Virus record (IMG/VR): IMGVR_UViG_2529292829_000014
Reading direction: 5' to 3' (one strand)
DNA from: a virus
Taxonomy: Duplodnaviria > Heunggongvirae > Uroviricota > Caudoviricetes
Length of the DNA stretch: 7,279 nucleotides
Part shown: positions 1-7,279 of the stretch, one piece after another
Position numbering within the stretch: position 1 is the stretch's first letter
Layout of the letters: every line of letters starts with the position of its first letter
Notes under the pieces: generated by a model
The model's database searches: none
What the model was told of the DNA's origin: nothing
The model's input: only the letters and a program-made list of their open reading frames with translations
Position numbers and translations under genes: made by a program

Positions 1-378
1 TTATTTCGAACAATCAGCATCCATCTCCAATCGGAGATCCAACACCATCAGCATGCCCTCCACTACGCCCTCAGCTTTCTGGAGCATCCTGCCAACCCAA
101 CAATCAGATCGCCCATGCTTACGTGCAAGCGCCATAAAAGTCATGCCGCCGACATAATAGTCCACCAATAAATCATGTAAATCGCTGTTGTTTTTTTTCA
201 GGCGAGCCATACATTCACAAATGATCATCGCGTCATCGTCACAGCATTGCGGACGAGATCTTACTTTTGAAGGAATTAATCCCTTAAAACCGGCGGCAAT
301 GGACGACCAGGTCACATCTTCATGATTATTAGCCGCCCATGCCCCCCAACGCTCAAGAACCATCTGAATATCACGCAT
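1..378 (-). CDS. Phage late antitermination protein Q (short Q type, QuuD-like), 125 aa
   Basis: Translation [26 protein letters not shown]...[17 protein letters not shown]... recognised from memory as the short Q antiterminator family. ATG at 376..378 is preceded by GGAG 7 nt upstream on the minus strand; the ORF track's 393 start is an upstream in-frame GTG. TAA stop at 1..3. Lies directly downstream of the ydfU-like gene as in Qin/DLP12-type prophages. Confidence 0.7.
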
Positions 379-395
379 CAACTTACTCCACAAAA

Positions 396-1445
396 TTAGG
401 CCAGCACACCAATTGCCAGCGCGCGATCGATAAATCGAAAAATCAGCTCCAGTTGGGAGCCATACTTCTCTTCAAATGCCACGGTATCCGTATGCAACTC
501 GTCGTGATGCTTTCTGCACAAAGGCAACACAAAGAGATCATGTGCTTTGGTTCCCATTCCGCCCTGCCCGTGACCAATCAGATGATGCGGATCGTCGGCT
601 GGCATACCGCAGCAAGCACACGGCTGTGTCTTAACCCAGCGTGTGTATTTCTCCTTAACCCAACGGTGACGTTTAGGCAGCTTCATGAAAGATTCCGGAG
701 ACTCTGGATCAACGGTGATGCTTACCACCGTCTTTTCCTGTGATGGGTTTTGTTGCTGGTGGGCGTGAGGCAACGGTGCAAGATTTTTTGTGCGCTGTTT
801 CAATATGCTGGTGGCGGTCTGCTCTCCCGGTACGATGTCGCTTTCGCGGTACACCGAGCAGTTTTTTTCCGCTGGTAATCCCAGCGAGCGACGTAATACC
901 GCTTCCGGTAGCGCGTCCGCCACCTGATTGCGGACCGCCCACCAGGATAATTCAGCCAGAGATAATTCACGCTCCTGCGTACCGCTTATTGCGTGACCGA
1001 TGACGTCAATCATCCATGCTGACAGGTTTTGATGAGCAAGTTGCTCGAGTGATTCGGATGTCTGGTCACGCAGCTGGTTGTCGCAGTGCCAGCACAACAC
1101 CATTGCGCCGGTACCATAACGGTGAATAACGGTTTCGCTGTGATGATAATCGCCGAGTGGCCACTGGCAGGATTTAATATGGCGCAACAGCCAGTCAGAC
1201 AATGCACCAGCACCACCAGCAGCACGAATTACCCGTGCGTTACTGAAAAACGGCAGCAATGTTTTGTCTTCCACCAGCGGCTGGCGAACGGCAGGAACGA
1301 CCCCGGACGGCAGATTACGCATGCTTTTCGGTTCCGGCTCCACCAGTACCCGGGTATTGTGGAATACCGGCATGGATTCACGGCCCGGCTTAACGACCAC
1401 CAGCCCGAGTTCCGGTACCAGAACAGGTCGAAGTAATACCCGCAC
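396..1445 (-). CDS. ydfU: DUF968/YdfU-like prophage protein with C-terminal Cys/His (HNH-like) metal-binding cluster, 349 aa
   Basis: 349-aa ORF with GTG start at 1445 preceded by GGAGG (minus-strand mRNA ...GGAGGUAAC GUG). C-terminal motif CACCG...HHLIGHG...CRKHHDELH. Same length and position (just upstream of Q) as YdfU of the Qin prophage; family assignment is from memory. Confidence 0.6.
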
Positions 1446-1661
1446 GTTACCTCCAGATGCGTTGCTGGAATGTACGGGACGGACTCGGTGGGCGTTCGGA
1501 GTAAGGCAATCTGACTGAGATTATCCAGTGACGGTATGTGGCGTGTTCCCCAACCAGGACGGTACGTTCACCGCGATGACATATACCAAAAGCAAAACGT
1601 TTAAAACCGAATCTGGCGCGCGTTGCTGGTTAGCCAGAAACACTGACTGATGAGGCTGACG

Positions 1662-2027
1662 ATGGAATTTAAAGATTTACCGTCTGATGTACAGAAAACA
1701 GCAGCTCATACATTGCATTCTGTGCTGCGAGAAATCGGGAAAGATATTGCAAGCGAGCCAGCAAAAGATCTGGCCCGGAAAATCAAGACCGCTTTCGTTG
1801 AGCTTTATAATGTTGGCACTGACTCTGAAACTGTCGAGACCAAGACCGTAAGTTCACCAATATTCTCACTTGAGCCAGGCGTATTATCAGGTGAAATATG
1901 CACCGAGATTTCCAGCGAACTGCTTCCGGTAATACGAGAAGCAATTTGCCGTCGCGGTTTGGATGGAAGTTACGATCATGACGTCCTGCAAGTTCTCAGG
2001 ACAATGGTGACTTCACTGGGGATTTGA
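1662..2027 (+). CDS. Hypothetical protein, 121 aa, mildly acidic, no recognisable domain
   Basis: ORF with GAGG 6 nt upstream of ATG at 1662 (an in-frame ATG at 1650 lacks an SD). No transmembrane segment or HTH recognised. Its 3' end overlaps the convergent minus-strand gene by 32 bp (1996..2027). Confidence 0.45.
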   Translation: MEFKDLPSDVQKTAAHTLHSVLREIGKDIASEPAKDLARKIKTAFVELYNVGTDSETVETKTVSSPIFSLEPGVLSGEICTEISSELLPVIREAICRRGLDGSYDHDVLQVLRTMVTSLGI

Positions 2028-2196
2028 TCCCTGCGTCCTCTAACCTTTTGATATAGCGGTCCTCCAAGAAGCGGTAAATTTTGTCGAAATCATCTTTCCC
2101 CTCTGGTTTATTCAGAGGATTACAGGACCCGTAAGTAGCGGCATACATTTTAACCGTTTTATCAAAAATATAAGAGACAAATTCTTCTTTAGTCAT
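1996..2196 (-). CDS. Hypothetical small protein, 66 aa (MTKEEFVSYIFDKTVKMYAATYGSCNPLNKPEG...), moron-like
   Basis: ATG at 2194..2196 (minus strand) preceded by a strong SD (mRNA ...AAGGAAAUCUAU AUG). The coding region looks visibly AT-richer than its neighbours by eye (not computed). Opposite orientation to the flanking operon. The 95-aa ORF-track version is an upstream GTG extension that would swallow the SD. Confidence 0.5.
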   Translation of the reverse strand: MTKEEFVSYIFDKTVKMYAATYGSCNPLNKPEGKDDFDKIYRFLEDRYIKRLEDAGIKSPVKSPLS

Positions 2197-2276
2197 ATAG
2201 ATTTCCTTCTTGGTTATTCGGGATAAGAAGGATACCACCTCGCCTGACGTGGTTAAAAGCAGGCACACAACACGAA

Positions 2277-2336
2277 AGCGCACGGCGAAGTTCGTCTCAC
2301 TGTACGGTGTCGTTAAATTTAATTCGACCGTGCGCT
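2277..2336 (+). repeat. Perfect 9-bp inverted repeat (AGCGCACGG / CCGTGCGCT) enclosing 42 nt, part of a hairpin-dense region upstream of dicF
   Basis: Arms at 2277..2285 and 2328..2336 are exact reverse complements. Further hairpins follow: CCGCG/CGCGG (2352..2367), CGGGG/CCCCG (2380..2398), GTTGTCA/TGACAAC (2412..2444). Confidence 0.35.
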
Positions 2337-2471
2337 TCCGGTTGTGGCAACCCGCGAAATGGCGCGGCGGTAAGTATGGCGGGGTTATTCCTTCCCCGTT
2401 GAGGACACCGAGTTGTCAGGTTGACCATACGCTTAAGTGACAACCCCGCTGCAACGCCCTCTGTTATCAAT

Positions 2472-2529
2472 TTTCTGGTGACGTTTGGCGGTATCAGTTT
2501 TACTCCGTGACTGCTCTGCCGCCGTTTTT
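2472..2529 (+). ncRNA. dicF: DicF small regulatory RNA (prophage-encoded antisense inhibitor of ftsZ translation)
   Basis: Sequence TTTCTGGTGACGTTTGGCGGTATCAGTTTTACTCCGTGACTGCTCTGCCGCC followed by a T5 tract matches my memory of the 53-nt E. coli DicF RNA almost base for base. It sits immediately upstream of a 62-aa dicB-like ORF, as in the Qin dicB operon. Confidence 0.8.
2487..2529 (+). terminator. Rho-independent terminator forming the DicF 3' end
   Basis: Stem GGCGGTA (2487..2493) pairs with 2517..2523 (ending CCGCC), with an inner CAGT/ACTG helix, followed by G plus TTTTT (2525..2529). No A-tract precedes it, so it is oriented for the plus strand. Confidence 0.55.
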
Positions 2530-2622
2530 AAAGTGAATTTTGTGATGCGGTGAATGCGGCTAAGCGCACGCGGAACAGTTAAAACCAAAAACAGTGTTAT
2601 GGGTGGATTCTCTGTATCCGGC

Positions 2623-2643
2623 GTTAATTGTTAACTGGTTAAC
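2623..2643 (+). promoter_or_regulatory. Three spaced copies of the palindromic hexamer GTTAA(C/T); candidate operator or promoter element upstream of dicB
   Basis: GTTAAT at 2623..2628, GTTAAC at 2630..2635 and 2638..2643, about 55-75 bp upstream of the dicB-like start. A CCTGG-N5-CCAGG inverted repeat follows at 2649..2663. No convincing sigma70 -35/-10 pair could be assigned. Confidence 0.3.
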
Positions 2644-2698
2644 GTCACCTGGAGGCACCAGGCACTGCATCACAAAATTCATTGTTGAGGACGCGATA

Positions 2699-2887
2699 AT
2701 GAAAACGTTATTACCAAACGTTAATACGTCTGAAGGTTGTTTTGAAATTGGTGTCACTATCAGTAACCCTGTATTTACTGAAGATGCCATTAACAAGAGA
2801 AAACAAGAACGGGAGCTATTAAATAAAATATGCATTGTTTCAATGCTGGCTCGTTTACGTCTGATGCCAAAAGGATGTGCACAATGA
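2699..2887 (+). CDS. dicB: DicB-like cell-division inhibitor, 62 aa
   Basis: ATG at 2699 preceded by GAGGA 7 nt upstream. 62 aa, the length of Qin DicB, and located directly downstream of dicF. The ORF-track 97-aa version starts at an upstream GTG without an SD. Confidence 0.7.
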   Translation: MKTLLPNVNTSEGCFEIGVTISNPVFTEDAINKRKQERELLNKICIVSMLARLRLMPKGCAQ

Positions 2888-3075
2888 ATTCAGCATTTGC
2901 GCTTGTTCTGACAGTTTTTCTTGTTTCCGGAGAGCCAGTTGATATTGCAGTCAGTGTTCACAAGACAATGCAGGAGTGTATGACTGCAGCAACCGAACAG
3001 AAAATTCCCGGTAACTGTTACCCGGTCGATAAAGTTATTCACCAGGATAATATCGAAATCCCGGCAGGTCTTTAA
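2884..3075 (+). CDS. ydfD: YdfD-like small membrane protein (lysis protein on overexpression), 63 aa
   Basis: ATGA start/stop overlap with dicB at 2884..2887 (translational coupling). N-terminal hydrophobic segment AFALVLTVFLVSG. 63 aa, the length and position of Qin YdfD. The ORF-track 81-aa version is an in-frame upstream extension. Confidence 0.65.
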   Translation: MNSAFALVLTVFLVSGEPVDIAVSVHKTMQECMTAATEQKIPGNCYPVDKVIHQDNIEIPAGL

Positions 3076-3168
3076 AACAGTTCCGTAATAAATATCCGGT
3101 TTCATTCTTATATGCCAGCAATGGCAGGGATTTGTTCATCCTTAAATCTGTCATGAGGTTAAAACAAA

Positions 3169-5640
3169 ATGAGTAAAGTCTTTATTTGCGCCGCTATTCC
3201 TGACGAACTGGCAACAAGGGAAGAAGGCGCTGTGGCTGTAGCCACAGCCATTGAAGCTGGCGACGAACGCCGTGCTCGAGCAAAATTTCACTGGCAGTTC
3301 CTGGAACATTATCCGGCTGCTCAGGACTGCGCTTATAAATTTATTGTCTGCGAGGATAAACCTGGCATACCCCGCCCTGCCCTCGATTCATGGGATGCTG
3401 AATATATGCAGGAAAACCGCTGGGATGAGGAGTCTGCTTCTTTTGTCCCGGTTGAGACTAAATCCGATCCGATGAACGTCACTTTTGACAAGCTGGCCCC
3501 TGAAGTACAGAACGCTGTCATGGTTAAGTTCGACACATGTGAAAACATCACCGTTGATATGGTTATTAGCGCACAGGAATTGTTGCAGGAAGACATGGCA
3601 ACATTCGACGGACATATCGTTGAAGCGTTGATGAAAATGCCAGAAGTTAACGCCATGTTTCCGGAGCTTAAGTTGCACGCCATTGGGTGGGTTAAGCATA
3701 AATGTATTCCTGGTGCTAAATGGCCCGAAATTCAGGCAGAGATGCGCATCTGGAAAAAACGTCGCGAAGGTGAACGCAAGGAAACCGGAAAATACACGTC
3801 TGTTGTTGATCTCGCCCGCACCAGAGCCAATCAACAGTACACTGAAAATTCAACAGGAAAAATCAGCCCGGTCATTGCTGCCATTCATCGCGAATACAAG
3901 CAGACATGGAAAACACTGGATGACGAACTGGCCTACGCTCTCTGGCCTGGTGATGTGGTTGCCGGAAACATTGACGGCAGCATCCATCGCTGGGCAAAAA
4001 AAGAAGTTATCGACAACGACCGCGAAGACTGGAAGCGTATCTCGGCATCAATGCGCAAACAGCCTGATGCCCTTCGCTACGCCCGCCAAACTATTTTTGG
4101 CCTTGTCCGTGAGCGTCCGATCGACATTCACAAAGATCCCGTAGCACTGAACAAATATATCTGCGAATACCTGACGACAAAGGGCGTGTTTGAGAATGAA
4201 GAAACAGACCTGGGCACTGTTGATGTTCTCCAGTCATCAGAAACACAAACTGATGCAGTGGAAACTGAGGTATCTGATATCCCAAAAAATGAAACCGCGC
4301 CGGAAGCTGAACCATCTGTAGAGCGTGAGGGGCCGTTCTATTTCCTCTTCGCAGATAAGGACGGAGAAAAATACGGTCGCGCAAACAAACTTTCTGGTCT
4401 GGATAAGGCACTGGCTGCTGGCGCCACTGAAATCACAAAAGAAGAATATTTTGCCCGAAAAAATGGCACATACACGGGCTTACCGCAAAATGTAGATACC
4501 GCTGAAGATTCAGAACAACCAGAACCGATAAAAGTTACCGCTGACGAAGTAAACAAAATTATGCAGGCAGCCAATATCAGCCAGCCTGACGCCGATAAGT
4601 TGCTTGCTGCATCACGTGGTGAATTTGTTGAAGGGATTAGTGACCCGAATGATCCGAAATGGGTTAAGGGGATCCAGACCCGCGATTCTGTGAACCAGAA
4701 CCAGCATGAATCGGAACGGAACTACCAAAAAGCGGAACAAAACAGCCCAAATGCGTTACAAAACGAGCCAGAAACGAAACAGCCTGAACCAGTGGCGCAA
4801 CAGGAAGTGGAAAAAGTCTGCACCGCCTGCGGTCAGACCGGCGGCGGCAACTGCCCTGATTGTGGCGCGGTGATGGGCGACGCAACATACCAGGAAACAT
4901 TCGATGAAGAGTATCAGGTTGAAGTTCAGGAAGATGATCCGGAGGAAATGGAAGGCGCTGAACATCCACACAAGGAGAACACTGGCGGCAATCAGCATCA
5001 CAATAGCGATAATGAAACTGGCGAGACGGCAGATCACTCAATTAAGGTGAACGGTCATCACGAAATCACATCCACCAGCAGGACGTGTGACCATCTAATG
5101 ATCGACCTTGAAACCATGGGAAAAAATCCTGATGCCCCGATCATCTCAATAGGTGCAATATTTTTCGATCCGCAAACCGGAGATATGGGACCGGAATTTA
5201 GTAAGACTATCGATCTGGAAACTGCTGGCGGAGTCATTGATCGGGACACCATTAAATGGTGGCTTAAGCAATCACGCGAAGCGCAATCTGCCATTATGAC
5301 CGATGAAATCCCGTTAGATGATGCACTGTTACAATTGCGGGAATTTATCGACGAAAACTCCGGTGAATTTTTTGTTCAGGTTTGGGGAAATGGAGCCAAC
5401 TTCGACAACACGATTTTGCGCCGTTCATACGAACGGCAGGGGATCCCCTGCCCGTGGCGTTACTACAACGATCGCGATGTACGCACAATCGTTGAGCTGG
5501 GGAAAGCCATAGACTTCGATGCCAGAACGGCTATTCCATTCGAAGGTGAGCGCCATAATGCACTTGATGACGCCCGTTACCAGGCAAAATACGTTTCAGT
5601 TATCTGGCAAAAACTGATCCCGAGTCAGGCTGATTCTTAA
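3169..5640 (+). CDS. RecE-like (annotated elsewhere as exodeoxyribonuclease VIII-like) multidomain protein, 823 aa, with C-terminal DnaQ-like DEDDh 3'-5' exonuclease domain
   Basis: Long ORF with GAGG upstream of ATG at 3169. C-terminal 180 aa (from 5098) carry Exo I MIDLET, Exo II GNGANFD and Exo III HNALDDARYQAKY motifs. Middle region is acidic and low-complexity with a CxxC-x7-CxxC zinc ribbon (CTACGQTGGGNCPDCG, 4819..4863). Sits in the exo/recE slot upstream of xis-int; it may be the intact counterpart of the IS-truncated ydfE of K-12 Qin (inference). Confidence 0.8.
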   Translation: MSKVFICAAIPDELATREEGAVAVATAIEAGDERRARAKFHWQFLEHYPAAQDCAYKFIVCEDKPGIPRPALDSWDAEYMQENRWDEESASFVPVETKSDPMNVTFDKLAPEVQNAVMVKFDTCENITVDMVISAQELLQEDMATFDGHIVEALMKMPEVNAMFPELKLHAIGWVKHKCIPGAKWPEIQAEMRIWKKRREGERKETGKYTSVVDLARTRANQQYTENSTGKISPVIAAIHREYKQTWKTLDDELAYALWPGDVVAGNIDGSIHRWAKKEVIDNDREDWKRISASMRKQPDALRYARQTIFGLVRERPIDIHKDPVALNKYICEYLTTKGVFENEETDLGTVDVLQSSETQTDAVETEVSDIPKNETAPEAEPSVEREGPFYFLFADKDGEKYGRANKLSGLDKALAAGATEITKEEYFARKNGTYTGLPQNVDTAEDSEQPEPIKVTADEVNKIMQAANISQPDADKLLAASRGEFVEGISDPNDPKWVKGIQTRDSVNQNQHESERNYQKAEQNSPNALQNEPETKQPEPVAQQEVEKVCTACGQTGGGNCPDCGAVMGDATYQETFDEEYQVEVQEDDPEEMEGAEHPHKENTGGNQHHNSDNETGETADHSIKVNGHHEITSTSRTCDHLMIDLETMGKNPDAPIISIGAIFFDPQTGDMGPEFSKTIDLETAGGVIDRDTIKWWLKQSREAQSAIMTDEIPLDDALLQLREFIDENSGEFFVQVWGNGANFDNTILRRSYERQGIPCPWRYYNDRDVRTIVELGKAIDFDARTAIPFEGERHNALDDARYQAKYVSVIWQKLIPSQADS

Positions 5641-5651
5641 TGTTCAACTGT

Positions 5652-5683
5652 CGCCGGTTGTGACTGGTATTCTGCAACCGGCG
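5652..5683 (+). promoter_or_regulatory. Perfect 9-bp stem (CGCCGGTTG / CAACCGGCG) with 14-nt loop between the recE-like stop and xis; no U-tract
   Basis: Arms at 5652..5660 and 5675..5683 are exact reverse complements. Begins 12 nt after the recE-like stop. No T-run on either strand, so it is not a canonical intrinsic terminator. Confidence 0.4.
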
Positions 5684-5712
5684 CTCGTCTGATGTAAGAG
5701 ATAAAGAAATCG

Positions 5713-5964
5713 ATGAGCGAAGTAATCATGATTGTCTCTCCCGGCAAATGGGTATCCGAAGAGCAGTTAATTGCGCTGAAAGGAATAAAAAAAGGTACGT
5801 TAAAAAAGGCCCGGGAAAAATCGTTTATGGAAGGAAGGGAATATAAGCATGTCGCTCATGACGGTATGCCATGGGATAACAGTCCATGCTTTTACAACCT
5901 GGAAGAAATTGATCGCTGGATTGAGCGCCAGGCATCAGCGAGACCAAGACGTCATCTTACTTGA
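5713..5964 (+). CDS. Excisionase-like protein (lambdoid prophage Xis-like, DUF1233 type), 83 aa
   Basis: Small ORF immediately upstream of the integrase. The sequence ...KWVSEEQLIALKGIKKGTLKKAREKSFMEGREYKHVAHDGMPW... resembles the excisionase-like proteins found upstream of int in E. coli lambdoid prophages (from memory). Start could instead be the ATG at 5728. Confidence 0.6.
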   Translation: MSEVIMIVSPGKWVSEEQLIALKGIKKGTLKKAREKSFMEGREYKHVAHDGMPWDNSPCFYNLEEIDRWIERQASARPRRHLT

Positions 5965-5983
5965 CTAAAAGCCACACTAACTA

Positions 5984-7279
5984 ATGAGAGAAGTTGAAAT
6001 GAAATATCCGACAGGCGTGGAAAACCATGGAGGGAAATTACGTATCTGGTTTGTTTATAAAGGCGTAAGAGTCAGGGAAAATCTGGGGGTTCCTGACACA
6101 GCAAAAAACAGGCGCGTTGCAGGTGAACTACGCTCCTCTGTTTGTTACGCAATAAAAACTGGTGTTTTCGACTATGCAAAACAGTTTCCCTCCTCACGCA
6201 ATCTGGAAAAATTTGGTGAGGCCCGACAAGATTTAACCATAAAAGAACTGGCTGAAAAATTTCTGGCACTGAAAGAAAATGAAGTCGCCAAAACATCACT
6301 CAACACATACCGTGCCGTCATCAAAAATATCCTGAGCATAATCGGTGAAAAAAATCTTGCCTCATCGATTAATAAAGAAAAATTACTGGAGGTTCGTAAA
6401 GAGCTACTGACTGGATACCAGATCCCCAAAAGTAACTATATTGTTACACAACCAGGGAGATCGGCTGTAACTGTAAATAATTACATGACAAATCTTAACG
6501 CCGTGTTCCAGTTTGGTGTTGATAACGGTTACCTGGCAGATAATCCGTTTAAGGGGATCTCGCCATTAAAGGAATCAAGAACCATTCCGGATCCTCTTTC
6601 GCGGGAGGAATTTATCCGTCTTATCGATGCGTGCAGAAATCAGCAAGCAAAAAATTTATGGTGTGTTTCTGTTTATACTGGCGTTCGCCCTGGTGAGCTG
6701 TGTGCACTTGGATGGGAGGACATAGATCTGAAAAATGGAACAATGATGATCAGGAGAAATTTAGCAAAAGACCGTTTCACGGTACCAAAAACACAGGCGG
6801 GAACCAATCGGGTCATTCATCTTATTAAGCCAGCAATCGACGCTCTCCGGAGTCAGATGACATTAACGAGACTGAGTAAAGAGCATATCATTGATGTTCA
6901 CCTCAGAGAGTATGGCAGAACAGAAAAACAAAAATGCACCTTTGTTTTTCAACCTGAAGTGTCAGCGAGAGTAAAAAATTATGGTGACCATTTTACCGTT
7001 GACTCAATAAGGCAGATGTGGGACGCAGCGATAAAACGTGCCGGACTCCGCCATCGAAAATCATATCAGTCGAGACATACTTATGCCTGCTGGTCGCTGA
7101 CAGCTGGTGCTAACCCGGCATTTATAGCAAACCAGATGGGCCATGCAGATGCGCAAATGGTATTTCAGGTATACGGAAAATGGATGTCTGAAAACAATAA
7201 TGCACAGGTAGCTTTGTTAAATACACAGTTAAACGAGTTTGCCCCAACCATGCCCCATAACGAAGCAATAAAAAATTAA
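5984..7279 (+). CDS. Tyrosine recombinase / phage integrase with N-terminal arm-binding domain (IntR/DUF3596-like), complete, 431 aa
   Basis: N-terminal YPTGVENHGGKLRIWFVYKGVRVRENLG arm-binding motif. Catalytic signature: Arg in TGVRPGEL (6686..6688), RHTYA box (7073..7078), Tyr nucleophile in GHADAQMVFQVYGKW (7172..7174). TAA stop is at the window end. The true start may be the ATG at 5999 (MKYPTG...). Confidence 0.9.
   Translation: MREVEMKYPTGVENHGGKLRIWFVYKGVRVRENLGVPDTAKNRRVAGELRSSVCYAIKTGVFDYAKQFPSSRNLEKFGEARQDLTIKELAEKFLALKENEVAKTSLNTYRAVIKNILSIIGEKNLASSINKEKLLEVRKELLTGYQIPKSNYIVTQPGRSAVTVNNYMTNLNAVFQFGVDNGYLADNPFKGISPLKESRTIPDPLSREEFIRLIDACRNQQAKNLWCVSVYTGVRPGELCALGWEDIDLKNGTMMIRRNLAKDRFTVPKTQAGTNRVIHLIKPAIDALRSQMTLTRLSKEHIIDVHLREYGRTEKQKCTFVFQPEVSARVKNYGDHFTVDSIRQMWDAAIKRAGLRHRKSYQSRHTYACWSLTAGANPAFIANQMGHADAQMVFQVYGKWMSENNNAQVALLNTQLNEFAPTMPHNEAIKN

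Follow-up and report, generated by a model that had tools for sequence, protein, structure and literature searches.

A Qin-type cryptic prophage of Escherichia coli that lacks its genetic switch and the dicB-operon promoter

By its sequence content, the DNA examined here (the window, 7,279 bp in full) comes from a Qin-type cryptic lambdoid prophage, of which it contains the Q-ydfU end joined by a deletion to the dicF-dicB-exonuclease-xis-int arm. The most probable account, to which we give a probability of roughly 85%, is an in situ deletion of the genetic switch and of the dicB-operon promoter in an ordinary decayed Qin prophage, the loss of the switch having been tolerated through the loss of the promoter. 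An earlier note on this DNA had offered a choice between a deletion derivative and a mosaic junction; the former holds, as the flanks continue into undeleted relatives, and a mosaic joint is not needed here.

The junction lies at 1533–1536 in a 4-bp microhomology (GGTA) which, according to the alignments and the breakpoint table, is common to both parental sequences: the left parent reads ...GTGACGG followed at the breakpoint by TAGTCGAG, and the right parent ...TCTCTGG followed by TATGTGGCG. A small gene adjacent to ydfU, reduced to its last 29 codons, is thereby joined to codon 14 of ydfA. Relatives that are 99.4–99.9% identical in both flanks carry 4.0–5.3 kb of additional DNA exactly at position 1536, and the window is therefore a deletion derivative and not a chimera or a two-phage mosaic. 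Undeleted Qin-type relatives at the same chromosomal site include PI12, LR-31/HCM-25C-3 and the metagenome contig L038. Between the fused points PI12 contains a hypothetical gene, rem and hokD and, further on, dicC, an HTH repressor gene and ydfA; LR-31 and HCM-25C-3 contain rem, hokD, queH, a DUF977 gene, an O-like gene, ydaT and dicC'. A complete dicC-dicA-ydfA block is found in another metagenome contig, L019. Over 1532 bp, the left flank and its nearest relatives are separated by 2–4 SNPs; over 5743 bp, the right flank and L038, whose breakpoint site is intact, are separated by 6. The length and content of the deleted DNA are bracketed rather than fixed because L038, the closest intact relative, ends 67 bp to the left of the breakpoint.

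The event was one illegitimate deletion at the microhomology, in one small E. coli lineage; it fused the small gene, at its 3' end, to ydfA and measured 4.0–5.3 kb according to which undeleted relative was the parent. The whole genetic switch went with it, namely the antirepressor gene rem, the cro-like dicC, the cI-like dicA and the operators, and in the same step hokD, the promoter dicBp and any replication genes that the parent still had. The deletion, its breakpoints, the gene content and the rarity of the allele are directly shown by the sequence comparisons.

The window is 100% identical over its 7279 bp to NZ_CP061758 and to five further E. coli chromosomes, the carriers of the allele being the complete genomes of E. 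coli O68:H12 strain 97.3, 027_SK3, ABW_S38, KFu015, I4 and E2, which come from different laboratories and countries. Of 5426 complete E. coli genomes, only these 6 contain, at 100% identity, a 100-bp stretch spanning the deletion junction. The prophage is inserted between ydfJ' and rspB, the site of Qin in K-12; in the 47-kb locus around it (L001), ydfJ' occupies 5667–6950, int ends at 27279 and rspB spans 27467–28486. Its Qin-type membership is indicated by this insertion, by the dicF-dicB-ydfD block and by the position of ydfU beside Q, with the lysis genes essQ, rrrQ and rzpQ beyond Q in L001. One hallmark is absent from the window: the immunity locus dicA/dicC together with the promoter dicBp that precedes ydfA.

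On the minus strand, the window begins with a Q-type antiterminator of 125 aa (1–378; PF06530 1–118/118, E = 8e-51; RefSeq WP_001204787.1), followed by ydfU (396–1445), a full-length DUF968 gene of 349 aa with an HNH-type nuclease motif (PF06147, E = 4.5e-77) that also matches phrog_96 “HNH endonuclease” over 1–334/334. Five Chi octamers occur inside ydfU, at 755 and 807 on the plus strand and at 1213, 1271 and 1397 on the minus strand. Between ydfU and dicF lie four further reading frames. The remnant of the small gene (1447–1536, minus strand; phrog_1212 38–66/66) is labelled “incomplete, missing N-terminus” in RefSeq and corresponds to a full-length gene of 92 aa in PI12, TA8571 and LR-31. 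The truncated ydfA (DUF1391; 1537–1650, plus strand) runs from codon 14 to the stop codon (PF07151 12–47/48; phrog_751 32–69/70), the deletion having taken the promoter, the ribosome-binding site and codons 1–13; RefSeq calls a 40-aa ORF with a GTG start at 1528, and the intact protein, for instance in L019, has 50 aa. A 121-aa ORF of unknown function (1662–2027, plus strand) occupies the position of ydfB/ydfC in K-12 and matches phrog_33007 (1–121/121), with no match in Pfam or NCBIfam searches. It is followed by a 66-aa antisense ORF, also of unknown function (1996–2196, minus strand; phrog_34441 1–66/66), which is annotated as WP_000159335.1 in relatives.

The remaining genes are all on the plus strand: the DicF small RNA gene (2473–2524; Rfam RF00039, model 1–52/52, 72.5 bits vs a gathering score of 48), the cell-division inhibitor gene dicB (2699–2887, 62 aa; PF05358 1–62/62; NF049927 132.8 bits, cut-off 100), the lysis protein gene ydfD (2884–3075, 63 aa; PF07358 1–57/57; RefSeq “lysis protein YdfD”), an exonuclease gene (3169–5640, 823 aa), an excisionase gene (5713–5964, 83 aa; PF06806 1–69/70, E = 1.6e-31) and a full-length tyrosine integrase gene (5999–7279, 426 aa) with the PF12167 arm-binding and PF00589 catalytic domains. 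Q and int are close together, their starts being about 5.6 kb apart, and the absence of a repressor, cro, N or O/P gene between them, which the earlier note had also reported, is borne out: the annotated ORFs were scanned against Pfam, PHROGs and NCBIfam, and ten extra ORFs of at least 40 aa in 1264–3309 against Pfam, and no scanned ORF of the window matched HTH repressor, Cro, N, O or P families.

The reading frames that the note took to be intact (int, xis, recE-like, dicB, ydfD, ydfU and Q) are all full length relative to their families; the label “recE-like” is misleading. The 823-aa protein combines a RecE-like middle region with a C-terminal DEDDh 3'-5' exonuclease domain (PF16473, residues 642–813, E = 2.4e-67) and matches phrog_2082 over its full length. 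Identity with RecE/exonuclease VIII was rejected, since residues 247–625 match positions 272–602 of 877 in the NCBIfam profile PRK09709 with 277 bits where the cut-off is 1269, and PF16473 replaces the RecE nuclease domain. RecE of the Rac prophage (exonuclease VIII) resembles the 823-aa protein in its PL-type operon position and non-catalytic middle, whereas at the C-terminus it carries the RecE nuclease domain in place of the DEDDh domain.

Alignment with Qin (Kim), a cryptic prophage of E. coli K-12 MG1655 (1,632,277–1,652,745), as the earlier note had suggested, identifies a Qin-type prophage with about 4.15 kb missing; the breakpoints were resolved to the base from the alignments with its parental sequences. 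Both prophages share ydfU, DicF, dicB, ydfD, the integrase and the set of lysis and cold-shock genes, with a DNA identity of 98–99% over dicF-dicB-ydfD-ydfE' and intQ'. The missing 4.15 kb corresponds to rem, hokD, relBE, flxA, dicC, dicA, dicBp and the complete ydfA, all retained in K-12. Both are also devoid of N, O, P and head genes; thus, the contrast with normal lambdoid phages drawn in the note narrows, against this reference, to the absence of dicA/dicC as the distinctive feature. Conversely, an IS2-associated deletion has cost K-12 the larger part of the exonuclease gene, as well as xis and the 5' portion of int, all three of which are intact in the window; what K-12 has in place of the exonuclease gene is ydfE, a pseudogene that IS2 truncates, and the DNA match ends at position 3935, which corresponds to IS2E. 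Comparison with K-12 Qin DNA gave no match for window 1–395 (the Q module) or 1642–2254: Q belongs to another family than the 250-aa YdfT of K-12 Qin, and the ydfB/ydfC segment and its counterpart are different modules. On sequence grounds, then, mosaicism exists in the window in places other than the junction.

The lambdoid immunity region (cI/cro/PL/PR in lambda, immC in P22) is mirrored in Qin by dicA/dicC/dicBp, the bistable switch block that is absent from the window. In the intact allele of L019, palindromic operators (TGTTAGA-N5-TCTAACA) are present on both sides of dicA (also PMC10448788). Set against a lambdoid immunity region, the window retains only the body of the PL-type operon, without its promoter or operators. 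In the intact allele a single promoter-like site on the plus strand precedes ydfA (TTGACG-17-TAAATT, at 6419–6447 of locus L003), and it is in the deleted DNA; a consensus scan of window 1300–3200, beyond whose reach lies read-through from upstream, found no plus-strand promoter-like site.

In published work, dicBp is the main promoter of the ydfA-dicF-dicB-ydfD operon and the only one that was detected; one older study, as cited in PMC10448788, suggested an internal promoter upstream of dicB. DicA represses dicBp, and deletion of dicA turns the operon on constitutively (22-fold, with 100% “on” colonies), while dicBF+ cells in which the dicB operon is induced form no colonies (published work). 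In PMC11481867 dicA is scored as essential but variably present. Joint removal of repressor and promoter leaves the toxic DicF RNA, DicB and YdfD without their known promoter; given the promoter loss, dicF, dicB and ydfD are probably silent, and the otherwise essential DicA likely became dispensable because dicBp was lost along with it. In all dicA-less alleles examined here dicBp is gone too. The window is in this respect a natural example of a rule from K-12 genetics, namely that DicA can be lost only with the promoter of the dicF-dicB operon.

The full-length reading frames are not proof of a working phage, as there are no repressor, replication, head or tail genes. No repressor/cro-type switch was found in the ORF scans of the window, and a search with the 817-bp immunity segment of L019 gave no match across the 47 kb of L001. 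Replication genes (O/P or equivalents) were absent from the window by family scan and from the annotation of the whole L001 prophage; the relatives NT1F25 and LR-31 do carry them. Outside the window, the L001 prophage has nothing but lysis genes, cold-shock genes and remnants of tail-fibre and terminase genes; for the head, tail and terminase functions there are solely incomplete tail-fibre sequences and pieces of DUF1441 (terminase small-subunit-like). An 11-bp sequence, GAAATCCATAA, occurs at both edges of the prophage, at L001 6942 (the ydfJ' edge) and L001 27317, where about 0.1 matches would be expected by chance in the space searched; the latter copy of this candidate att core lies 38 bp beyond the int stop codon, outside the window. 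The deletion deprived int and xis of the PL-like promoter that would read into them, and excision is inferred to be poor or absent. The surviving genes probably look intact because the event is recent and nothing has hit them yet.

An unlikely alternative is that the window represents a streamlined module under selection that has shed the phage switch. In that case int-xis, the exonuclease, DicF/DicB and Q would be retained because they benefit the host, for example through exclusion of phages by DicB or through helper-phage mobilisation, and the dic genes would be served by another promoter. The full length of every retained ORF, the candidate att cores flanking the prophage, the reported protection by DicB against some phages (PMC6832061) and the internal promoter suggested by the older study are in its favour. 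However, the allele is confined to six of the 5426 genomes and is invariant among them, hence young, so that intact ORFs are expected without selection; moreover, the scan detected no promoter-like site upstream of dicF-dicB, and packaging and replication functions are absent.

Still less probable is a mosaic joint produced by recombination between two lambdoid phages rather than by deletion in a resident prophage. Lambdoid prophages are mosaic, the two segments without a K-12 Qin counterpart attest to this in the window, and the flanks of the alleles show reshuffled SNP patterns. Yet both flanks occur in the same order and orientation, 4.0–5.3 kb apart, in undeleted prophages at ydfJ'/rspB, merely 4 bp are shared at the junction and two genes are cut within their coding sequences; with undeleted genomes that hold both flanks in one prophage at hand, this explanation is effectively refuted. 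An assembly chimera, raised in the earlier note, or a collapsed repeat can be set aside, as six independent complete genomes agree on the junction within 7.3 kb of identical sequence.

In situ deletion of the switch and promoter is ordinary prophage decay of a well-known kind, in a sequence already present in RefSeq with standard annotation, and taken alone it matters little, adding one more decay route for a well-known cryptic prophage. The six strains are nevertheless natural “switch-less” Qin variants with DicF, DicB, YdfD and intact exonuclease, xis and int genes, and could act as controls in work on these genes. The sole feature that may lead somewhere new is the exact reuse of the ydfA breakpoint, which bears on the origin and recurrence of junctions in mosaic prophages.

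The bond in question, G^TATGTGG in ydfA (codon 13/14; between window positions 1534 and 1535), that is, between G and TATGTGGCGTG, serves as the right-hand breakpoint in at least four distinct deletions. Neither chance nor selection can explain this sharing: base-level reuse needs a mechanism because selection requires only loss of the promoter, and two alleles end elsewhere. A site-specific hot spot for breakage or template switching that repeatedly seeds switch deletions in Qin-type prophages is a tentative proposal, somewhat short of an even chance; it might involve a sequence-specific nick or pause at the bond, or cleavage of recombination intermediates stalled at an old heterology boundary, whereby old junctions would beget new ones.

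The dicA-less alleles NT1F25/LR-31, TA8571, MB06233 and A10 have lost dicA and dicBp as the window has, but with other left breakpoints and other retained genes (dicC', the region upstream of hokD, foreign islands). In NT1F25/LR-31 and TA8571 the right-hand breakpoint in ydfA is the same as that of the window to the base, whereas that of MB06233 lies 33 bp to the left of the shared site and that of A10 at window 2606. The dicC'/ydfA' junction was found on two dicC haplotypes, distinguished 18, 26 and 39 bp from the junction, both of which also exist undeleted. The junction of TA8571, between the region upstream of hokD and ydfA', is blunt, without microhomology. The same bond serves both the junction of the window and, in one IMG/VR contig, a joint with Ea22-like genes, and the left breakpoint of the window is itself reused in NT1F25.

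The window matches E. coli O68:H12 strain 97.3 (chromosome NZ_CP061758) with 100% identity over its full length, and five more complete genomes carry it with 100.0% identity; it belongs to a prophage element of known kind, and its allele is already present in public databases. In strain 97.3 it is located between a truncated ydfJ and rspB, the site occupied in K-12 by the cryptic prophage Qin. The remainder of the element comprises pinQ, tail-fibre and terminase fragments, cold-shock genes, rzpQ, rrrQ and essQ, as well as an IS3-disrupted cargo region adjoining Q which encodes lipocalin and YbgA; apart from the tail-fibre and terminase fragments, no head, tail or replication genes were found in the whole 97.3 element. 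An 11-bp repeat, GAAATCCATAA, occurs in the 47-kb locus that holds the window (L001) at the ydfJ' edge (6942-6952) and 38 bp past the int stop (27317-27327). The copies bound a 20.4-kb prophage and their likeness, which is weakly significant, runs a few bases beyond on either side, making the repeat a plausible candidate for an att core. Just outside window position 1 (L001 19321-20029) there is a promoter-like site downstream of Q, and a strong terminator-like hairpin (L001 19879-19902, minus strand) lies between the lipocalin gene and Q, the two together resembling a PR'/tR' pair. Beyond this hairpin come, in place of late phage genes, the convergent lipocalin gene, YbgA and an AraC-type gene disrupted by IS3.

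Within the window, the ORF list and Pfam place a Q-type antiterminator (1-378) and ydfU (DUF968; 396-1445) on the minus strand. The interval between ydfU and DicF contains four small features: the 29 remaining codons of the small gene adjoining ydfU in undeleted relatives (1447-1536, minus strand), ydfA lacking its first 13 codons (1537-1650), and ORFs of 121 and 66 aa of unknown function. The last two form a module (1642-2254) that takes the place of K-12 ydfB/ydfC, the antisense 66-aa ORF (phrog_34441) overlapping the 3' end of the 121-aa ORF (phrog_33007). These are followed by DicF (2473-2524; full-length Rfam match, 72.5 bits), dicB (2699-2887), ydfD (2884-3075), an 823-aa exonuclease (3169-5640), an excisionase (5713-5964) and a tyrosine integrase (5999-7279). 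The exonuclease had been called RecE-like in the earlier note, which holds for part of the protein: it shares with RecE the non-catalytic middle (profile positions 272-602 of 877), with a score far under the family cut-off, whereas the RecE nuclease domain is replaced at the C-terminus by a DEDDh 3'-5' exonuclease domain, so that the protein looks like a domain swap. Five Chi octamers, two on the plus and three on the minus strand and arranged back to back, fall within 650 bp of ydfU (755-814 and 1213-1404); the whole 47-kb locus has 13, and K-12 ydfU has four.

Profile searches with Pfam, PHROGs and NCBIfam covered the annotated ORFs together with ten more of at least 40 aa in the ydfU-DicF region. 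They gave zero matches to families of HTH repressors, Cro, N, O or P, so that no hidden repressor, replication or N gene came to light, which upholds the earlier statement that none lies between Q and int. The absence of the switch is thus confirmed. Taking a normal lambdoid prophage as the yardstick nevertheless overstates how unusual the window is, since N, O and P are missing from K-12 Qin too. The two elements are rather the reverse of each other: K-12 Qin keeps the switch, and an IS2-associated deletion has taken out most of its exonuclease gene (the pseudogene ydfE) along with xis and the 5' part of int, whereas in the window the exonuclease-xis-int arm is intact and the switch is missing.

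Close relatives at the same site contain additional DNA precisely at window position 1536. In PI12 this comprises a complete copy of the small gene, rem and hokD, a number of small ORFs, dicC, an HTH repressor of 135 aa and ydfA at full length; in LR-31 and HCM-25C-3 it consists of rem, hokD, queH, DUF977, an O-like gene, ydaT and a partial dicC, and the metagenome contig L019 has the same genes from rem to ydaT together with intact dicC-dicA-ydfA. According to the alignments and the breakpoint table, the left parental sequence reads ...CCAGTGACGG before the break and TAGTCGAG after it, and the right parental sequence ...AATCTCTGG and TATGTGGCG. The window reads ...CCAGTGACGGTATGTGGCG across the junction, which compared with both parents corresponds to a GGTA microhomology (1533-1536). 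PI12 has 4026 bp that the window lacks; measured against the LR-31/L019 type the deletion amounts to ~5.3 kb, and against K-12 to ~4.15 kb. The left flank differs from undeleted alleles by 2-4 SNPs in 1532 bp, and 6 SNPs in 5743 bp separate the right flank from the metagenome contig L038, in which the breakpoint is intact. The junction occurs in 6 of 5426 complete genomes and the intact promoter-ydfA region in at least 2745; these counts, together with the near-identical flanks, show that the window is a rare, recent, in-situ deletion. The proposal of a deletion derivative is therefore supported, with undeleted relatives at the ydfJ'/rspB site and breakpoints mapped to the base. The alternative of a mosaic junction between two phages does not agree with flanks that match undeleted alleles at the same site, and the recurrence of the junction in six complete genomes rules out an assembly chimera.

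Upstream of ydfA, the intact allele has a single plus-strand promoter-like site, TTGACG-17-TAAATT; it lies between the repressor gene and ydfA, is bordered by palindromic operators and, like them, falls inside the deleted segment. The major promoter of the ydfABC-dicF-dicB-ydfDE operon, dicBp, is located upstream of ydfA and repressed by DicA; dicA deletion renders it constitutive, dicBF+ cells in which it is switched on form no colonies, and Rem acts as antirepressor of the system (Ragunathan et al. 2023, PMC10448788). dicA has been listed among essential but variably present genes (PMC11481867). The deletion in the window removed rem, dicC, dicA and dicBp jointly; DicF, DicB and YdfD would then be promoterless and silent, which would make the loss of dicA viable. 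The proposed tolerance, by a loss that took repressor and promoter at once, follows from the published dicBp/DicA biology, and in all other dicA-less alleles examined dicBp is gone as well. As for a promoter created by the junction or reading in from outside, no plus-strand consensus match was found in window 1300-3200, and a terminator-like hairpin separates the lipocalin gene from Q. In L019 three copies of an operator-like palindrome, TGTTAGA-N5-TCTAACA (3885-3909, 4396-4420 and 4432-4456), border a dicA-type gene; an 819-bp deletion from dicC' to ydfA' ends 137 bp and 115 bp outside these motifs.

The single feature that merits follow-up is the right-hand breakpoint, here called R, which is the bond before TATGTGGCGTG in ydfA (G^TATGTGGCGTG; codon 13/14, window 1534/1535) and is directly followed by TATGTGGCGTGTTCCCCAACC. 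R is used to the base in the window and in the related loci L002, L005, L006, L011, L012, L044, L175 and L180, as the right end of at least four different deletions with differing left partners. These are the small gene beside ydfU in the window; dicC' in 14 genomes of the NT1F25 and LR-31 groups; the region upstream of hokD in TA8571, a blunt junction whose position is hence unambiguous; and Ea22-like genes in L180, a single IMG/VR contig whose junction was absent from the complete genomes searched. The dicC'-ydfA' junction occurs on two dicC haplotypes that differ 18, 26 and 39 bp from it and that both exist undeleted too, so that homologous recombination could have spread a single origin to both only by crossing over no more than 18 bp away from the junction. 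Each R allele has a right flank that resembles a different intact allele. The left breakpoint of the window (1536) is likewise reused in NT1F25, there joined to queH.

Most partner sites have TA right after the break, as R does, for which reason joining at R looks microhomology-driven. The reuse of R itself is not explained by chance, selection, an insertion sequence, a Chi site, a hairpin or an inverted repeat. One may speculate that breakage or pausing at R is sequence-specific, or that an old junction begets new ones, for instance if recombination intermediates stalled at a heterology boundary are cleaved. We know of no convincing likeness of R to the consensus sequences of invertase, gyrase, Ter or att cores. 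A deletion selected for loss of the promoter need not end at R, as the dicA-less alleles of MB06233 and A10 end 33 bp to its left and at window 2606, respectively. With endpoints free to fall anywhere within ~1 kb, the probability that three or four of them coincide to within 5 bp would be less than 1e-6. Among ~194 unselected metagenome, viral and genome loci with the 32-mer right of R, ~190 are intact, two have the dicC'-ydfA' junction and one a new partner; events at R are thus rare, and a general hot spot across all E. coli is rejected. Partner sites share only 0-4 bp by eye, which speaks against a longer, hidden homology between them. No IS abuts R in 208 loci, no inverted-repeat partner of a transposon-like end occurs in the 47-kb locus, no Chi lies at R or the partner sites (the octamers cluster solely inside ydfU), DNA folding gives only weak stems, the leader RNA folds no better than shuffles (z = +1.3), and for known structured RNAs in the deleted leader, put- or nut-like elements among them, Rfam gives DicF only.

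Other relatives are rearranged in the same region. In MB06233 (L010 3688-5400) a P-loop ATPase of the Sll1717 family, which may be a defence gene, stands in place of the immunity region, this foreign DNA being joined 33 bp left of R. In A10 (L009 4090-4744) part of a DUF7380 gene is fused immediately upstream of dicB, with loss of DicF, and in 20AR0300 (L007 1396-2592) a deletion runs from the ydfU 5' end to dicC, leaving the repressor and full-length ydfA in place; these are two further independent rearrangements. The exact 32-mer of the E. coli prophage was also found in a contig assigned to a Veillonella parvula MAG (L207 6011-6042), which is probably a mis-binned Escherichia contig.

Follow-up and report, generated by a model that had tools for sequence, protein, structure and literature searches.

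A convergent pair of small orphan genes in the dicBF operon of Qin-type lambdoid prophages

What is the role of two small genes that converge and share their 3' ends inside a prophage of Escherichia coli? The pair, orf121 on the plus strand and orf66 on the minus strand, lies in a stretch of 7,279 nucleotides (virus record IMGVR_UViG_2529292829_000014), hereafter the window, which its ORF listing and its Pfam and Rfam matches identify as the left arm of a cryptic lambdoid prophage of the Qin type in E. coli (Table 1). Over positions 1400-2600 the window has 100% identity with six genomes, one of them E. coli O68:H12 strain 97.3, and dicB and ydfD are also annotated in genomes identical to the window. 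An initial annotation had placed the pair in the interval where Qin carries its rem/hokD/relBE cargo and had proposed it as an undescribed toxin-antitoxin, defence or anti-defence module. Here we describe the position, the products and the inheritance of the pair, which we regard as a reasonable candidate for a prophage-state function and not as a demonstrated toxin-antitoxin or defence system.

Table 1. Features of the window, counted from its first nucleotide
Feature	Position	Strand	Remarks
Q antiterminator	1-393	-	
ydfU / DUF968	396-1445	-	
Remnant of the small gene upstream of ydfU	1446-1534	-	Ends at the deletion junction that fuses it to ydfA
ydfA / DUF1391, 5'-truncated	1528-1650	+	Pfam DUF1391 E 4.6e-21, profile positions 12-47 only
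orf121	1662-2027	+	121 aa
orf121 N-domain	1662-1817	+	Residues 1-52
orf121 linker	1818-1883	+	Residues 53-74
orf121 C-domain	1884-2027	+	Residues 75-121
GTCCTG/CAGGAC hairpin	1983-2002		6 bp
Dual-coding 3' overlap of orf121 and orf66	1996-2027		32 bp
orf66	1996-2196	-	66 aa; ATG at 2196, stop at 1996
Conserved element upstream of orf66	2197-2264	-	
DicF sRNA gene	2473-2524	+	Rfam RF00039, 72.5 bits, full length
dicB	2699-2887	+	Pfam DicB E 1.9e-40
ydfD	2884-3075	+	Pfam DUF1482 E 2.4e-26
Exonuclease	3169-5640	+	823 aa
Excisionase	5713-5964	+	
Integrase	5984-end	+	

Position in the dicBF operon

The pair does not occupy the rem/hokD/relBE interval of Qin, as had been assumed, but lies downstream of ydfA, inside the dicBF operon. 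The DUF1391 gene ydfA stands upstream of it, and DicF, dicB and ydfD follow downstream on the same strand, a synteny shared with K-12, E. coli B REL606 and phage mEp460_ev081. In K-12 this operon is transcribed from dicBp, located upstream of ydfA, and is repressed by DicA (PMC10448788 / bioRxiv 10.1101/2023.04.14.536235; PMC5069750). Alignment with K-12 shows homology through ydfA to approximately position 1650, which is lost thereafter and returns at approximately 2256-2311, upstream of DicF. By this alignment the pair is therefore a mosaic cassette of ~0.6 kb, inserted between ydfA and DicF and allelic to K-12 ydfB-ydfC. The K-12 operon (ydfA-ydfB-ydfC-dicF-dicB-ydfD) is the same operon with the same flanks, the DicF precursor region included; however, ydfB and ydfC (~0.6 kb) are both in sense orientation, whereas the cassette of the window has orf121 in sense and orf66 in antisense orientation.

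The same two genes are present in REL606, where both were called by PGAP and where the order is DUF968, rem, hokD, queH, replication genes, a cro-like gene, a dicA-like repressor gene, ydfA, orf121, the convergent orf66, dicB and ydfD. Here ydfA is full length and most of the usual content sits between ydfU and the pair. The functional gut temperate phage mEp460_ev081, in which both genes are present and orf66 is annotated, has the same layout around the repressor, with the repressor gene, a cro-like gene and ydfA likewise between ydfU and the pair. With the same cassette, both REL606 and mEp460_ev081 thus carry a dicA-like repressor gene upstream of a full-length ydfA. Judged by synteny, the pair is located in the promoter-proximal part of the early-left, pL-like dicBF operon of Qin/mEp460-type lambdoid prophages.

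That the pair adjoins ydfU in the window is due to a deletion. Relative to REL606, ~5.3 kb is missing and the ydfU side is joined to codon ~12 of ydfA at a junction at ~1530-1534 with GGTA microhomology; the ydfU-side match ends in ...CCAGTGACGGTA and the ydfA-side match begins with GGTATGTGGCG. In agreement with this, tblastn matched the window to ydfA residues 13-50, and PGAP called a partial pseudogene at 1446-1534 in an identical genome. The missing segment comprised rem and hokD, the genes for replication, those for the cro-like and dicA-like regulators, the promoter region in front of ydfA and ~12 codons at the start of this gene. The removed region upstream of ydfA is the one that holds dicBp in K-12, and dicA/dicC are gone as well, so that neither a DicA repressor gene nor dicBp precedes ydfA in the window; K-12 keeps dicA/dicC, the promoter region and the ydfA start. 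Because of these losses, orf121, DicF and dicB are probably without their promoter in the window strain, and orf66 alone retains its own upstream region. The junction is rare, with 6 occurrences among 5,426 complete genomes. The cassette occurs in 392 of 5,426 complete E. coli genomes (~7%), including BL21(DE3) and REL606.

Overlapping genes and their products

Both convergent ORFs are present in the ORF list and in the sequence, as initially annotated, and so is their 32-bp overlap, in which either stop falls within the opposite gene. An alternative in-frame ATG for orf121 at 1650 would give a product of 125 aa. Within the overlap the end of orf66 (SPVKSPLS and stop) is antisense to the end of orf121 (VTSLGI and stop). 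Its 10 codons show no synonymous changes among the E. coli-type lineages and non-synonymous changes only in L067, and its nucleotides are mostly kept even in L004 and L006. The strong Shine-Dalgarno sequence (SD) reported for orf66 is AAGGAA at 2208-2203 on the minus strand, 6 nt (2202-2197) ahead of the ATG, and is kept in relatives. The impression that orf66 is AT-richer also held on computation (GC 0.403 versus 0.472 for the window), with dicB lower still (0.36).

The 6-bp hairpin noted on the overlap has the described stem, with arms at 1983-1988 (GTCCTG) and 1997-2002 (CAGGAC) and an 8-nt loop, and spans the orf66 stop, but the significance attached to it was not borne out. Two perfect 6-bp hairpins occur in 1446-2220 against 1.6 +/- 1.6 in shuffled sequences, and the local fold z-score on the plus strand is -1.1. 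The hairpin has no T-run and was not predicted as a terminator, and its stem is lacking in the divergent relatives L004, L005, L006 and L134, being kept only in near-identical lineages. We therefore rejected it as a terminator or regulator. No terminator was found after orf66.

Neither product belongs to a family that could be recognized in Pfam, NCBIfam or PADLOC, as had been stated, and their PHROG matches (families 33007 and 34441) are labelled 'unknown function'. The PADLOC 2.0 component models gave no match to either protein, and a literature search on the two RefSeq accessions returned no papers. By these searches, both proteins belong to tiny orphan families.

Pairwise dN/dS values of orf66 (family WP_000159335.1, phrog_34441) are 0.08-0.3, with dS >1 for distant pairs. 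Its relatives are 65-66 aa long down to 52% identity, and 73 aa in the most distant one, and the N-terminus MT[KN]EEFV.YIFDKTV is invariant among aligned members of 65-66 aa. A spurious antisense ORF was rejected on the basis of dN/dS, conserved length and conserved SD, and by the same measures orf66 is a genuine protein-coding gene under purifying selection. The family is small: a profile search against 1.84 billion representatives returned only 10 relatives at E<1e-10. The AF2 model (mean pLDDT 75.5) is a two-helix hairpin with helices at residues 3-21 and 31-54 and a floppy tail, and the GRAVY of -0.69 is not that of a hydrophobic protein; orf66 is predicted to be a soluble helical-hairpin protein. 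Neither PDB nor BFVD contained an informative fold match to this model.

The element upstream of orf66 contains an inverted repeat, GCCTG (2264-2260) and CAGGC (2246-2242), with a spacing of N13-14 across lineages. It is followed by the motif GGTGGTATCCTT (2239-2228), which reads as an extended -10, TGnTATCCT. The motif is present in all lineages; in an alignment of seven of them it takes the form GGTG[AG]TA[CT]CCTT, and its 125 occurrences in 2.2 Mb of fetched loci all lie 30-37 nt before an orf66 ATG, with none elsewhere. A canonical sigma-70 promoter for orf66 was rejected, since the full -35/-10 consensus was not found upstream of the gene in any lineage. The -10-like part agrees at only 4 of 6 positions, and its role could also be that of an operator or of an element of the 5' UTR.

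The orf121 product is a fusion of a widespread N-domain of ~52 aa, a disordered linker and a C-domain of ~47 aa. The AF2 model (mean pLDDT 58.8) has two small helical hairpins with the disordered linker between them, and the GRAVY is -0.04. The N-domain hairpin comprises helices 8-25 and 32-50 (pLDDT 70-79). The N-terminal ~55 residues match PHROGs 9419, 1363, 2151 and 6937, and the N-domain is common to proteins with several unrelated C-termini; matches to it are also encoded in Stx2a-phage DNA. Fold matches of the N-domain in BFVD are uncharacterised proteins of 50-52 aa, one of them from phage phi191, and beyond such small orphans the orf121 model gave no informative BFVD match. Profile searches of PDB sequences yielded only a weak resemblance of the N-domain to helix alpha-2 of the archaeal histone HMfB (E 0.1; NCBIfam E 0.047), which is below any threshold and is not claimed. 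Selection differs along the protein: the N-domain has a dN/dS of ~0.1-0.3, and the linker, with pLDDT <50 for residues 53-82, has similar dN and dS and is nearly neutral. Long-range comparisons show constraint on the C-domain, with a dN/dS of 0.14 between L004 and L005 and a dN of 0.2-0.26 at saturated dS against L006. From the constraint on both domains, orf121 is a genuine gene, with N-domain and C-domain under purifying selection. When the C-domain alignment was used for a word-indexed homology search, no match was obtained.

Joint inheritance and polarity

The pair is kept across related prophages, a point on which its proposed significance had been made to depend. Every one of the 128 fetched loci with a full-length orf66, the window included, has a convergent C-domain. 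L008 and L009 share with the window the fusion of the C-domain to the N-domain, and in L004 and L005 the C-domain is joined to an unrelated N-terminus, with the order repressor gene, partner gene and convergent orf66 in both cases. In Cedecea (L006 and L007) it is a standalone gene, with its own SD and ATG in L006, in a pR operon with the order cro, standalone C-domain, convergent orf66 and a cII-like gene. BLASTP connects the three forms of the C-domain (window to L006, 2e-20; L004 to L006, 4e-11; window to L004, 5e-7). In all three settings the C-domain gene is promoter-proximal and sense to the early operon, which is pL in most lineages and pR in Cedecea, and orf66 is antisense and overlaps the 3' end of that gene. 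As far as these alignments reach, orf66 and the C-domain have been passed on jointly in three different genomic contexts, and in each of them they lie next to the prophage repressor. Independent contexts with a homologous C-domain are few, namely three.

Directly upstream of the partner gene, L004 and L134 have pL-like promoters accompanied by operator repeats. In L134, the gene for P0044, which is the most distant orf66 relative, overlaps a convergent 63-aa gene, which is the first gene after the pL-like promoter (TTGACA-17-TAATAT) flanked by these repeats. Homology of this 63-aa partner to the C-domain was not detectable and is not claimed.

One rival explanation is that the two genes are unrelated accessory genes travelling together only by their 3' overlap; orf121 would then be an early-left gene like any other and orf66 a moron in its own right. 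We consider this rather unlikely. Such a reading would account for the non-homologous partner in L134 and for natural losses of one gene alone: orf66 is deleted in L094 and L097 and disrupted by IS1 in L070-L072, and the C-domain is frameshifted in L020 and L132. It would also fit N-domain genes with unrelated C-termini that face unrelated convergent small ORFs, as in L137, L139 (phrog_21180) and L136, which may make this site a general slot for small genes in antisense orientation. Similarity between the convergent ORFs of L137 (81 aa) and L136 (76 aa) was not supported. The joint inheritance of orf66 and the C-domain may in part be owed to their physical overlap alone, but the shared unit reaches ~110 nt past the 32-bp overlap and covers the whole C-domain, in each of the three contexts the mosaic boundaries precede the C-domain, and this domain is under purifying selection and has its own translation start in L006.

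Candidate functions

The explanation that we prefer is that of a mobile convergent cassette in the dicBF operon, in which orf66 is a prophage-state factor and orf121 an early-lytic counter-factor; taken as a whole, we give it an even chance of being correct. In this scheme orf121 would be made only on derepression of the operon, being transcribed from dicBp together with ydfA, DicF and dicB, and orf66 would be transcribed in the repressed prophage from its own conserved upstream element. Convergent transcription, with orf66 fully covered in antisense by the operon transcript, would lead to mutually exclusive expression states. The two small helical-hairpin products could plausibly interact, one as the prophage-state factor and the other as its early-lytic counter-factor, resembling an exclusion gene with self-immunity.

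The closest known counterpart in position is sieB. In the lambda record N, the first gene of pL, abuts the convergent sieB with 0-bp spacing, and in the Rac record the order is racR, ydaG, ydaF (DUF1391), the convergent sieB, kilS sRNA and kilR, with an overlap of 4 bp between ydaF and sieB. In both, like orf66, sieB is an antisense gene in the pL operon that converges on a promoter-proximal 3' end. The Rac order of repressor, DUF1391 gene, antisense gene, sRNA and division inhibitor is the order of window-type cassettes, which have a dicA-like repressor gene, ydfA (DUF1391), orf121, the convergent orf66, the DicF sRNA gene and dicB. The exclusion gene sieB is expressed from the prophage in P22 (PMC10883804). 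However, SieB is a membrane protein of ~160-190 aa, whereas orf66 is predicted to encode a soluble, helical protein of 66 aa; hhalign detected no similarity between orf66 and Rac SieB (probability 0.39%), and orf66, unlike sieB, is transferred together with a partner domain encoded on the opposite strand. The analogy to SieB is thus positional only. In the sieB slot, orf66 is best read as a small protein, probably expressed from the prophage, with a co-transferred early-lytic partner domain.

A more far-reaching form of this proposal is that orf66 and the ~47-aa C-domain make up an undescribed two-protein switch module, formed by an antisense prophage-state effector and its convergent cognate neutraliser, which we put forward only as speculation. 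We are equally doubtful of its two further parts, that the effector would act by exclusion, by abortive infection or as a toxin-like protein with convergent transcription enforcing exclusive expression, and that the cassette would swap between pL and pR operons and be fusable to other small early proteins.

DicF and dicB, the regulation of which is being actively studied, follow immediately downstream of the cassette, and the workhorse B strains BL21(DE3) and REL606 have it as well. Since it is present in these laboratory strains and K-12 has ydfB-ydfC in its place, testing the hypothesis would be cheap. Should orf66 prove to be a prophage-state factor with an early-lytic partner, the pair would be a compact new example of self-immune prophage exclusion, and dicBF control would gain an antisense layer; otherwise the cassette amounts to a further pair of small orphan genes of prophages.

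A toxin-antitoxin or defence/anti-defence pair, as originally suggested, would have one inhibitory or anti-phage product and a second one that neutralises it, with the antisense overlap adding RNA control. With their pairing conserved and their polarity unchanged in several contexts, the genes may have a two-component function; the locus adjoins the immunity region, where lambdoid phages keep rexAB and sieB, and the two modelled hairpins could form a heterodimer. We nevertheless find this reading unlikely, as neither protein matched a toxin, antitoxin or defence family and no structural match was obtained, and natural variants without one or the other partner may argue against a simple addictive toxin-antitoxin pair. 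In type II toxin-antitoxin systems the genes are co-directional and co-transcribed, whereas orf121 and orf66 are convergent, on opposite strands and not co-transcribed. Pfam, NCBIfam, PADLOC, PDB and BFVD yielded neither a type II fold or family nor a DNA-binding antitoxin. Variants lacking orf66 or with a frameshifted C-domain exist, but the operon is normally repressed, so that this tolerance is uninformative for a type II system.

Type I toxin-antitoxin loci with convergent, 3'-overlapping transcripts include txpA/RatA and bsrG/SR4 of B. subtilis and ralR/RalA of Rac. The layout of the cassette recalls these loci in its convergent genes, in the 3'-overlapping transcripts to be expected from them and in its location in prophages. 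Their small hydrophobic membrane toxin has no equivalent here, as the products are not hydrophobic by GRAVY and the hairpins modelled by AF2 are amphipathic and contain no transmembrane segment. In place of a non-coding antisense antitoxin, both strands encode proteins that are under purifying selection. Pore-forming colicin operons have an immunity gene on the opposite strand, and the cassette resembles them in pairing an inducible gene, variable in its C-terminal part, with a small gene that converges on it and would be expected to be constitutive. This analogy is purely architectural: there is no homology, secretion and lysis genes are absent and the C-domain is tiny, with 47 aa.

Least probable by far is a functional RNA, with the minus-strand transcript or the hairpin serving as an antisense regulator or terminator of dicBF and orf66 being incidental: orf66 lies entirely antisense to the operon transcript, the overlap is unusually conserved in its nucleotides and an orf66 transcript, having no terminator, would continue into orf121, but the hairpin is at chance level and orf66 is constrained as a protein in its dN/dS, its length and its SD.

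Disruptions of orf66 and an extended C-domain frame

The minus-strand gene of the cassette, orf66, is interrupted naturally in several relatives. In independent contigs an IS1 lies within it, at either of two positions (codon ~16 or ~22), and in L072 a second, K-12-type copy of ydfA-ydfB-ydfC-dicB is found past the IS1. In L094 and L097 a deletion of ~363 bp has removed codons 1-51 of orf66 together with its upstream element, although orf121, the convergent plus-strand partner, and dicB are still intact. Separately, a standalone C-domain ORF in Cedecea (L006) lacks the usual stop; its open frame is 55 codons longer, giving 109 aa, and the putative extension is antisense to all of orf66.

Features of the window and of related loci (L-numbers)
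Feature	Location	Position	Details
IS1 within orf66	L070	~4034	
IS1 within orf66	L071	~5050	
IS1 within orf66	L072	~2005	
orf66 deletion	L094, L097	~4116-4453	
C-domain ORF	L006	3568-3897	minus strand
Deletion beside ydfU	window	1446-1650	
K-12-like stretch	window	2256-2472	
Exonuclease gene	window	3169-5640	823 aa
Sub-threshold HMfB resemblance	window	1689-1781	orf121 residues 10-40
Convergent small ORF	L137	region 3501-4014	81 aa
Convergent small ORF	L139	region 3501-4134	72 aa, phrog_21180
Convergent small ORF	L136	region 3489-3969	76 aa, uncalled
TumE-like, then HVO_A0114-like HTH gene	L006	1050-1704	
TumE-like, then HVO_A0114-like HTH gene	L137	676-1324	

Deletion and mosaic boundary around the cassette

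Compared with REL606, an E. coli B genome with the same cassette and full-length ydfA, the window is missing ~5.3 kb, and the gene upstream of ydfU is joined to ydfA codon ~12 at GGTA microhomology. This junction is rare: among 5,426 complete E. coli genomes, only 6 have it. The lost segment carried rem, hokD, the genes for replication, a cro-like and a dicA-like regulator gene, and the promoter region that precedes ydfA; owing to the deletion, DicF and dicB in the window have probably lost their promoter. On the other side of the cassette, ~200 nt from the orf66 upstream element to DicF are nearly identical to K-12; the K-12 mosaic boundary lies inside or adjoining that conserved element. The exonuclease gene of the window, whose product ends in a Rv2179c-like 3'-5' exoribonuclease domain, is intact, whereas its K-12 counterpart (ydfE) is a pseudogene interrupted by IS2.

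Convergent small ORFs and a weak resemblance of the N-domain

Unrelated convergent small ORFs also overlap the 3' ends of three N-domain genes from Serratia, Enterobacter and a metagenome contig, whose proteins have unrelated C-termini. It may be that the position following the N-domain serves generally as a slot for small genes on the antisense strand. Part of the N-domain of orf121 bears a weak likeness to helix alpha-2 of the archaeal histone HMfB, sub-threshold in both searches (NCBIfam, E 0.047; PDB 1a7w, E 0.1); the common stretch includes ...GKDIASEPAKDLAR versus GRDIASEAIKLAR, and the likeness is probably coincidental.

Neighbouring genes and contig sources

The TumE-like and HVO_A0114-like HTH pair adjoins the replication region in Cedecea and Serratia prophages with cassette relatives. 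Three near-identical E. coli-type prophage contigs (L013, L014 and L015) are recorded as parts of MAGs labelled Veillonella parvula, 'Proteobacteria bacterium' and Geobacteraceae, in which they are probably binning contaminants.

Follow-up and report, generated by a model that had tools for sequence, protein, structure and literature searches.

The DNA analyzed here, a stretch of 7,279 nucleotides referred to as the window, was 100% identical to a segment of Escherichia coli O68:H12 strain 97.3 (NZ_CP061758.1, 2349647–2356925, reverse strand), as it was to sequence in five further complete genomes. Placed by this match, the window forms the right-hand portion of a cryptic lambdoid prophage that strain 97.3 has at the Qin site, beside rspB. 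The left edge of the window coincides with the stop-codon end of the antiterminator Q gene and its right edge with the integrase stop codon; the prophage extends leftward past the window through lysis genes, cspI, gnsB and an IS3 insertion, with rspB on the right. The small RNA gene dicF lies directly upstream of dicB, a placement in the early-left operon of the lambdoid prophage. The genes and other features, in window coordinates, are as follows.

1–378, minus strand: antiterminator Q gene
396–1445, minus strand: ydfU
1447–1536, minus strand: 3′ fragment of gene X, which encodes a 92-aa hypothetical protein
1528–1650, plus strand: ydfA remnant (DUF1391), without its own ribosome-binding site and first 12 codons
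1533–1536: deletion junction with GGTA microhomology, joining the gene X 3′ fragment (minus strand) to ydfA codon 13
1662–2027, plus strand: gene for a 121-aa hypothetical protein, occupying the place of K-12 ydfB and ydfC, with no K-12 homology in its span
2268–2344, plus strand: long hairpin upstream of dicF, candidate RNase III site for the 190-nt precursor (−30.3 kcal/mol, z = −3.1)
2306–2700, plus strand: precursor and processing context with the dicF–dicB spacer, nearly identical to K-12
2472–2524, plus strand: dicF, 53-nt mature DicF sRNA as annotated in K-12 (Rfam RF00039; comparison with K-12 b1574)
2472–2486, plus strand: single-stranded 5′ part of DicF (nt 1–15), the xylR-pairing region in K-12, unpaired in the predicted fold and identical to K-12
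2487–2529, plus strand: Rho-independent terminator, a two-tier hairpin with a U-tract at 2525–2529 (predicted fold and Rfam consensus structure)
2496–2523, plus strand: 3′ part of DicF (nt 25–52), complementary in the predicted pair list to ftsZ mRNA −1 to −28, including the Shine–Dalgarno sequence
2524, plus strand: sole mismatch to K-12 dicF (K-12 has C, the window G), lying 1 nt 3′ of the terminator stem
2699–2887, plus strand: dicB, cell division inhibitor, 62 aa, 100% identical to K-12 DicB (RefSeq annotation)
2884–3075, plus strand: ydfD, lysis protein, 63 aa, two substitutions relative to K-12 (RefSeq annotation)
3169–5640, plus strand: gene for an 823-aa exonuclease
5713–5964: excisionase gene (xis)
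5999–7279, plus strand: integrase gene (int)

The first-pass annotation had flagged 2472–2529, TTTCTGGTGACGTTTGGCGGTATCAGTTTTACTCCGTGACTGCTCTGCCGCCGTTTTT, as a DicF sRNA with its terminator, and the identification was borne out by both an Rfam/Infernal search and a comparison with K-12 dicF, each of which gave a significant match. In the search with cmscan against Rfam 15, RF00039 (DicF) was the sole family above its gathering score in the whole window, matching 2473–2524 on the plus strand over the complete model (positions 1–52 of 52); it scored 72.5 bits, its gathering score being 48 (E = 5.5e-15). Window positions 2472–2524 share 52 of 53 bases with dicF of K-12 MG1655 (b1574, 53 nt, annotated as ncRNA). 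The 5′ end that had been proposed, 2472, is exactly that of K-12 dicF, and the proposed 3′ end, 2529, takes in the five-U tract at 2525–2529. The exact 73-nt allele of the window is found in 890 E. coli records. That the stretch might instead be a chance resemblance or a decayed pseudo-sRNA has a negligible probability: nothing was found in its favor, and it is refuted by the full-length RF00039 match together with the identity to K-12, with the recurrence of the same allele also counting against it. On these matches, 2472–2524 is a genuine dicF gene and belongs to RF00039 and the dicBF locus family as an ordinary representative.

Both terminator elements recognized at first reading, the hairpin and the U-tract, are present in the predicted fold, in which 2487–2493 pairs with 2517–2523 and 2495–2499 with 2509–2513, followed by UUUUU. 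The predicted folding energy is −16.6 kcal/mol (z = −2.1); the K-12 allele folds alike at −15.9 kcal/mol, and the G/C change at 2524 leaves the predicted fold unaltered. The DicF terminator escaped a simple pattern scan for terminators, since the pattern demands an uninterrupted stem with a loop of 3–8 bases and the DicF stem is interrupted; the miss is a limit of the pattern, the hairpin being present in both the covariance model and the fold.

Two matches below the gathering score were also seen. The dicF–dicB spacer and first dicB codons (2522–2731, plus strand) matched STnc100 (RF02076) over its full length but sub-threshold, scoring 34.5 bits where the gathering score is 47 (window-wide E = 9e-5); the best-fitting part is the hairpin CACCUGGAGGCACCAGGCAC at 2646–2665. 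STnc100 has been linked to the PasD sRNAs of Stx phages (2026 preprint), and the dicB leader may be distantly related to this prophage sRNA family. A match to the snoRNA sR55 at 996–1057 (E = 0.015, 23.9 versus 35 bits) was dismissed as chance, since this is an archaeal C/D-box family and the match lies inside antisense ydfU sequence.

DicF has no promoter of its own in K-12 and is excised from the polycistronic RNA initiated at dicBp, which lies upstream of ydfA; the 5′ end of a 190-nt species is created by RNase III and that of the 53-nt species by RNase E, the 3′ end being given by the terminator (PMC10448788). The window was compared with K-12 over this region by MAFFT alignment, an ungapped comparison being upset by a 3-nt indel. 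Across 2306–2700 there are only four differences, at 2411, 2524, 2548 and 2562, and none falls within 60 nt of the DicF 5′ end. A 190-nt species with its 3′ end at 2524–2529 would have its 5′ end at 2335–2340, inside the 3′ arm of the upstream hairpin, whose basal stem is also predicted in K-12 and whose apical part has diverged. The predicted RNase III hairpin and the RNase E 5′-end context are thus preserved at the sequence level, and everything needed downstream of transcription is, as far as these predicted sites tell, present in the window.

On transcription of the operon, RNase III would be expected to cut the RNA within the upstream hairpin and RNase E to cut it at the DicF 5′ end, with the transcript running as far as the DicF terminator. 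The 53-nt, Hfq-dependent sRNA so released would cover the ftsZ ribosome-binding site with its 3′ part and so block division, and its 5′ part would repress xylR, with pykA and manX as further targets. These steps are those of the K-12 literature, carried over because of the sequence identity. In K-12, compensatory mutations demonstrated pairing of the DicF 3′ part with the ftsZ ribosome-binding site, the 5′ part forms pairs with xylR mRNA, pykA is another target, and over-expression of DicF causes filamentation and toxicity (PMC5069750); manX is a further target in the K-12 literature.

The pairing with ftsZ mRNA that had been ascribed to DicF involves a pair proven in K-12, of which both partners are conserved here: DicF nt 1–52 are identical to K-12, and the leader of the strain 97.3 ftsZ gene likewise shows no difference over −100 to +30. 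Compared directly, as had been suggested at first reading, DicF 25–52 and the host ftsZ ribosome-binding site form the predicted pairs with −1 to −28. Among 5425 genomes, 5389 have this ftsZ leader at 99% identity or higher. RNA duplex energy was also tried as a test of ftsZ targeting and dropped, as it ignores the structure of DicF itself and does not discriminate: 69 of 1000 shuffled DicF sequences equalled or bettered the energy that DicF gives with the ftsZ leader (full-length duplexfold), and the ftsZ window ranked 4196 among 19578 by hybridization energy (windows from 49 kb of the same genome). For this reason, ftsZ targeting is based on identity to the experimentally validated K-12 pair.

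The part of the operon upstream of dicF is different. Alignment to the intact prophage of strain PI12 (NZ_CP074005.1) placed window positions 1–1536 at 201–1736 of the PI12 locus (L007) and positions 1533–7279 at 5759–11505, so that 4,026 bp are missing from the window about 940 bp upstream of dicF. Comparisons with K-12 and strain C give the same deletion conclusion. The missing segment comprises the 5′ part of gene X, rem, hokD, several small genes, dicC, dicA and the dicA–ydfA intergenic region, as well as the ydfA ribosome-binding site and first 12 codons. It is the lost intergenic region that bears the −35 and −10 elements of dicBp (K-12, TTGACC-17-TAATCT; strain C, TTGCCT-17-TAAATT; PI12, TTGACG-17-TAAATT). 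Stationary phase, high temperature and urea are inducing conditions for dicBp in K-12.

In K-12, DicA represses dicBp 22-fold, Rem acts as an antirepressor, and no further promoters were found by the authors in the dicBF operon (PMC10448788). The elements of a regulated operon, namely dicBp with DicA operators plus dicA/dicC, are all absent from the window, with no second copy in the genome, and a second copy of ydfA, dicF or dicB was likewise not found in the strain 97.3 genome. Read from the sequence, the dicF gene itself is whole in this copy, but its sole known promoter and every known regulator are gone. The impression that DicF looks intact here accordingly stands for the RNA gene and its processing context and does not extend to the operon, from which dicBp, dicA, dicC and rem are deleted. 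The junction is rare (6 of 5426 genomes, namely 97.3, 027_SK3, ABW_S38, KFu015, E2 and I4), and because the flanks are 99.5–99.8% identical to intact relatives, the deletion is recent. It follows from a recent deletion that the intact dicF sequence is no evidence for or against function.

The 40-aa "DUF1391 family protein" of RefSeq (1528–1650) is really the ydfA remnant, and the call is probably an annotation artefact because its GTG start sits in unrelated sequence across the junction. Strains C, H2 and PI12 have an annotated 66-aa gene (WP_000159335.1; 1996–2196, minus strand) that overlaps the end of the 121-aa gene in antisense orientation; its sequence is present but unannotated in strain 97.3. 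A promoter-like minus-strand site, ATGACT-18-TATATT (2196–2167), overlaps the 5′ end of this frame, and transcription from it would run against that of the dicBF operon.

We favor, at a probability of roughly 0.85, the overall reading that the window holds a bona fide dicF in a Qin-site dicBF operon, intact in itself, with its only known promoter deleted, and most likely silent or weakly expressed. As to expression in particular, this dicF is probably silent or expressed only at a low, unregulated (constitutive) level, and this would explain how a toxic, intact dicB persists without its repressor. A consensus scan found no plus-strand sigma-70-like site scoring at least 9/12 in window positions 1–2600. 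A lenient scan of 1–2475 gave 10 weak plus-strand candidates versus 7.1 ± 2.6 in shuffled sequences; since it also misses the true K-12 dicBp, the negative promoter scan argues only weakly for silence.

A lesser, though real, possibility is that dicF is still expressed, from a cryptic promoter in the region of the ydfA remnant and 121-aa gene or by read-through from upstream, and is processed normally by RNase III as well as RNase E to give constitutive DicF free of DicA, DicC and Rem. The best of the weak candidates, TCAAGA-17-TATAAT at 1783, has a perfect −10 and lies in the region of the 121-aa gene without a K-12 counterpart. Such a counterpart is lacking throughout window positions 1537–2255, and the K-12 result of no internal promoter does not strictly cover that region because it is missing from K-12; the intact processing region and terminator are also in keeping with continued expression. 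Against these points, the candidate sites are no commoner than in shuffles and none reaches 9/12, the genes left of the junction are all coded on the opposite strand, and an unrepressed operon would be toxic through DicF and DicB (PMC5069750, PMC10448788), yet dicB is intact and dicA is gone. The DicF hairpin and U-tract might, alternatively, act foremost in cis, terminating or attenuating transcription within the operon before it enters the toxic dicB and ydfD, with the trans-acting sRNA role secondary in this strain. The principal operon transcript of K-12 (1,146 nt) stops at the dicF terminator and a minority reads into dicB/ydfD (PMC10448788), and the terminator is intact here. This is nevertheless unlikely to be the main role, as a cis function does not exclude the sRNA role, which was genetically shown in K-12, and without a promoter there would be little to attenuate. 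The silent or weakly expressed dicF of the main reading is preferred over both.

The junction has a counterpart elsewhere. Strain H2 and 13 other genomes have a different arrangement, in which X′ is joined to QueH′ and, at the far end of the inner segment, YdaT-cro′ is joined to ydfA′. Both outer breakpoints of H2 (4534–4537 and 8491–8493 of its locus, L004) match the window junction at 1533–1536 within 0–3 nt, so that the window is formally H2 minus a 3,954-bp inner segment (QueH′ to cro′) flanked by GTA. The H2 flanks are 3 SNPs from intact PI12 and 25 SNPs, in 5.7 kb, from the window. A random second deletion was rejected as the source of the window type, as it would not strike both old junctions. 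With regard to descent of the window type from the H2 type, the breakpoint sequences and flank SNPs give no event order, and no mechanism was found. The junctions may be shared by common descent with the flanks shuffled by homologous recombination, which is the dull explanation; the interesting one is that there may be a breakpoint hotspot. Because the two junction types share their outer breakpoints (0–3 nt) on backbones 25 SNPs apart, we also put forward, as a long shot, a site-preferring process that removes or swaps the Qin-type immunity-regulatory cassette and repeatedly yields promoterless but intact dicF–dicB toxin modules, the deletion then being non-random.

Sequence containing dicF is widespread, occurring in 4011 of 5426 complete E. 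coli genomes (~74%) and in up to seven places per genome; multiple dicF copies were described earlier in O157:H7 (PMC5069750). The expectation that an ORF-only annotation would miss the gene proved correct, in that no RefSeq feature lies under dicF in strains 97.3, C, H2 or PI12 or in any of 30 sampled genomes. Among the records examined, dicF is named only in the curated K-12 MG1655 record and in one phage record (Tritos). Since RefSeq leaves dicF unannotated, comparisons built on annotated genes pass over a regulator that acts on cell division and sugar metabolism. Conversely, a perfect sRNA match does not imply an active sRNA, and presence is not to be read as expression; predicting DicF/DicB traits in a strain (filamentation, or effects on xylR, pykA and manX) from presence alone would be wrong. 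The biology of DicF at this locus is already known and the understanding of DicF itself is unchanged. What the analysis adds is the annotation gap and a caution about the lost promoter.

Compared with Qin of K-12 (b1574), the window lies at the same site beside rspB and has 52 of the 53 dicF bases, the same fold, the same dicB and ydfD downstream and the same processing region from ~165 nt upstream of dicF. It differs in the G for C at the last base, in the 121-aa gene that replaces ydfB and ydfC, and in lacking dicA, dicC, dicBp, rem, hokD and the ydfA start. The 823-aa exonuclease and integrase genes are intact in the window, whereas K-12 ydfE and intQ are pseudogenes interrupted by IS2; the integrase gene of strain C is frameshifted. 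Intact Qin-type prophages, those of PI12 and strain C, have exactly the same dicF and the nearly identical flanks noted above, and they keep X, rem, hokD, dicC, dicA, dicBp and full ydfA, all or part of each of which falls in the 4,026 bp by which the window is short. Temperate phages also carry dicF–dicB blocks: window positions 2300–2900 match 59 phage records at up to 99.3% identity, including HannyBb, mEp460, Tritos and Stx2-converting phages, and the record of Escherichia phage Tritos carries the annotation 'DicF antisense sRNA, inhibits ftsZ'. Complete phage genomes would be expected to have the dicF–dicB block within a full early-left operon governed by an immunity region, unlike the window, from which the immunity region is gone. 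The PL operon of phage lambda, with kil, is likewise an early-left lambdoid operon that carries inhibitors of FtsZ-dependent host division under the control of the phage repressor. Lambda uses a protein (Kil) only, whereas the dicBF operon uses an sRNA and a protein. In the parallel drawn between the two systems, dicBp corresponds to PL and DicA to CI (PMC10448788).

Follow-up and report, generated by a model that had tools for sequence, protein, structure and literature searches.

The window analysed here, i.e. the whole stretch of 7,279 nucleotides, carries intact genes for a cell-division inhibitor (dicB) and a lysis protein (ydfD), and no gene for their cognate repressor lies nearby. The locus raises the question of how a host can keep such genes without the repressor that guards them. 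Host-killing division inhibitors located in an early-left operon are also known from the lambda PL operon with kil and from the Rac prophage, in which kilR is under RacR. Both genes are kept off by the immunity repressor, and the repressor can be lost safely only when the toxic gene or its promoter is gone. The lambda Kil and Rac KilR proteins are unrelated to DicB and YdfD.

In the K-12 Qin prophage, the dicBF operon (ydfABC-dicF-dicB-ydfDE) is under the control of DicA, DicC, and Rem. Its promoter, dicBp, from which the dicBF transcript starts, follows directly on dicA and precedes ydfA; dicBp is repressed by DicA, and deletion of dicA leads to a 22-fold derepression (PMC10448788). DicF is processed from the dicBp transcript, with RNase III cutting a 190-nt DicF precursor out of the leader stretch, and Rem acts as an antirepressor (PMC10448788). 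The initial annotation of the window regarded the dicB-ydfD module as potentially lethal and offered three ways in which it may be silenced, namely lack of a promoter, a repressor encoded in trans, or transcriptional interference by the convergent gene at 1996-2196.

Identity and gene content of the window

Six complete E. coli chromosomes, including that of the O68:H12 strain 97.3, were 100% identical to the whole window. In the genome of strain 97.3, the window lies at the ydfJ/rspB locus, at the inner end of a Qin-type cryptic lambdoid prophage. Judged by its sequence, the window represents the regulatory centre together with the left arm of a decayed Qin-type cryptic prophage of E. coli. 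The features are listed in Table 1, in which L002 is the sequence of strain PI12, the closest relative that still has the immunity region.

Table 1. Features of the window, with the evidence for each assignment
Feature	Position	Strand	Evidence or remark
Antiterminator Q gene, prophage right arm	1..378	-	PF06530, 171.6 bits; RefSeq annotation
ydfU (DUF968, HNH-like)	396..1445	-	PF06147, 258 bits; phrog_96
3' remnant (30 codons, 90 nt) of a 92-aa phage gene	1447..1536	-	RefSeq "incomplete, missing N-terminus"
Deletion junction, GGTA microhomology	1533..1536		L002 4537-8562 (4,026 bp) missing relative to PI12
Truncated ydfA (DUF1391)	1528..1650	+	PF07151, profile positions 12-47 only
121-aa phage protein, function unassigned	1662..2027	+	phrog_33007, E 1e-82
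66-aa phage protein, function unassigned, convergent with the operon	1996..2196	-	phrog_34441, E 1e-49
Untranslated leader 5' of dicF	2255..2472	+	blastn, 98% identity to K-12
dicF small RNA gene	2473..2524	+	Rfam RF00039, 72.5 bits; near-identical to K-12 dicF
dicB, cell-division inhibitor, intact	2699..2887	+	PF05358; K-12 identity; RefSeq
ydfD, lysis protein, intact	2884..3075	+	PF07358/DUF1482; K-12 identity; RefSeq
823-aa exonuclease	3169..5640	+	PF16473, 226 bits
Excisionase (xis)	5713..5964	+	PF06806
Tyrosine integrase (int), prophage end adjoining rspB	5999..7279	+	PF12167 and PF00589; genome context

The window shares with the K-12 Qin prophage the locus adjoining rspB and the gene order dicF-dicB-ydfD-exonuclease-xis-int. 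Unlike K-12 Qin, it lacks dicA, dicC, rem, hokD, dicBp, and the 5' end of ydfA, and ydfB and ydfC are replaced by a two-gene module that is common to other Qin variants. The relBE, ydfV, and flxA segment of K-12 is absent from the Qin lineage of the window. Furthermore, the exonuclease and integrase genes are intact in the window, whereas K-12 has IS2-disrupted pseudogenes in their place. The 823-aa exonuclease is the intact counterpart of the K-12 pseudogene ydfE, and the homology to K-12 ends at the IS2 insertion of K-12. In this protein, the Rv2179c-like 3'-5' exoribonuclease domain is C-terminal and is preceded by an N-terminal part of 640 residues with no assigned function.

The two-gene module consists of the 121-aa and 66-aa genes, a convergent pair whose 3' ends overlap by 32 nt and which stands in for ydfB and ydfC of K-12. 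The 121-aa gene, taking the position of ydfB/ydfC, is found in dicA-keeping relatives as well; the 66-aa gene is annotated at the same position in PI12, TA8571, 20AR0300, H2, and NT1F25. A Pfam search gave no match for either protein.

To the left of the window, strain 97.3 (L001 10762-12762 and 13169-14845) carries an IS3-disrupted AraC/HTH regulator gene, a YbgA-family gene, and a lipocalin gene. This set sits between the lysis genes and Q, with the lipocalin gene on the + strand and directed towards Q. The hairpin located 3' of the lipocalin gene has a T-run on the - strand only.

The dicB, ydfD, and dicF genes are intact

The DicB protein of the window matched PF05358 over residues 1-62 of 62 (136.8 bits, E 1.9e-40) and was identical to K-12 DicB at 62 of 62 residues. 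YdfD matched PF07358/DUF1482 over its full length (91.8 bits) and differed from K-12 YdfD at two of 63 residues (V6A and R27K). RefSeq gives the names "cell division inhibition protein DicB" and "lysis protein YdfD" at the same coordinates, and the dicB stop and the ydfD start overlap in an ATGA at 2884-2887. The initial annotation had thus named and located the ATGA-coupled pair correctly. The covariance model of DicF gave a score of 72.5 bits against a gathering score of 48 and was matched at positions 1-52 of 52, including the 3' terminator hairpin, so that DicB, YdfD, and DicF all belong to their respective families. The leader in front of dicF, which together with dicF is 98% identical to K-12, holds a long hairpin (fold z -2.6). 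From the identity to the K-12 protein, which is a MinC-dependent division inhibitor (PMC10448788), it follows that DicB of the window is predicted to inhibit division in the same MinC-dependent manner.

A sub-threshold match to the Rfam family STnc100 was also seen at 2522-2731 on the + strand (34.5 bits, gathering score 47, E 9e-5), reaching across the dicF-dicB spacer into the first part of dicB. The STnc100 family, described as an "sRNA" of Salmonella, may be the homologous leader of a dicB-like gene.

A deletion has removed the immunity region

Apart from one gap, the window and strain PI12 are collinear. As revealed by blastn, positions 1-1536 of the window correspond to L002 3001-4536, and positions 1537-7279 to L002 8563-14305, with 99.5-99.8% identity. 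GGTA is present at both edges of the gap in L002 and as a single copy in the window. According to the PI12 annotation, the missing 4,026-bp block holds the rest of the 92-aa gene, rem, hokD, several small or decayed genes, ydaT', dicC, and the repressor gene, whose product is a 135-aa helix-turn-helix protein 57% identical to DicA. The block also includes the dicA-ydfA spacer and codons 1-12 of ydfA. The 92-aa phage gene is whole in relatives (L002 4447-4725), and its remnant in the window marks the left edge of the deletion. On the right edge, ydfA has lost its native ATG together with codons 1-12, and compared with YdfA of K-12 and PI12 the annotated GTG start is a product of the junction.

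By illegitimate recombination at the GGTA microhomology, the deletion has taken out everything from within the small gene that lies upstream of ydfU as far as ydfA codon 12. The whole immunity region was lost at once, i.e. the dicA-type repressor gene, dicC (Cro-like), rem (antirepressor), hokD, the operators, and the PL-like promoter dicBp. The Q/ydfU arm has likewise lost its early promoter, which is located in the dicC-dicA spacer. The junction was found in 6 of 5,426 complete genomes, namely those of strains 97.3, KFu015, E2, I4, 027_SK3, and ABW_S38.

The region upstream of dicB was previously described as replaced by unrelated genes, which misread the deletion. Positions 1537-2698 make up the leader native to this Qin variant, with the truncated ydfA, the 121-aa and 66-aa phage genes, the dicF precursor, and dicF; they are 99.5% collinear with the dicA-keeping relatives. 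Compared with K-12, only the stretch at approximately 1641-2255 (ydfB-ydfC in K-12) is a different mosaic module, and the dicA-keeping relatives have that module too.

With DicA, DicC, and Rem of three immunity types as queries, tblastn gave no homologue in the window, where the best hit covered 13 residues (E 0.5), or in the 37-kb context around it; the same queries gave E values of 1e-35 to 1e-90 on an intact relative. Moreover, no regulator family was assigned to any open reading frame of the window by Pfam and PHROGs. The earlier statement that no cognate repressor gene lies nearby was borne out by these searches, which brought up no dicA- or dicC-like gene inside the window.

Promoter-like sites of the locus

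In PI12, the + strand between dicC and ydfD has a single sigma-70-like site, TTGACG-17-TAAATT (L002 8419-8447), which is located in the dicA-ydfA spacer. This site had the top PWM score (13.7) and aligns with TTGACC-17-TAATCT of K-12 (PWM 11.9; L003 7403-7431); the K-12 site overlaps a stretch similar to the DicA operator Oc (PMC3441716). Based on the positional homology with K-12 and the consensus match, we consider the PI12 site a candidate dicBp. The candidate sites of PI12 and K-12 both fall within the deleted stretch, the PI12 site being 116 nt inside the right edge of the gap. The placing of DicA action at a promoter far upstream, which the initial annotation had stated for K-12, agrees with the published position of dicBp upstream of ydfA (PMC10448788).

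In the window itself, a consensus scan of positions 1-3200 detected no promoter-like site on the + strand. The best PWM score on the + strand of positions 1-2700 was 9.2, which is lower than the mean maximum of shuffled sequences (10.7, sd 1.4); this site is part of the dicF hairpin and is shared by all the relatives. Hence, in the two scans, which may miss weak, activator-dependent, or alternative-sigma promoters, no new promoter made by the junction or internal to the operon rose above background. As a regulated operon, the locus has kept the order ydfA...dicF-dicB-ydfD-exonuclease on one strand, with ydfA truncated and ydfB/ydfC substituted; a dicBp with DicA operators upstream of ydfA and the adjacent dicA/dicC and rem genes are absent from the window.

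Other structural variants and recurrent breakpoints

The co-loss of dicA and dicBp was compared in five other structural variants of the locus (the L007/L006 type, the L004 type, L008, L009, and L005), a small sample and not a census. Every examined variant without dicA was also without the dicBp segment, and the variant that keeps dicBp keeps a dicA-type repressor. In the NT1F25/H2 type (L007/L006; 14 genomes), an 840-bp deletion joins a dicC remnant to ydfA. In the TA8571 type (L004; 3 genomes), a cassette remnant is joined to ydfA. Strain MB06233 (L009) has a P-loop ATPase cassette in place of dicC, dicA, and dicBp up to codon 2 of ydfA, and in strain A10 (L008) the joint to a DUF7380 fragment lies 93 nt before dicB. 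In strain 20AR0300 (L005), the deletion is on the other side, and the dicA-type repressor, the promoter, and the full-length ydfA are kept.

Like the window, the NT1F25/H2, TA8571, A10, and MB06233 variants have lost dicA and dicBp and have dicB-ydfD intact. Their left partners (a dicC remnant, a 212-nt cassette remnant, a DUF7380 fragment, and a P-loop ATPase gene, respectively) differ from that of the window, and so does the retained amount of right-arm early genes. The junction of the window is the rarer hyp'-'ydfA type of six genomes.

In A10 (NZ_CP195143.1, L008 3390-4232), dicB-ydfD lies 169 nt downstream of the DUF7380 gene fragment on the same strand, and dicF, ydfA, dicA, and dicBp are all gone. 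If the DUF7380 fragment has a promoter, dicB may be co-transcribed without DicA control. The A10 case is more puzzling than the window itself.

In the window and in the NT1F25 and TA8571 types, the break in ydfA is compatible with the same position (between L002 8562 and 8563, i.e. between 1536 and 1537 of the window), and the left partners differ. The coordinates of the shared break are 1533-1537 in the window, 8559-8563 in L002, 4352-4357 in L007, and 3314-3320 in L004. Furthermore, the NT1F25 type passes into a truncated QueH gene at precisely the base that forms the left edge of the window deletion (after GACGGTA, L002 4536). The three junction types (6, 14, and 3 genomes) stand on different SNP backgrounds: the window has approximately 25 private differences, and PI12 and NT1F25 differ at only approximately 5 sites. 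Since both edges coincide, descent of the window from an NT1F25/H2-type variant was considered, but the SNP haplotypes argue against a recent shared origin. With the different backgrounds, simple descent seems less likely than a hot spot at which independent events have occurred; stepwise descent could be another reading of the shared ydfA break. Repeated loss of the immunity-plus-promoter block at one ydfA nucleotide, by a hot spot of illegitimate or IS-linked recombination whose products are filtered by selection, is a tentative explanation to which we give about one chance in four. If it were true, dicA loss would be allowed only together with dicBp loss; the alternative is random decay.

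A second recurrent boundary was observed at L002 5604 (L004 3104, L008 2904, L009 2904), approximately 190 nt beyond hokD, and is common to TA8571, A10, and MB06233. The cargo to the right of it consists of small phage genes in PI12, the DUF7380 gene fragment in A10, a P-loop ATPase gene of the Sll1717 family in MB06233, and a 212-nt remnant of an A10-type cassette in TA8571, which corresponds to the start of the A10 cassette with 86% identity. This boundary looks like a swap site for cargo or defence genes inside Qin.

Expected silencing of the dicF-dicB-ydfD genes

The same deletion took dicA/dicC, dicBp, and the 5' codons of ydfA; therefore, lack of a promoter is the supported one among the three silencing options. 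We regard it as likely that dicF, dicB, and ydfD are intact but promoterless and that the locus is a disarmed Qin remnant left by co-deletion of the repressor and the promoter. Without a promoter, the three genes would be silent or nearly so and would need no repressor, and their transcriptional silence is expected. The puzzle of a lethal module without a guard is resolved since the promoter was lost together with the repressor, and the label "potentially lethal" was an overstatement. Loss of the repressor with the promoter kept would switch on the division inhibitors; hence, co-loss of dicBp with dicA is probably the only kind of dicA loss that the cell tolerates. Loss of dicA with dicBp retained does harm in K-12: dicA was deleted for reporter work only once the dicBF operon had been removed (PMC10448788), and a high-copy cloned DicA operator was not tolerated, with titration of DicA preventing colony formation (PMC3441716).

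The two other options fared poorly. If the promoter had been kept, a DicA-type repressor encoded elsewhere in the genome could silence the module, and many E. coli do have several lambdoid prophages with dicA-like genes (a median of 4 matching places per genome, as counted with chimeric queries). However, the operators were deleted along with dicBp, so nothing is left to which such a repressor could bind, and no DicA or DicC homologue was found in the 37-kb context. The initial annotation had proposed to search the rest of the genome for dicA homologues. In a blastn search (word size 11) that combined a single-copy piece of the junction with dicA parts in reverse orientation, the three dicA types (PI12, K-12, and 20AR0300) gave no match other than the junction in 6 of 6 junction-bearing chromosomes; the search was limited to chromosomal sequence and to homologues close enough for blastn. 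An earlier chimeric query, which contained Q, ydfU, and dicB as well, had matched one place in three of the six genomes and was ambiguous in the other three. A repressor acting in trans is thus highly improbable. Equally improbable is that transcription of the convergent 66-aa gene collides with and suppresses transcription towards dicB. This gene, a member of a phage family (phrog_34441), has a good ribosome-binding site (AAGGAA 5' of the ATG) and shares sequence with the 3' end of the 121-aa gene. Nevertheless, its position is unchanged in relatives with dicA and dicBp, which makes it a normal part of the module and no substitute for a repressor; no site above background was found upstream of it on the - strand (best PWM 8.1); and with no incoming + strand promoter, there is nothing for it to interfere with.

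Low constitutive expression of dicF, dicB, and ydfD by read-through or from a cryptic internal promoter, tolerated and maybe useful to the host, is unlikely, though less so than the two options above. It would fit with the perfectly intact dicB and ydfD reading frames, with the protection that DicB is reported to give K-12 against ManYZ-using phages (PMC6832061), with a promoter upstream of dicB suggested by Cam et al. (1988, as cited in PMC10448788), and with the + strand lipocalin gene to the left of the window, which has no clear + strand terminator. However, the intact reading frames are a weak argument, given that the six genomes show no difference across the window and that the deletion seems to be recent, and Ragunathan et al. 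found no other promoter within the dicBF operon (PMC10448788). Read-through would also need to traverse 1.5 kb that is antisense to Q and ydfU, followed by the terminator of dicF. Finally, nothing speaks for the missing immunity region being an assembly artefact, and the chance of this is negligible, as six complete genomes that were sequenced independently and come from different sources (beef, river water, and waste water) share the identical junction.

Implications

Silencing by loss of the promoter, as proposed for the window, adds nothing beyond known prophage biology; the locus is the well-studied Qin dicBF locus in a decayed form, and its importance beyond annotation is little. The case shows how a cryptic prophage can lose its repressor without killing the host, in that the promoter of the toxic operon is lost in the same event. 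An intact dicB/ydfD/dicF locus should therefore not be equated with inducible DicF and DicB phenotypes, such as division control and ManYZ-dependent phage exclusion; the six junction strains have no DicA/DicC/Rem switch. For work on prophage decay and cargo hot spots, the recurrent breakpoints and the swapping of cassettes in the hokD-ydfA interval may be of interest.

Follow-up and report, generated by a model that had tools for sequence, protein, structure and literature searches.

The window, by which we mean the whole 7,279-nucleotide stretch analyzed here, is the int-proximal end of the Qin prophage of Escherichia coli. On its plus strand, at positions 3169..5640, an open reading frame (ORF) that begins with ATG encodes a protein of 823 amino acids, exactly as the earlier note had claimed. 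This ORF is an intact ydfE of Qin; RefSeq lists the protein as "exonuclease" (WP_000048360.1), and it belongs to PHROG 2082. In K-12, ydfE is a pseudogene cut by IS2, and the window carries the uninterrupted version. On the same strand, xis (5713..5964), which encodes an excisionase (PF06806), is separated by 72 nt from the stop codon of the exonuclease gene at 5640, leaving no room for a gene between the two. It is followed by the gene for the tyrosine integrase IntQ (PF12167 and PF00589) at 5984..7279, for which RefSeq gives a start at 5999. The chromosomal gene rspB comes after intQ, beyond the window.

Upstream of the ORF, the segment 2473..3075 of the plus strand holds the DicF small RNA (2473-2524), dicB (2699-2887), and ydfD (2884-3075). 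These genes probably form an operon with the ORF. The interval that separates them from the ORF contains no strong promoter or terminator, and we detected no promoter belonging to the ORF itself, which sits in the repressed early-left operon of a lambdoid prophage. In the source strain, about 4 kb is missing from the immunity and replication region of Qin, and the operon promoter is probably gone as well; this particular copy may therefore be unexpressed.

The C-terminal part of the protein matches the DEDDh 3′-5′ exonuclease family PF16473 (DexA/Rv2179c-like). The Pfam match covers amino acids 642-813 (5092..5607, plus strand) and profile positions 2-177 of 177; its score of 226.5 bits (cutoff, 27; E value, 2.4e-67) is far above chance. 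The DnaQ/RNase T-like motifs that had been read from the sequence lie where they were placed: DLET at amino acids 646-649 (5104-5115), NFD at 744-746 (5398-5406), and HNALDDARY at 796-804 (5554-5580). Catalytic residues of Exo I (D-x-E), Exo II (D), and Exo III (H-x4-D) are all present, and together they make up a complete pentad of D646 (5104-5106), E648 (5110-5112), D746 (5404-5406), H796 (5554-5556), and D801 (5569-5571). An additional DLET at amino acids 682-685 is incidental. Across genera, the pentad positions are kept in 33 to 34 of 35 relatives, a set with 52-75% identity that also includes DexA of phage T4 at 26%.

When we searched solved structures with a sequence profile of the DEDDh domain, T4 DexA was the only relative found (8KEL; E value, 3.8e-19), and Rv2179c was not matched. 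DexA is a 3′-5′ DNA exonuclease (PMC12153337). Its residues D7, E9, and D119 align with D646, E648, and D746, and the two catalytic domains belong to PF16473 and have the DEDDh pentad in common (8KEL/8KEN). They differ in build: DexA is a free-standing protein of 227 amino acids with extra loops, made by a virulent phage and about 26% identical, whereas the domain described here is the C terminus of an 823-amino-acid scaffold protein. They also differ at DexA W152, which was reported to be necessary for recognition of 5-hydroxymethylcytosine (5hmC) (Kang et al. 2025). This residue aligns with Y766; 23 of the 35 relatives have W at the site. DexA D169 falls opposite A788, where the alignment is poor. 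From its family membership, the ydfE exonuclease is predicted to work with 3′-5′ polarity. DNA is its probable substrate by analogy with DexA, the closest solved relative, but PF16473 also holds a genuine exoribonuclease, Rv2179c, and RNA is therefore a possible substrate as well.

Much of the rest of the protein is related to RecE of the Rac prophage. By BLASTP, amino acids 278-625 align with residues 293-591 of Rac RecE (E value, 9e-62) and are near-identical over 470-625. The homology stops at RecE 591, just ahead of the PD-(D/E)XK nuclease domain of that protein. Part of this region is common to the two genes at the DNA level as well: 4593..5035 on the plus strand, encoding amino acids 475-623 (RecE 455-589), has 78% nucleotide identity with Rac recE. 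The exonuclease VIII equivalog of NCBIfam, PRK09709, covers only amino acids 247-625 and scores 277.2 bits, below its cutoff of 1269. The earlier note had held that the 5′-3′ nuclease expected of such a gene is missing, and this is what we find: the PD-(D/E)XK domain (PF12684), which spans amino acids 615-850 of K-12 RecE and is detected there with an E value of 4.1e-28, has no Pfam match in the 823-amino-acid protein, and Pfam gives PF16473 for the C-terminal domain. The nuclease domain of RecE as a whole can be put at 606-866; a review places it at 564-866 and leaves the N-terminal part of RecE without an assigned function (PMC11611040).

Several segments can be told apart within this scaffold, all on the plus strand. 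In an AlphaFold2 (AF2) model built with a 32-sequence alignment, the N-terminal region has an alpha/beta domain at amino acids 1 to about 100 (3169..3468; pLDDT, about 95), followed by a helical domain at about 105-229 (3481..3855). Both are of a type that we call YdfE-type, and they make up the first 230 or so amino acids, where RecE has PF06630 instead. The N-terminal model is confident (pLDDT, 90.8), and searches of PDB and BFVD with it returned no significant fold match. For close homologues, precomputed annotation places PF27430 and PF27432 of Pfam somewhere within amino acids 1-345. A conserved helical core at amino acids 237-347 (3877..4209) aligns with RecE 250-360 and was detected in most of the family members surveyed. 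Further on, a CxxC-x6-CxxC motif (C551, C554, C562, and C565; 4819..4866), which judging by the motif is probably a zinc ribbon, precedes a strongly acidic linker, and both are conserved in RecE. A Chi octamer lies on the minus strand at 5072..5079, within the linker that joins the RecE-homologous region to the DEDDh domain, and reads CCACCAGC on the plus strand; it is one octamer, of uncertain significance.

The position of the gene was originally recognized from gene order, as the RecE slot upstream of xis-int, and that assignment is now backed by the homology described above and by synteny. In Rac the order is kilR-ydaE-racC-recE-recT-ralR-rcbA-xisR-intR, and in Qin it is dicF-dicB-ydfD-ydfE-xis-intQ. 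Both genes thus occupy the early-left operon slot just upstream of xis-int, and both encode a homologous central region with the helical core, a near-identical CxxC..CxxC motif, and the acidic linker. They part ways at the C terminus, which is PD-(D/E)XK in RecE and DEDDh in ydfE, so that the polarity to be expected is 3′-5′ rather than 5′-3′. They also differ in what comes next, which is recT for recE and no such gene for ydfE.

This lack of an annealase, also put forward in the earlier note for the interval before xis, extends well beyond the 72-nt gap. Searches for RecT, Bet, Erf, Sak4, Rad52-like proteins, SSB, Gam, Abc2, and lambda Exo homologues found none anywhere in the window; the K-12 Rac locus, our positive control, scored. 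The same set was absent from phage HannyBb, whose complete 45-kb genome carries a 99.3% identical copy of the gene, and from 80 related viral contigs, which are near-identical copies (97-100%) and add numbers without diversity. A RecT hidden Markov model, built from adjacent ORFs only, was likewise negative in the window, in HannyBb, and in the 80 viral loci, and thus turned up no overlooked RecT-like ORF. Neither the window nor HannyBb carries what Zheng et al. 2025 define as a lambdoid Rec module, namely, a strand-annealing gene in an unbroken row with optional genes for SSB, a nuclease, and an anti-RecBCD protein.

We then compared the family across 66 Enterobacteriaceae loci, using a close-relative subset of the alignment to scan for the core domain. 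In all 28 of the PD-(D/E)XK versions recT lies immediately downstream (PF03837 was confirmed on 4 of these 28 genes), versus none of the 20 DEDDh versions with recT within 8 kb. At the DEDDh loci examined, an excisionase-like ORF and then an integrase-like ORF come directly next. From this all-or-none association, the nuclease domain and recT appear to have been swapped jointly, as one cassette. Among representatives of at least 450 amino acids, the C terminus is DEDDh in 12, PD-(D/E)XK in 13, and of a third type in 21. The third type is suggestive of a Rad52-like domain: its Pfam matches were below threshold, hhalign comparisons were not significant, and no PDB match was found.

Each of the three C-terminal types occurs with both N-terminal types. 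The YdfE-type N terminus, for example, is carried by four PD-(D/E)XK representatives, P0128 among them. The opposite combination is seen in the "exodeoxyribonuclease VIII" of phage vB_EcoS-813R8 and in similar prophage genes; the phage protein is 72% identical to the ydfE protein over amino acids 245-822, ends in DEDDh, and sits in the same gene order (dicB-ydfD-exo-xis-int), but begins with a RecE-type PF06630 N terminus instead of a YdfE-type one. The N- and C-terminal modules therefore assort independently. The DEDDh domain also exists by itself. The gp34 proteins of phages epsilon34 and LLS share 56-58% identity with the ydfE domain (56% in epsilon34) and 59-63% with other fused versions, but they are single-domain proteins of 182-190 amino acids that lack the RecE scaffold. 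In LLS, as in Qin, the gene stands immediately before xis-int in a phage without a recombination module; in epsilon34, by contrast, it lies inside a full, canonical module, where the genes for a Rad52-like annealase and then SSB come before it and that for Abc2 comes after it.

That DnaQ-like nuclease genes adjoin int in lambdoid phages was already reported in 2025 (Zheng et al., PMC12315714); here the nuclease is fused to the RecE scaffold. The same study explicitly excluded int-proximal DnaQ genes from membership of recombination modules, and it notes that 3′-5′ DNases mostly inhibit homologous recombination rather than promote it (PMC12315714). HannyBb fits its class of phages that have no Rec module and use RecBCD, of which LLS is the type phage. 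In addition to the absence of a module, HannyBb has a mild excess of Chi on the putatively active strand, with 5 sites observed versus 1.07 expected (Poisson P, 0.005), although this is fewer than the 8 or more that are typical of most phages in the class.

Taking these data together, we put at about even chances the reading that the ydfE protein is a 3′-5′ exonuclease of DNA ends that takes part in lytic DNA metabolism together with host recombination. The first 625 or so residues form a noncatalytic RecE-type scaffold, made up of the YdfE-type N terminus, the core of about 100 amino acids, and the CxxC..CxxC/acidic segment. The last 180 or so are a DexA-type DEDDh exonuclease domain standing in place of the PD-(D/E)XK 5′-3′ domain of RecE. 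The gene appears to have arisen by cassette exchange, in which nuclease domain and recT were replaced together, so that the exonuclease came to abut xis-int. During lytic development the enzyme would act on DNA 3′ ends as a Mg2+-dependent 3′-5′ exonuclease, and the scaffold is predicted to deliver it to whatever target RecE is also brought to. Its partner would be host recombination (RecBCD/RecA) instead of a phage annealase; for example, it might trim 3′ tails or flaps to leave ends usable by RecBCD.

A defensive role is the strongest competitor, and we consider it appreciably less probable. Here the DEDDh domain would serve in defence or superinfection exclusion and destroy the nucleic acid of incoming phages, either 5hmC DNA or the 3′ ends of RNA-phage genomes. 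The gene has stayed intact in a great number of cryptic prophages (at least 80% of the domain is present in 4,054 complete genomes of E. coli), and this abundance is compatible with a benefit to the host. The neighboring dicB is reported to protect against some phages. Defence has been reported for nucleases of this kind: an E. coli homologue of DexA, EcD (one of the "HREX," DexA-like exonucleases for which recognition of 5hmC DNA is claimed), is said to digest T4 DNA and protect against T4 (Kang et al. 2025), and a 2026 preprint describes prophage-borne "TONDO" DEDDh exonucleases that block MS2 and Qbeta and often carry auxiliary domains with no assigned function. Both EcD (HAK9828821.1) and TONDO resemble the ydfE domain by description, at the level of the superfamily, and the closest solved relative of the domain is again T4 DexA. 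However, no family in PADLOC-DB v2 matched at E values up to 0.01, and the reported 5hmC residue W152 of DexA aligns with Y766 (and D169, in the uncertain stretch, with A788). The gene lies in a repressed early-left operon and has no promoter of its own, unlike typical defence morons, which are expressed in the lysogen. Fusion to a RecE scaffold that otherwise bears recombination enzymes, and the placement of standalone homologues within recombination modules, also argue against defence.

It is rather unlikely that the protein is a 3′-5′ exoribonuclease like Rv2179c, trimming transcripts of the phage or its host, primers, or the precursor of DicF. PF16473 is named for an exoribonuclease, RefSeq sometimes labels close copies "3′-5′ exoribonuclease," and the gene for a processed small RNA, DicF, lies 650 nt upstream of the ORF in the same orientation. 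Against this, the search of solved structures led to the DNase DexA rather than to Rv2179c, the contexts of RecE scaffold and recombination module favor DNA, and no RNA-binding domain was detected in the 823-amino-acid protein.

We rejected two further explanations, each of which we regard as very improbable. A self-contained recombinase, with the N-terminal region supplying annealase activity, would account for the lack of a separate annealase in the window and HannyBb, and some relatives with the same scaffold do bear a probable Rad52-like domain; but that domain takes the C-terminal place of the nuclease and is absent from the ydfE protein, the YdfE-type N terminus also occurs on PD-(D/E)XK versions, a class with recT at every locus examined, and the confident N-terminal model does not significantly resemble any annealase fold. 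A decaying, functionless remnant might be expected of a defective prophage that has lost about 4 kb in the source strain and whose ydfE is a pseudogene in K-12, but the ORF is intact and nearly identical to its counterpart in the complete HannyBb record, catalytic residues are kept across genera at 52-75% identity, and full-length copies of the domain are present in the 4,054 complete genomes.

RecE/RecT is the workhorse of recombineering, and to our knowledge the only known function of the 600-residue N-terminal part of RecE is enhancement of linear-linear recombination. Our findings tentatively suggest something broader, which we think possible but would not yet bet on: the N-terminal region of RecE may be a general delivery platform that lambdoid phages fit with interchangeable DNA-end effectors, namely, a 5′-3′ exonuclease paired with RecT, a Rad52-like annealase fused to the platform, or a 3′-5′ exonuclease. 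The 3′-5′ version would then represent a novel phage strategy, readying ends for RecBCD/RecA or destroying the 3′ ends of the nucleic acids of competitors, and would be the commonest state of the locus in E. coli. In nature, it seems, one scaffold has been joined by recombination to three or more different C-terminal effectors. What the DEDDh version does bears on the target of the scaffold, on the handling of DNA ends by lambdoid phages without a recombination module, and on host protection by abundant exonucleases of cryptic prophages. Among 5,426 complete E. coli genomes, the DEDDh domain is present in 4,069, about three quarters, versus 1,736 with a Rac-type recE, so that the annealase-free version is the commoner of the two; it was probably overlooked because the K-12 copy is broken by IS2.

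We asked how the 823-aa protein encoded at 3169-5640 relates to RecE, exonuclease VIII of the E. coli Rac prophage, whose place an earlier note had it occupying with DnaQ/RNase T-like motifs at its C terminus. The reading frame and its length were confirmed, and the motifs lie where claimed, supplying a catalytic pentad of D646, E648, D746, H796 and D801. In the Pfam scan that the note had proposed, aa 642-813 matched PF16473, the Rv2179c-like 3'-5' exonuclease domain (E 2.4e-67), and the catalytic residues line up with D7, E9 and D119 of T4 DexA. The pentad is retained in 33-34 of 35 relatives, fused and standalone, at just 52-75% identity to this domain, evidence that selection maintains an active enzyme. 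RefSeq uses the names "exonuclease", "3'-5' exonuclease" and "3'-5' exoribonuclease domain-containing protein"; the PHROGs entry is phrog_2082, and close homologues carry the precomputed Pfam labels PF27430 and PF27432.

The remainder of the protein resembles RecE. BLASTP aligned aa 278-625 with residues 293-591 of K-12 RecE (E 9e-62), and the two are near-identical from aa 470, including a CxxC-x6-CxxC motif and a highly acidic linker. At the DNA level, 4593-5035 is 78% identical to recE, and this shared segment stops 57 nt short of the start of the DEDDh domain. The NCBIfam exodeoxyribonuclease VIII model matched aa 247-625 only, with 277 bits against a cutoff of 1269, and Pfam found no counterpart of the RecE catalytic domain (PF12684, aa 615-850) in the protein. 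The protein is therefore a RecE scaffold with a swapped catalytic module, and synteny agrees: Qin reads dicF-dicB-ydfD-ydfE-xis-intQ, against kilR-ydaE-racC-recE-recT-ralR-rcbA-xisR-intR in Rac. The RecE-slot reading is thus supported and sharpened. In the enzymatic sense, however, the protein falls outside the RecE family, since neither the defining nuclease domain nor a RecT partner was found; it belongs to the DexA/Rv2179c DEDDh family, with a RecE scaffold as its carrier.

The whole 7,279 bases are 100% identical to the chromosome of E. coli O68:H12 strain 97.3, where annotation places them at the int-proximal end of Qin, a cryptic lambdoid prophage, between ydfJ/ydfK and rspB. The antiterminator Q gene and ydfU (DUF968; 396-1445), the latter in the nin-like region adjoining Q, lie on the minus strand. 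They are followed by a truncated DUF1391 gene and a 125-aa ORF, the DicF sRNA (2473-2524; Rfam, 72.5 bits), dicB, ydfD, the 823-aa ORF, excisionase and integrase. At the equivalent position K-12 MG1655 has the pseudogene ydfE (b1577), split by IS2E, and the ORF is therefore intact ydfE. Comparing 1446-1530 with 4447-8524 of locus L002, about 4.0 kb of other strains' Qin is missing here: rem, hokD, dicC, a dicA-like repressor and a ydaT fragment. The deletion junction shortens the DUF1391/ydfA-like ORF to 40 aa from 50. The immunity region is gone from this copy, as probably is the native dicB-operon promoter, so expression of the exonuclease gene may not be normal here. Two ORFs overlap on opposite strands, one of 95 aa (1996-2283, minus; phrog_34441) and the 125-aa one (1650-2027, plus; phrog_33007), and Pfam has no family for either; RefSeq annotates the plus-strand ORF in O68:H12 97.3 and a short minus-strand ORF in another strain.

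No RecT/Bet/Erf-like gene separates the ORF from xis, as the earlier note had stated: the gap is only 72 nt, and annealase searches of the window were empty. Neither the window nor HannyBb, a phage whose complete 45,272-bp genome carries a 99.3% identical copy, nor any of 80 related viral contigs matched a query for RecT, Bet, Erf, Sak4, Rad52-like annealase, two SSBs, Gam, Abc2 or lambda Exo. As a positive control, the K-12 Rac locus did score. Both parts of the note's observation therefore hold. We then compared 66 Enterobacteriaceae loci from a core-domain scan of one genome per species, counting downstream genes only where the sequence ran on far enough. All 28 PD-(D/E)XK versions had a 350-386-aa ORF a few bases downstream, and Pfam confirmed RecT in the four tested (E 1e-32 to 1e-38). 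None of 20 DEDDh versions had RecT within 8 kb; most had a short ORF followed by a longer one of ~355-431 aa, the pair being Pfam excisionase and integrase in three loci tested. The missing annealase is therefore a property of the DEDDh class and no accident of this prophage. An apparent exception lacking a nuclease domain was a frameshifted PD-(D/E)XK gene with recT present. Another locus (L094, JAGZPX010000007.1), from a MAG labelled Veillonella parvula, has dicB-ydfD-exonuclease-xis-int and a DEDDh domain 100% identical to that of E. coli; the contig almost certainly comes from an E. coli prophage and was assigned to the wrong bin.

The family is a narrow one: when 1.84 billion cluster representatives were scanned in full with aa 1-345, just 165 clusters came back. 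Most members of at least 450 aa share a helical core of ~100 aa (aa 237-347; alignment A2), preceded by either a YdfE-type or a Pfam Exonuc_VIII (PF06630) N terminus. Their C termini are DEDDh (12), PD-(D/E)XK (13), a conserved ~280-aa domain (21) or other/none (20). Each of the three named types occurs with both N termini; phage vB_EcoS-813R8 joins PF06630 to PF16473. The third type, with the motif KKSLTDAIKKALSxLGFSAD (alignment A5; examples are P0129, P0155 and P0184), follows a YdfE-type N terminus in 20 of 21 cases and PF06630 in one, and none of these 21 relatives has either nuclease. Sub-threshold Pfam Rad52_Rad22 matches in 8 of 11 tested (best E 0.0027), and a non-significant hhalign match between the motif and the equivalent helix in the Rad52-like protein of phage epsilon34, suggest that the RecE scaffold in these proteins may carry a fused annealase. 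PHROGs labels these proteins "exonuclease" (phrog_2489, phrog_7838), probably by propagation. They may be the "RecE-2" proteins, described as having no nuclease domain (Zheng et al., PMC12315714).

What might the DEDDh protein do? Most likely it would act as a 3'-5' exonuclease on DNA ends in lytic growth, tethered by the RecE-type scaffold and cooperating with host recombination in place of a phage annealase. We favour this because, among its solved relatives, the closest is a DNase, the scaffold elsewhere bears recombination enzymes, standalone homologues are placed in recombination modules, the gene lies in the early-left operon with no promoter of its own, and carrier phages have no other recombination genes. 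A counterpoint is that 3'-5' DNases normally antagonise recombination. In epsilon34 a standalone homologue (56% identical) stands in the order Rad52-like annealase, SSB, DEDDh, Abc2. Zheng et al. (PMC12315714) noted sporadic DnaQ-type genes near int, which they excluded from Rec modules, and found that 22% of lambdoid phages have no recombination module, are Chi-rich and apparently rely on RecBCD. LLS, their type phage for this module-less group, has gp34, a "DnaQ-like exonuclease", directly before xis-int, as here. The Chi excess in HannyBb is mild: its putatively active strand has 5 sites where 1.07 would be expected (P 0.005).

A defence nuclease is a less probable but serious alternative. 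The DexA structure is solved, and an E. coli homologue, EcD, is claimed to digest 5hmC DNA and protect against T4 (Kang et al., NAR 2025, PMC12153337); a 2026 preprint reports RNA phages blocked by prophage-borne DEDDh exonucleases with auxiliary domains. In our ORF the residue matching DexA W152 is tyrosine, and a PADLOC search gave zero matches. An RNA-trimming enzyme is a further alternative, less probable again.

That DnaQ-like nucleases occur near int has been reported before, and annotation of the gene is routine; a literature search turned up no work on either ydfE or the fusion to a RecE scaffold. What is new is the exchange with recT in cassette fashion, a scaffold family built combinatorially, and how very prevalent the DEDDh form is; together these make the role of the RecE N-terminal region directly testable. 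Among the complete E. coli genomes, 5,426 in number, 4,069 (75%) contain DEDDh-domain DNA, with 8,098 sites in total and no more than 7 in any genome, and 1,736 (32%) contain the Rac-type recE nuclease domain. The commoner form probably escaped study owing to the IS2 in K-12 ydfE.

The 7.3-kb window holds six Chi octamers, at 755 and 807 (plus) and 1213, 1271, 1397 and 5072 (minus). The last (5072-5079) falls in the linker that runs from where RecE homology stops to the DEDDh domain, close to what looks like the recombination junction; in Rac recE there is no Chi site on either strand. The other five lie within ydfU. YdfU weakly matches HNH-type and RecA-dependent nuclease families (PF16784, E 3e-5; PF16786, E 0.002), and its HannyBb counterpart is annotated as an HNH endonuclease, making it a possible second nuclease in the window.
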